Assembly (NCBI RefSeq): GCF_963506605.1
Contig: NC_083283.1
Coordinates: 83,824,001-83,888,000 of the forward strand
Direction of reading: 5' to 3'
Source: Zootoca vivipara
Taxonomy: Eukaryota
Length of the DNA: 64,000 nucleotides
Below, one piece after another: positions 1-64,000 of this stretch. A program made the position numbers and the translations under genes. The notes beneath the pieces were generated by a model that ran no database searches, was not told the DNA's origin, and saw only the letters and a list, made by a program, of their open reading frames with translations. How positions within the stretch are numbered: the first letter of the stretch is position 1; every line of letters begins with the position of its first letter.

Positions 1-507
1 AGTTAACAGAGCATTGCTGCCAATATCTGCGTCAGAAGCACTCTCCAGTGGGAAAGGAGAATGTGGCAATCTTGATTCTGCAATAATCAATGTTTGCTCT
101 GTGACAGAGAAAATGGGGGCATTGTCATTTATGTCTGCAATCTCCACTTCCACATGGAAGACTTTCAGGGGTTTATCCACAATCACCTCCAGGTGGATGG
201 AGCACAAAGGGCTCTTGGCACACAGCTCCTCCCTGTCTATCCGGGAATTCACAAACAAAATGCCATTCTGCAAATTTACCTTGAAATAGTCCTCATGGCC
301 TTGAGATTCCACCTGGAACAGACGAGGCACCAGCTCACTCACCTCCAGCCCCAGGTCCTGGGCGATACGGCCCACAAAGGTGCCATGCTGGGATTCCTCC
401 GGCACAGAATAATGGAGCTGACCGCTCCCCATTTCCCAGGCTGTGTGAAGAAGAACCAGCTGCAGCAGCCTCCTCCTCACCCAGAATTCAATCCGCATAA
501 TAACCAT
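1..507 (-). CDS. PCDHA: Protocadherin-alpha variable exon, 5' part (signal peptide, EC1, start of EC2); runs off the window
   Basis: Absent from the ORF track because no stop falls in the window. Manual translation from the ATG at 507 is open to base 1: [53 protein letters not shown]...[12 protein letters not shown]...DINDNAP...[12 protein letters not shown]. Confidence 0.95.
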
Positions 508-708
508 GGAGATTAGGATGCTTCCAAAATGTTTGTTTCAAATGCAGCTGATTCAGGTGATCTGGGGACCACCAGGGAGTAGCATCACTGGTAGAAATCT
601 CTCTGGATCATGTAATCGTATCCAGCTGTCTCCTGTCTTTTTTCTTCAAATGCCTTTTTAAAGGTAGAGAGCTGTATTTAGAGGTTTCCAATAGGATTGT
701 TTAGGCAA

Positions 709-726
709 TTGCGACCCCGTGTGACT
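709..726 (-). promoter_or_regulatory. CSE / promoter CTCF site of the 1-507 exon
   Basis: Minus strand AGTCACACGGGGTCGCAA, ~200 bp upstream of the ATG; aligns with the other six CSEs. Confidence 0.75.
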
Positions 727-2090
727 GACTGTGTTCAGTGCAGACAATACCGTGTTCCTTCATTTTGTCTGCTGTTTGAATGTCTGGCATGGATTACTGT
801 TAGGGGAATAAGTTCATATATTTGTCGCACTTCATGCAAATTGGAAGTCATCAAGAGTCTGCAAGAGTTCGTTCTACCTTCATAGAGATTACATAATGTG
901 GATTTTCCTCTTCGTTTTCAATGTTTTATAAAAGTTCTTCATTATATAAATTTCTTGACATAATGTGTTAAGTAATAGTTTCCCGGGGTGATGGTTCACA
1001 TACACACAAATTTATCCATTCATTTTCTTAATGATGTATTCTGATTAGTCAGTCTTTTGAAAGAGGGGGTGAAATCTTTCCAAGAAATGAGTTGCTTCTG
1101 ACAAGTGTTTATTTGTGGTTATTATTTCCTCTGATAATGGAGACTGCTCTCCAAAACCAGTTTACACTAACACTTACATTATATTACAAAAGCATTTAAA
1201 CCACTAGTTTAGTGTGATTGTTAGTATCTTAACTGTTAGAGTGGTCCAACTAGGACTTAGACGACCTGGGTTCAAATCTGTACTCAGTCATGAAGCTCTT
1301 ACTGTGTTTTTCTCTGAGGATCAAGAGTGTGAGAACATGTAAGCCACCCTGAGCATCTTGGAGGAAAATAAATATATAATCAATAAATAAATACACTTCG
1401 GGATAAAGCACAGAGTGTATGCTTATGTTCCAAAGTGGTCGCCCATGTTATGCCTTCAGTTTTCAGCACCTCTGCTGGTGTTGGAGAATGTAACATCACA
1501 GTAAATTTTGGGGGGTTTCATTATTTTTCATTATAAGATTTACATATAGTTCCCCTCCAATATAATTTTATGCACTCATAGTTCCATCATATACAAAGAA
1601 AATATCACTGATGAGATTTTCAGACATTACTTTCAGACAAAAAAACTACTCTTTTTATATTAGGTCTTTCAGTCACCATTGTGTATCACTTCATTTTCTT
1701 TTATTTAAGAAATTTATACCCCACTTTTCATCATATGTCTCAAAGCAACTATTAGACTACCTTCAAATTTCATCAGTTAAAGAAAGTGTAGAGCTATAAA
1801 TGCAGACCCTAAGCTTGCCTATGCTGCCGTTCTGTGACACACACCAACTGCCATGTATAAACACGCGAGCTGGTCCATTGACATGTAGAGTCTGTCTCAA
1901 GAGACAATGGAGTGAGATTCCAGAGGTGAAGTCAAACCACTGTGTTAGCAGCACCTAAGTGACCTTCCATGGTGCGCAACCCTGGGCAGTGTGTATAGAG
2001 GTCCTGGGCTGCTCAGATGACAAGATCCCCATATTGGCCTCACTGATGTGGTCCATAGCAAAGCAGAACAATACATTCAGCACCAGCTTA

Positions 2091-2114
2091 ACACACACAC
2101 ACACACACACACAC
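2091..2114. repeat. (CA)n microsatellite
   Basis: Direct reading. Confidence 0.95.
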
Positions 2115-2240
2115 CACCAACCACTGGTATGTTGAAAATGGGCAGACTACATGAGCTACAAGTGCTTTAACCATTGTTTATAATATTGTCTTTAATGCTA
2201 TAACTTGCCCTGTGACCTTAGCATGAAGGATAGGTAATAA

Positions 2241-2242
<2 letters not shown>

Positions 2243-2288
<46 letters not shown>

Positions 2289-2710
2289 TTATTATTTATA
2301 CCCCGCCCATCTGGCCGGGTTCCCCCAGCCACTCTGGGCGGCTTCCAACAAAACATTAAAATACAGAAATCAAACATTAAAAGCTTCCTTGAGATGCCTT
2401 CTAAGGGTCTGGTAATTGTTCTCTTTGACCTCTGGTGGGAGGGCATTCCACAGGGTGGGTGCCACTACCAAGAAGGCCCTCTGCCTGGTTCCCTGTAACT
2501 TGGCTTCTCGTAGCGAGGGAACCGCCAGAAGACCCTCGGCGCTGGACCTCAGTGTCCGGGCAAAACGATGGGGGTGGAGATGCTCCTTCAGGTATACCGG
2601 ACCGAGGCTGTTTAGGGTTTTAAAGGTCAACACCAACACTTTGAATTGTGCTCGGAAACGTACTGGGAGCCAATGTAGGTCTTTCAGTGTTATGTGGTCT
2701 CGGCGGCCAT
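2243..2710 (-). mobile_element. L2-type LINE 3' fragment with (AAT)n tail
   Basis: ORF 2370-2729 reads LHWLPVRFRAQFKVLVLTFK...RTLRSS...RAFLVVAPTLWNALP, the ORF2 C-terminus of L2 LINEs; (AAT)n at 2243-2288. Confidence 0.85.
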
Positions 2711-2924
2711 TAATAGTAATGATGGGCATTATATGTCTACTTTATCCAAGAAAGCACTCAAATGTTTGACCATGTTTGCTTATTTTGAAAAATAGCTATA
2801 GAGATATAGGAATCGATATGTGCTATTTTCCAAATATTCTTATATTTTTGATAATGAAACTTTTGCTTTAAATTCATTTTGTTTCTCAATTCCATTCGAT
2901 TCCTTAATTGAATATGAATGTGAA

Positions 2925-3460
2925 AAAAATCTAGGGGTCTTAGTAGACCACAAGCTTAACATGAGTCAACACTGTGATGCAGCAGCAAAAAAATAATAAT
3001 TAAGAAGGATATTGGCAACCTGGAATGTGTGCAGAGGAGGGCAAGCAAGGTGATCAAGGGTCTGGAAACCAAGCCTTATGAGGAATGGTTGAAGGAGCTG
3101 GGTATGTTTAGCCTGGAAGGAGACTGAAAGGAGATATGATAGCCATTTTTGAATGTCATATGGGCTGCCACATGGAAGATCAAGCAAGCTTGTTTTCTCC
3201 TGCTCTGGAGGGTAGGACCTGAAATAATGGCTTCTAGTTACAAGAAAGGAGATTCTGACTACAAATTAGGAAGAGCTTTTTGACAGTAAGAGCTGTTTGA
3301 CAGTGGAACAGGCGCCTTTGGTAGACTTTCCTTCCTTAGAGGTTTGCAAGCAGAGGTTGGATGGTCATCTGTCATGTATGATTTAATTGGGATTTAGTTG
3401 GGGGGTTGGATTAGATGACTGTCAAGTGTCCCTTCCAACTCTACAATTTTATGTTTCTAT
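2925..3460 (+). mobile_element. CR1 LINE 3' fragment
   Basis: CR1 motifs ggggtcttagtagaccacaagct and ggtatgtttagcctgga, with a 3' end ccttccaactcta..tttatg. Confidence 0.8.
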
Positions 3461-4149
3461 AAACTATTCTAAGATGTTTTAGTAGCTTTTACTTAATTCT
3501 ACTGCAGTGCAAACCAGGCTTTTACAAATCATTAAAATACATGGGGTCATGAATTCTCAGTTTTGTACTCTTTTCCAGTATGTTCATACAGACCACCACA
3601 TTTTGTCTAAGCAAATAAGTGAACAAAATTGATAACTTGTATTTTCATATTAAAGAATCTGGAAGCACATTGTGGCCAGAGAGTTTGAATGAGGAAAATC
3701 CAGAATTAATGGAACTCCATCAGTTATAGCCCACACTGACTATTGTGACTGCAATCTTGATTGAAGAACTTGCTTTACCATTCACCTTGAACCACTCAAA
3801 ATTCTCCATTGATGAAAACTCAGCTCTGGGCAGAACATCTGGCCTTGTTGCCTCAATGGTCATCCAAATTTGGGCAGAATAACTTCTCTGGCTGTTCCTG
3901 TCCCTTCTCTTTTATCACCCTTCTCTTGCATCGCCTGCACTCTGCTATCCAGCAGCCAGTCATGCTCTTACACTTCTTAGATTGTGGACTGTATTAAGAG
4001 TCACTTACAGTATTCTAAGCCATTCTGCCTTGTCTCAGGTGACAGCTCCATTTTAAGTAGACACAAATCAATCAGATATGTGTCTACAGCTGCTGCCTCC
4101 TATCTCCATTCCTCTTCCTGCTTTGTTATGTTACCAAGGGGACCAACTG

Positions 4150-4670
4150 ACTGCAACCTGCTGTGGAGTTTCCATAATTGACTCATCAAAATATTCTCTA
4201 TAATTTCAATTTATTAAAATCATTTTCCTATACCCAGCAATTATATTTCATTCCAAGCTAGTGTTTCAGAGTTTTCCCCAGATCAAGATTTCCAAAATTC
4301 TCTCAAAAAGATGACCATTCTAATATATCAAAGGCTTTCTGAGCACCAAGCGATATCAAAATAGGGATCAACACTCCTTAGTTTTGCTTTGAAAGAATAT
4401 TGGACCAGATTCAATTCACTGGCCCCAATAGCAGAAGCCCACACAAGGATGTGGAGAAGAGGGAAGGTTGTTTCCATTGAACAAGCAGAAATGCTTGTAT
4501 TGCCAGAACAATTATTTTAACATAATATTGGATTCCTCCCAATAATTCAAATGTTGTCAAAAGGCTACTTTAATAAATTGCATTTGACCAGACTCCGTAT
4601 AAGGCTAAAGAAGCTAGCAAGATTATATGTATTTATATGTAATAAGATCTTACAAACCATATTCACATGT
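4150..4670 (-). mobile_element. Decayed L1/Tx1-type reverse transcriptase fragment
   Basis: Minus strand encodes SLGAQKAFD (cf. SLDAEKAFD), with upstream Q..FIK...DNI-like remnants and many disruptions. Confidence 0.55.
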
Positions 4671-5354
4671 TACCCAGGCACTGACAGGGAGCAGGGTCAC
4701 ACCACTGACCTCATTTCCAACATTGTGTACACCCTGGGTCTCACTCATTGGATGTCCACACATTGCACTGCCATGGCCCATGACTTAAGAGATCATGCAT
4801 TGTGCAATAGACAGCATCCCTCGGTTACGAATAACTATAATAATTGAATGAATGTTTATGGCTTCTGGAGAAAAAAGTTTCTTAAACCAGATGCTTATAT
4901 TTAAATAAGTCTGCCCCAACAAATCTAGAATAAATTCTAGTTTCCAGGACATTGGCAAGTGCTGCAGCTAAGTTGCTCATCTTGTCACCACTGAACTTAC
5001 TAGATACAACAGGGACTGAGTCTCCACCCACCCCTGAAACCACAATTCACAAGAGGCAAATAATAACTATATTTGGATGGGATTACAAACTCATTCCTAG
5101 AAAAGCAGTAAGTACTAATAAAATACACAAGTTAAAATTACAGGAATTTAATTCTTCACTGACCCAATTCTCCAAATGTGGAATATGTTTAAAACAAAGC
5201 AACACATTTAAATAAAGAATATATGCAAAAATAATACAGGTAAGTATTTCTAGCAAGCCAGATTTACGGTATTTACTTTTAATTATCTCAAAAGATAAAG
5301 CAGTGCTTTGATCATGGAACAAATTAAGTTAGCCAAAAACATTTTTGCAACACA

Positions 5355-5780
5355 TATCGCCGTCTCTCAGATAAGCCTGCCTGAGCATTAAGATCTTCAG
5401 TCAGAGGCCCTCCTTTAACAACAGATCTGAACTGCCTTCTAAACTGAGGCACGCCAAGAAAGGGCCTTTTGTGTTGTGGCACCATTCCTCTGGAACACCC
5501 TCTTCAGGAAATTTGTTTAGCACTGAATCCTATATCTCTCCAATGCCATGCAAAGATCTTTTAAAATATTTTTTTCTCTAGGCCTTCCAGCATGCTACAA
5601 AGCTGGTTTTAATCTGCTGGCTTTAATTGTTTTTCAATATGCTATTTTGTGTGGGTTGCTGCAAAATATTTTTTTTAATGGTTGTTTTAGCTTTTTACAA
5701 CAGCTATAAGCTACCTCAGGGAGTTTTTAAATCTAATCGTAACATAGAAATGTTTTAAATATAATAAAATAAAATACCAG
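5355..5780 (+). mobile_element. Old L2 LINE 3' fragment
   Basis: gggccttttgtgttgtggcacc..tggaacaccct resembles the element at 2243-2710. Confidence 0.6.
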
Positions 5781-5911
5781 AGACACTGATGCTTCAAACT
5801 CTGAGCATCACTATCACAATAGCAGTCATACTCAGTAGTGTGAGGCTGATTTAATGGCTACAATTACATATGATAAAAGTTCCCAAATGTTCCTCAGAAT
5901 GTATTACTCAC

Positions 5912-8281
5912 CTGCGCTGATGAATCACCAAGCATTTGTTCCTGTTTCTCACTGCCTTGCAGAGGAGGAATGTTGGGGCTGAAAACCATGAGGTCACTTT
6001 TGATGCCAGCTTCACCACTCACACCTGCCAGGATATGGCTATGACGATTTGAATATGACCAGCTACCCACTTCACTGGCACATACGAGGGTGGCTGTGCC
6101 AGGGCCATATATCATAGCCTCCTTTGCCTGGGACTGGCATCGCAGGACAATGTATATTATGATTGCAAGCAGAAACAAGCTGGACACTGAGCAGATGGCA
6201 ATGATTAGGTAGATGTTGGCACTGCCCACAAGAGGCTTTGGGTTACCTCCTGTTCTTGGAAGGTGAACATCAGTACGGGTGAGCTGGGTGCTTGCCACCA
6301 GTGTCACGCTTAATGTAGCAGTAGCTGACAACATTGGATTCCCGTGGTCCTTCACCAAGACCAGCAGATTCTGGCTACTACCACTAACCTCTCCCTCATC
6401 AAGGACACGTGTAGTGCTGATCTCTCCACTGTACTGCCCAACTCGCCAAGGACCACTAGTCCCTTCATGCATTTCATACCGTAGCCATGCATTGTAGCCT
6501 GAGTCAGCATCCAGGGCTTGTATTTTCCCCACTATATGCCCGGCCATCACAGGGATCACTAGCAGAACTGGGTTTTCTTCTGCCATCCCAGACACTGCAG
6601 GTGCATTGTCATTCTCATCCACCACAAAAACCTGAATAGTCACATTGCCACATAAGGAGGGCAGCCCAGCATCCTTGGCCTTCACTTGGAACTCCAGCAG
6701 CTTCACCTCCTCATAATCCAAGGGCTGCAATGCATAGACCTTCCCACTCTCTGAGTGCACCGAGATGTAGCTTGTCAGGGGCCACAGCTTCTCATCGATC
6801 CAGTAGCTGACCAGCGCATTCTCAGCCACATCTGGATCTGAGGCAGACACAGTGAAGATGTGAGCACCAGGTGGGTTGTTCTCCTTCACAAAGACTGTGT
6901 AAGATGGCTGTGCAAAAGTGGGTGCATTGTCATTCACATCACCAATGGGCACCACCAGGCTGCTGGTGACTGAGAGCGATGGAGTCCCTTGGTCTTGAGC
7001 TGTTACAAGCAGCTTGTATTCAGCCACTTGCTCCCGGTCCAGAGGCTCAGACACTACCAGAGAGTAGTAATTCTTGAAGGTGGACACCAACTTGAAGGGA
7101 AGTTCAGGGGGGTGCAGGAAGCAGCTTATTTGTCCATTGGCCCCAGAATCCTGATCTGAGACACTGATCAGGGCCACCACCATTCCAGGCAGGGAATCCT
7201 CTGGCACTGGCACCAGGAGAGATTTTAATGACATCTCAGGGGCATTGTCATTGACATCTAGCACTTCAACCACAACACTGCAATATCCTGTCATTGGATT
7301 GCTCCCTTTGTCGCTAGCTTGTACCTGAATCTCATATTGGTGGTTTTCCTCAAAGTCTAATTTTCCTTTTGTTCTTATTTCCCCATTAACAGAATCTAAA
7401 GCAAATATATTTTTTAATTTAACAGGCACACGGTTCTGAAATGAGTATGTAATCTCCTTATTGATTCCCTCATCCATATCTGTGGCATTCAATCTGACCA
7501 CTAATGTCCCACTTAGAACATCCTCTGTCATTTGGACTTTATAAACTGACTGATTAAAGGCAGGTGCATTGTCATTTTCATCAAGAACGGAAATCACCAG
7601 CTGTGCTGTGCCACTGAGCTCTGGCTTCCCCCCGTCGATGGCTGTGAGCAGCAAACGATGCTTAGCTCTCACCTCTCTGTCTAGAGGGGTTTTTAAAAGG
7701 AGTGCTAGTGATTGACTTTCATCATGTTTCCTCTGAACATCTAGACTAAAGTATTCACTGGGGCTGAGTGTATAGGTGAGGTGAGAATTTGGACCGATAT
7801 CTGCATCAGAAGCTCCCTCCAGAGGGAAAAATGATCCAGGCATTCTCATTTCTGAAATAAAGACATTTTGTTCTATTTGAGGAAATGTAGGAGGATTGTC
7901 ATTTATGTCCTTGATCTCCACCTCAATATGAAAGACCCTCAGAGGCTTATCCACAATCACCTCCAGGTGAATGGCACACAAAGGGCTTTTGCCACACAGC
8001 TCCTCCCTGTCTATTCGAGAGTTAACAAACAAAATCCCATTCTGAACATTTACCTCTAAATAGTCCCCTTGGCTTTGAGACTCCATCCGGAACATCCGAG
8101 GCACCAGCTCATCCACCTCCAGTCCCAGATCCTGGGCAATGCGGCCCACAAAGGTGCCATGCTGGGATTCTTCAGGCACAGAATAATGGAGCTGGCCGCT
8201 CCCTCTCTCCCAAGCCATGCAGATGAAAAACAGCTGCAGCAGCTGCCTTCTCACCAAGCAGCATCGGAGCAAAACAACCAT
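5912..8281 (-). CDS. PCDHA: Protocadherin-alpha variable exon (790 codons)
   Basis: Six cadherin repeats (DRE, DxNDNAP, AxDxG), alpha-type [22 protein letters not shown] and GSWSYS...DLMVFSP; phase-0 donor CAG|GTGAGT at 5912/5911. Confidence 0.97.
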
Positions 8282-8468
8282 AGCAATGGTAGGTCTTATT
8301 CCTGGTTTTTAAAAATTAAATCCACTCTTGTGATGGCATTAAAGGCTGGGAAACAGTCAGTTGTTACGCTGTTGTAGCCATTCTGTCCTCTGATGGTCTC
8401 TGTTCTTTCTGAATTGCTGGGAGGGGCTTTGATAATTGCATCAAAAGAGTGTTTTGATTTTCAGTGGA

Positions 8469-8486
8469 TAGCGACATCTTGTGACA
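8469..8486 (-). promoter_or_regulatory. CSE / promoter CTCF site
   Basis: Minus strand TGTCACAAGATGTCGCTA with the CGCT box, ~190 bp upstream of the ATG. Confidence 0.85.
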
Positions 8487-9842
8487 AACCAGTATTAGTG
8501 GCATACAAATGTTCCTTCCTTTTCATTTTCCCTATTTTTTGGCTCAATAATATAGTAGGATTCATTTGCATTTTGCTGGTATTATATTGTAATATTTTTT
8601 TCTTTGAAAAGTTAGTGTCTCTTAACCACATCACAGTATTTTTTTAAGAAATAAAGCCTGTTCTGCATTTTAGGTAGAGAGCACATGTTGACTTAATTGG
8701 CCAAAATTAAATCAAAATGGTTTGGCTCCCCTAGAGTTTTGTACTGGGTTACCCACATTGTTAGAAGTGTTCCACTCATTTTAGAAACTCTTATTTTTGT
8801 TTCTTTGCCATTTTCCCTTCACTATGTTTTCACAAGGGGCCAAAGGGGCCATCCTCACCGGCAAGTTTATCTTGTCACCAGTCCACAGTCATCCCATCAC
8901 CCTATACAATGAAGGCCAGGCCACTGTCACAGTGTTGGCAGCCAGAGAGTTGAGATTCTTTGCCAAATGTGCATGCTAAGATTAAAGCAAATCAAACAAG
9001 GCACACTCTACCAGGGGTGGGAAGAATTCCTTCTAGATTCTAATTATGAAACACAATCCAAACCCTGAGCAAAATCCCTTTGCCACGTCAAGAAAGAAAA
9101 AGGAAGAACAGGAAGGGTCACAAATGATGGACCATGATTATTGGAAGTCACAAGATAACCTATCTACATATGCCCAAGTCAGTCTTGCACTCAGTTTCAT
9201 TTAGGTCCATCTGATTATGCTTCCTTTATGCTGAGCTTTAGATTGTAAGTTCCTTGGGAGCACAGACATATCCTCTTTCACTCTATAAAATACCATGCAC
9301 ACTGATGGTGCCATCTGAATAGTTAAGGCAACCAATCATAAGTTCCAATGCATACTTTATTCATGGAGCTCTAATTCAAACAGTGAAGTGGTTCGATCCA
9401 GATAAATTAATTTCTTCCTCAATCTGTCAGCCTTTAAAGGCCTGAGGAGTTCTTTATTCTATAGAATATTAAAAGGAATCTTTATGACAACAATGAGTTG
9501 TTGGGATTTTTCAGGGAAGCGAGCATGCTGATAAATTGAATAGCATATCTGGAGTCTGAAGTTGAAGAACTCTGTTCTCTCAGGTTCATTTCGTTTCGTT
9601 TGCTATGATACTATGCAACCTGTCCTCCAAGTAGCTCAGAGCAACACGTTTCCCTCCTCATTATTTGCACATCAACCCTGTGACGTAGAATAAGCTAAGG
9701 GATAGTGATGGCCCAATTGCTGTAATGGTTTTCAACAATGACATTGGTTAAACAAATGGATGCAGAAATGCAGCCATTTGGTCATGTCATTCACAACTGT
9801 TCTTATCATCTGGTTTTACTTTGTCATTACAAATAAAATTCA

Positions 9843-10220
9843 GGTAAAGGTAAAGGTACCCCTGACCGTTAGGTCCAGTCGCGGACGACGCTGGGGGTTG
9901 TGCACTCATCTCGCTCTATGGGCCGAGGGAGCTGGTGTTTGTCCGCAGACAGCTTCCGGGTCATGTGGCCAGCATGACTAAGCTGCTACTGACCATTTGG
10001 AGGTCTTGACAGCCATATGTCAGGAATGCTTTGATGGTGTTTCCTGCTTGGCAGGGGGTTGGTCTGGATGGCCCTTGTGGTCTCTGATTCTATGAACCAG
10101 AGCAGCACATGGAAACACCGTTTACCTTCCTGCCAAAGGAGTACCTATTTATCTACTTGCACTTTTGGGCATGCTTTCGAACTGCTAGATTGGCAGGAGC
10201 TGGGACCGAGCAACGGGAGC
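9843..10220 (-). mobile_element. Sauria SINE interrupted by a CR1 3'-end fragment (~9990-10093)
   Basis: ggtaaaggtaaagg tail; reverse complement of the SINE at 29585-29939; the insert matches the CR1 end at 14057-14203. Confidence 0.85.
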
Positions 10221-11143
10221 AAGAATGGGTAACAAAAAAACGATGCTCTTGCAAAAACTACCTTTGCAAATATTTTCAGGATTACTTTCTATCTTGTTCT
10301 TATCACACTGGAATCTTGAAGCTCAGGTCGTAATACATATGGTTGTATCACCTGTATCATACAGATTAGGCTGAATGATAATGAGTGGGCCTAGGCTACC
10401 TTGTGCAATTTGTGGCTGAATGGACATCTGGCCCCCTCTTCTAAGATTGTTGCTGTTATGCCATCATCATGATCCTACCCAATAGTAGGTCCCGCCAAAT
10501 AGTTTGTAAGGTGTCGGTAATGACTAGTTGTTAATGCAGCATATCCCTTGAAAACTTGACCAGAGTTTATAGAAAAGTCAGGGATTTCCACAGTAATAGC
10601 AATTTGAAACACATGCATGTCAGAGCTGCCTAGAGACTAGGGTACATCATAGAATACCAAGCTTCCTACACCGTTTCCTGCAACTCTGCATCACAATTAA
10701 AGAGAGTTAAGCCTTCATATCCAAAATACCTTCTCCTCAGGGAAAGCTTCAAACAGCTAGGACGTCAACTTGACAGATTCCATCACTTCTCAAAGTAAGG
10801 GAAGAGTGAATTCCACCCCCACACATTCTACTGCACTGTAATATTATCACTGGAGGCCCATCAAATATTGTAAGCATGAAATGAATTTTATACTTTTTTA
10901 TACATTTTATACTTCTATACTTTTTTATTGTAAGCAAAATTGTACCTGTCTTGAGCCTGGGTGGAAGGACAGGCAAGAAATTCAATTAAGAAAGAGAACA
11001 GGTAAATATCTATAAGTGCACAGATCAATTAAGCCCCATTGTCTCTCTATATGGTGTCCTACAGTATAATGCCATGTATTCAAACCAGAAAGGAATACAA
11101 GAGCATCAGTTACAAGGATTCTTAAGGCTTCCATATGACTCAC

Positions 11144-13501
11144 CTCTCCAGATAAATTTGGAACAAGCTCCTTTGCATTTCCTACTCCTGTGTTCACAGC
11201 AAAGACAGGAATATTGGGACTGAAAACCATGAGGTCATTCTTGGTACCAGCTTCCCCAGCCACACATCCCAGGTTGCGACTATGACGTTGTGAATATGAC
11301 CAGCTACCCACTTCACTGGCGCACACTAGTGTGGCTGTGCCAGGACCATACCTGGCACCGTCCTCGAGCTGAGACTGGCATCGCAGAGCCACATACACAA
11401 CGATGGCAAGCAGGAACAAGCTGGACACTGAGCAGATGGCAATGATCAGGTAAATGTTTGTAGTGTCCACCAGGGGCGTTAGGCTCCCTCCCATTCTGGA
11501 GAGGTGGGCATCAGCTTGAGCAGCCTGGGTACTTGCTACCAGGGAAATACTCAACGTAGCTGTGGTTGACAGTACAGGCTTGCCATGGTCCTTCACCAGC
11601 ACCAACAGAAGCATGCTATTGCCTACCCCTTCTGTCTCATCCAGTGCATGTGTAGTACTAATCTCACCACTGTACAGTCCCACATGCCAGGAGCTACTAC
11701 TTCCTTCATGCAGCTCATAGTGCAACCAGGCATTGTAGCCTGAGTCAGCATCCAGGGCACGGATCTTGCCCACCATGTGTCCTGCAGTAACAGGAACTAC
11801 CAGCAGGATGGGGGCCTCTGCTGCCTTAGAAACTTCAGGTGCATTATCATTCTCATCCACCACAAAGACTTGCACCGTCACATTGCCACACAGGGAGGGC
11901 AGCCCAGCATCCTTGGCCCTCACTTGGAACTCCAGCAGCTTCACCTCTTCATAATCCAAGGGCTGAAGAGCATAGAGCTTCCCACTTTCTGAGTGTACCG
12001 AGATGTAGCTCGACAGGGGCCAGAGCTTCTCATCCAGCCAGTAGCTGACCAGGGCGTTTTCAGCCACATCTGGGTCTGAGGCAGACACGGTGAAGATGTG
12101 AGCACCCGGTGGGTTGTTCTCCTTCACAAAGACCGTGTAGGAGGGCTGAGGGAAAGCAGGTGCATTGTCATTCACATCACCGATGGGCACCACAAGGCTG
12201 CTGCTAGCTGACAGTGATGGAGTCCCTTGGTCTTGGACTGTCACCACCAGCCTGTATTCAGCCACCTCCTCGCGGTCCAGGGATTCAGCCAGCACCAGTG
12301 AGTAGTAATTCTTAAAGGTGGATATCAGCCTGAAGGGAAGTCCATGTGGCCACAGGGAGCAACTAACTTGAGCATTGATGCCTGCATCGCTGTCCGATAT
12401 ACTCATCAGGGCCACCACTGTCCCCAGTGGGGAGTCCTCTGGCACCGGCACAGACATGGATGTCACAGACAGTTCTGGAGCATTGTCATTCACATCCAAA
12501 ACCTGGATCAGAACTTTGCAGTGTCCGACCAAAGAGTAGGACCCTTGATCAGCAGCTTCCACTTGCAATTCAAATAAGTTAATATCTTCAAAGTCTATCT
12601 TTCCTTTGGTTTTGATTTCACCGGTGTTGGAATCTATGGAAAAAGACTGCCTTAAATGGGCAGGCATCATATTGCTAAATGAATACAGTATTTCTTTATT
12701 CGTTCCTTCATCCAAGTCATAAGCAGCCAAAGTGATGACTGGTGTTCCCTCTGTGACGTTTTCCAGCAGATGCACCTCATACACAGACTGGTTAAACATT
12801 GGTACATTATCATTTACATCTAGTACAGTTATCTTCAGCTGCACCGAACCAGTTAGCTCTGGTTGTCCCCCATCAGTGGCAGTAAGTAATAAATGATGTA
12901 CAGAGATTTTTTCTCGATCCAGGGCATTGTATAGCACGAGTGCTAAAGATTTACTGAGATCTCCATGCTTTTCTTCACGTAGCTGAAAATAATCATTTGG
13001 ACTAAGGATGTAGGTAAGCAGACCATTTGAACCAATATCGGCATCTGAAGCTCCCTCTAGTGGAAAATAGGAGCCCAGCAGCCTAGATTCCAAAATAAAT
13101 AGCTGGTGTTCATTTACTGGGAAAATGGGGGCATTGTCATTTATGTCCCTGATCTCCACCTCCGCATGGAAGATCCTGAGAGGCTTGTCCACAATCATCT
13201 CTAGATGAATGATGCAAATGGGACTCTGAGCACACAGCTGCTCCCTGTCAATTCGGGAATTCACAAACAAAACACCATTCTGAACATTTACCTCAAAATA
13301 GTCCTCCTGTCCTTTGGAAACCATCCGGAACATCCGAGGCACCAGCTCCTCCACCTCCAGCCCCAGGTCCTGGGCAATGCGGCCCACAAAGGTGCCATGC
13401 TGGGATTCTTCAGGCACAGAATAATGGAGCTGGCCGCTCCCCATCAACCAGACTGTGGGAAGCAAAATCAGCTGCAGCATCTGCCTTCTCCCCGTCTCCA
13501 T
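11144..13501 (-). CDS. PCDHA: Protocadherin-alpha variable exon (786 codons)
   Basis: Same architecture; donor GAG|GTGAGT at 11144/11143. The ORF-track tail beyond the donor is intronic read-through. Confidence 0.97.
13050..13063 (-). promoter_or_regulatory. Exonic CTCF site (eCBS) in the EC2 FPLEGA codons
   Basis: CCACTAGAGGGAGC, a close match to the CTCF core at the position of the mammalian Pcdha eCBS. Confidence 0.7.
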
Positions 13502-13731
13502 TGAGCTGTGGTTTCTTAGAATGATGGCCAGAATGTGAGGTTTCCTGATGCTATGAATTCATCCTTTGGTTAATGAAAATTGCTCTTGAAAAGGTGGAAT
13601 CTGCTTTGTTCTGTTATATTTTGATGGTATCTGGGGTTTTCCTCCGGATTCTTGCGTCAAATCATTTGCTTTCCATCTGAGGGCAGGGCAGCAAATCTCC
13701 TTAGGTTTCCTTGAAGAGATTTTGTAGGCAA

Positions 13732-13749
13732 GAGTGACACCATGTGTCT
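13732..13749 (-). promoter_or_regulatory. CSE / promoter CTCF site, CACT variant
   Basis: Minus strand AGACACATGGTGTCACTC, ~230 bp upstream of the ATG. Confidence 0.75.
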
Positions 13750-13969
13750 GAATTCACAAGCACAGTGGTTTAGCAGGGCTTCCAAAATGGTTTTTCCTGG
13801 TTCACAGATTCTTCTGATATTTTAATTATTAAATAATTATTAATCAACCTCATTAGTTTGTTAATAGTTTACACAGTGTTTATCTTCCCAGATTATTCAC
13901 CAGGGCAGGGCAGTCTAAATATGCAACACTAATTCCAGCAGGACTGTACCTGCTACTAATTAGTTTCTA

Positions 13970-14400
13970 GGCTCAATTCAAAATGCTGGTTTTGATCTAT
14001 AAAGTCTTATGTGGCTCAGCACCCCAATACCTCAAGGACCAGTAGAATTTGCTGCCAAGGAGTGTGGTGGAGTCTCCTTCTTTGGAGGTCTTTAAGCAGA
14101 GGCTTGACAGGCATATGTCAAGAATGCTTTGATGGTGTTTCCTGCTTGGCAGGGGGTTGGACTGGATGGCCCTTGTGGTCTCTTCCAACTCTATGATTCT
14201 ATGACCATCAATCCCCACATGAACTGATCCAAACCCTGCGATCATCCTCTGAGGTCTGAAGTGTAGCAACACAAGAACAGGCCTTTTCTGTGGTGGCTCC
14301 CCATTTGTGGAATGTTCTCCCTAGGGAGACTTGCCTAGTGCTCTCTTTATTTTTAGGTGCCAGGCAAAAACTTTCCTTTTTATCTGGACTTCGGGCCCTT
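13970..14400 (+). mobile_element. L2 fragment containing a young CR1 3' end (~14057-14203)
   Basis: L2 motifs (gctggttttgatctataaa; ggccttttctgtggtggctcccc) flank a CR1 end with a ctctatgattctatga tail. Confidence 0.75.
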
Positions 14401-14584
14401 GTAGGGTTTCCAGTACGTGTGGCCCCTCTTAATGTAAGGCCTGTCTTTTATTGGTATAGATGTGTTGGTTAGTTGTTTTTTTTATTGGCTGTGTTTGTTG
14501 TAATTGGTTTTCGTGTTTATATTTGTTTTTGCTTATAGTCACTTTTGTGAGGAAAGTGACTAATGATGGTGGTGGTGGCATAAA

Positions 14585-14790
14585 GCCAGTGTGGTGCAGT
14601 GGTTAGAGTGTCAGATAAAGAACCTGGGAGGCCAAGGTTCAAATCCCCAGTCAGCCATGAACCTCACTGGCTGGCCTTGGACCAGTCACCAACTTTCAGC
14701 TCAACCAACTTCCCAGTGTTGTTGTGAGGATAATATGGAAAGGGGCAGAACAAGGTGTGTCACCGTGAACTCCTTGGTAGGATATTTTAA
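14585..14790 (+). mobile_element. tRNA-derived SINE
   Basis: A box (gtggtgcagtggttag) and B box (ggttcaaatccc) followed by a core-like body. Confidence 0.65.
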
Positions 14791-16067
14791 AAGGTAAAAA
14801 AACAAATGACAATATTGGCCATTTTATTTGCAATTGCTTGCAATTCACATTTTTCGCAGCTGCTGTGCACTGGACTGGCCTCTTCATCACACTGTCCACT
14901 ATCACCCCAAGGTCTCATTCTTAGTCTGTAACTGCCAGGTTAGATCCCATGAGTGTAAGCCTCAATGTGCATTGATTTCCACTTGCTTACATTGAACTAC
15001 ATTTGGCTCTTTACTCTCATTCACCTGCTTAGAAGAAATACTTTCAGAGCAAACTGAAATCCCTCCTCGTTTTAACCCTCCGATGAACAATTTGGTATCA
15101 TTAGCAAGCTGACGACCTCACTGTTCACACCTAATTCTAGATAACTTATGAACAAATTAAAAACGCAGGTCCTGATTCCAGTCCATGGTATTGTCCTGGA
15201 CCAGCTCCATGAATTGGATACTGGAGATACAGAGTCATTGTGGTTCCTGACCTACCTATAGGGCTGAGTGCAGAGGGAAATGTTACATATCACATTACAA
15301 CACATATTACACCGGTGCTGAAAAGCCTGCACTGAATGTTAATTTGTCTGTAACTGCAGATAATGTCATGCATCTTGATAACGGCAGTCTGTTCATCTGG
15401 TCCCCCAAACCAGGGTTGGGTAGGTTTCATTAATACTATAGATGTAGTGGTAATGTCTCTGGTCAGATGGAATATGCACCATGCCTTTAAAGCTACAAGT
15501 ACCAGCACCCTTAACAAACTACAGTTGCCAGGATTCTTTGAGGGGGAAATTGCTTTGAATATAAAGCTAGGGTATGTACACAGACAAAATCTCAGGTCTG
15601 TAGTGGGGCTCGTCCACACTAGAGCATAATTTGGATTTGAAGTTACTTGTGTTCTCATTAATTTAACTGCATCCACATGTTGTCCAAGCAAAGAACTGTG
15701 ATCTCACACATTTTACCCTCTGAATCCAGATTTCTCCAATCCAGATATAATTGAGTAAGCTCCCCCAAACCGCTGCACTTTGGGTAATGGATGCTTTGCA
15801 TCAGGGGGTCTTCCTGTGAGTGGATCAATCCTTCATTTTAATTATTCCCCTTTCCCTTCCCCTGTCTCCAATTTTCTTTCTTTTTTTCTGGCAGCCTCCC
15901 CCCAGCAGCAAGCACGGCCTGGAATTAATTTATTATCACCCCAAATAGTAGGCGGGGGGCAGGGAGCAATAAAAATAAAAGTTGTCCTTCCAGTTATGGG
16001 ACGCAGGAAAAAGAATGAGAAAAGAAGTGCAACCTTGCCTGACTTGGAGCAACACATTTTTTAACAA

Positions 16068-16238
16068 CAGTCATACCTCGGTTTAAGTCCGCTGCGGTTT
16101 GAGTACTCTCGGTTTGAGTACTCCATGGACCCAGAAGTGTTTACTTCCGGGTTCTGCGGTGCGCACATGCACAGAAGCGATCTATCGGTGGTTCACGCAC
16201 ATGCGCTATCGCCGCTCCGTTTAAGTACTTTTCACTGT
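16068..16238. mobile_element. Tc1/mariner-type MITE remnant
   Basis: cagtcatacctcgg start and ...cactgta end; internal palindrome shared with the MITE at 42607-42853. Confidence 0.6.
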
Positions 16239-16584
16239 ACTCTTTTGTGCAAATATTTTTACAACATTGTATTTCACAATTTTTTTAAAAAATTAAAAGG
16301 CGCTATTCACAGGAAAACAATACCTGCCTACATGCCCAGAAATGACCTCACATTTTCTGGCTTGGAGGGACACACACAAATATTCTTAAAAAATTCTCTT
16401 GACTGGAAATCTGGAATATATGAAAACTTGAATTTCAAAATAATAATAATAATAAAGTTCCCTAACAAACAAATGGCGCACATGTCAACACTCAACTTCA
16501 GGTATCCAGAACTTAGCAAGGGTGGGAAAGTACTAGCAGCATCCTCCCCACAACTACAAATGAAAAATAAAATAAAATAAAGAC

Positions 16585-17055
16585 CAGGAACCCACAGCAG
16601 GTATTCAGAAGCCTCTGGTAGTGGAGGCACAGGATAGCCATCATGACTAGCAGTTATCAACAGCCCTCTCCTCCTTGAATTTGCCTCATCTTCTTTTAAA
16701 GCCGCCTAGGTTGATGGCCACCCCTGCCTCCTGGGGGAGTAGATTCCCCAGCTTGACTATGAGCTGTGTGAAAAAGTACTTTCTGTTATCTCTCCAAAAT
16801 CTTCCAACCTCAGCCTCAGTGTCCACCACTTCCAGTGATATGAGAGGGAGAAAACCTTTTCTTTCTCCATGCCATGCATATTTTATCCACTATTTTATAT
16901 TTTATTATGTCTCCACTTACTCACCTTTACTCTGAACTAAAGAGTCCTAAATGGTACAACATTTCCTTATAAGGGAGTAGCTCCATCCCCTTGATCATTT
17001 TGTTCACAATTTTCCTACTCTCCCCAACTCTGCAATATTCTTTTTGGATTGAGGA
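16585..17055 (-). mobile_element. CR1 LINE fragment
   Basis: tgtgtgaaaaagtactttc and tccatccccttgatcatttt motifs, as in the CR1 at 62178-62520. Confidence 0.7.
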
Positions 17056-17180
17056 ACTAAGTAAAGAATTCTCATGCTACCTTCTGAGCCAAATGCAGAG
17101 GAAGGAACAGATCTCTTTGTCTTGCTCCTGAGACAGAGGATATTCATCAAAAAACAAGCAACTGAAAAAGGCAAAATTAC

Positions 17181-17444
17181 AGCTGAGGCTCCAATACTTT
17201 GGCCACCTCATGAGAAGAGAAGACTCCCTGGAAAAGACCCTGATGTTGGGAAAGATTGAGGGTACAAGGAGAAGGGGACAACAGAGGACAAGATGGTTGG
17301 ACTGTGTCCTTGACCATGACATGACCTTGGAAATGAGTTTGACCAAACTGAGGGATGCAGTGGAAGACAGGAGTGCCTGGCGTGCTCTAGTCCATGGGGT
17401 CACAAAGAGTCGGACACGACTAAACGACTAAACAATAACAACAA
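17181..17444 (+). mobile_element. BovB (RTE) LINE 3' end
   Basis: Encodes YFGHLMRREDSLEKTLMLGKIEG..RRGQQRTRWLD; end sequence gtccatggggtcacaaagagtcggacacgact plus a (CAA)n-like tail. Confidence 0.92.
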
Positions 17445-17665
17445 TCTTGCAAATAACCAAGTACAAATCAAGGATCATTTGAAAGGTGTTGCTTTCTGAC
17501 CAAATACAAGTACAAAATCCCTTACCAATATTTGGAATATCAGTGGCATACTTCTTAAGGGGGTTCATATGGACCTTCGAAACATTAAAATGGAAATAAA
17601 ATGTATTTCTGTTATTGCACAAATGTTGTGAACAAACTATATGAATTAAAAGAGGGATTACTAAC

Positions 17666-20029
17666 CATTGCACAGAGCAGATCCTGCTGCTTTCCATTTT
17701 CTGCATAAGCAGGTATGTTGGGGGTGAAAACCATGAGGTCGCTTTTGCCATTGGAGTCTCCCGTGACGCCCCCTAAGATGTGACTGTGACGGTTTGAATA
17801 GGACCAGCTTCCCACCTCACTGGCACACACCAGCGTGGCTGTTCCAGGACCATACACCACAGCCTCCTTAGGCTGGCAATGGCACCGCAGGGCCATATAT
17901 GCAATGATGGCCAGCAGGAACAAGCTGGACACTGCACAGATGGCTATGATGAGGTAGGTGTTGATGTTCTCCGCCAGGGGACTGGGGCTCCCTCCCCTTC
18001 TGGGAAGCCGGGCATCAGCTGGGAGGGCCTGGACACTGGCCACCAACGAAATACTCAGCATGGCGGTGGCTGACAAAGCAGGCTTCCCATGGTCCTTCAC
18101 CACAACCAGCAAACTATGACTGCTGCTGCCCTCTGCCTCCTCCAGGGCACGTGCTGTACTGATCTCACCACTGTACAGTCCCACCCGCCAAAGCCTACTG
18201 GACCCCTCATGCATCTCATAGCGCAGCCATGCGTTGTAGCCAGAGTCAGCATCCAGGGCACGAATCTTGCCCACCACATGCCCAGCTGTCAGGGGGACCA
18301 CCAGCAGGCTGGGAGCCTCCTCTACTGGTACAGTCACAGCTGGCGCATTGTCGTTCTCATCCACCACAAAGACTTGCACCGTCACATTGCCACACAGGGA
18401 GGGCAGCCCAGCATCCTTGGCCCTCACTTGGAACTCCAGCAGCTTCACCTCCTCGTAGTCCAAGGGCTGAAGAGCATAGAGCTTCCCACTTTCTGAGTGC
18501 ACCGAGATGTAGCTCGACAGGGGCCAGAGCTTCTCATCCAGCCAGTAGCTGATCAGGCTGTTCTCAGCCACATCTGGGTCCGAGGCAGACACTGTGAAGA
18601 TGTGGGCACCGGGTGGGTTGTTCTCCTTCACAAAGACCGTGTAGGAAGTCTGAGCAAAAGTAGGAGCGTTGTCGTTCACATCGCCAATGGGTACCACCAG
18701 GGTGCTGCTGGTTGACAGCGATGGAGTCCCTTGATCCTGGGCAGTCACTACCAGCTTGTATTCTGCTTCCCGCTCCCGGTCCAAGGGCTCAGCCACCACC
18801 AGAGAGTAGTAATTCTTGAAAGTGGACAATAGCTTGAAGGGTAGGTGGGAGGGTGTCACAGAGCAGCTCACTTGCCCGTTAGCCCCAGAGTCCCTGTCTG
18901 AGATGCTGATCAGAGCCACCACTGTCCCTGGTGGGGAGTCCTCTGCAACTGGCACAGATAGAGACTTCAGTGACATCTCAGGGCTATTGTCATTCACATC
19001 CAAAACCTTAATGAGAACCTTGCAATGTCCAGACAAAGGATAACCACCTTTATCTGTTGCTTCAATTTGAATATCATATGTTGTACTCTCTTCAAAATCC
19101 ACAGCTCCTTTCACTCTAAGTTCTCCATTATTAGGATCTATGCTAAACATTTCCTTTATACTGGGAGCAACAAGGTTGCTAAGTGAATAGGAAATCTCTT
19201 TATTAATCCCCTCGTCCAAATCGCTTGCCTCCAATTTAATAACTAATGTTCCCCTTGCAGAGTTTTCCAATAATTCAGTTTTGTAAACTGATTGGTTAAA
19301 GGCAGGTGCATTGTCATTGACATCGACCACAGTGATTGTCAGCAGGACTGTGCCTGTGAGTGATGGCTGCCCACTATCTGATGCTGAAAGCAGCAGCTGA
19401 TGCTCTGCGGATGCTTCACGATCCAGTGGTCTTTTTAATGTCAGAACCAAAGACTTGCTGTGCTCATAATTCTTTATCTCTTCCACAGAAAAATATTCAT
19501 TGGGGCTGAGCTTGTAGTTTACCTGGCCGTTGCTACCAATGTCTGCATCAGAAGCTTCTTCTATTGGGAAATGGGAACCTTGCACCCTCGATTCTAAGAC
19601 AGCTAAATTCTGCTCTCTGACTGAGAAAACGGGGGCATTGTCGTTTATGTCTGCAATCTCCACTTCCACATGGAAGACTGTCAGGGGTTTATCCACAATC
19701 ACCTCCAGGTGGATGGAGCACAAAGGGCTCTTGGCACACAGCTCCTCCCTGTCTATCCGAGAATTAACAAACAAAATCCCATTCTGCTCATTTACCTTGA
19801 AATAGTCCCCATCTCCTTGGGACTCCATCCGGAACATCCTAGGCATGAGCTCCTCCACCTCCAGCCCCAGATCCTGGGCAATGCGGCCCACAAAGGTGCC
19901 ATGCTGGGATTCTTCAGGCACGGAATAATGGAGCTGGCCGCTCCCCATCAACCAGACTGTGTGAAGCAAAATCAGCTGCAGCAGCTTCCTTCTTCCCATT
20001 GAAGAACAGTCTCCCCATGGAGCAACCAT
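17666..20029 (-). CDS. PCDHA: Protocadherin-alpha variable exon (788 codons)
   Basis: Full EC1-EC6/TM/VCD; phase-0 donor ATG|GTTAGT at 17666/17665. Confidence 0.97.
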
Positions 20030-20227
20030 CTCAAAAAAATTTCATTTATTTTATATATTATTTCATGTCACAGCTTTATAAAATATTTTTAAAAAAATAA
20101 ATTAATCCAGCTCCACAATCTCCATTTTGCTCATCCATCCATTTGCAAGCACGGAAAGATATCTGATGACAAAGAAGAGGAAGAGCCTTGTGTAGACCTT
20201 TTATTCTTAGCAAGATATTTAAGCAGA

Positions 20228-20245
20228 TAGCGACATCGTGCGACT
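20228..20245 (-). promoter_or_regulatory. CSE / promoter CTCF site
   Basis: Minus strand AGTCGCACGATGTCGCTA, ~200 bp upstream of the ATG, preceded by CTGTAC resembling the CTCF upstream motif. Confidence 0.85.
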
Positions 20246-21639
20246 AGATGGGGAAGTACAGTTTCATTATATGAGAAGGCCTTCTTGGAGTCTTGTTTCA
20301 TGTCGTCACTTTTCAGTCAATGGAAATAGAGTAATATGAATAATAAGGCATAAAATTTTACTTGAAAGATATGTTTATTATATTCTGCATGTATGCTGGT
20401 AACTGTTGTCATTTCAGTTCTATCATTTTGATAGCCTCCAACTTTTAAAATCATAGTTACAAACCACAAGATTCATTTATTGCGTGGTTTACAACTTAAT
20501 TTTGAAATCTTGAAATTAGTTCCAGTTTCAGCATTTTAATGCAAGGGAAAGTGTTGATGGGAATATGATGCATCGTACTGTACACTGGTATTTTAAGATT
20601 AAGGGCTTTCCCTGTAGGGGTTGCTTTTCCGCTTTACTTAGTGAAAATCTCAGCCGAACTGCTAATAAATCAACTGCAAATAAGGAACTAGGAACAGAAT
20701 TATACACTAATGACCACAAAAAGTGAGAGGAAAGCTGGGCAATTTGAGACAGAAGCTCGTAGGAGGTTGCAGATTATTTCTCCCCACTTCATTAAAGTAT
20801 TCCTTTTTCTATACAGTACATGCCCATACGTCTCTGAGCATGGGACTGTCTCACCATTCAAGTAAACTGTGCTCGACTTGAATGTGGGTAGTGTTCAGAC
20901 ATGAATGGCTCAGACAGGTTCCCTTTTCAAAATCTTGTATGGCTTTCATCTTATAATTTCAATTTCATTGCCTTGGGTGGGTTTAAGGATTCTTAGGACC
21001 AATTGCTTCACAGGAATCATATACCGTATTTTGCCAAGTTAAAAAAGCTATCTTTCTATGTAACTGTGATTCTCCAAAAGTGAGAAAAAATGTATTTTAA
21101 GACTTTCACAAAATACAGAATTGTTACAAAATACATGTGTGCATTCATCTATGTTCTAGGGGACGCTATGGACAAGTGAATGCTGCCAACCCCAAATTAA
21201 TTTCATTAGTGCACATATATAAACCTACTATAACACTACAAGGGGAAGAATTTGGGTGGCTTTTCTAATGAATATATAAAATCCAGCCTCCCCACCCCCA
21301 CCCCCGTTAGTCTGTGTTGCCCCCTTTAAGTTGTCAGGTCCCAATGCTGCAGTCAAAATAGACTCTAGAACTAGCAGGACCCCCCCTGTCAGTGTACAAT
21401 TCTGTTTCATAATATAGGTGCAGGGGTATATCTAGGGGTTGGCCATGTTGGGCTCCCAGGGAGGCAGACAAACAGATAGACCCACAGAGGAGGAGGAAGA
21501 GGAGACCCAACCCCAATGGTCATGGAGGAAGTCACTGGCAGAGCATGAAAGGCAATGGGAAGCAAACTTTTTTGAGTTTCTGGTCTATGGTCTTTGGAGG
21601 TGCCAATACTTTGGAGGTGCCTTTCATATGTATTGCTCT

Positions 21640-22120
21640 CAAATAGCACCTATCCTATATTATTCCAACCTAAATGCAGAACTTTACAGTTATTTCTCTT
21701 GAAACTAATTTTGTTTGCTTCAGCCCAATTCTCTGATCCAGTCTCCGTCTTCTAAAATACTAACTACTTCACCCAGTTTGGTATCGCCTCGATTTCCTTG
21801 AGTTCTTTCTCCAAGACATTTATAAATATATTTAGCAACACTGAGCCTAAGTTATCCCTGTGACACCCAACTTGTCTCCAGGTTAACAAGGAGTTATTGA
21901 TGAGCACTCTTGGGATACAGTTTTTCTCACTCAGTAACATCATCAAACCACATTTACCAGTTTCCTAACAAGAATATCATGGGGGACATTGTTAAATAAT
22001 TTCCATAGGCAGTTCCTGGAATCAATTCCACAGCTCCAAAAGACACAAGGCTTCTTGATTATCTTGATCCTGTGTGACATTCTTCCATGTGCACACCTCC
22101 TGCATCTGGTTTTCTTCCTC
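21640..22120 (-). mobile_element. Decayed CR1 RT fragment
   Basis: Minus-strand remnants VPHDILVRKL and LGSVLLNIFINVL resemble CR1 RT motifs. Confidence 0.6.
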
Positions 22121-23445
22121 TTCCTTAGAAATTGATCCTTCCTTTTGTCCTTTTGAAAGTATTTCCTGTGTTCCAGCTGGAAATTATTCATTTTCCATGA
22201 TGAGCCAAAGAATGGATGGGCATGTCTCAAGCCCTTGCACTTTCTCTTCCAGCAGCAATACCAGCTTGCACTTGCTGCAAGTTTTATACATCCTCAGACA
22301 GGAAAACAAACAAAGCACAAACATTGCATGTCAGCACAGCACCATGCTCACTGGCCATGTTCTGTGGCTCTCTGTGGTATTCCAGGATTCCCTTTCCAAC
22401 TTTTCCTTTAAAATCTCAATTAAAATTCTTCATTTGCTGATCCTGTTTGCTTTCTCTACATCATGATTAGTTCAGACTCCAAATGTGTCAGGAATGAATG
22501 GGTCATATTCAATGTTAGTCCTACTCAGAGTAGACCCATTAAATTATTAAGACATGGCTAACTTAGGTTCATTAATTCCAATTGGTCTATAGAGTAGGAC
22601 TTAGTTGAATTCAACCTACGGACTCTTCGTTTTGAACTGACCCCCGTGCTAGTTGGAATAACCTGTTTCACTGCTCATTGGTGCAGTGAGGAAGTGTTAT
22701 TTCTATCCAAACTCTCTATCTTTTTCAGCCCCTAAAAATGTCAACCTTTTATGTAGCCCGTTTACAGGTTTTGATGATTGAAAGGCACATAAATTCTGTT
22801 AAATAAAATATATAAAAAATTTGATGCACCAAATCAAACTCATTGTTTTTTGTTTGGGTGATAAGCAATTAATGATGGATGTCAAGTTCTCTATAGTTGT
22901 ACCTGATTTCATCATGAATGGCTGGAACTACAGGCCACAGAAGGCCAATTATTGCAGGGAAAGAGCATGACACTTTGCTATTCAGAACACCTTTGCACAC
23001 CACTCTTTGTATGGGGAAGAGGCAGGATCGTGCTGAATGTTTTTGCTAAATACAAAGCCAAGTTACTTTTTTTTTCATTGTATTTTAGTGTTCTAAGATG
23101 GAAGGGGTTGTTCTGCATGCCATTTTTCAGTCCCCTCCAACCCTGTGGTTTCATCACTGTAAGATAGGATTCTGTTTGGGTCAACAGAGGTCAAACCAGT
23201 CTCTTTGTTAAGTTGATGGCTCTAGCCAAGTCTGTTTTGTATCTCTTTGCAAGCATTTGGTTGCCACAGACACTACTAGCTAGAGGTGCTTCCAGAAGTG
23301 GGCTAAAGTGAGGCAGGCTTTCCCCCTCCTTCCCTGGCTGGAGCTGATGTCTTCTATGAGTGTAAAAAAACCAACATGCCTTGGCCAGTATCATCTGCAG
23401 GGAAGATGCAAAGTCCTGACTTGCTCTCTGTGCTCAATCCAAAAC

Positions 23446-23657
23446 CGTGAGGGAGCGAGGCAGATAATGGCGGGCGCCTCTCTGTGGAAAGGCCTGGTCG
23501 GCGTCGGACTCTTCGCCCTGGCGCACGCGGCCTTCTCCGCCGCACAGCGTGTGTGGCTCCGGCTTCCGCCTGCGGGCCCTGGGGGGGGCTCCTTCTGGGA
23601 AGGGCCGGGCAGGGGGTCCCAAGGGCCGCCGGCACTTCCCCACCTCACCTACCTAGA
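23446..23657 (+). pseudogene. MMGT1: Displaced fragment of MMGT1/EMC5: short 5' UTR, coding exon 1 and apparent start of intron 1
   Basis: The ATG at 23467 gives [27 protein letters not shown] (human MMGT1 begins [27 protein letters not shown]). Homology stops at CAG C|GTGTGT, followed by GC-rich non-coding sequence. Confidence 0.88.
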
Positions 23658-23750
23658 TTTGATGGTGTTTCCTGCTTGGCAGGGGGTTGGACTGGATGGC
23701 CCTTGTGGTCTCTTCCAGCTCTGGGATTCTATGATTCTATTATTCTATGA
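23658..23750 (+). mobile_element. CR1 extreme 3' end with ATTCTATG-type tail
   Basis: Near-identical to 14128-14203 and to the reverse complement of ~49527-49603. Confidence 0.9.
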
Positions 23751-23831
23751 CTAAGGGATGAGAAGGATCTGTTACAATGTTAATGCTGTGAGGTCTTCCA
23801 TGTTACGCTCAGCCAACATATAGGTGCAAAC

Positions 23832-24036
23832 CAGGCATGTCCAAAGTCCATTTTGGGGGCCTAATCCGGCCCGCTGGACGGTTTAATCCGGCCCCTGTGG
23901 CAGCTTATCTCTTGGGGTAAAATCCTTTTTAAAAAACTCAGCAACTTCAACCCTAAAAAAAAGCTCAACAAGTTCAATCCTTAAAAAAGGTCAACAACAA
24001 ATCTGGCCCTCTTTGAAAAAAGGTTGGACACCACTG
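23832..24036. mobile_element. hAT-type MITE
   Basis: caggcatgtccaa...ttggacaccactg termini with internal ccggccc subterminal motifs. Confidence 0.65.
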
Positions 24037-24651
24037 CACAGAACATTATATCACACAGCTGCCACCATCTCCACTTACCTTCATTCTGAGGAAACCAAGT
24101 ACAAGGTATGTGCTGGCACCCCTGAAATTTCTCGCCACTCAAACAGTGGATGTAACAATATTTATTCTAGGGTATCTAAAGTTCTTTGTTTTTTCGATGT
24201 AATCATTTATTAATGTTGATATTTCTGCATAGATAATGTCCATTGCTGCAACCAATTTAGTTGGTTTCAGAAGCCTTGCATCACCTTTTCTTCCTGCACA
24301 GGTAATAGTGGAACAAATTCCCACACCATGGAAATTTCTATGTTCCCCTTCCAGTTAATTTTCACCCACACCCTCCAGCACAATTACATCCGGTTGACCA
24401 CTGTTAATTGTTTTGTAGTTAGGAAGAATTATTTTACGTGATCAAGTGCATTACCTTCATATATTTCAAAATCTTTAGGCTTTAAAGGCATCAGAATATG
24501 GTACACGTCATAGACAAGTATAATGAATAAAAACAATGTTTAAAAAATTTCCACAAGCTGATCTGATATTTACATTATATGCATATTGTGGACATATTAA
24601 CGGAAAAACTGACCCTCCACAAAGGCAATTCTAAGAACATCAGAGACTCAC

Positions 24652-27027
24652 CTGAATAGAAGATTCTGGGACCAGCTCCTTTGTATTCCCTACCTGTCCA
24701 GTCTCTGCAAACACAGGTATGTTGGGGGTGAAAACCATGAGGTCGCTTTTGGCATTGGAGTCTCCCGTGACGCCCCCTAAGATGTGACTGTGACGATTTG
24801 AATAGGACCAGCTGCCCACCTCACTGGCACACACCAGCGTGGCTGTTCCAGGACCATACACCACAGCCTCCTTAGGCCGGCAATGGCACCGCAGGGCCAT
24901 ATATGCAATGATGGCCAGCAGGAACAAGCTGGACACTGCACAGATGGCTATGATGAGGTAGGTGTTGATGTTCTCCGCCAGGGGACTGGGGCTCCCTCCC
25001 CTTCTGGGAAGCCGGGCATCAGCTGGGAGGGCCTGGACACTGGCCACCAACGAAATACTCAGTGTGGCGGTGGCTGACAAAGCAGGCTTCCCATGGTCCT
25101 TCACCACAACCAGCAAACTATGACTGCTGCTGCCCTCTGCCTCCTCCAGGGCACGTGTTGTACTGATCTCACCACTGTACAGTCCCACCCGCCAAAGCCT
25201 ACTGGACCCCTCATGCATCTCATAGCGCAGCCATGCGTTGTAGCCAGAGTCAGCATCCAGGGCACGAATCTTGCCCACCACATGCCCAGCTGTCAGGGGG
25301 ACCACCAGCAGGCTGGGAGCCTCCTCTACTGGTACAGTCACAGCTGGCGCATTGTCGTTCTCATCCACCACAAAGACTTGCACCGTCACATTGCCACATA
25401 GGGAGGGCAGCCCAGCATCCTTGGCCCTCACTTGGAACTCCAGCAGCTTCACCTCCTCGTAGTCCAAGGGCTGAAGAGCATAGAGCTTCCCACTTTCTGA
25501 GTGCACCGAGATGTAGCTCGACAGGGGCCAGAGCTTCTCATCCAGCCAGTAGCTGATCAGGCTGTTCTCAGCCACATCGGGGTCCGAGGCAGACACCGTG
25601 AAGATGTGAGCACCGGGTGGGTTGTTCTCCTTCACAAAGACCGTGTAGGAAGACTGGGCAAAAGCAGGAGCGTTGTCGTTCACATCGCCAATGGGTACCA
25701 CCAGGGTGCTGCTGGTTGATAGCGATGGAGTCCCTTGATCCTGGGCAGTCACTACCAGCTTGTATTCTGCTTCCTGCTCCCGGTCCAAGGGCTCAGCCAC
25801 CACCAGAGAGTAGTAATTCTTGAAAGTGGACAATAGCTTGAAGGGCAGCTGGGAGGGTGTCACAGAGCAGCTCACTTTCCCGTTAGCCCCAGAGTCCCTG
25901 TCTGAGATGCTGATCAGAGCCACCACTGTCCCTGGTGGGGAGTCCTCTGCAACTGGCACAGATAGAGACTTCAGTGACATCTCAGGGCTATTGTCATTCA
26001 CATCCAAGACTTGTATCAAAAGTTTGCAGTCTCCTTCCATTGGTGCATGCCCCTTATCGGTGGCTTCTATTTGAATTTCATACAAATTAATTTCTTCAAA
26101 ATCTAGCTTTTCTTTTAACCTGATCTCCCCTGTATTCTGATCAATCTCAAACATAGTTTGAATAGTTGAAGGCAAAGGTCTTTTAAAGCGGTAAGTAATC
26201 TCCTTGTTAATGCCCTCATCAATATCTGTTGCTTCTAACTTTACAACAAGAGTCCCAATAGCTGAACTTTCTAGTATACTCACTTCATAAACTGACTGAT
26301 TAAAGACAGGTCTGTTATCATTAACATCCAGCACAGTTATCACCAGCTGTACTGTTCCTGTGAGTTCTGGTTGACCCCCGTCTGTTGCTGTAAGCAGTAA
26401 ATGGTGCAGAGAGATGTCCTCTCTGTCCAAAGTCCTTCTTAAAACAAGCTCTGGTAGAAGGCTTTTAGCTTGCTTATCCTGAGTGCCCAGAGAAAAGTAT
26501 TCATTTGAGCTGATACTGTATGCAATAAGGGCATTTTTACCAATGTCTGCATCTGAAGCACTTTGTAGAGAGAAGCGAGAACCATATGCTGTCGATTCTG
26601 ATATAAAAAGATTTAATATATTTACAGAGAAAGTGGGGGCATTGTCATTTATATCCTTGATTTCCACCTCTACGTGGAAGACCCTCAAAGGTTTGTCCAC
26701 AATCACCTCCAGGTGAACAGCACACAAAGGGCTCTTGCCACACAGCTCCTCCCTGTCTATCCGGGAGTTAACAAACAAAATGCCATTCTGAACATTTACC
26801 TCAAAATAGTTCCTATGATCTGCAGACTCCATCCTGAACATCCGAGGCACCAGCTCATCCATCTCCAGCCCCAGATCCTGGGCAATACGGCCCACAAAGG
26901 TGCCATGCTGGGATTCCTCCGGCACAGAATAATGGAGCTGGCCGCTCCCCAATTCCCAGGCTGTGTGGAGAAGAACCAGCTGCAACAGCCTCCGCCTCAC
27001 CAAGGAGCCTAGTTTCCAAACATCCAT
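24652..27027 (-). CDS. PCDHA: Protocadherin-alpha variable exon (792 codons)
   Basis: Full architecture; donor CAG|GTGAGT at 24652/24651. Confidence 0.97.
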
Positions 27028-27239
27028 TTTTAAAAATGCATCCGGAGCACAGAGGAATACACACAGTCTTGTTCCTTTCAGGAGTACAAATAAGATAGAA
27101 ATTGACGTGTGTCTACCTTAAATGTTCATTTCTGTTCCTATGCTGAGCAGTCATGATGGTTAATTTACTTGCCGCAGATCTCTGCACAAAGGAAGGAGGA
27201 GCTGACTTTTCCAGTCCTCTGACACTATTTTTTACCAAA

Positions 27240-27257
27240 CAGCGACACCGTGTGATT
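27240..27257 (-). promoter_or_regulatory. CSE / promoter CTCF site
   Basis: Minus strand AATCACACGGTGTCGCTG, ~215 bp upstream of the ATG. Confidence 0.85.
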
Positions 27258-29584
27258 GAACTTTTAAATACTGAAAAGATTGTGTACTTGTCATCTGACC
27301 TTAGGCATTATGTTATAATGTATGTTATAACTCTGATTTCACAGAACTCTTTCAATTAAGTAAATTTTACACTGCATTTTAATTTATTAGCCATCCAGCT
27401 TTCCTTTAAAAGGGTTGCTGGCCTTGGGTATTTTGATGCATGTTCAGTGCTGGCATCGACATGTCTTGAAGCCTTGGTGGTAGTAGTTTGCTCTGGCAGG
27501 ATGGCTGTTTCAGAACTGCTTTGGTCCATTTTAGGGCATTAGTTTTATTTGCCCTGGATTGTGGAGGTGGATATTCTGCAAACTGTCTGCAGTGTTCTGT
27601 TCTACATTACTTGGAGAGAGAAAATCTTGGGCTCATTCATACTTAGCACCAGAGGTGTGGGACCCTGTTTCCATGAAGCATTTGTGTGGAAAGGAACAAC
27701 ATCATTGACCACACCAATTTCATTCAAACACATATTCCTAGAATAGCATAATTGGGGAACAGCTCTTCCATTATTCACCCCGAATACCATTTGTCTAATT
27801 CAGCTAGGTTCTGTGATAAATAACTGCTTGGTTGGCTTGTGTCTGAGGGTTTATCCACTTTTCCTCTGCTCTTTCCAGGCACAGTCCGCGCTTTGTCTAA
27901 GTGTCCCCCACTTTTTTAACTTCAGAGCTTTCCCTGCGAAAACCTGCTCTTTAAAGCTCAATCAGAGCAAATGGCAATCCACAGAAAACCTGAATTGACA
28001 TTTGCTCCTACTGAGCGCTAAAGAGCGGGTTTTCATGAGGAAAGCTCCAGGGCAAAAACAAATGCTTGGACACAGAGCTTTTAAGCATGGACCTGTGCCT
28101 GGAAAGAGTGAGGAAAGGGTAGGCGTGGATAAGGCTTGAGTCCTTATCAGCCAAGTGGCTGACTGTTCTGATTTTCACACCAAGCTTGGGAAGCTAGGAA
28201 AACTGCCTGGAAGCAGCATATGTTACGTTGTGCCAAAACAGTTGCACAGAATAAAGGAAAATATATCATGGTGCTCCCACATTTCTCTCAGGGGACTCAC
28301 GAGATTTCCCCCTACATGACAATAACTGGAAACCTGAGACTTCAGCTTGAGTGCAGCTCCATCCAAAACAGGCTGAACAAATGCCCTCAATCAAATGTAC
28401 TTCCATCTTGTCTAGATTAAGCCCTCAACACCCCCCCCCCACCAGCCATTTGACAACTTTATTTATGCCTTGGGAAAATATAGTATAATACCATCTACAT
28501 AAACAGCATAGAGACCACCTTAAAGAAAAGGCTACAAACAACGTGGAATCCAACCCCATTAGCATCCACCAGTTGCTTTCCTTCCAGATCAAGAGCTTAA
28601 GGTAAGTCATGTTTGCTGTTGTGCAGTTTATTTAAAATTACAAAAAAATAAATGCAACCCTTTGTGAAGGCAACCCCAGATCCTAGGAAACTTTCAAAAG
28701 AGAAGGTCCCAATTTACACCATACAATATATTAGGTAGATATGAAGGTGTACCTACCTTGTAGATACTGAAATTACTTCAGGCACTTCTGCTTTTCCTGT
28801 TAGATAGTTATATGAGATACATTATCTATGCTCAATGAAGTCTATTGGAAGTTAATGCCGTTCTTTACCATATACAAAGAGATTATTTGTATAGAATGGA
28901 GTAATTTTCCTTTCCAGCTTCTCGATATGCTCTCACTAAGTGAATCAGTGGCATGACGTGATGGTCTGCATTGGTCTACCAAAAGGTCATAGGTGCATCT
29001 TTTATGCTTCTCCAGAGCTTGTCCACAGGTTTATAGTCACAGTGTGTGTGAGCAGAAAGATTTAAATTCTACCTGAGGGCTCTGCCAAGAACTTTGATGG
29101 TTGTAGTACACAGCAAAGGTGATGGAAGAAGCCCCTGTGCAGTGCCTCTTTGAATGGAAAGCTCTCTGAGAAATGACAATTGATGTTACTTGCACTATTG
29201 ATCGCACTGTAGTGTGGTGATGACTTTAAAACGACTGACTTCTATTCATTCTTAAGAGAAAATGTTTTAGAATAGTTCAGTCCAGCTAATCAAAGGCTTT
29301 TTCAGTATCTAGCATCAAAGGTGTATTATACATTATATTTAGCATATGTTTTATATCGTCAGTTAGTTCCTTACATGGAACAAAAAGATTAAAAGTAGTT
29401 TTGCCCTTTCCCTGTCTGCAGATTCTGCATCCAAATCATGTAGGACAGGTTGCCTTCCTCCCTGTGGTGTTAAAAAATGCATATATATGGGTTCTTCTGG
29501 AGAAAGTAAAAAAATAAAAAGGATACCTTTGAGCACATGCAGAACACTCATCCCTCAATATGGAGTACACTAAAAGCAGGATCA

Positions 29585-29939
29585 GGGACCCAGGTGGCTC
29601 TGTGGGTTAAACCACTGAGCCTAGGGCTTGCTGATCAGAAGGTCAGAGGTTCAAATCCCTGTGACGGGGTGAGCTCCCGTTGCTTGGTCCCAGCTCCTGC
29701 CAACCTAGCAGTTCGAAAGCACATCAAAATGCAAGTAGATAAATAGGGGCCACTACAGTGGGAAGGTAAACGGCGTTTCCGTGTGCTGCTCTGGTTTGCC
29801 AGAAGTGGCTTTGTCATGCTGGCCACATGACCTGGAAGCTATACGCCGGCTCCCTCGGCCAATAATGCGAGATGAGCGTGCAACCCCAGAGTCGGTCACG
29901 ACTGCACCTAATGGTCAGGGGTCCCTTTACCTTTACCTT
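29585..29939 (+). mobile_element. Full-length Sauria SINE
   Basis: tRNA-like head (gggacccaggtggc..., ggttcaaatccc), body gcaagtagataaatagg and (TTTACC)n tail. Confidence 0.92.
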
Positions 29940-30786
29940 AAAAGCAGGATCAGCTGGACACAGTATGTGAGAGACAACCTTCCAAGACAGAGAACGTGGC
30001 ATGGTATCTGTGTCAGAGGAGGTAGTTGCACTGCTCTCTCCGGGTTAGATCTTATATTTGTGTGGCACACGTATTTCCATTTTTCATTCATTACTTGTCA
30101 ACCCACACCAAAATATTTGCATAACGTTTGAATCCATCAGTACACTATCAATTTACAAATAATATTCAGAAAGATGACTCTTCAATCTAAAGTTGCAATT
30201 TCACAAGCCTTTTTTCCAAAAACCTTTTCAAAGAGTTATCATCAGCATCAATTATTTCAAGAGGATGATGTGATTGCCTTATTCATGACATCAGGAGGTT
30301 TCCTTGTGTGTTTGGCAGGGGGGGAGGTTAAAACAAGAAGGGGAATTAAAACTCAATTCTCCCTCACTATGTTATTGGTCAGGTAGAATGCTCATGCACT
30401 GAGGAAATACCAAAAGTCATTCTCACAATACAACAGAAAATGATTTTTTTTCTTTTCTTTTTGCTATTCTGTTAGGCCATGAAAAAGAGTCTGATACTGT
30501 TCCATCTGAAGGGGGCCAAAGATAAAAACCAGATTCATGAAAATCTCGTAAAGGAAGTCTTATGCTGCTTCCATACCTCTTATTGTAGTGCATAAATGTT
30601 TGTATCATTGCTTTTAGACCAAAAGAGAAGCCCAAAAGATATTATAAACCATTAGAATCCACTAAAATGTCTTGGGCGGAACTGGTAATTATTTACTGTA
30701 TTTTAAAAATAAAACAGATGAAAATTATTTACACAAACATCATAACACAAATATGCATAATAAAATAGTTCAGAAAGGGCACTAAC

Positions 30787-33144
30787 CGTGGCACAGAGCA
30801 GATCCTGCTGCTTCCCATTCTCCACAATGGAAGGAATACCAGGACTGAAAACCATCAGATCATTTTTGGCACCAGGCTCCCCGCTTGCAGCTGCCAGGAT
30901 GTGGCTGTGGCGATTGGAATAGGACCAGCTGCCCACCTCACTGGCACAAACCAGTGTGGCTGTGCCAGGGCCATACACCACGGGCTCCTTGGGTTGACAC
31001 TGACACCGCAGAGCCATGTATACTATAATCACAAGCAGGAACAAGCTGGATACTGAGCAGATAGCAACTATCAGGTAGATGTTGACATTGTCCACCAGTG
31101 GCTTTGGACTCCCTCCCATTCTAGGAAGGTGAGCATCCCTATGGATTACCTGAGTGCTTGCCACAAATGACACACTCAATGTGGCTGTAGTGGACAGTGC
31201 TGGCTTGCCGTGATCCTTCACAAGCACTAGCACACTCTGGCTGCTGCTGCTGCCCTCCATCTCATCCAGGGCTCGTGTTGTACTAATCTCACCGCTGTAC
31301 AGTCCCACACGCCAAGGGCCTCTGGTTGCCTCATGCAGTTCATAGCGCAGCCATGCATTGTAGCCTGAGTCAGCATCCAGGGCATGGACCTTGCCCACCA
31401 CATGTCCAGCCAAGACAGGGGCTACCAGCAGAGCAAGGGACACCTCTTCTGGCCTCGATACCGCAGGCACATTGTCATTCTCATCCACCACAAAAACTTG
31501 TATTGTGACGTTGCCACATAAAGGGGGGAATCCAGCATCCTTGGCTCTCACCTGGAACTCCAGCAGCTTCACTTCCTCATAGTCCAAGGGTTGCAAAGCA
31601 TAGACCTTCCCACTCTCTGAGTGCACTGAGATGTAGCTTGACAATGACCAAAGCTTCTCATCCAGCCAGTAGCTGACAAGGGCATTCTCACCTATGTCTG
31701 GGTCTAAGGTGGACACTGTGAAGATGTGAGCACCTGGTGGGTTGTTCTCCTTCACAAAGACCGTGTAGGAGGGCTGAGGAAAAGTAGGTGCATTGTCATT
31801 CACATCACCGATGGGCACCACAAGGCTGCTGCTAGCTGACAGTGATGGAGTCCCTTGGTCTTGGACTGTCACCACCAGCCTGTATTCAGCCACCTCTTCA
31901 CGGTCCAGGGATTCAGCCAGCACCAGTGAGTAGTAATTCTTAAAGGTAGATACCAGCTTGAAAGGAAGCACCATAGGCCACAGAGAGCAGGTCACTTGCC
32001 CATTGACCCCAGCATCCCTGTCGGAGATACTGATTGAGGCTGCAATTGTCCCCAGTGAAGAATCCTCTGGAACTGGTACCAACAGGAACGTCACTGACAC
32101 CTCTGGAATATTATCATTCACATCCAGAATTCCTATTAAAACCTTGCAGTGTCCAGACAAGGGGTAACCACCTTTATCTGTTGCTTCTGCTCGAATTTCA
32201 TACGAATTAGTGTCCTCATAATCCAATTCATTATTCAGTAAAATTTGTCCAGTATTTGGATCTATCCTAAACATGGTACTTGATTTAGCTGGGATTACAC
32301 TACGAATAGAGTATGTAATGTCTCTATTGATGCCATCATCCAAATCAGTGGCATTGAGCTTAACCACTGATGACCCAATGGAAGCATTTTCTAACATTTG
32401 TACCTTGTACACTGACTGGTTAAAGACAGGAGGGTTATCATTCACATCAACCACTGTGATCACCAGCTGAACTGTTCCTGTTAGCACAGGTTGGCCACCG
32501 TCCGTTGCTGTGAGCAGTAAGCGATGCACAGAAATATCTTCTCTGTCTAATGGCTTTGTTATTACAAAGCCCAAGGAATTATCCTCATTGCTCCTTCGAA
32601 AATCTAACATGAAATGTTCACTGGGGCTGAGGTGGTAAGTTAACTGTGCATTTGTACCAACATCAGCATCTAAGGCTCCCTCTAGAGGGAAAATGGATCC
32701 TGCAAGTCTTGATTCAAGAATGGACAGATTTTCCTCACTTGCTGAGAAAACAGGGGCATTGTCGTTTATGTCTGCAATCTCTACTTCCACATGGAAGATC
32801 CTCAGGGGGTTATCCACAATCACCTCCAGGTGAATGGCACATACAGGGTTCTTGATACAAAGCTCCTCCCTGTCCATCCTAGAATTCACAAACAAGATTC
32901 CATTTTGCACATTTACCTCTAAATAATCCTTGTGCTCTTTGGAAACTATCCTGAACATCCGAGGCACCAGCTCACTCACCTCCAGCCCCAGGTCCTGGGC
33001 AATGCGGCCCACAAAGGTGCCATGCTGGGATTCCTCCGGCACAGAATAATGGAGCTGGCCGCTCCCCATTTCCCAGGCTGTGTGAAGAAGGACCAACTGC
33101 AGCAGCTGTTTCCTCACCGAGTAGTCTCTCCAAGGAACAACCAT
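30787..33144 (-). CDS. PCDHA: Protocadherin-alpha variable exon (786 codons)
   Basis: Full architecture; donor ACG|GTTAGT at 30787/30786. Confidence 0.97.
32675..32688 (-). promoter_or_regulatory. Exonic CTCF site (eCBS)
   Basis: CCTCTAGAGGGAGC in the FPLEGA codons. Confidence 0.65.
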
Positions 33145-33314
33145 CTCAAATATATTCCTTTGAATCCCCCTCAGTTACGTACAATATTGGAGGGGGTGTT
33201 ATTCCAGCTTGCTATTATCCTTTGTGCTCCTTCACTTTTGGTGCTGCCTATTTTCTGATGACAGCAAGGAGGAGGAGCTCTCCTATGAGCCTGCAAGAGG
33301 CATTTAACAGTAAA

Positions 33315-33332
33315 GAGTGACACCCTGTGAAG
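33315..33332 (-). promoter_or_regulatory. CSE / promoter CTCF site, CACT variant
   Basis: Minus strand CTTCACAGGGTGTCACTC, ~170 bp upstream of the ATG. Confidence 0.75.
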
Positions 33333-35197
33333 AAATTTAAAAATGCAATTCTTGCAATATTTGTTTGGGCTTTTTTTTGTTTTCTGGTGTTCTTTATTCT
33401 TCTAGTGTTCTTATGCTTCTTTAAATGTATGTGAAGATAGTCATATTTATCATTGTAAGCATTTGACATAAGATTTGTGTGTATGTGGATATATAATTAC
33501 TCCTGTGTGGCAGCAGTTTTTTAGGATCGCATTCCTGCCTTTGAGAATTTCCATTCTTAAAAGTTTATGTTGTACAAATGTGGGTATGTTTTCATTCATG
33601 TTAAAGAAAGATGATTCACTTTAACAGTGGGGAAGAAAGTGGGGGTAGAGATGAAAGAAAAATGGGAAATGTGAGAAAGAGAAGCACTATGGTCATGATA
33701 GACCAAGTGGAACATTGTTACATTCCAAAAAGATAATAGCATGAGAGCCAATAATCACAGGCTCCCCAAACTACTGAAGACGATACAGTGGGTGTACCTT
33801 TTCTTCACTGTTCTTATTTACATACTTTTGTGCCATACTGCTTCTGAGCACAAATGATTCTATGATTCTATCTTTTCCTTTATTCTTCAGGTGGATACAC
33901 TAACAGTATGAGAACACACTTTATTTGTGCATTATGCGGCGTCCCATTTGGGTATGTGCTGTGTCAAGAATCTGTATAATATACAAATAAGATTCATGGA
34001 TCTAAGATCTCTTGTGAACGGAGATATCCCTCCTGTTTGTGTTTCACTGTTTTAGACCATGCAAATGATATGCTAAAGGCTAGTAATTTGAATTGCTACC
34101 TCTTGAATGGTGTGCTAATGAATTTGTTGCTGTTTTCATTCTGTTTGCTCTGCCAGTGTCTGGCCTGGGCTTCAAGAACAGTAAAACGTAATTGTGGTTG
34201 CCAGTTTGTGAGTGATGTGGTTGAGCATGTTCAGACATTGATGTTATCACATATTGCTTTGTTCTGGTTTTGGGGATCTGCACATATCCATTGGCAGAAG
34301 AGCTTTGCTTTTCTCCTACAACCATGTAAAGATCCTTCAGCCTTCTCATTCATGCTTTGCTGCTCCATAGGCTAAAGTTCCTTCTTTGTCTTCCATGTGA
34401 TGGCAAGGGGCAACCACTGATGTGCGTGAACACAACCCTGTGTTTGAAAGTAGTTTGACTTTGATTCATCCCAGGAAACATCTTAGATCCACAACCAAGT
34501 CAAGAAATCATTTGAGAATTTGCTTGCTAATGAATTTGTCAGTCAGTTCTAATCTCAGAAAGATTTTTAAAATCAAGTTTAGGGGTGGTAGGTTCTTCAG
34601 TCTTGGGAGAGTCCTGGATGCCTTTTGCTTGCCTACCTGCCTGCTTGCACAACATGCTATTGCAAAGAAGTTTGCTTATGGTACTTCCTACATATCTTCC
34701 ATAGCGCTGGGTATTCATCTTGAGTTAGACGCTATGAGGCACATCTCTTGCAAACATGGAGAGTTTGTGTGTTTAATGAGAATGTTGCTATTGCCTTCTT
34801 GCATGATTTGCATAATTACTACAATATTATTTCAAACAGCAATGCTGCCCAATATCTTTAAATCTCTTTTCCTGATCAAAGCCCATGGCATTCTGCAAAG
34901 CTCAGTGTATTCTTTGATTTCCTGGTCAGAGCTCAAAATATTCTGCATGACTATATATTCAAGTAACATGTTTTATAATAAGCAGAAATTATTCCATCAA
35001 GTTGTGTTCTGTGCTGGAATTCCCTGACCCATGTGGCTAATTTATAACCAAGGCTATATATTACTCTTCTACCACCAAGAGAATGAACAAACAGATTAAA
35101 CATTGAAATCATGCTATTATATCCAAGTGAGTATTTGAAACATACTCCCAAGACAGGTACATCACAGGACAAACTGAAATGAATAATAGAGACTCAC

Positions 35198-37567
35198 CTG
35201 CCCAGATGAATTAGGGACCACCTCCGTCATAATCCCTACATCCCCATTCTCTGCAAAGAAAGGAATGTTGGGGCTGAAAACCATGAGATCACTTTTGGCT
35301 CCAGCCTCTCCACTCATTCCTGCCAAAATGTGGCTATGGCGATTTGAGTAAGACCAACTGCCCACTTCGCTTGCACACACCAGCGTGGCTGTGCCGGGAC
35401 CATACGCCATGGTCTCCTCTGCTTGCCTCTGGAATCGCTGAGCCACATATAAGATGACTGCAAGCAGGAACAAGCTGGACACTGAGCAGATGGCAATGAT
35501 TAGGTAGATGTTGACCTTGTCCACCAGGGGTCCTGAACTACCTCCCATCCTGGGAAGATGGACATCATCATGGAACATCTGGGTGTTTGCCACCAAGGAC
35601 ACACTCAATGTAGTTGTAACGGATCGCGGTGGCTTCCCATGGTCCTTCACCAACACCAGCAAACTATGGCTGCTGCTGCCCTCTACATCATTCAGGGCAC
35701 GTCTGGTACTTATCTCACCACTGTACAGTCCCACTTGCCAGGGTCCACTGGTCAATTCATGCAGCTCATAGCGTAGCCATGCATTGTAGCCTGAGTCAGC
35801 ATCTAGGGCATGGATCTTGCTCACTAAGTGGCCAGCCATGACAGGGATCGCCAGCTTGACAGGGGCCTCCCCTTGTCCAGATACTGTTGGGTCGTTGTCA
35901 TTGTCATCCACCACAAACACCTGCACTGTCACATTGCTGCACAAAGAGGGCAGCCCAGCATCCTTGGCTCTCACCTGGAATTCCAGCAACTTCATCTCCT
36001 CATAGTCTAAGGACTGCAGTGCATAGATCTTGCCGCTTTCTGAGTGCACCGAGATGTAGCTTGACAGAGACCAGAGCTTCTCATCAAGCCAATAGCTGAC
36101 TAGGGCGTTCTCAGCCATGTCTGGATCTGAGGCAGACATTGTAAAGATATGGGCACCAGGTGGATTATTCTCCTTCACAAAGACTGTATAGAATGGCTGA
36201 GCAAAAGCAGGTGCATTGTCATTCACATCACTAATGGGCACCACTAGGCTGCTACTTGCTGATAGTGAGGGAGCCCCTTGATCCTGGGCCACAACCACCA
36301 GTCCATACTCAGCCACCTGCTCTCGATCCACAAGTTCAGCTAGCACTAGTGAGTAGTAATTTTTGAAGGTGGGCACCAGCTTGAATGGAAGCCCAGTGGG
36401 CCACAGAAAGCAGCTCACTTGCCCATTGGATCCGGAATCCCTGTCTGAGATGCTGATCAGGGCTACCACTGCCCCTGGCGAGGAGTCTTCAGGCAATGGC
36501 ACTAGCATGGACTTCAATGACATCTCGGGAGCATTGTCATTTACATCTAAAATTTCAATAAGGATAGTGCAGTGCCCAGACAAAGGTGGGCTACCTCCAT
36601 CTTTTGCCTCAATTTCAACATTATACATATTAATATCTTCAAAATCCACTTTCCCTTTTACCCTGATCTCACCTGTATCCGACTGTATACTAAATATATT
36701 GGAAGGAACATTATTACTGAAGGAGTAGGTGATTTCCTTATTACTTCCTTCATCTAAGTCTGTTGCATTGAGATGAATAACCAATGTTCCATCTGCCACA
36801 TTTTCTAACAATTTCACTTTATAAACAGATTGGTTAAATACAGGTGCATTGTCATTTGCATCCATCACAGTGATCTCAAGATGGACTGTGCCTGTGAGTT
36901 CTGGTTGACCCCCATCAGTAGCTGTTAGCACTAAATGGTGCACAGGGATTTTCTCTCTGTCCAGAGGTTTATTTAAAACAAGTACCAATGACACACTCTG
37001 CTGGTCATTTATTTTTTCTTCAACAACAAAATATTCTGTGGAATTAAGCTTGTACTTGAGTTGAGCATTAACACCAACATCTGCATCCGAGGCTCCCTTC
37101 AGAGGAAAACGTGTACCAGGCAACATTAATTCTGCAACACTGAGGGACTGTTTACTTTCCAAGAAAACAGGAGAATTGTCATTTATGTCCTTGATTTCCA
37201 CCTCTACATGGAAGACCCTCAGAGGCTTGTCCACAATCACCTCCAGGTGAACAGGGCACAAAGGGCTCTTGTTACACAGCACCTCCCTGTCTATCCGGGA
37301 ATTAACAAATAAAATCCCATTCTGGACATTTACCTCAAAAGAGTCCCCATGATCTTCAGACTCCATCCGGAACATACGAGGCATGAGCTCCTCCACCTCC
37401 AGCCCCAGATCCTGGGCAATGCGGCCCACGAAGGTGCCATGCTGGGATTCTTCAGGCACGGAATAATGGAGCTGGCCGCTCCCCATCAACCAGACTGTGT
37501 GAAGCAAAATCAGCTGCAGCAGCTTCCTTCTCCCCACTGAGGAAGAGTCTCCCCATAGAGCAACCAT
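35198..37567 (-). CDS. PCDHA: Protocadherin-alpha variable exon (790 codons); most 5' intact alpha exon in the window
   Basis: Full architecture; donor CAG|GTGAGT at 35198/35197; no further intact exon seen in the 26 kb upstream. Confidence 0.97.
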
Positions 37568-37761
37568 CTCAGAAATATTTCATATAACTCCCCTCTTTTA
37601 TGAAATATCTCTGGGGGGGGGACATTGAAAGAATCTAAATCCAGCCTGCTGATATACCTTTTCTTCCTCCAATTATAAGAACGGGAATGATCTCTGGTGA
37701 TGACAAAGCAGTGGAAGAGCCTTTTGTTCCCCTTTCATTCGCAGCAAGTTACTTAAGCAGA

Positions 37762-37779
37762 GAGCGACATCATGCGACT
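37762..37779 (-). promoter_or_regulatory. CSE / promoter CTCF site
   Basis: Minus strand AGTCGCATGATGTCGCTC, ~195 bp upstream of the ATG. Confidence 0.85.
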
Positions 37780-38094
37780 AGATGGGAAAGTACAGTAGAT
37801 GTTTATATTGTGTGTAGCTTTGGAGAACGTTTGATGCCATCAACTTGTTTAGTAAAATTAAAATCATGTTCAAATGAATGATAAACAAGATGTTGTTGTT
37901 GTTGTTGAAAATGATTTAATACTGTATATTCAAAATGTATATTTTCCTTTGCCGGTGAATATGGCTGGTTAAATACACTTGCCCCATCATTGAAAGTTTC
38001 CATCTTTTATACCAACATATGACACATGTTGGCACCGCTAGCATCTTTCACTGCTTGGAGATCAGGGTGTGCATAACAATATTGTCCTGTATTT

Positions 38095-38500
38095 GGGAGG
38101 GCCTAGAGTAGCTGTCATAGAGCACCTGCTCTGCATGCAGAAGGTGCCAGATTCAATCTGCAGCATCTCCAGAAAGGGCTGGGAACGGCCCCTGTCTAGA
38201 ACCCTAGAGAATCACTGCCAGTGAGCTACAGTAGATGGATTACAGGTAGGTAGCTGTGTTGGTCTGCTGTAGTCGAAACAAAATTAAATAATTCCTTCCA
38301 GTAGCACCTTTTGTTGTTGTTTAGTCGTTTAGTCGTGTCCGACTCTTCGTGACCCCATGGACCATAGCACGCCAGGCACTCCTGTCTTGCACCTTAGAGA
38401 CCAACTAAGTTTGTTATTGGTATGAGCTTTCATGTGCATGCACATGTCTTCAGATTGTTGGGACTAATTCAGTTATAAGCAATTTCCTGTGGTCCTATGA
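38095..38500. mobile_element. Nested repeats: tRNA-SINE > Penelope 3' fragment (38243-38455, minus) > BovB tail (~38311-38388, minus)
   Basis: The Penelope part matches the reverse complement of 53977-54117; the BovB part matches the reverse complement of ~17365-17444 and is flanked by a gcacctt duplication. Confidence 0.8.
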
Positions 38501-39099
38501 CCTATGAAACACATTTATTATTTTTCTTCCCAGCAGTTCTGGAGCTTCCTTGAGTGAAGAACTGATATTCTGATATTCCATGCCTCTTTCTATTAGGATT
38601 TCCAATAGTTATTTAGGAATGCTATATGGCATTTCAGGATAATGACATATTTCTGCATTGTGGTTGCCAGGACAGAACACAGCTATAGTGCATATTTACC
38701 TTATTTCATTACATTTGTATTTCTCCCTTCATTGCACAGAATTTTTGCCTTTAAAGAAAGAGAGATGCAGAGTGGAGCTGGCCATGCTGCTTTAGGCAAT
38801 GTTACCAGTTAGAGGCTTATTTAAGAAGGCTGTGCTTTTGCCACCTCTTATGAAGTGAAGTTTTAACCTGCCCACTCATCCCACTGTTGGTAGAGCTGGA
38901 CTAGCTGGTTTCCATTTGGGGCAGTTTTGAAGTTCCCATTTCACATTTGCCAGAGGAAGAGCTCTTTTGCACAGCTTAGCTCTGGCAGGCAGATGAGTGG
39001 TTCAGACAGACATTCCAGTATTTCCAGGTAGTTTTAGGTCTCTTATTTCTTCTGAAGTCTCGCTGGGCAAATCAATAAGTTTTGACCTGGTGCTGAATG

Positions 39100-40875
39100 A
39101 CTGCAACATTGGCACCAGTCCCATGCCTACTTTTCTCAAGTCAAGGAAGAAAGACTGCTAAGGAAAAGAGCAGTTATCAGCATCACTTTATCTAAAGGCC
39201 AGTTCTTCTAGGCTTGCAGTTCCATGAGGCTGTTTATTATTATTTTCTTCTTCATGGTCACCTGCTCTCCGTAATTGGCTCATACGCATTACCTCGCTTT
39301 GAGAGCACATAGCTAGAATTCCTTGATCAATGACTCCAACAACCACATGAACAAAATATGAACTTCATGGCGGAGCAGGAATTGGATCTAAGGCTGAGAG
39401 CAGATTGCAGGTTTTTTTTACAGAGATGTGAAGATAATATGATAGAACCATGAACATGTTCATGTGGACCATTCCCTGGTAAGAGCCCAGATGAAAAGTC
39501 AGAATGTTGTCCCTCGTGCGGAAGATGGCAGCTTAAATCCTCGTTATGGTCATGAGATTGCAATAGATGTTGGATTCCATGTCTGAAAGGGACACAAGCC
39601 CCCATTGGAAATCTTTTGCCCAGTGCCTTTATCTGAAAGTGTATACTGTATCTTCAAGTTCCAGATTGGTAGCCATGTTCTGATATTCAACTAATATATG
39701 AATGGCAACTTTCAGAAACCAAGGTGAGAACACTTTCCTAGGACATTCTGCTGCTCATCTTAAAGTTTCCATTTTTCAACAAAATAATTTTAAGGGCTGG
39801 CTCCAATGTGAAATTGCTGAAATGAATGTCTTACTAAGCCAATCTTAGTAATCACTTCATCCTGCCATTCTCCACAGTATCTCCATATTATCAGACCTAC
39901 AACGCTCCCAACAAAGACTAACTCCACACATTTATTAGAAATGAGATGTTGATCCCATTGAGCATTTTCCTTCACCTTGTTCATCTTTAGGCACACCACC
40001 AAGGACCTTTGTGGATAATTCCCATTGTGTGCTCTGCGTCCAGTATGAATTGTTTTCATTCTTCAAAATCCAGAGCACCTTCCACCTTTACACCTGCAGA
40101 AGTCTAGTCTACTAGAAATAATGATTAACAAATCTCATTGCATTGTTGATCTCCCAATCACTTCCATGTTCTTTGTCCAGATCTGCTGTGTTGATCAGAT
40201 TTATGACTACGCCTTTACCAAAGTTCCCAAGTAAACTGAAGATATTCCAGTCAAGCCCAGGAGTGTTCTCACTGGAATGCAGTGCCATAATGTGCCAGAC
40301 TTTTGGGAAGACCTGACACCTCTTACTATTTACTGAAAACTTCAAATGGTATCTTTCTTTGTCTAACAACTTTTCAAAAGCTAAAAATAGGATATTATTC
40401 TGTCCACCACAGTGTTCTACCTTCTTATTTGTTTATTCTTTTTAACAATTTGCAAATGAGGCACTCACTATTACCAATTCAGTTCTGAGAAGCAATATCT
40501 CTTTTAGAGGGAAACTGTGTGACTTTATCATCAATACTGAGGATTTCTATATCCAGATAATACAATGCAAGAAGATTTTCAATCCGAAGCTCAAATTTTA
40601 GTACTTAACTTACTGTCTGACCACACAGTTCCTCTGTTGTCCACTATCATGCACTAAGCTGCAAATCCAGATGTTTTCTCAAATCCAGATGTTTTCTTGC
40701 ATTTAATAACACAATAGGCAGGCTGTCATCTGTTTCTGGGATCCTCTTCTGCAATGGACTCACTGGCAATACAGGGCTCCAAATCCTCTGGGATCCAGCA
40801 GCAAGCTTCTCTGGCTAGAGAGACGCACACTATGGCAATGCACAGAAAACCGAATGGCAGCCATAAGCCCGACAT
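39100..40875 (-). pseudogene. Highly decayed protocadherin variable exon of non-alpha (beta/gamma/delta/C-like) type
   Basis: Collinear cadherin remnants across frameshifts: MSGLWLPFGFLCIAIVCVSLA..WIPEDLE; EELCGQTVS*VLKFELRIENLLALYYLDIEILSIDDKVTQFP; YPIFSF/EKLLDKE; KSGT; ENTP..GKGVVINLINTADLD; KVEGALDFEE; GSVVGLI...FHIGASP*NYF; VSLSDMES; PP*SSYFVHVVVGVIDQ. The 3' limit is uncertain. Confidence 0.85.
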
Positions 40876-41119
40876 ATTAGGTTGCCTGGTGTTTTGTAGC
40901 AATAGAAAAACAGAGTTTTGCAGTATAATAATTTCCTTCTTCTGCAGCTGGTTCAGCTAGCACTACGCTCTTGCTATTTCTGTCTCTAGCTATCCATCAG
41001 AACGGCACTCAAATTCTATGAAAATACAATCGTTTCGCTCTTCTTTCAGCTTGAATTCTGAGCCATTAAAAGATTCCCTTTGCCAGAGTGGCTGGTTCTT
41101 CCTTTCCAGTCGTGGACAA

Positions 41120-41137
41120 CAGCAACACCTAGCGTCT
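41120..41137 (-). promoter_or_regulatory. CSE-like CTCF site of the relic exon
   Basis: Minus strand AGACGCTAGGTGTTGCTG(TTGTCCA), 245 bp upstream of the relic ATG, same orientation as the other CSEs. Confidence 0.7.
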
Positions 41138-42192
41138 AGATCACTGCTGTGCTCCAAATACTGCAAACAGTGATGCTCAATGTCGCTTAGGTGATGTCAC
41201 GGGTTACAGGCTACTGAGAATGAGCAACAATATGCTCTGGCGTCATAATCTATGAACTACTTTTACAAACATCTATCCTGGGTTTATTAATAACCAGCTT
41301 ATATAATCATTATTCTATATAGAGTGAGTGCCTTGCACCTCCACCTCCCCTACTTTTTAAGTTTTCCCCTTTGCCTTTGGTAACTCTCAGTAATGCTCTG
41401 ATGTAGTGGGCTCATGTGTTAGGGCTTTCACTGTGGGACAATCTTGTACTAAAGTATGCTAAAGGTGCCATCAAGAACTCTTTTTGTTCAACGCAAGTTA
41501 TGCTCCTTAATTCACCAAAGCTGCATATATTATGTGTAGAAATGATCTGATTTCATATTTTGTGGCTGGATAAATTATATATGAATTTTTTTTATTATAT
41601 CCTGTAAACACATTTAAATGTATTATCTCTAGAATTATGATGTATTTTAAAAAGTCAATATGCCCAAATGGAACACATTTTTTAATATTTTGCATGGGGG
41701 TGATCCTGCATATATCGTTGGCATTGTTCTTTGGTGCATTGTCCTTTTATTATTATTTAGAAGATTATTTAAATCCAATTATATATTTACAAAACGTATT
41801 CAGATATGATGCACATTGAGACAAAATTGTAGCCTGGTGTATTGATTGATGGTGTCTGACTGGCGCTGGCCTGGAAAGAGATCTTGCAGTCATGACTGAT
41901 AGCTCAATGAAAACAGAAACTCTACGTGTGGCCGGGGTTAAAAACAGTAAGGCAGATTCCATGCTAGAATTAGGAAAGGGATTGAAAATACATCTATAGC
42001 AGGGCAATGTCTGGAATATTGGTCAACCCTAATCCATCACAAAGAAGGAATAAGCTTCAGGACAAAAATACCGAAGTCTCGAATGGTACACCAACTAGTA
42101 ATACTTTTTATTTTAGAGGAAAAGATGACCCAAGGTAGGCATGACAGAAGTTTACAAAATCATGTAAGATTTTTTTTTAAAAAAAGGAGGTA

Positions 42193-42433
42193 CAGTGGTA
42201 CCTTGGTTTACAAACTTAATCCGTTCCAGAAGTCCGTTCTTAAACCAAAGCCGTTCTTAAACCGAGGCGTGCTTTCCCTAATGAGGCCTCCCGTCGTCGT
42301 TGCCCTTCCACTGTTCAGCTTCCGTTCGTAGACCAAGGTAAAGTTCGCTAACCGGGACACTACTTCTGGTTTTGCGGAGTTCGTATACCGAATAGTTCGT
42401 AAACAGGGCTGTTCTTAAACCAAGGTACCACTG
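42193..42433. mobile_element. Tc1/mariner MITE
   Basis: TIR cagtggtaccttggttta / taaaccaaggtaccactg with TA on both sides. Confidence 0.92.
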
Positions 42434-42606
42434 TAAAGCTATTTTTTCTCCCTCTCCCATAATGCTGAAACTCAGGCTTGCCCAGTGCCATAGCTTGAAG
42501 AAGGTGGAGGAAGGGATACTTTCCAAACAATTCATAATTTATGAAATTATGAAATTTATGACATTTGCTGCGAGATGCGATATTGGCCACTTGAAGCTGG
42601 GTTATA

Positions 42607-42853
42607 CAGTGGACACTCGGGTTGCGAACATGATCTGATGCAGTTTCGCAACCCACAGCGTTCGCAACCCACGTCTGCACACACACGGGTCACGATCCAG
42701 CGCTTCTGCGCATGCACAAAGCATGATTTAGTGCTCCTGCGCATGCGCAAGCGCCGAAACCCGGAAGTAACACGTTCGGGTACTTCCGGGTTCGGCGCAG
42801 GATGCAACCTGAAAAGACACAACCTGAAGCGTCTGTAACTCGAGGTATGACTG
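42607..42853. mobile_element. Tc1/mariner MITE
   Basis: Imperfect TIR cagtggacactcgggtt / aactcgaggtatgactg with TA flanks. Confidence 0.8.
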
Positions 42854-42994
42854 TACTTAAGGAGATATTGCACAGTTAATTCACAGAGGCTAAATTAGCT
42901 TAAAAAGAAAGGATAGTGACTAGGTTGCTCAGGTGTTGGCAGATGTGCAATGGCAGCCATTTTACATAAACCACAGGATTATATTAACTTCAGT

Positions 42995-43680
42995 TAAGGG
43001 TGACCAGTGAGGGAGCCAGGCTTGCCAATGATACCAAAAAGGGATTGCAAGGAGCTTGTAAAGTATCTCTCCAGATTAGGCAAATGGGGAAATGGCAAAT
43101 ACAATTCAATTTAAGCAAGTACAAAGTGAGGCACATTGGGGGAAACAACCCTAATTTCACATATATACCAATGGAGATGAACTGGCAACAAGTCACCAGA
43201 AAATGTACCTTGCTATTGTGGCTGATAGCTTGATCACCATAATGTCAACCCATTATGCAGCAGCTGTAACAAAGACAAATACCAGATTAAACATTAAAGA
43301 TTAGGTAAGGGACTGAAAATAATACTGTCAATATCATAATACCGTTATACACATCCATGGCTTCTTCTTCATCTTTGGCGATCACTCGTAGCCGAGTAAG
43401 ATTGTCTTCCATTGACACGGATTTAACAATGGGTCAATAAGTGACTGTGGAGGCCAATTCTGGATCCACACTGTACAACTCTGGTCACCAGAGGTAGTAC
43501 TGGAAAGAGCTGGAAAAGTTGTAGAAAAGGGCAACTAAAATGAACAAGAGTTTGGAGCAACTCTCAAATGTGCAAAAATTACATTTGGGGCATTTTGGTT
43601 TGAGGGGGGAGAATGCAAGTAAGAGAGGACAGCATACAAAATTATGCATTTTGTGGAGAAAGTGGATAGAAAGAAGTAAT
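42995..43680 (+). mobile_element. Decayed CR1 ORF2 fragment
   Basis: WQIQFNLSKYKVRHIGGNNPNFTY and gaaaagggcaactaaaatga CR1 motifs. Confidence 0.75.
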
Positions 43681-44136
43681 TTTTATTTAATTTTTAATGT
43701 AATTTCACAAGCCTTCTTGGAGTTGAAAGAGAGGGAGCAAAGCAGCTCCAGAGAGAGAGTGAGTTCCAGAGTCTATGCTCCACAACACATGCCACCTTCC
43801 CTTTCCCACATTCTCACCAACTTCAGCTCAGCTGTGAATCAGAACTGCTCCAGATGATCTTAGTGGGCAGGGAGAATCGTATAGAAGTATGTGCTCCATA
43901 CTTCCCAAACTGAATAGACCCGTACATATAATAACTAGCATTTGGGGCTTGCAAAAGAGCCTGGCAGCAGGATTCTACACCTGATGTAGTCTCCAAACAT
44001 TCTTCAAAGGCAACTCCAGGCATGCACAGCAGCTCCATAGAAAATCTGAGGCACAGGGCCAATTGGGGGTGATCTGTACCTTGGCAAAATGAAACCGTGC
44101 TCCCACATGGTGTGGCAGAGCACCTCGAGTCATGAC

Positions 44137-44226
44137 CATAGCTGCCAAGTTATCCCTTTTTTTAAGGGAAATTCCATTATGCTGAATAGGCTTCCTCGAG
44201 AGAAAAGGGAAAACTTGGCAGCTATG
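44137..44226. mobile_element. 90-bp hAT MITE
   Basis: TIR catagctgccaagtt / aacttggcagctatg; 8-bp TSD gtcatgac. Confidence 0.92.
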
Positions 44227-45246
44227 GTCATGACCAGAGAAGCTACGTCTCAAGCATGAGGGAAATGCCAAGGTCTGTGGGAGGGTGAAGTTTTCTTTCC
44301 ATCAGAAGCGGAAACAATTTATGAGATAGCATGGGGGCCACGACACTCCAGCCCACAGGCCTAAATACCACACACACACACACACACACAACTGTTGTTG
44401 GTTGGCAACCATCTGTCTCAGTGTAGCAAACCAAAAAAAATGCCTTATCTTCTGAGTCTTCAACACTAAATGTCAGAGACGAGAGAAGCTAGGAGTCCAA
44501 CATTGTTTATTGCAAAGCAATAGGTTCAGCAGGTATCCCACAAAATCTGAACACCCCCCCCCAAATGCCCAGGGGGGGATCATTTATAAGTTTCTAAACA
44601 AAGGATTTCAATATCCACCATATACATCATTACCTCGTTTCAAGTTGTTAGACCAATCATATGCATAAAAGTTACCTCATTTCATGTTTAACATACATGC
44701 GCATAAGCATTTGCTGTTTCTGCTGAGTAGGCTGTGGTTCCCACCATGTTTTGTTATGGCCTTGCATGGATACATTACCATTTGCATTATGTAGCAACTT
44801 ATGTTCTTATGATTAACGTACTGTATTAGCTGTTCTCTGTCCCAATGAGGACAGCAAACTTGCAGAAGCAGCAATTTCTTAAAGGAACAGGCTACCATAA
44901 CTTCTCTATTAGAAGCACACCCAAGAATTTACAGGGGTACACATTATCACATTTATTGTGGCCCTTTGGGCCATTGCCACATCAGGAGTGCACCTTTGGA
45001 GGTGAAGTAAAACTGCTGGAAGGTTACAGTGACTTCTGAGGTTGTACGGGAGAGACACATTTTGGGGCAGCTGGTTGCGTTGCTGCAGGTGCACAATGGT
45101 ATTTCTTCTCTCTGTTCTCCTCCCAGTGGCCATTCCTCCTCTGGTCACTGCTATGGATGCACGACCTGACTGTCTCCAGGCTCTACAGTCGTCTGCAAGG
45201 GATTCCCACACGCCAGGATTGATGTTGCCAGTCTTCATCTCACGTT

Positions 45247-45336
45247 CATAGCTGCCAAGTTATCCCTTTTTTTAAGGGATTTTCCCTTATGCTGAATAGG
45301 CTTCCTCGCGAGAAAAGGGAAAACTTGGCAGCTATG
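45247..45336. mobile_element. 90-bp hAT MITE (second copy)
   Basis: Near-identical to 44137-44226; 8-bp TSD ctcacgtt. Confidence 0.92.
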
Positions 45337-45426
45337 CTCACGTTTGCAGACATCTTTGCAACGCAGAGTTGGTCTGCCAACAGGCCTAGTGCCAGCTCCC
45401 TGTAGAGCACGTCCTTGGGGATCCTC

Positions 45427-46304
45427 TAGGGCTGCCACCTGTCCTTTAAAATAAAGGTTTGTTATGTCTGAGGGGCACAGAGTCCCTTGTTTCGTTTGGA
45501 ATGCCTTTTGTTACGTTTTTGAAGACATAAAAAATAAAATTTGTGCACTCACCCTAGTTTGCTTGTCTTGCGCTGCCTAGTTTGCTAGGCACTTCGGCAG
45601 TTGAACCCGCCCTCCAAAGCTGGCTGATTGACGCTCCAGGCTAGCCAATAGAGCTCGCCAGCCAGCAGGCTCTTCCGGGTTGGGCAGAGCAATTTCCAAT
45701 GGCTCTAGAAGGAGCAAGACGTTTCCCGGAGCAGCAGCTTCTGCTTGCAAAGCTCAGTCTCCCTCTGCCCGTCTCTCTGTGTGTGTTTAAGGATCTCTTG
45801 GTTTATTCCCCCCCCCTCAAGAATGGATAGCGTGGAGGCTGCAAAGGAGGGCTTCTTCCATTTAGAGTTCTGTTGCTGAAATTGAAGGGTAGTAGAAAAA
45901 GTTTAATAAATACTGTGATCATCCATCCATCTCTAGGCATTAAAGCATCATAACCTTCATATATTGGAGTTCTCAGAGGGGATGAAAGGTTAGGTTAATC
46001 CTGTTAGGATGTTGGAGGCAAAGCTATGTGAGGAAAAGATGCAGAATTTGTTGCTATCTCTCTCCGCTTACCCCTTTCTTCTTCTTTGGCTGGGTTTCTA
46101 CATTTACCATCCTTCTGGCAGGCAGAAATTCAGCAGGTGGAGACATTTCCTTTCAATATTGTTGGAATCTTTGCAGTTACCAATAGCTTCCATTTGATCA
46201 TTGTAATGGATTGCTTTGAAGTCATTTCTGCACTAGGGCATTTTTAGCCCACCAGTTCCCTCCCAACCTGTCCTTATTTTGCCCGATCAAAGGTGGCAAC
46301 CCCA
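45427..46304. mobile_element. Non-autonomous hAT DNA transposon, 878 bp
   Basis: TIR tagggctgccacc / ggtggcaacccca; 8-bp TSD ggatcctc; the RTE sequence resumes on both sides. Confidence 0.85.
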
Positions 46305-48402
46305 GGATCCTCCCATCTTCCATTCTGTGCACATGACCAAGCCAGCATAGACATTGCTGAGATAGGAGTGCGAACATACTGGGAATGTGGGCTTGGGAGA
46401 GCACATCTTTGTTTGGGACTCTTTCCTGCCATTTGATGCCCAACTCTGCTTGGTGCAGTGCATGTTGAAAGCGTTGAAGCATAGCTCCTGGCGGTTGCAA
46501 GATGTCCATGATTAGCTTCCATAAAGTGGTGTGCTCAACACACAAGCCTGGTAGACCTTCATCTTTGTATTGGCCATTGGCATCCCATTCTCCCATATCT
46601 TTATGGAGAGGTGAGCCATTGCTATAGCTGCCTTGCCAATACTGTATGCTTGTCCAGCTCCATCTATAGAGAGGTTGCTGGTTATGGTGGAGCACAGGTA
46701 GACAAAATCATCCACCACCTCAAGCATGTGGCTCCTGGTGCATGGAGTGCTGGTGACCAGAGTGTTGGCCTTTTGTCAGGCTGATTATATGACATCATTA
46801 TGACATCAGGTGTGAGGCTGCCAAAAAGGGTTTTGCAGGCACTACCAGTCGCCTAAATCGTGCCTGTAAAACCCTCCACAAGATAGCACTTTGAAAGGGG
46901 CTTCACCAGCAATATATTGCACAGCTGGTTGTTGGGTCTTCGGAAACCCTTTTAAAAGACTGCACAGGAGAGTGTTTTGAAATAGTCTTGCACAGCCCTG
47001 GCTGTCAGGTCTTCAGAAGTCTCTTTCAAAGTGTCATGTGCTATGGGATTTCAGATTTCTGATGTCATTGTGACATTGGATGTTTCACAGGTGGACCATC
47101 CTGACTGAGACTGTTGGGAGTTGTAGTCCAAGACATCTGGAGGGCAACAAGCTGGTGAAGTCAGTTACTACTACATTGGTCTCTCAGGCTACAAGGAACA
47201 TAACTGCATATTGTAATGTAAGCCTAAAATAGGAAATCTGGAAGCTACGACCACCACCCCTTTCCAAGAAAACATTGCCTTTTATGTGTCAAAATTTATC
47301 AGCAATCTCAAGTCTCTGCATGGAATTTGTGACAACTGAAAATAAGACCAGTTATCCGGGGCTGGAGGAGTTCAAAACCCTACTTTATTATTATGCAACA
47401 TTTACTGACTGCCAGAACTGAGTGGAGCTCAGTGATTATCTAATGGATTTACAAACTGTACAAAACGGATGGGACAAAATATCTAGTGGGATTGCTGCTA
47501 TGCTCCCAAGGAATTTCAAGTTCATGCTCCATTAGGCATATTTACAACTACTTTGGGCATGATATGAATGCAGAAAGTACAGAAACCACAAGTCTTAGTT
47601 GCCAAAGGAACAACAGAAGAGCCTATTTCCTACTCAAAACCCTTGAAGGGAGAAAAAAATAGTTGGGTGAGGAAGGGAAGGATCAAAATATTTTTACATG
47701 CAATAAGATCCAGTCAAACCCACCCAAAAAAGAGGAGATTTTTTTCCATAGAGGGGAAAGGGTGATAACTTCCACCTTTGTGCCTGCTACAATGCTAACA
47801 ACAATTAATTATTATTATTATTATTAGTCTTAGTATTTATGTCCTGCCTTATCCCCAGACCAGGACACAAGTCAGATTACAAATAAAATAAAAAGGCTAA
47901 AGACATAGCAGAGTTAGTCATTGAAAAATAACTAAACACTAAAAGAATTAAAGCAATATAAAAAGATATATTTTAAAATACAAAGAACTAGAAGAAACAA
48001 AACAAAACATAGCACTAGCCCTTTCCAGTCAGTTCACTGCCATCAAGGAGGGAGCCAGTCGAACTTCTCCAGGGAGAGAGTTCCAATGTCTGGGTCTGGG
48101 AGATGCCACTGACCTGCATCTCCACCAAGCAGGCCTGTGAGGGCGGCAGAACTGAGAGAAAGGCCTCACCCCCAAAGATCTCAGAACCCAGGCAGGTTCA
48201 TATAAGGGAATATGCTATTTCAGATAGCTTGGACCTAAGCAGTGCTATTTTTCTACAAAAAGAGGTGCCGGAACTCACCATGAATACCTCCCTTGTTCTC
48301 TTATAATGGCAATGGCACCCACCTGAGAGTTGTCGGAACTGAGTTCCGGTGAGTTCCAGCTGGGGGAAAAAGCTGTGCACCTAAGCCACGTAGGGCTTTA
48401 TT

Positions 48403-49489
48403 TATTATTTTATTTTATTTTTTATTAAAGACTAATTGTACCCAGCCATGCGTTGCTGTGGCTCAGTCAGGGCCCCCATTTCCCAGGACAGGCACATGAC
48501 ATAATGACACCCCTCTGTCTGTTACCCCCCCGGTGCGTGACATCATCTTCCCCCACGTGATGTCACACTCCACCCCAACCCCTCTCCCCCCTCGCATACT
48601 GTATGCAAATTTTGGGGAGGGCCTGGCTGCTTCCTCCAGCGGATCCCGACGGGCAAGGGGGCAGACAGCCCAGCTGCAATTTCTTTGTGAAGACGGACAT
48701 GCCATGGGCGGGGAGGAGAGGAGAGGCCCTGGCTGCAAAGGGACAGGATCCGGCCCCCGGTCTCCCAGAAGGAGCCGCCGGCCACCCGCTCCCAGTACCT
48801 CTGCGTGCTCATGCTGGAAGGATGCCACCATGCACCCCAAGGCATCCTGGGAGTAAAAAATTTACTATAGTGTGTGTTCCTTTGACGTCCAACAGATGGC
48901 GCTATTTTTCCAAAAAAGCATGTTTTCACCTGTCACAGGTGTGACATCTATAAAATCTAATTATATACAAACACTCCCATAATTGAATGCAACGTTGTGT
49001 CAAAATTTCAAAGCAATCGATCAAGAACTTTCTGAGATTTTTGATTTTGTGCAAACAGACATTTATATTTTTATTTATATAGATTTCTTGATTTACAAAA
49101 GTCTCTCTCATATTTTTTCCACGTATCATTTTTACAAATCAGTTTCATTTGTTGAGACATTTGTAAGAAAAGGGGGAGAGAGGTGGACAGGAAGGGGGTG
49201 GGTGGGGTGGGGTGACAATGTTTCTATTTTACTTAATATACGTAGGTATGTAGGGTTTGATGTCAGCATTACTTGTGCAGGTTGTTCGTTTGTGTTCCCT
49301 TGGTGGTGAGAGAGGTTGGGGTTGGCCTATTGTTCATTTGTGGTTGGTTGTGGTGGTCTTTGTTATTGTTTTCAGGCGTGAGAGGGATGGGTGTTTTGGA
49401 TGAGATTAGCCATATTGATTCGTATGCTGTTGGTGGATTTTTGTCATTATCTTGTTGGGCTGTGTATGTGATAAAAGGGAGCCATACCG
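48403..49489 (-). mobile_element. 5'-truncated retroposon 3' end with A-rich tail (hosts a Helitron)
   Basis: 15-bp direct repeat acgtagggctttatt at 48388-48402 and 49490-49504; T-rich tail on the left side. Confidence 0.7.
48432..49083 (-). mobile_element. Non-autonomous Helitron
   Basis: Minus-strand 5' end TCTATATAAATAAAAAT; subterminal hairpin (agcca...tggct); ends TTAG (CTAG variant); inserted at A|T with no TSD. Confidence 0.8.
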
Positions 49490-49526
49490 ACGTAGGGCTT
49501 TATTGATCACAGCCAGCACTTTGAAT

Positions 49527-49660
49527 TCATAGAATCATAGAGTTGGAAGAGACCACAAGGGCCATCCAGTCCAACTCCCTGCCAAGCAGGAAACACCATC
49601 AAATCATTCCTGACATATGGCTGTCCAGCCTCTGCTTAAAGACCTCCAAAGAAGGAGAGT
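49527..49660 (-). mobile_element. Young CR1 3' end
   Basis: tcatagaatcatagagttggaagagacc..., reverse complement of 14070-14203. Confidence 0.88.
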
Positions 49661-52278
49661 TTGTGGGACCATGAATCAAGAGTCTAACTCTAGCTACACA
49701 GGCCAAAGAACTGCAAATGCCACTAGTCTCCACAAAATAAACCAAGAGTCATTGCTGAAATCACTCTACCTATGTATTGCAATGGCGCCCAGGATGTGAC
49801 TGCTTTATTCCCTTGCTTTCCTTCACTGCCTCCAGGCATAGGAGCCAACTCCAAGGGGCTTAGGTCCCTTCGCCCCCCAATAAAATATTTGAGGCAGCCA
49901 GCCAACCCCCCCCCCCCCGTTGATGGGCTTTGCCATTGAAATGGTGGGTGGGTGCTGCAGCTCTCCAGGTGATGCTGAGCATGTCTTCTCTCCAAAACCT
50001 CACACTGCCTTACGCCTCTTGTTTCTGCACCCTCCCCTTTTTGGACTTGCCCCCTCTCCTCCTTTATGTCCTTGCTCCCCCTTGCATGTAAGTTGTACAT
50101 GTATTGACTTATTCATTGCTAGATATGTTTCACTACTTCTTCCAGACCAAAGTAGTCAGTGTGTGGCTATAGAAATAGATCAGTAGGGCTGGTTTCCCTA
50201 AATAAAGTTATATGTGTGTGTGAGAGAGATATTTTGCTGAGCTAGTAATAATTGCAGCAATCAATCAGTGTATTTTGATTTTGTGTGCTCAGTAAACATT
50301 ATCCCTACTAGATAATTCTGTTGAGATGCACTATTGCCATAGTGCATAGACTCTTAGAACGTGGCGGCGGAAAGCAACTCCTATGGCCAGTTGCCAGGAA
50401 TGTACAAAGACAAGGGAAAGTTTCTTACCATCGGCTTTTTATTCAATATTTACAGAGAGAGGCTTAAGAATACATCCTCTTGGATAATGGCGTTGTCCTG
50501 TGTGACGCTCCACCACCACCACCACCACCCCACTTTTCTCCCATTTCCTCATTTGTCATTGTCATCACCTCCTCTACAGGTTCTGACAAGCGCCCTCGGT
50601 CTTTGAGTTCTTTGATCTCCTACTTTCAAGGCTTGCTGGGTTCTGGGAGAGGGGTGTGTGTGGAATGCTTTCTAAAGACACTGTGTCCATCAGCTGTCGC
50701 CCTGCTGTTCCTCCTTCTCCTCTCCCATTATTTCCCAGCTTTTCCCCTCATCTGCCTCTGACTTGTGACCTCCCTTAAACCCCTGCTGTAATTCTGAACT
50801 GTCTCCTTCTTCTCTGGAAGGGTCAGGCTGGGAAGGCGTTCTCCACCATTCCTCCTCTGCCCAGTCCCTGACAGTGGGTAACTAAAACACTAAAACACGA
50901 GGAGGCTCACTAACAACACATAAATAGATTTCTACGCTTCATTATCAAAATACATGATTTTAATGGGGCCATTACCACCAGATGGTTCTTTAAGCCCTTT
51001 ACAAGCAGCCCAGTTCCTAATGTGGAAACTTGCCAGGCCTTATAACATAGAGCGTGAATGCAGCAGTGGCAGCTAATAGATCCTGTCAGAAGTGGACATT
51101 CCCCAGGGTTATGCTAGTCTCTTCTATTGCTTGCATCCCCAAGACTCTTGCTATGCTCTGTCAACCAATATTCCAAGGACCACGTCGAAAAAGTGCTGGT
51201 TTGGGGCCATGTATATATGTTATATATTTGCTGTCTGGCAGTTTAATTCTCTCTGGACACTAAGTCCTCCTCATTTTAAGTTCACTGCCAAAAGATTCCA
51301 AGCACCATTAGGATTAATCCTGTGGAGCAGATGGTTTACTCACCAATTTGGATTCCCCCTCCTTTATGGATTGCAATTTATTAATAACCTGCCAGATGCT
51401 AGAACATTTTCTAATACACGGATTATATTTAATGATTATTCAGATTTCCACAGTGGGGGAGGGTAGCTAATCTTTTTTTAAAAAAAAAGAAAAGAAAAGT
51501 GAATAGCAACAATTATAGTTCATAGATATAGTAACAAGGTCAGCTTGTCTTTTAAAAATAAACATTAATTTTAGCTTGCATAATATATTGCAATGACTCC
51601 AAAATATTGGTACAATTAGCAGAGTATGAAGTTCAGGGAAAGAACAGGCCAATGAGGAATCTGTACAACAAACAGCATCTCCATGTAGACCAGTCTTCCC
51701 CACACCTGTGCCTGCCACATGCTACACCTCCCATAGCTGTGCTGGCTAAGATTGGTGGGAGTTCTCCAAAATATCTGTGGAGCAGCAGGTTGGAAACAGC
51801 TGATCTAGACCTTTCATTGGAACAACTTAAACAAAGGCCATGGAAGCCTAAAGGAAAGGACAAGTTTGATATTTTCCTAACAAGCCAGACACACAAACAC
51901 CTACCTGGTAGGGCAAACTGCAGCCCCCACAGCTGCATTTTTCATTTAATCTTTTTACACTTTTTAAAAAAACCTATCTTGATTATAAACTACATGCAGC
52001 TCAGCATCACAGAGAGTTTGTCCCTGACTCTGTTGTGCTGCTAGACAATAGTTGTGTTAGTACTTTCTTTTATAAGTATGTTTACCAGTAGCTATGGTTG
52101 TTGGAATATACAGTATACTTAGTGACTCACACTTGCATTCATGAAAGCTCTGAGCTCAGTTTCCCACTGTGGGGGTGAGTTAGCAGGCTCTCAGCAGGCT
52201 CTGCTCCACCTTCTTTTTTTGTTGTGCTTCCTGGAACAAACAAAGAAGGAGCCATGCAGCTTTGGCTCCCTGCTTAGC

Positions 52279-52455
52279 NNNNNNNNNNNNNNNNNNNNNN
52301 NNNNNNNNNNNNNNNNNNNNNNNNNNNNNNNNNNNNNNNNNNNNNNNNNNNNNNNNNNNNNNNNNNNNNNNNNNNNNNNNNNNNNNNNNNNNNNNNNNNN
52401 NNNNNNNNNNNNNNNNNNNNNNNNNNNNNNNNNNNNNNNNNNNNNNNNNNNNNNN
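52279..52455. other. Assembly gap (177 N)
   Basis: Run of N. Confidence 1.
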
Positions 52456-52790
52456 CTCGCCCATCTGAATCTCTCCAAAGAAGAGATTTTACAACTTGCA
52501 TCTTTGCTGACCCAAAAATTGCATGATATTTTTTATAAGGAAGCCAAGTACTTTTCTTTTTTTGTTTGGAACCTTTTTAAATCTTCATTTAACTACCAAA
52601 GGATGGCAATTTGTTTGCCATATCTTCTGGAAGCTCTGTGAATAAAATATTCACTTATTTGCAAAGCTAAGTGTCTGGGATTTATTCTAGCCTAAGTATT
52701 TCCATGGGGAATGTTTGTTTAAAGGTGGGTGAGGGCAGATGCAAATCTATCCAAGTTTTAATGTGCTTTGAGCAATCACCATTGTGCTAA

Positions 52791-52842
52791 CTCTGCTACA
52801 AGAAAGTAAAGAATCTCTGCTACAAGAAAGTAAAGAATCTCT
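52791..52842. repeat. 24-bp tandem duplication
   Basis: ctctgctacaagaaagtaaagaat x2. Confidence 0.9.
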
Positions 52843-53120
52843 CTTCCAAACTACTCTCTTTCTAACTGTGGAGAATGTGAAAAATATATAAAACACCAAT
52901 GCCTTCCCTAAGCAGGAGTAAGTGACATTAATCTCCCCTGCACATAAAAGGGGTGTTTCCCTCCCACAGAGCTCAATATACATTTTGTTCCATTCATAAA
53001 TCAGGCCTTAGGCCAAGCAATGGCTTTATCCCCACTTCTGAGGTTGTTTGCCTGTTCATTTGGGCTGGGAGGGAAACTCACAAGAGAAGGACCTTAAAGA
53101 CCAACTAAGTTTTTATTTTG

Positions 53121-53158
53121 GTATGAGCTTTCGTGTGCATGCACACTTCTTCAGATAC
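53121..53158 (-). ncRNA. Mirror copy of the hammerhead ribozyme
   Basis: Exact reverse complement of 53975-54012. Confidence 0.8.
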
Positions 53159-53974
53159 AGTGAAATGGAAGTTTCCAGGCACTTATGTAGAGAAGGGGTG
53201 GGGATGGGGAGGGGAGGGGGGATCACTCAGAAGGGTGGTGGAAATGGGTGATTGACTGACTGATAGCTGTTGATGACCGCAATCGACTGCAAATGGTTTT
53301 GCATGAAAAAGCAAGGGTTGAGATGGCTGAAGATCGCTTATCATGTATAATGAGATAAGAACCCGATATCTCTGTTCAAACCAGGTCCCTCCATGGTTTT
53401 GAGCTTGGTGATAAGTTGCAATTCAGCAACTTCTCTTTCCAGTCTATTTCTGAAATTCTTTTGTAGTAAGACAGCTACTTTGAGATCTTGTATAGAATGT
53501 CCTGGGAGATTGAAGTGTTCTCCTACTGGTTTTTCTGTCTTCTGGTTCCTGATGTCAGATTTATGGACATAAATCTGACATCAGGAACCAGAAGACAGAA
53601 AAACCAGTAGGAGAACACTTCAATCTCCCAGGACATTCTATACAAGATCTCAAAGTAGCTGTCTTACTACAAAAGAATTTCAGAAATAGACTGGAAAGAG
53701 AAGTTGCTGAATTGCAACTTATCACCAAGCTCAAAACCATGGAGGGACCTGGTTTGAACAGAGATATCGGGTTCTTATCTCATTATACATGATAAGCGAT
53801 CTTCAGCCATCTCAACCCTTGCTTTTTCATGCAAAACCATTTGCAGTCGATTGCGGTCATCAACAGCTATCAGTCAGTCAATCACCCATTTCCACCACCC
53901 TTCTGAGTGATCCCCCCTCCCCTCCCCATCCCCACCCCTTCTCTACATAAGTGCCTGGAAACTTCCATTTCACT

Positions 53975-54012
53975 GTATCTGAAGAAGTGTGCATGCACAC
54001 GAAAGCTCATAC
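53975..54012 (+). ncRNA. Minimal type-I hammerhead ribozyme in the Penelope terminal repeat
   Basis: GTAT-CTGAAGA-A-GTGTGC/AT/GCACAC-GAAA-GC-TC-ATAC: CUGANGA and GAAA cores, stems I and II, and a palindromic AGCT mini stem III. Confidence 0.8.
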
Positions 54013-55601
54013 CAAAATAAAAACTTAGTTGGTCTTTAAGGTGCTACTGAAGGAATTTTTTTTATTATTATTATTTTTTATTTTACTTCGATCCAGACCA
54101 ACACGGCTACCTACCTGTCACAAGAGAAGGGACTGGATTGGTCCAGTCATGGGGGAGAATGAATTCCTTCTTTTCCAGTTCATGTTTGGGGTTGATGGGG
54201 TGCCAACAAACACTAGAGGGTGTCATACAGACTAGCTCAGCCATAGCTAGTGGAATTCTAAAGTGGAGTTGAGCCTGCACCAACATGACTAAATTGCATA
54301 TTTACTTGTTTATCGGTTATTACCTAGGCTTATCTAACAGGGTTGCAAAATAATGACACTGAGGACATTTTTCAGCACACTTTCCCAAGCCATGCTGCCT
54401 ACTGGGGAGAGAAAGCAAAGGGAAATTAAAGTAGTTCATCACAAGAACTGTCATCTTCCTTGATAATTAGACCTTCCTTGGCAAACTCCAAAGGTGAGGT
54501 CAGAAAGGGGATGAATAAAGAGATTCAACAGAGCCCCATTTGAGAAGCCCAAGGGGAAGAAGGGGTTGCTTTGTGTGAGTAAAGGTTATTTTCTCCAGGT
54601 CAGGAATTTATTCGAGCTGGACAATGAGATTTGAGACTGCAAGATGGCTCATAGGGAACCTTTGCTTTCACCAGCATTGTATTAAATATTAACGAACAGA
54701 GTAGGATTTCCCATCTTCTACACATATTACAATATAAAAGAGAGTACCTGCAAGGCTTTTATTTACCCTCCTGAATAAACCAAAGATGTTTCACAGAGGG
54801 ATGCTATGTAAATGACTTTATCTTGGAAAATAATCCCACATGGGAAATTTGCTTTGTGGGAAACCTCAATATCTTCTTAATGTTTTACATCTTTGAAGAG
54901 CATGTTTAATATTGTTGCATAGGCAGTTAAAATAAGAGTTTGACTTCGGGTTTTTTGTGTGTTTTTTTGTAAAAGCTGGGTACAAATATTTGTTGAAGGT
55001 TCCTTCTAGAATATATTACTAGTGCATAGAAGTGGTTGTGGCTCAAGGCTGCAAAGAGCACAGATGTGTTTTCAGAGGCATACCTAGGGATTGGTGAAAC
55101 CAGCCTACTAGGAGTGCAGGCCTGGGGAGGGCACAAAAATCACCCCAGAAATCTGTCTCCAGGTTGTGAGTTTAGACAAGAGCTGGGAGCTGAGCGGTAG
55201 AAGAAATGGCAAAGTGGTATGAAGGCAAACTGCTGGAGACTTTGGAGTCTGTGAAGTATATTGGTACATTTTTGTATTAAATATCGGGCGGGAAGGAGCA
55301 GATATCAGTGGAATTAGACAGGACAGCCTACTGGAGAGAGGATACTGTCCAGGGATGAAGAGTGGTGGAGATCATGGTAAGCTTTCCACAATGTGTGCTG
55401 TTGTCTTGGCTCTTGTTACAGGTACCATCCTGATCGTCCAAGAAACTGCCTACATGATGGTGCTCCCAGGGATGACGATGCTCTATGGCTCCCTTATCAT
55501 GTCCACAACAACCTGCAAAGTCATTTCAAACATGAACACATGAACTTCCTGAAACTTATAAACTCCCATACTCTCAGAATAATGTTGTCTATTATAATAT
55601 A

Positions 55602-55885
55602 CTAGTGTCATTCAGCCCGTTTAATAAACGGGTGCTAGAACATGATGCTTCGTTGGGGTGCTCCGCTGAGCCCAGCTGGCCAGCGGGCACCCAGGAGAAG
55701 GCCGCGATTCTTCTGAGGACTGCGAGAGAAACGGTAGGCAGAGGGGTGGGGGGAGCACACGCGCGAGTGTGCGTTCCAAGTCTCTGTGTCCAATCCCTGT
55801 GTCCGTGGGGCACATGCGCAGTAGCGCAAACCCAGGGACACAGGGAATACTGGACACAGAGACACTTGCACTTTATTATAATAGA
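55602..55885 (-). mobile_element. Short non-autonomous Helitron (284 bp)
   Basis: 5' TCTATTATAATAAAG; hairpin CCCGTTT-ATT-AAACGGG 10 nt before the terminal CTAG; A|T insertion site. Confidence 0.85.
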
Positions 55886-56797
55886 TGGGGGACAGAAGGC
55901 AGCACAGAACTTTCATATATTTTCCTGCAGCCAGAGGCACAAGCTGGGCACACTTGACCAAGGGTACTGAGGGGAGATATTTTCTATCTCCCTACATTGT
56001 GTAATATCCGAAGCCACTCTCACCCTGTGTTGTCTATGAATTGATAAAATCACACAGAAATGGCTAAATAATAGCTCAACCTATCAGCCAGATATATTTC
56101 CTCCCCCCTCTTGCTTACCCTATTTGCAAATCACTTCTCACCAGCTTCCAATTAGCTTAGGAAGCATGGGAAAATATTCCTCCTTGACACGGGCTAGAAT
56201 TAATGACTTCATTTGCAACATCTCAACTTTAAAACTTTATTTCTCTCTCCCCTCCTCCTCCTCCCCCCCTCCTTATTTTCTCTTCTTTCATAATTCAGAA
56301 CAAAATTAAACTAATAATTCTATGTATATCTGCTATTGCTACTGGGATGCTGACATTTAGGAATAAATAAGCAGAGAGATCCAAGGCCACTTCTGTCATT
56401 CAGAGAATGCGAGTGCTTTTAGCTTGCACCATTCTATAGTTCTTAAAGCATATGCAGACTTGAACATCTTTTGTGGAACATTTCAAATTCTAGCTCCAGG
56501 CAGCACAAAGAATTATGACTGCTTCTCATCCTCAGTCTGGTTTCTCAGCCTGATTTGAAAAAAAAAATGTTTTGCAAGCCCTCCATAAAGTAGATCTCTA
56601 AGAAATGGCTTCCATGATTGTTTTCCCCTGTCTTCTTTTTGACAGCCAAAGAGTACAGCATATTAATCAGCAAACAAAGCATGAGCAGGAACCTTCAGTA
56701 ATCTACTCTTTGCAGTGAGGGAATCTTTTATCCAAACAGACCAGAGTTACCCTTACTTGTGCTGTATTATTCAAATCCAAGTTTGTGTAATAGGTAC

Positions 56798-57237
56798 TGT
56801 CAGGGTTGTTAAGACTACTCCCGAGTAACGACGTTCCACATATTTGTCTTTCAAAAGTCTTTATTGGTGCACGTTATTTACAGTGTAATGAGCTGTCGGT
56901 TTCATGTCTTCTCATTCCGTATCAGAATCCGGCACTGCCCCTTTTCGCGACTTTGACCAACATAAAAGCCTCAGGGCAGTGAATCTCCTCCCCTTTCTCC
57001 TCCTCCTTAATTCCGGTGTCGGGGGGGGGGGAAGGGTCTACGATCTGCTTTCTCCCTGTCCACCCTTCCCGCCTCTCTCTCTTCCTGCCTGTGGAGCAGG
57101 GGCTCTCCCATGCTGCCAGAGCCCTGGCACTCCTCCGTCTCCTGACTCGCCCCTTCAGACCCCGCGCTTTCATGACTGCTTGGAGACGGACTGCTCCTGT
57201 TGAGAGGGGGGGTTCTCTATAATCCCTCCCCCTTACA
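56798..57237 (-). mobile_element. Solo LTR (440 bp)
   Basis: TG...CA ends, 5-bp TSD ggtac, AATAAA on the minus strand, CpG retained. Confidence 0.8.
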
Positions 57238-58099
57238 GGTACTCTCAATTTAAATGCAACTATACTTTCTAGTACTGCAGAGCTTGGCATTGTTAAAATC
57301 AGTCTGAAATGAATTTGCAGGTGCAGTTTCCCTAGCATCTCAGAACTGAACTAGCTTAATTGGAGGTAAGCCTCATTGATTTTAGTGAAAGCTGTTCCTC
57401 CAAAAAAGTGAATTTAGGAAGCACAAGCCCCGGGAGTTTCCATTCCTTCAGTGACACACTGCCAGGGAATAATTTGTCTTGATTTGATGAGGCAAGGATG
57501 ACATCTAGTGTCTATGTAGATTTATGTTGCAAATACATTTATCAGCACACAAATCAAAGTAGGGTGGGGAAAACAAAAATGAGCTTTGTAATTCCAAGGC
57601 TCCATAAAAAAAAAATAGTACCACTTGCCAACTTCAAAATTATGATGGATATGAATGTTCATATGAGATAGGAAAATCACAATAAAAGGAATGTAAAATG
57701 GTCTACATAAAGGTTTTCTCCTGCAGAAATATGGAAGTGGCAGGAGCAACACCCACAGACCTTCAGAGAAGCAGCTGCCTACAGTGAGCCTTTACCATTT
57801 TTGGGGTGGATAAGTAAATCATAAAGCAAATCATTATATCAAAAAGAAAAAAACGCTATCTAAAATCGCATAGAAAAGTTTTGTGCTCTACAGCACCATC
57901 TGGTGTTGCATGTTTATAATACATCCAAAACACTGGTTGTTTTTTACTAATGTAGCCGAGTCCTTGATCTGTAGTCTTCTGCACCCATTTTTCTACCAGC
58001 TCCATTTCCTATTGCACATATGCTCATGAGAGCATAAAGTCCCAGATTATAACCTTTTAGGAAAGTGTGCACATCATGTCATCCAGATGAGATGCACAG

Positions 58100-58990
58100 T
58101 GTGACGGATTGGGCTGGCTTGAGTAGAACTCCAGGGTGTTAAGTGTTAAACCCAGCCTCTTAGTTGATTGACGGCATTCCATTCCATGAGGGGCGGGACA
58201 GCCACGGGTTTAAAGAGGATGGGTAGCCGTTAATTCAGGGGAGAAGGTTTTGGGGAGCGTGAGCGTGTGGGAGGTTGTGGAGTAGGTTACTAGAGCAGGT
58301 GAAGATGAGAAATTGGTTAGGTTTGTAATTATATAATTAACAAGAACAGTTCTATTGAAACCACATGCTTGCACACATGAAACTTGAATGCAACCATTAA
58401 GATTTTAAGACATTAAATGTTAAGTTAAAGTGCCATTTAAACTACCGTCGGTGTGATCTTTCCAGCAGAGGTATCTATTGCTCATCTGGTGGGGATACTC
58501 ATTAAAAGGACAAAACCCCTATCCAAGGCAGAAAGGATAGTTTGTTGTCCCTGGAGTGCACCGAGAGGGGGAGGAAGAGGGAGACTGGTTCAAGGGTGAC
58601 ACAAAGTTTCCTCGGGAGGGAGGAAAGCTTCACAGTGGGGAAAGCTCAAGTGAGGAGAACCCCTTACTGGTGTGTACACTAAGAATAGTCTCCTATTCAC
58701 CCCAGAGCTTCAGAAGATACCGGGCCACGTTTGGGCTAGAAAAGTACTCTCATTTTATTTGTAAAACCCACAAGGGATAGGGGGATTACAATAAGGCTAT
58801 AGGGAAGAGTGGAGAGGTTTAGTGTTACCTCAGAAATCCCTATTAGTGCTTTTTATAATTTGAGAGGTTTGGAAAGAAAAGGCGTAAGGTGGGGACTTCT
58901 TACGTCGCACACAGCTTTCAACAAGTTGCTATAACACAGAAGTCTGTGCAATGCTGTGGGTTACATTTACAGAGACTAATGTGTGTGACA
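58100..58990 (+). mobile_element. Probable solo LTR
   Basis: tgtgac...gtgaca ends and an internal TATA-like motif, but only an imperfect flank duplication (acag/gcag). Confidence 0.45.
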
Positions 58991-59099
58991 GCAGGGCCAG
59001 CTCTAAGGGAAGGCTGGGTGGCGACGAGAAACAAGGCGGGGGGGGGGGCGCCAGAGCGATCTCCGCACCACGGCGCCAGGGCACCCGACATGCTAAAGA

Positions 59100-59250
59100 C
59101 GGCGGTTTAGTCATGCTGGCCACATGACCCAGAAAGCTGTCTGTGGACAAATGCCGGCTCCCTCGGCCTAAAAGTGAGATGAGCGCCGTAACCCCATAGT
59201 CGCCTTTGACTGGACTTAACCGTCCAGGGGTCCTTTGCCTTTTACCTTTG
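59100..59250 (+). mobile_element. Sauria SINE 3' fragment
   Basis: gtcatgctggccacatgacc ... ccttttaccttt. Confidence 0.85.
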
Positions 59251-60525
59251 TAATCTAAAGTATTTTGTTGTTGTCCACATTAGAGTCCTCCTTGGCCCAA
59301 CTACTATCACACTAAAAGATTCTGTGCTTGAATAACTATCTTCTAAGGAATATATTAAAATTCATCATAAGATGAAAGCATCCTGCTTGATTAAAAAATA
59401 TGTATCAGAAGCAAGGTATAACCTCAGATAACCTTTCCTGCTGTAGAATCAGCAAAAACCAGAAGGGTAATCCAATGCATGAAACCTTCTCCTTCCTATT
59501 CAGCTTCACTACTGCCCACCGGACCCAATATTATTATGTGTTACAAGAAGAGAGCAGGACCAAGAAGTATCATCACACCAGTCCAGTAAGGAAGTAGCTT
59601 TACTTAGTTAACACTGGAATATTGGTTTAGGGGAAAGGAAGTATTGGCAGAGTAAGTAGACACACCCATAATATCTACACTGTGCTATGTCTCTCACCCT
59701 CACACCTTCCAATCTACCATTTCCAGTTATCCCCCAATATTCCTCCTCCAACATCAGGAAGGCATATGGAACTGTATTTGATCCTACCCATCCTTATTGC
59801 CTTTGCTTCTATGCTTTGGGACATTTCATATCCTCATTGCTGATCACAGGGCACATGTGTTAAAGTGTTAGCCTTAGCTTCCCATATCCTGGCTCTGAGC
59901 TTAAACCAGCAGGTTTTCAATAATTGAATTTCCCTAGTTTTTAAAAAAGAAGATGTATTGAAATATTAGGATCTGTTAAATGTGAAAGTAGCTGTTTTGT
60001 AACTATTTATTGTGAAATATAATGGGTAGTTCTCAAATGTATGTGCACACTCTAAACTGCACTGCACTGAGACCTGTTGTGAAGGAAACATATAGGGGAG
60101 TGAAATGCAGTTCACATTGTTACAGCATGAAGTTGAACAAATTTTGGTCTAGAGCAGGGTTGCACATCCTTTCTTTCCCAGGATCCTACACTACACTGCC
60201 TTTCCACTTTGGACAGGAGGTCTACAGTGCAAAGTTGGCAGGCAGTAAGGTTTATGGCAGGGATAGAGAACCTCCAGCAGGCCGGCCAATGTTGCCACAC
60301 CAGGGGTTCAGATTTGGGCCACAAAATATTTTTTTTAGAAACCACAGCTACCTGCCAATCATCAGGCATCACTCTGATGGATAGGTGGCATCAGTCAATG
60401 GGCTGGAGTTTGATTCTGCATTGGCTGTGCAAATCAGCTCTCTTGCTGGGAACTAGTGTGTGCAGCCAAAGCAGCAGAATTTAACCCCTGCTCAGCAGCT
60501 GTGCCCTCCTCTGTTTGCTCTAATT

Positions 60526-60661
60526 CAGGCATGTCAAACCTGCGGCCCTCCAGATGTTTTGGACTACAATTCCCATCTTCCCCAACCACTGGTCCTGCTA
60601 GCTAGGGATCATGGGAGTTGTAGGCCAAAACATCTGGAGGGCCGCAGGTTTGACATGCCTG
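60526..60661. mobile_element. 136-bp hAT MITE
   Basis: Long TIR caggcatgtcaaacctgcggccctccagatgttttgg; 8-bp TSD ctctaatt. Confidence 0.92.
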
Positions 60662-62177
60662 CTCTAATTGGTTCCACGTGCCAGTTCTCCTGATAGAAAC
60701 AGGGGTGTGCAGCCAAGCCTTAGTTTGGGACTATTTGAAAGCCCCTTTGCAAAAAGCCCCACATTGCACTTTGAAGTCCCAATAGCCGGGGCTTCAAAGC
60801 ATAGTATCACCTGGTGTCAAGTGATTGGCAGGTGGGTGGCCCCACCCACATGTCAAATTTGACCTCTCAGGAGATAAGAATCTGCCCTACTGGCCACAAA
60901 AGATTCCCCAACCCTGGTTTAATGGTTAGGTGGCTATGGAACTGAATAAACACATGACACATGGTTCACAGGAATACATTGCCACACCCCATGTTTTTCT
61001 CCATTGCCTACCTGACTCAGCCACTGTAAATACTGGAAGAGAATTGCCACTGTCCTTCTGCTAATAGTGAGAGGGGCTGAGGTGGACAGCAGAGGGCAGG
61101 GGGTGAGGCAGGGGGCTCTGCCTGAGACCGCTTTGAGTCTTGGATAGTGCATTTGGGAGGAGAACTTGTTTTGGGGAGGATGTTTCAGTGTGGGGACATG
61201 AGATGGGGTTCAGTATGGAGCAGGATGTGGGGATAGGTTTCAGTGTGGGGCAAACTCTGTATGTGGAGTAGTGTGGAACAATGTCAGAGAGAGGGCCTGT
61301 AGGGTGTGGGGGTTTCAGTGTGGGGCGGCATTGTGTGCCTGAGGTTTTTGTGGGGGGTGCTTAGTAGTCTGAATGGAGTACCAGGGTGGGTTTGGGGGAC
61401 TCAGTGTAGGGCAAAGTCTGTGTGAGTGATTGGGGGCTTGGAGCATAGAGTGGAGTCAGAGTTTGCAGTGTAGAGTGCATGAGTGGTTATGGGGCGGGTG
61501 TACCCTAAATCTGACTGGATAAAAACATGGCATGCATCTCACAGGGATAGATTGCTACAGTCGCAATTTCTGCACATGGCTTTCCTCACAGAGTTGCTGC
61601 AAGATTAAATACTGGAAGAGCATCAGCACTATCCTCTCTTCAAACAGGGCTGGCCGGTGTGTTGTGAAGGGTGTTTGCCAGGGAAGTTTCGGCGCTGGCC
61701 AATGTGTTGTGGCATTCAATACAGGACCGGGGTGTGAGGTGTGGGGCATTACAGTAGGGTGGGTGTGTTTGTGGCAATGGGTTGTGCTATTCTCCCATGG
61801 TATTTTCTCAGATTCCAAATGTGTTGATTGGACCCAAAAAGATTGACGAGCCAAAAGCAGCTGACCTGATAAGGCAGAGTCACAATGCTAGCTTACTGAC
61901 AGGTAAGTCGCGCTGCAGCCATTTTGGAACTGGGCAAAGCAGCATCAAAAGTCGCTTCTGAGTATGCTCCGCCCAGTTCCAAAATGGCCGCCGTGCCAGA
62001 ATAAACCGGGGAAAAACAAAAAAAACCCGTTTTTTCGGCTGGGAACAGCTGGAAAAACAGGGGTTTCCCGGGGAATACGGGAGACTTGGCAGCTATGAGT
62101 GTGTCACTGCCACATACCGGAAAGGAGATAGGGAGTGGTGAGGCAGGGGGGCTTTCAGGGTGATGGGAGCACCAGTT

Positions 62178-62520
62178 AAGAACATTAGAATAATCTGCTG
62201 GATCAGGTCAGTGGCCCATCTAGTCCAGTATTCTGTTCTCACAGGGGCCAACCAGATGCCCCAGTGAGCAGAACATGAGCCCAAGAGCCCTCTCCCCTCC
62301 TGTGGCTTCCAGCAACTGGTATTCGGAAGCCTTGCTGCCTCCAGGTGTGGAGGTAGAGCATAGCCATTGTGGCTTGGAGCCATTGAGAGCCCTCTCCTCC
62401 TCCGTGAATTTGTCCCATCGTCTTTCCAAGCCATCCAGGTTGGCGGCCATTCCTGCCTCCGGGCAGAGTGAGTTCCATCCTTTCACTATGTGCTGCGTGA
62501 AAGAAGTACTGTACTTTCAT
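62178..62520 (-). mobile_element. CR1 3' fragment
   Basis: aagaacattagaa...tggcccatctagtccag...tgcgtgaaagaagtact. Confidence 0.8.
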
Positions 62521-62531
62521 ATGTCCTAGAT

Positions 62532-62667
62532 CAAGCATCCCCAAACTTCGGCCCTCTAGATGTTTTGGACTACAATTCCTATCTTCCCGGACCACTGGTC
62601 CTGTTAGCTAGGGATCATGGGAGTTGTAGGCCAAAACATCTGGAGGGCCGCAATTTGGGGATGCCTG
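62532..62667. mobile_element. 136-bp hAT MITE (same family as 60526-60661)
   Basis: TIRs and 8-bp TSD tcctagat. Confidence 0.9.
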
Positions 62668-63770
62668 TCCTAGATTGACGCCACCAGGATACCTGCACCC
62701 TTCCGGCCTCCCCCACCATCTCATCCCTCTCGCTCCCAGTGAGCAGCAGTGACACGCTTACCAGGAAGCAAGTGTTGCTGCTCCTCCCCTCTGGGTGACC
62801 CACTTCTAATCAAATCACCGCTCCACACTGTGATCTTTTATAACTAAAGGAATAAGCAAGGCATGTAGTATCCACTAGATGGCCCCCCTCAGAAAACACT
62901 GCACTCCTGGCAAATGATTTCTTCACTTTTGCTTTTAGTCACGCACGGCAATATTTTGCCAGTACTTCTTTCCTATAGATTCCAACGGGGCCAGAAAACC
63001 TTCGTAACTTTTGAACTGCCAATCAGAACTTCACCAACACACTTGAATAAAGTACCTCAGTAGTTTCCATCAAAATTTGAAATAAATATATGCTGCTGTT
63101 GTTGTTTTTTTAAAAAAACCTTGGGTAATGGGGTCAGTGTCAATTTTCAGCACCTAAGTCCATTGTACCTGTGGTGGGGGTTTTTATATATAGAATCAGA
63201 TTGATTTGAAATTTGGCCTTTTTTGCAGACTTCATCTGGTAGATCATGTACGCCAACTTTCAAGTTATTGGCCCAACAGATTCCATTTGTATAAGCCGTA
63301 GTAGAGTGTAGAATATTGAGACTTAAAAATTGTTTGGGGGGGTTGCTTTTGCAGCTCACCTTAAGTATAGGCACACTACCATAATCCTATTATTAAGTGC
63401 TGAGTGGAGCCAGTTTCAATTCTACTTCCAGCTGTTTGCATAAAAGTAATGCCTCAGCAGCGCTAAATGACCTAGTGTGCAAAGGGCCTCTATCAATGCT
63501 GTCAAGAGTGAGAGGGGAAAACAAACAGCAAATAACATTTTTATTTGCCCAAGCTTTTAAATGCTTGTATTTTCAGTGCCTTGAAATGTTTTGTTACCAT
63601 CAGTTTTATGGTATTGTTGTTTAATATTCATAAGTGTTTTTTTTTAATTCCTATGTATACTGCCCTGAAATCCATCCATGGATGAAGGAATAGTTTATAC
63701 ATTTCATAACTATCAGGCAATGTAGCAAATGCATTTCCATCCATGAGGTCTGCAAACATTTTATTTTTAT

Positions 63771-64000
63771 GTTAAACCACAGAGCCTAGGGCTTGCAGAT
63801 CAGAAAGTCGGTGGTTCTAATCCCCATGACGGGGTGAGCTCCTGTTGTTCACTCCTTGCTCCTGCCAACCTAGCAGTTCAAAAGCACGAAGTGCAAGTAG
63901 ATAAATATGTACCGCTCCAGCGGGAAGGTAAACGGCGATTCCATGCACTGCTCTGGTTCACCAGAAGCGGCTTAGTCATGCTGGCCACATGACCTGGACT
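63771..64000 (+). mobile_element. Sauria SINE, truncated by the window end
   Basis: Aligns with 29606-29834. Confidence 0.88.

Follow-up and report, generated by a model that had tools for sequence, protein, structure and literature searches.

The window, by which we mean the whole 64,000-nucleotide stretch of the Zootoca vivipara genome that was analysed (NC_083283.1, positions 83,824,001 to 83,888,000), contains six minus-strand frames at 5894-8308, 10982-13558, 17612-20041, 24640-27117, 30703-33174 and 35162-37579, each with a CSE-like core 130-194 bases past its 5' end. Between two of these single-exon cadherins, which are clustered protocadherin exons, lies a plus-strand insert at 23446-23750, composed of the beginning of the MMGT1 gene and the end of a CR1 element. 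On one side of it is a clustered protocadherin variable exon (17612-20041, minus strand), whose CSE-like core at 20235 lies behind the insert at a distance of 3211 bases. On the other side is a Pcdh-alpha-type variable exon (24640-27117, minus strand) with the donor CAG/GTGAGT at 24651 and a CSE-like core at 27247, and the insert sits antisense in the intron of this exon. The one flank tested, the frame at 24643-27027, had Pcdha7 as its best PDB match, which upholds the placement of the insert, in antisense, within the Pcdha cluster. The two frames that were translated are near-identical in their C-terminal halves, as expected from gene conversion.

The insert begins with 20 bases of MMGT1 5' leader (23447-23466), and parental homology starts at the first of these, as it does in an LTR-element capture described below. 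Coding exon 1 of MMGT1/EMC5 follows at 23467-23548 (27 codons plus 1 base), and its 27-residue translation matched MMGT1/EMC5 in a PDB search (E 1.6e-9); a Pfam search with the same 27 residues gave no match. Parental exon 1 likewise comprises 82 coding bases, and splicing at the same point yields intact proteins of 134 and 133 aa. The donor reads GTGTGT in the insert versus GTGAGT in both parents. Next come 109 GC-rich bases from MMGT1 intron 1 (23549-23657), which bear two deletions and a changed patch, and then the 3' tail of a CR1 (23658-23750), oriented like the MMGT1 piece. A preliminary description made from the letters of the window had read this composition correctly: its 27 intact codons ending at a donor-like GTGTGT are supported by the translation, the PDB match and the parental splice point, its roughly 110 bp of GC-rich sequence are the 109 intron-derived bases, and its last ~90 bp of a young CR1 in the same orientation are those at 23658-23750. 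Comparison of 23446-23657 with the genome, which it had proposed as a check, returned MMGT1 exon 1 and intron 1, the intron with the two deletions and the changed patch.

The CpGs of the insert had also been called dense and undecayed, and the first of these terms stands. Across 211 bases the insert has 19 CpGs (o/e 0.70); the 1 kb to its left has 5 (o/e 0.12), and 944 non-exonic 211-base intervals have a mean of 2.3 and a maximum of 20. The second term is nearly right: 12 of 14 parental CpGs are retained in the exon part, and the three changes that separate this part from one of the parents (C19, see below) all fall at CpGs, with none elsewhere in 102 columns. The only non-exonic spots in the window as CpG-dense as the insert are 42193-42436 and 42606-42856. 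These are two CpG-rich short elements, probably small DNA transposons, whose inverted ends resemble each other (CAGT...ACTG).

Two parental MMGT1 loci were found in the genome, on contigs C19 and C18, and no third copy was found. The regions compared, C19:45125001-45185000 (L011-L016) and C18:2960001-3020000 (L017-L022), are colinear over 60 kb at roughly 85-95% identity per block. MMGT1 is intact in both; over the first 109 codons the two copies differ synonymously at 9 codons and non-synonymously at 5, and intron 1 measures 7.7 kb in C18 versus 2.5 kb in C19. C18 is 9.3 Mb long and carries 2 of the 19 copies of the LTR element discussed below. None of 60 short frames beside MMGT1 had a Pfam match. 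MMGT1 lies on the human X chromosome. Given this location, a lizard genome and the gene content of lacertid Z chromosomes, which bear genes of chicken 4p and human X (PMC6534595), C19 and C18 may be Z and W copies in a young Z/W stratum.

In both parents exon, intron and CR1 are contiguous, and the insert corresponds to one contiguous stretch of this locus. An older, 5'-truncated CR1 tail lies in sense orientation about 155-160 bases into intron 1 of both, the junction between intron and CR1 is identical in the insert and the two parents, and a 25-base pattern spanning it occurs at exactly three places in the genome, namely the insert, C19 and C18. This bears directly on the origin of the chimera, which had been attributed to a CR1 reverse transcriptase that switched template at this junction onto nascent MMGT1 RNA and so created it in the present event. 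Nothing beyond the chimeric look of the insert speaks for such a switch, and it is refuted by the presence of the same junction at both parental loci, which leaves it a negligible probability. The same claim also held that exon 1 of MMGT1 was copied together with the beginning of the intron, and this part stands, the two being contiguous in both parents. The 339 bases that precede the start base in the parents were found at the two parents only, and a (CG)n run lies just upstream of the parental start base. CR1 fragments are dense in both regions, with 51 and 43 matches to the tail in the respective 60 kb. Directly behind the transduced tail, tandem and inverted pieces of CR1 tail form a palindrome in both parental introns (L003:1786-2298, L002:1242-1513).

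The intron part of the insert departs from its parents in several ways. At the altered intron start (23549-23581), which includes the change from GTGAGT to GTGTGT at the donor, 7 of 30 aligned columns carry private changes and bases have been deleted; these first 33 intron bases differ from both parents, and the patch is unique in the genome. The following stretch (23582-23657) runs up to the parental intron/CR1 junction. Between two GGGCCGC repeats it is short of 27 bases that the parents have, a deletion that coincides with a predicted hairpin in the parent, and further parental bases are missing upstream of this gap. A genome-wide search at 2 mismatches found no second template for the 33-base patch, and comparison of the patch with the parents' vicinity (500 bases of the parental start), the flanks and the rest of the insert gave no match above shuffles. 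Nor is the insert exactly equal to either parent elsewhere, as it carries C19 alleles at some sites and C18 alleles at others. The template was either an allele absent from the assembly or a structured GC-rich RNA that was miscopied. Tandem donor-like sites on the minus strand, TAG/GTAGGT and TAG/GTGAGG (23643-23652), are present in the parents near the CR1 junction as well.

Positions 22800-24900 of the window were compared with contigs from three DNA runs and with the reads of a single RNA run (X21). The DNA runs came from another sample with the same species label (X7), from another, related organism (X17) and from a third organism (X12). In X7 and X17, one contig each bridges an empty allele, passing from 23445 to 23751 via 21 other bases, and the X12 flank contig likewise departs from the window sequence at 23445. 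These contigs across the site delimit a young insertion of 305 bases, 23446-23750, which replaced about 21 target bases. The limits agree to the base with those of the preliminary description, the empty site that it had suggested seeking in relatives or other individuals is the one bridged in X7 and X17, and its term young is supported by the empty allele under the same species label and by the few changes from C19 in the exon part. The GC-rich part is uncovered in X7, even from the parent gene, so that this sample shows an empty allele to exist and may carry a filled one as well; the insertion is probably polymorphic.

No direct repeat of at least 3 bases was found within 6 bases of both ends, in line with the earlier statement that there is no TSD, and the replacement of 21 target bases explains its absence. 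The insertion site (23445-23751) is therefore best described as a target-site deletion. A single C at 23446 aligns neither with the flank of the empty site nor with the parents, both of which have T, and it is possibly an additional 5' nucleotide or a source-allele difference. No paralogous empty site was found inside the window. The contigs of X7, X17 and X12 agree against the window at 24515, 24612, 24620, 24657 and 24664 (within 24264-24664); since all three DNA runs differ from the window at these sites, the insert-bearing haplotype has private changes of its own.

Filled junctions were seen in none of the runs examined, the DNA runs showing the empty site or stopping at it, as would be the case if MMGT1 reads had been mis-joined into the Pcdha contig during assembly. 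A mis-join would copy a parental allele, however, and the private features described above, which occur nowhere else in the genome, speak against one, as do the CpG-type decay, the lengthened tail and the loss of 21 target bases; we consider an artefact very improbable. Words specific to the insert make up 14.7% of the stretch, and one further run has 0.87 of the sampled words, which is no more than suggestive evidence against an artefact.

The 3' end of the insert coincides with a structural landmark of CR1 elements. After the 5'-truncated tail inherited from the parental intron (23658-23725, plus strand), the insert closes with the CR1 terminal octamer repeat, motif ATTCTRTG (PMC8665684), in three units plus an A (23726-23750, plus strand), at a point beyond which a second CR1 piece follows in the parents. 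C19 has one unit and C18 two, and by a rough count three units occur in 3 of 90 tails of the loci examined. A hairpin together with the ATTCTRTG repeat is the proposed recognition site of CR1 (PMC8665684). Hairpins were predicted in the tail, with a fold stability no better than that of shuffled sequences (z -1.06 and -0.20).

The insert tail is 94-96% like other young CR1 tails. It carries at 23718 a G that is found in only 4 of 90 other tails, the C19 parent among them, and this rare shared base argues that the tail is a copy of the parental one rather than of a random CR1, at least as far as 23718. Near the 3' end, neither parent shares the T of the insert at 23706 (present in 31 of 95 other tails) or its G at 23723 (present in 7 of 90). 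These two positions would be accounted for if reverse transcription had begun on the RNA of an autonomous CR1 and had switched by homology onto MMGT1 pre-mRNA inside the shared tail. The preference of LINE proteins for their own RNA, which is stated for L1 (PMC3747384), also speaks for such a switch. The G shared with C19 confines any such switch to the last ~30 bases, and we regard it as distinctly unlikely.

The 5' end of the insert is equally sharp, with 18 of 20 bases identical to the parent downstream of it and 4-5 of 20 upstream, and the MMGT1 upstream promoter was left uncopied. The genome has 19 other, exon-only matches to MMGT1, and those examined are copies of an LTR element that carries spliced MMGT1 mRNA. 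In all seven of the copies examined in this respect (of 19), homology begins at the very base at which the insert starts, with 14-16 of 20 bases identical downstream and 0-3 of 20 upstream. Because the seven stem from one capture, they count as a single independent reverse-transcription event. Even so, two independent copies that stop at one base point to an RNA 5' end or a strong reverse-transcription stop there, either of which implies an RNA template. In X21, about 20 reads cover exon 1, but their starts do not pile up at 23447, and the intron part at 23581-23651 has none.

The LTR element is itself young, about 5.4-5.7 kb in length, and is present at 19 places in the genome (L004-L010, L023-L028). 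Its MMGT1 piece comprises the first 214-221 bases of the spliced mRNA at 66-69% identity, and in all six copies examined for it this piece closes an open frame of 314-323 codons. Pfam Gag_p10 was detected in both of the frames scanned, along with a weak match to MMgT. The LTR pairs are 97.9-100% alike in five of six copies, and a second LTR was not found in L026. This has the appearance of an in-frame transduction joining gag and MMGT1 that the whole family has retained. We found no literature on MMGT1 in a retrovirus, within a search whose coverage of subscription papers was limited.

From these two ends and the contiguity of the parental locus, we consider it likely that the insert is a 5' transduction, for which the reverse transcriptase of a CR1 used the intronic CR1 tail to copy MMGT1 RNA in trans before splicing. 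The 5' sequence of the insert is, as in other such transductions, the contiguous upstream flank of the source element itself, and of the marks of a CR1 TPRT insertion it has the 3' end at the octamer and lacks the TSD. The origin from an unspliced transcript advanced in the preliminary description is thus retained as the best reading, both ends lying on landmarks of RNA or reverse transcription. Its statement that a CR1 piece already present in the parental intron would indicate a DNA-level copy is half right: the CR1 is there in both parents, but the inference does not follow, since both ends of the insert fall on such landmarks. In the sequence of events that we envisage, RNA polymerase II would supply the RNA from the MMGT1 promoter, the ORF2p of an active CR1 would recognise the tail hairpin and the octamer repeat, and priming within the repeat, where the Pcdha cluster had been nicked, would lengthen the repeat. 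Synthesis would then proceed as far as the 5' end of the RNA, or be halted at that base by a strong stop, and the two intron deletions would reflect either structured GC-rich RNA that was skipped or an unsampled allele. Precedents exist for parts of this scheme: the ORF2p of stringent LINEs binds the 3' stem-loop of its own RNA (PMC4176376), and SINEs use LINE tails in trans (PMC3747384).

Several observations weigh against copying from RNA by CR1. There is no TSD, and X21 shows neither a sharp TSS nor intron-retaining reads. Around the first tail no poly(A) signal was detected, neither within ~480 bases behind it in C19 nor in C18, so that an RNA end or priming at this point lacks an explanation. 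The tail folds no better than shuffles, the insert equals neither parent exactly, and filled junctions are absent from the reads. CR1/L2 inserts mostly have TSDs of 3-5 bp, and target-site truncation, seen in 8 of 30 ZfL2-1 inserts in HeLa, is a minority outcome for the L2 clade (PMC4245944). The target deletion also counts against this reading in that it is no less compatible with break repair. The Pcdha cluster might have suffered a double-strand break that was patched from the open MMGT1 CpG island, by end joining or by microhomology-mediated template switching and with no RNA involved, and this would suit the 21-base target deletion without TSD, the retained intron, and the internal deletions at short repeats and scrambled 33-base patch that are typical of error-prone repair synthesis. 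Against repair of this kind, both ends fall on RNA landmarks (a lengthened CR1 repeat and the start base of an independent mRNA capture), no promoter DNA was brought along, and no second template for the patch was found in the genome at 2 mismatches or within 500 bases of the parental start. We therefore judge a DNA-level templated insertion unlikely.

As to consequences for the host locus, the preliminary description had pictured a piece of a CpG-island promoter region with a splice donor, placed antisense ~3.2 kb from a CSE. The distance is right (3211 bases), whereas the promoter was not copied and the donor is weakened. Any RNA begun in the insert would lead away from the CSE at 20235 and arrive at the one at 27247 after 3.5 kb. 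Mammalian antisense RNA is initiated within each variable exon, and only the nearest promoter is activated by it (10.1101/360206). By the definition drawn from that work, a Pcdha antisense (eCBS-type) promoter starts in a variable exon next to a CTCF site and reads through its cognate promoter; the insert, by contrast, lies in an intron, has no promoter and is directed away from the CSE at 20235. The proposal that it could bias isoform choice accordingly finds no support, the donor being weakened as well. On the Pcdha strand the insert adds donor-like sites at 23652 and 23648, about 1 kb behind the perfect native donor at 24651. X21 has no reads on the Pcdha flanks and is thus silent on any effect or on expression of the insert. 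By default we take the effect on Pcdha to be neutral, and the insert is probably a promoterless, dead-on-arrival, neutral 5' transduction.

In many reptiles and birds the predominant LINE is CR1. We found no report of CR1 copying a host pre-mRNA via an intronic tail, in a search with limited coverage of subscription papers. Reviews regard CR1 as a weak producer of retrocopies, its recognition of the CR1 tail limiting the copying of host RNA (PMC5470649, PMC3136929), and the present case, in which source loci, empty site and both ends are resolved, points to a route round this limit whereby a sense CR1 tail in one of its introns makes a host gene a substrate. Copies made in this way keep introns and would be missed by standard retrocopy screens; the intron-loss screen described in PMC3136929, for instance, drops candidates with retained introns. 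It is conceivable, and we put it forward tentatively, that intronic CR1 tails, though dead, generally serve CR1 as a handle for copying unspliced transcripts from their 5' ends, CpG islands included. A further step, in which in addition the segregating allele would be unmethylated, or would fire weakly in antisense towards the 27247 CSE, and would shift Pcdha choice between carriers and non-carriers, seems decidedly improbable. With an empty allele under the same species label, the insert also offers a natural test of the effect of an orphan CpG-island fragment on Pcdha promoter choice.

Among known chimeric retrocopies, those of the U6/L1 template-switch type have a new junction between their parts, and the junction found here was already present in C19 and C18. 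The insert resembles a processed pseudogene in that host exon sequence was copied to a new site without a promoter (PMC5470649, PMC3136929), but it keeps the start of intron 1, has no poly(A) or A tract and ends in a CR1 tail; the earlier verdict that it is not an ordinary processed pseudogene stands on the retained intron and the missing A tract. With stringent-type SINEs that have LINE tails it shares a head of cellular RNA joined to a CR1 tail by which it was probably mobilised (PMC3747384, PMC4176376), although the head is a protein-coding pre-mRNA whose promoter was left behind, there is no Pol III internal promoter, and the insert, unlike a SINE family, is single copy besides the two parents. 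Human SVA elements are moved by L1 via a poly(A) tail and have TSDs, whereas the handle here is a ~90-base CR1 tail with an octamer repeat, and the insert has neither poly(A) nor TSD and retains the copied intron unspliced. The 5' transductions of SVA (LINC02916, UQCRC1; PMC12593883, PMC3287187) include read-through into an intron that ends at the 3' end of the element (PMC12593883). As in those transductions, a host promoter would drive a transcript into an intron, where it ends at an intronic retroelement and is retroposed in trans with a host exon at its 5' side, and as with those of SVA the resulting insertion is probably polymorphic.

Follow-up and report, generated by a model that had tools for sequence, protein, structure and literature searches.

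A long-dead protocadherin variable exon with a well-kept promoter element at the 5' end of the alpha array of Zootoca vivipara

We identified the relic of a clustered-protocadherin (Pcdh) variable exon on the minus strand of the Zootoca vivipara genome (1.44 Gb), in a window of 64,000 nucleotides (NC_083283.1:83,824,001-83,888,000; positions given without an accession are those of this window, the whole stretch of DNA that was analysed). It is a real and old pseudo-exon of a known kind, and is unusual in that our sample holds no living parent class for it and that its promoter CSE probably outlived the gene. Judging from its sequence features, we see an even chance that this is a long-dead variable exon from the alpha array's 5' end, with its coding part decayed and its CSE likely to have been kept by selection as a predicted CTCF loop anchor or insulator.

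Results

A single minus-strand array around the relic holds 73 of the 82 PF08266 matches. The 71 long cluster exons recovered from 60 stretches comprise one delta, 12 alternate alpha, alphaC1, alphaC2, 15 beta, 13 gammaA, 23 gammaB and five gammaC exons, and the cluster matches the delta-alpha-beta-gamma order of the anole cluster, as given in the portion of PMC2764143 available to us. The delta gene is intact and has its own constant exons (NC_083283.1:83,913,441-83,921,207). The last of these lies about 48 kb upstream of the relic, so that by position the relic opens the alpha array; its downstream neighbour, the intact alpha1 variable exon (35162..37579, minus strand; CSE at 37780-37757), is 3.3 kb away. 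Apart from three short matches of 73-76% elsewhere in the genome, the relic stretch is single-copy. An assembly artefact was ruled out by 10 sequencing runs of the species itself and 10 of five other species, which contain all or part of the stretch, together with long contigs of four species.

Several other features were observed in and around the cluster. Two young broken exons on the minus strand, a beta and a gammaB (NC_083283.1:83,611,256 and 83,321,888), retain open frames of 213 and 533 aa. Retroelement-like ORFs include a pair inside the gamma array (NC_083283.1:83,460,061-83,464,166), which we take to be LTR-retrotransposon-like, and fragments upstream of alpha (NC_083283.1:83,893,258-83,895,036; window 46222-46707), which are presumably LINE-like. 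A perfect 481-bp inverted repeat with a 2-base loop at 53085-54048 may be a fold-back of the assembly or have arisen by very recent duplication, and CCAAT-, GC- and ETS-like boxes are clustered at about 45600-45710, promoter-like and with no annotated gene.

Frameshift-aware alignment, which the preliminary description of this DNA had proposed as a check, placed the cadherin homology of the relic far above chance. Against a clustered-protocadherin profile made from the genome's own exons, the relic scored 120, compared with 34.3±3.4 (maximum 44) for 60 shuffles and 38 for the opposite strand, and its codon-level forward score was 177 bits (46-54 for eight shuffles). In a scan of 62 tiles of 3 kb, from 37601 to 68 kb past the end of the window, scores of at least 48 were found only in the relic and delta tiles. 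Pfam hmmscan assigned five single-frame translations of the relic to 0 families, so that stock HMMs miss it, and plain tblastn with six alpha exons returned fragments only (best E 0.003). The cadherin HMM check that had also been proposed was negative with Pfam and highly significant with the cluster-specific, frameshift-aware profile.

On the minus strand, an ATG at 40875 opens only 49 codons, closed by a stop, which contain a signal-peptide-like stretch and the start of EC1 (40729..40875; 0/100 shuffles as high, z 6.6). The decayed end of EC1 and EC2 follow at 40262..40728, where frameshifts and stops have accumulated and about 60-70 bp are deleted, and then the decayed EC3 and the start of EC4 at 39780..40261, with a z of 26 for the segment from the end of EC1 to EC3 and of 4.2 for EC4 (0/100 shuffles as high). 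A probable EC5-EC6 remnant occupies 39050..39779. EC5 alone was equalled by 7/100 shuffles in the first window, EC5 plus EC6 by 1/200 in windows that were moved after the alignment was seen, and the TM/cytoplasmic part by 5/200 in windows picked post hoc; the 3' part of the relic (EC5-EC6 and tail) is a weak signal. The collinear signal peptide and EC1 to EC5 that had been read from minus-strand fragments could thus be retained from the signal peptide to the start of EC4, with EC5 weak. An 18-bp perfect tandem duplication detected by TRF at 40662..40697 is private to Z. vivipara, and is missing in the contigs of 4/4 other species.

The relic is a pseudogene. Its three minus-strand frames contain 39, 43 and 23 stops in 39000-40875, and the longest open stretch is 108 aa, in agreement with the earlier claim that no long ORF is present; the open reading frame of about 800 codons that is usual in variable exons is absent. 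Pattern searches found no AG|GTRAG-type splice donor in 38300-39400 and no NRSE-like match in 37600-42500. The relic nevertheless shares with clustered-Pcdh variable exons a signal peptide and EC repeats that are collinear in one exon, and a tandem, same-strand place in the cluster. Among the residues that had been quoted as diagnostic, IPE, L.FEL.IENLL.LY, LDKE and KSGT can be found in the translations, and 'YP before LDKE' needs an extra frameshift that was taken by 0/7 consensus alignments. Taken singly, most of the diagnostic residues would differ by one base change, which makes them weak markers at the relic's level of decay.

We compared the relic DNA with class profiles under a neutral-decay model, in which each score is relative to the family average and the reference profiles are non-squamate. 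The panel contained 198 EC1-EC4 units from sharks, teleosts, coelacanth, lungfish, frogs, turtles, a crocodilian, birds, mammals and squamates, after the removal of nine giant-cadherin or unplaced rows from 207 before scoring. The relic scored -24 bits on alpha, -35 on delta, -17 on coelacanth alpha, -13 on shark and -7 on gammaC, which is the best single class; it scored -30 on beta, -44 on gammaA and -35 on gammaB, of which only the gammaA fit is calibrated by simulation. Simulated decayed lizard alpha exons scored against bird and mammal alpha alone gave +7 to +38 in 24/24 cases, and under a different mutation model 0/48 were as low as the relic. A dead copy of an amniote alternate-alpha exon was rejected by this calibrated decay test (0/72 simulated copies as low for both models together), as were copies of delta and gammaA, whose control simulations gave +19 to +47 and +3 to +42. 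Beta and gammaB appear to fit the relic poorly, and gammaC may still fit, the relic's score standing against -3 to +34 in eight simulations. Pairwise scores and single-sequence nhmmer did not separate the classes.

Scored domain by domain on alpha, EC1 of the relic gave -14.8, against +6.3±3.7 in the alpha simulations (0/48 as low). EC2, EC3 and EC4 gave +3.0, -0.6 and -2.0, between the alpha and the c-type simulations (decayed c-type/delta: -3 to -12), and an alpha DNA profile matched EC3 at 14.9 bits; EC2-EC4 alone were also below the alpha simulations, 1/48 of which was as low. These scores suggest an EC1 of ancestral appearance and EC2-EC4 that lean towards alpha. The claim that the relic did not arise by copying and death of one of the neighbouring alpha exons was supported. 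The beta/gamma-like reading was not, as the beta, gammaA and gammaB profiles fit worse than alpha, and a delta reading fared no better, since the delta profile also fits worse than alpha and the cluster has an intact delta, complete with constant exons, at a place further upstream. 'Non-alpha' proved too strong a term: EC1 is clearly non-alpha, but the relic heads the alpha array, carries an alpha-type CSE and has alpha-leaning EC2-EC4.

No intact ortholog of the relic was found among 308 EC1-EC4 units (198 + 110; best scores -2 and +5.5 bits), an absence that holds for close orthologs only, as an ortholog at about 52% identity would escape detection; in a positive control, true orthologs with 76-84% identity reached +25 to +90 bits. 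Among the homolog matches listed (150 representative ones, swamped by giant cadherins, and 120 + 120 in two more searches) none stood out, and a word-seeded search with the EC1-end fragment gave four candidates and no match, which is weak evidence. The EC-repeat phylogeny that had been suggested gave a divided answer: in free quick trees the relic formed a long branch outside alpha, but the AU test, with trees that lack power, kept every placement, including nesting inside lizard alpha (p 0.36) and grouping either with amniote alpha (p 0.53) or with delta (p 0.56). We found no published description of the relic in the clustered-Pcdh literature, including the accessible portions of PMC4978886, PMC3333863, PMC4151104 and PMC2926608, and the anole map may mark a pseudogene there. 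From the class profiles we conclude that the relic appears to represent an old lineage of the alpha array and not a crown alpha copy. Its ancestor may have belonged to an old lineage at the 5' end of the alpha cluster (stem-alpha or c-type-like), for which the coelacanth Lm-alpha2-10 group is a positional candidate.

Long contigs of four other species cover the relic with 3.8-5.5% difference (pooled 4.7%, about 95% identity), and alpha1 coding pieces differ from those of the same four relatives by 1.6-2.5%. The relic body now diverges at about the intergenic rate, i.e., about neutrally. At 104 family-invariant columns its decay is about 0.46 substitutions per site, a noisy estimate with which true values of about 0.35-0.6 are compatible, and the total score suggests about 0.6; the decay is about 0.45-0.6 substitutions per site, and the preliminary description was right to call the relic old. 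Per-lineage divergence from the four relatives is about 0.023, and the decay of the relic is about 20-25 times larger. Its death would then be roughly 20-25 times older than the split of Z. vivipara from these relatives and may be Mesozoic or older.

The CSE of the relic, a CTCF-type, alpha-like motif detected by PWM, lies at 41115..41138 on the minus strand. It is 240 bp from the ATG, close to the 245 bp previously given for a CTCF/CSE-like site, and clustered-Pcdh genes have a CSE about 200-250 bp before the ATG. The site scores 20.8 bits on a PWM of the 12 alpha promoters (11.2-30.9 for intact alpha in leave-one-out; 0/2000 shuffles), 8.9 bits on a beta PWM and 14.1 bits on a gamma PWM, and its distance to the start of EC1, 344 bp, is within the 285-362 bp of the 12 alpha exons. 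No site scores higher with a class-balanced matrix in the 97 kb that extend from alpha1 past delta. The claim that the CSE is better preserved than the coding part is supported by neutral-decay simulations (4000 draws, decay 0.45-0.65), in which so good a score was kept in 0.1-2.2% of draws; this became 0.8-7% with a best-case consensus start, and chance survival rises to 2-9% at a decay of only 0.3.

The CGCT box of the relic CSE reads TGCT, and the CpG at motif position 2 is kept. As the resulting TTGCT box is seen in 0/64 intact promoters, CTCF binding may be weak. A T at the first C of the box occurs in 12/15 beta CSEs, and never with a preceding T in the 64 intact promoters. According to the accessible portion of PMC8084297, methylation at motif position 2 blocks CTCF binding and methylation at position 12 barely affects it. 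A T at position 12 may likewise be tolerated by CTCF. In the beta promoters (NC_083283.1, 83.53-83.62 Mb), the CGCT box is kept in 0/15 CSEs.

The promoter region of the relic (40890..41240, minus strand) is mildly CpG-rich, with 8 CpG over its 351 bp (o/e 0.50), compared with 12 over the 1801 bp of the relic body (Poisson p 0.003) and 2-6 in the 12 alpha promoters; 19/122 background tiles, many of them repeat-rich, have as many. Beyond the CSE, the promoter DNA of the relic matched no intact promoter above shuffles. The relic contains no recognisable exonic CTCF site, the homologous stretch being degraded with a best core match of three mismatches. In the lizard alpha exons, the FPLEG codons of EC2 (e.g., window 13063, minus strand) form a candidate exonic CTCF site, within two mismatches of what we take to be the core motif in 6/12 exons; it was seen in 0/51 beta, gammaA and gammaB exons.

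Further forward-oriented CSE/CTCF-like sites (minus strand, 13-19 bits) can be found at 57491-57514 and about 57886-57909, with others beyond the window at NC_083283.1 about 83,889,161 and 83,892,791. With same-orientation sites upstream of it, the relic need not be the 'most distal loop anchor' that it had been proposed to be, and because these sites lie between delta and the relic its CSE may be redundant. No cadherin signal of a second relic was found behind the CSE-like site at 57514. Two matches to what we assume to be the near-canonical CTCF core, reverse to the cluster at 48889 and 62872 (plus strand), are candidates for a delta/alpha boundary or a delta enhancer anchor.

Discussion

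In mammals, forward promoter CTCF sites loop to a downstream enhancer, each site insulates upstream genes, and tandem sites balance promoter choice (PMC7087399, PMC7811963, in the portions available to us). If the CSE of this dead exon has been kept by selection, as we favour, CTCF would bind the forward-oriented relic site 3.3 kb upstream of alpha1 and the site would give the tandem array, which faces the downstream alpha enhancer, one more stop. In this way it would insulate delta from the alpha enhancer and help to set alpha1's share of enhancer contacts, with no protein made.

Would the same observations arise without any present function? It is somewhat unlikely, in our judgement, that the same old dead exon is wholly neutral, with a CSE that persisted by chance, or whose constraint was relaxed recently, and that is now functionless. 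Such an account would sit well with the TTGCT box, the loss of the exonic CTCF site, a decay estimate noisy enough for 0.35-0.6 to be plausible, and flanking promoter DNA with no homology above shuffles; however, it has to accommodate a survival probability of about 2% or less at a decay of at least 0.45, a CSE score inside the intact alpha range at the right spacing, and the CpG excess over the relic body. In one species, moreover, the promoter-holding piece has diverged less than the other pieces (54/1436 vs 96/1615, p 0.006). The promoter could instead act as a decoy, still chosen like an alpha promoter and yielding a sterile transcript that silences one allele's choice; an alpha-type CSE, intact spacing, the ATG and the CpG excess would all be expected of it. 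The relic, however, has neither the exonic CTCF site seen in half of the lizard alpha exons nor a consensus splice donor. In mammals, an antisense promoter located at the exonic site is required for alpha choice (10.1101/360206, as far as its accessible portion goes), and we regard a decoy as improbable. The combination of a good promoter site with a 49-codon ORF, and with neither an exonic site nor a consensus donor, would be easier to reconcile with a passive role as anchor or insulator than with that of a chosen decoy.

There is also a slight chance that the relic decayed from a copy of some living class, be it a crown alpha exon whose EC1 was converted or a gammaC-type exon that is out of place. 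The EC1 score far below every alpha simulation, the low score of EC2-EC4 on their own, and the failure of any single lizard or turtle gammaC exon to score as an ortholog all argue against such a copy, and outweigh for us the alpha lean of EC2-EC4, the alpha DNA match to EC3, the position of gammaC as best single class and AU tests that reject no placement. A more specific form of the old-lineage reading, which we hold to be rather unlikely, is that the relic may be the last amniote trace of an Lm-alpha2-10-like 5' alpha lineage thought to have been lost before reptiles. This lineage would have persisted among the ancestors of reptiles for a long time after they split from the coelacanth, with only its putative CTCF site kept by selection as a delta/alpha boundary, a pure architectural element.

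Relic exons in Pcdh clusters are already known; this one preserves a paralog lineage with no living member in the sample. The lineage reading would call for a revision of the idea that such 5' alpha lineages had disappeared before reptiles. The relic also offers a natural test of the tandem-CTCF model, as a promoter site with neither a gene behind it nor an exonic partner site, and if this site is bound and constrained, cluster architecture alone can preserve a CSE for a very long time.

Relic or pseudogene variable exons have been described in the human clusters (PMC7766791), and 14 pseudogenes in anole (PMC2764143), in the portions of these papers available to us. Like these, the Z. vivipara relic is decayed, tandem, on the same strand and inside the cluster, but its age is far greater (decay about 0.5), no living class was found to be its parent, and its CSE is well kept. 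With amniote alternate Pcdh-alpha exons it shares a place in the alpha array, an alpha-type CSE and spacing, and the alpha lean of EC2-EC4, and it differs from them in an EC1 without the alpha signature and in having no exonic CTCF site and no reading frame. The clustered Pcdh-delta of non-mammals resembles it in lying upstream of alpha and in an ancestral-looking EC1, whereas in Z. vivipara an intact delta with constant exons exists separately and the relic scores -35 bits on the delta profile. The coelacanth alpha exons in our comparison (4-5, apparently the 3' ones by order and tree) fit the relic no better than the family average. Coelacanth Lm-alpha2-10, in the slot directly after delta, is reported to have disappeared from reptiles and mammals (PMC2764143), and together with the teleost 5' alpha groups Ib/Id has been grouped with cluster-end, delta/c-type-related genes (PMC1852091), according to the accessible portions of both papers. 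The relic lies in the same slot as these coelacanth and teleost genes, directly after delta.
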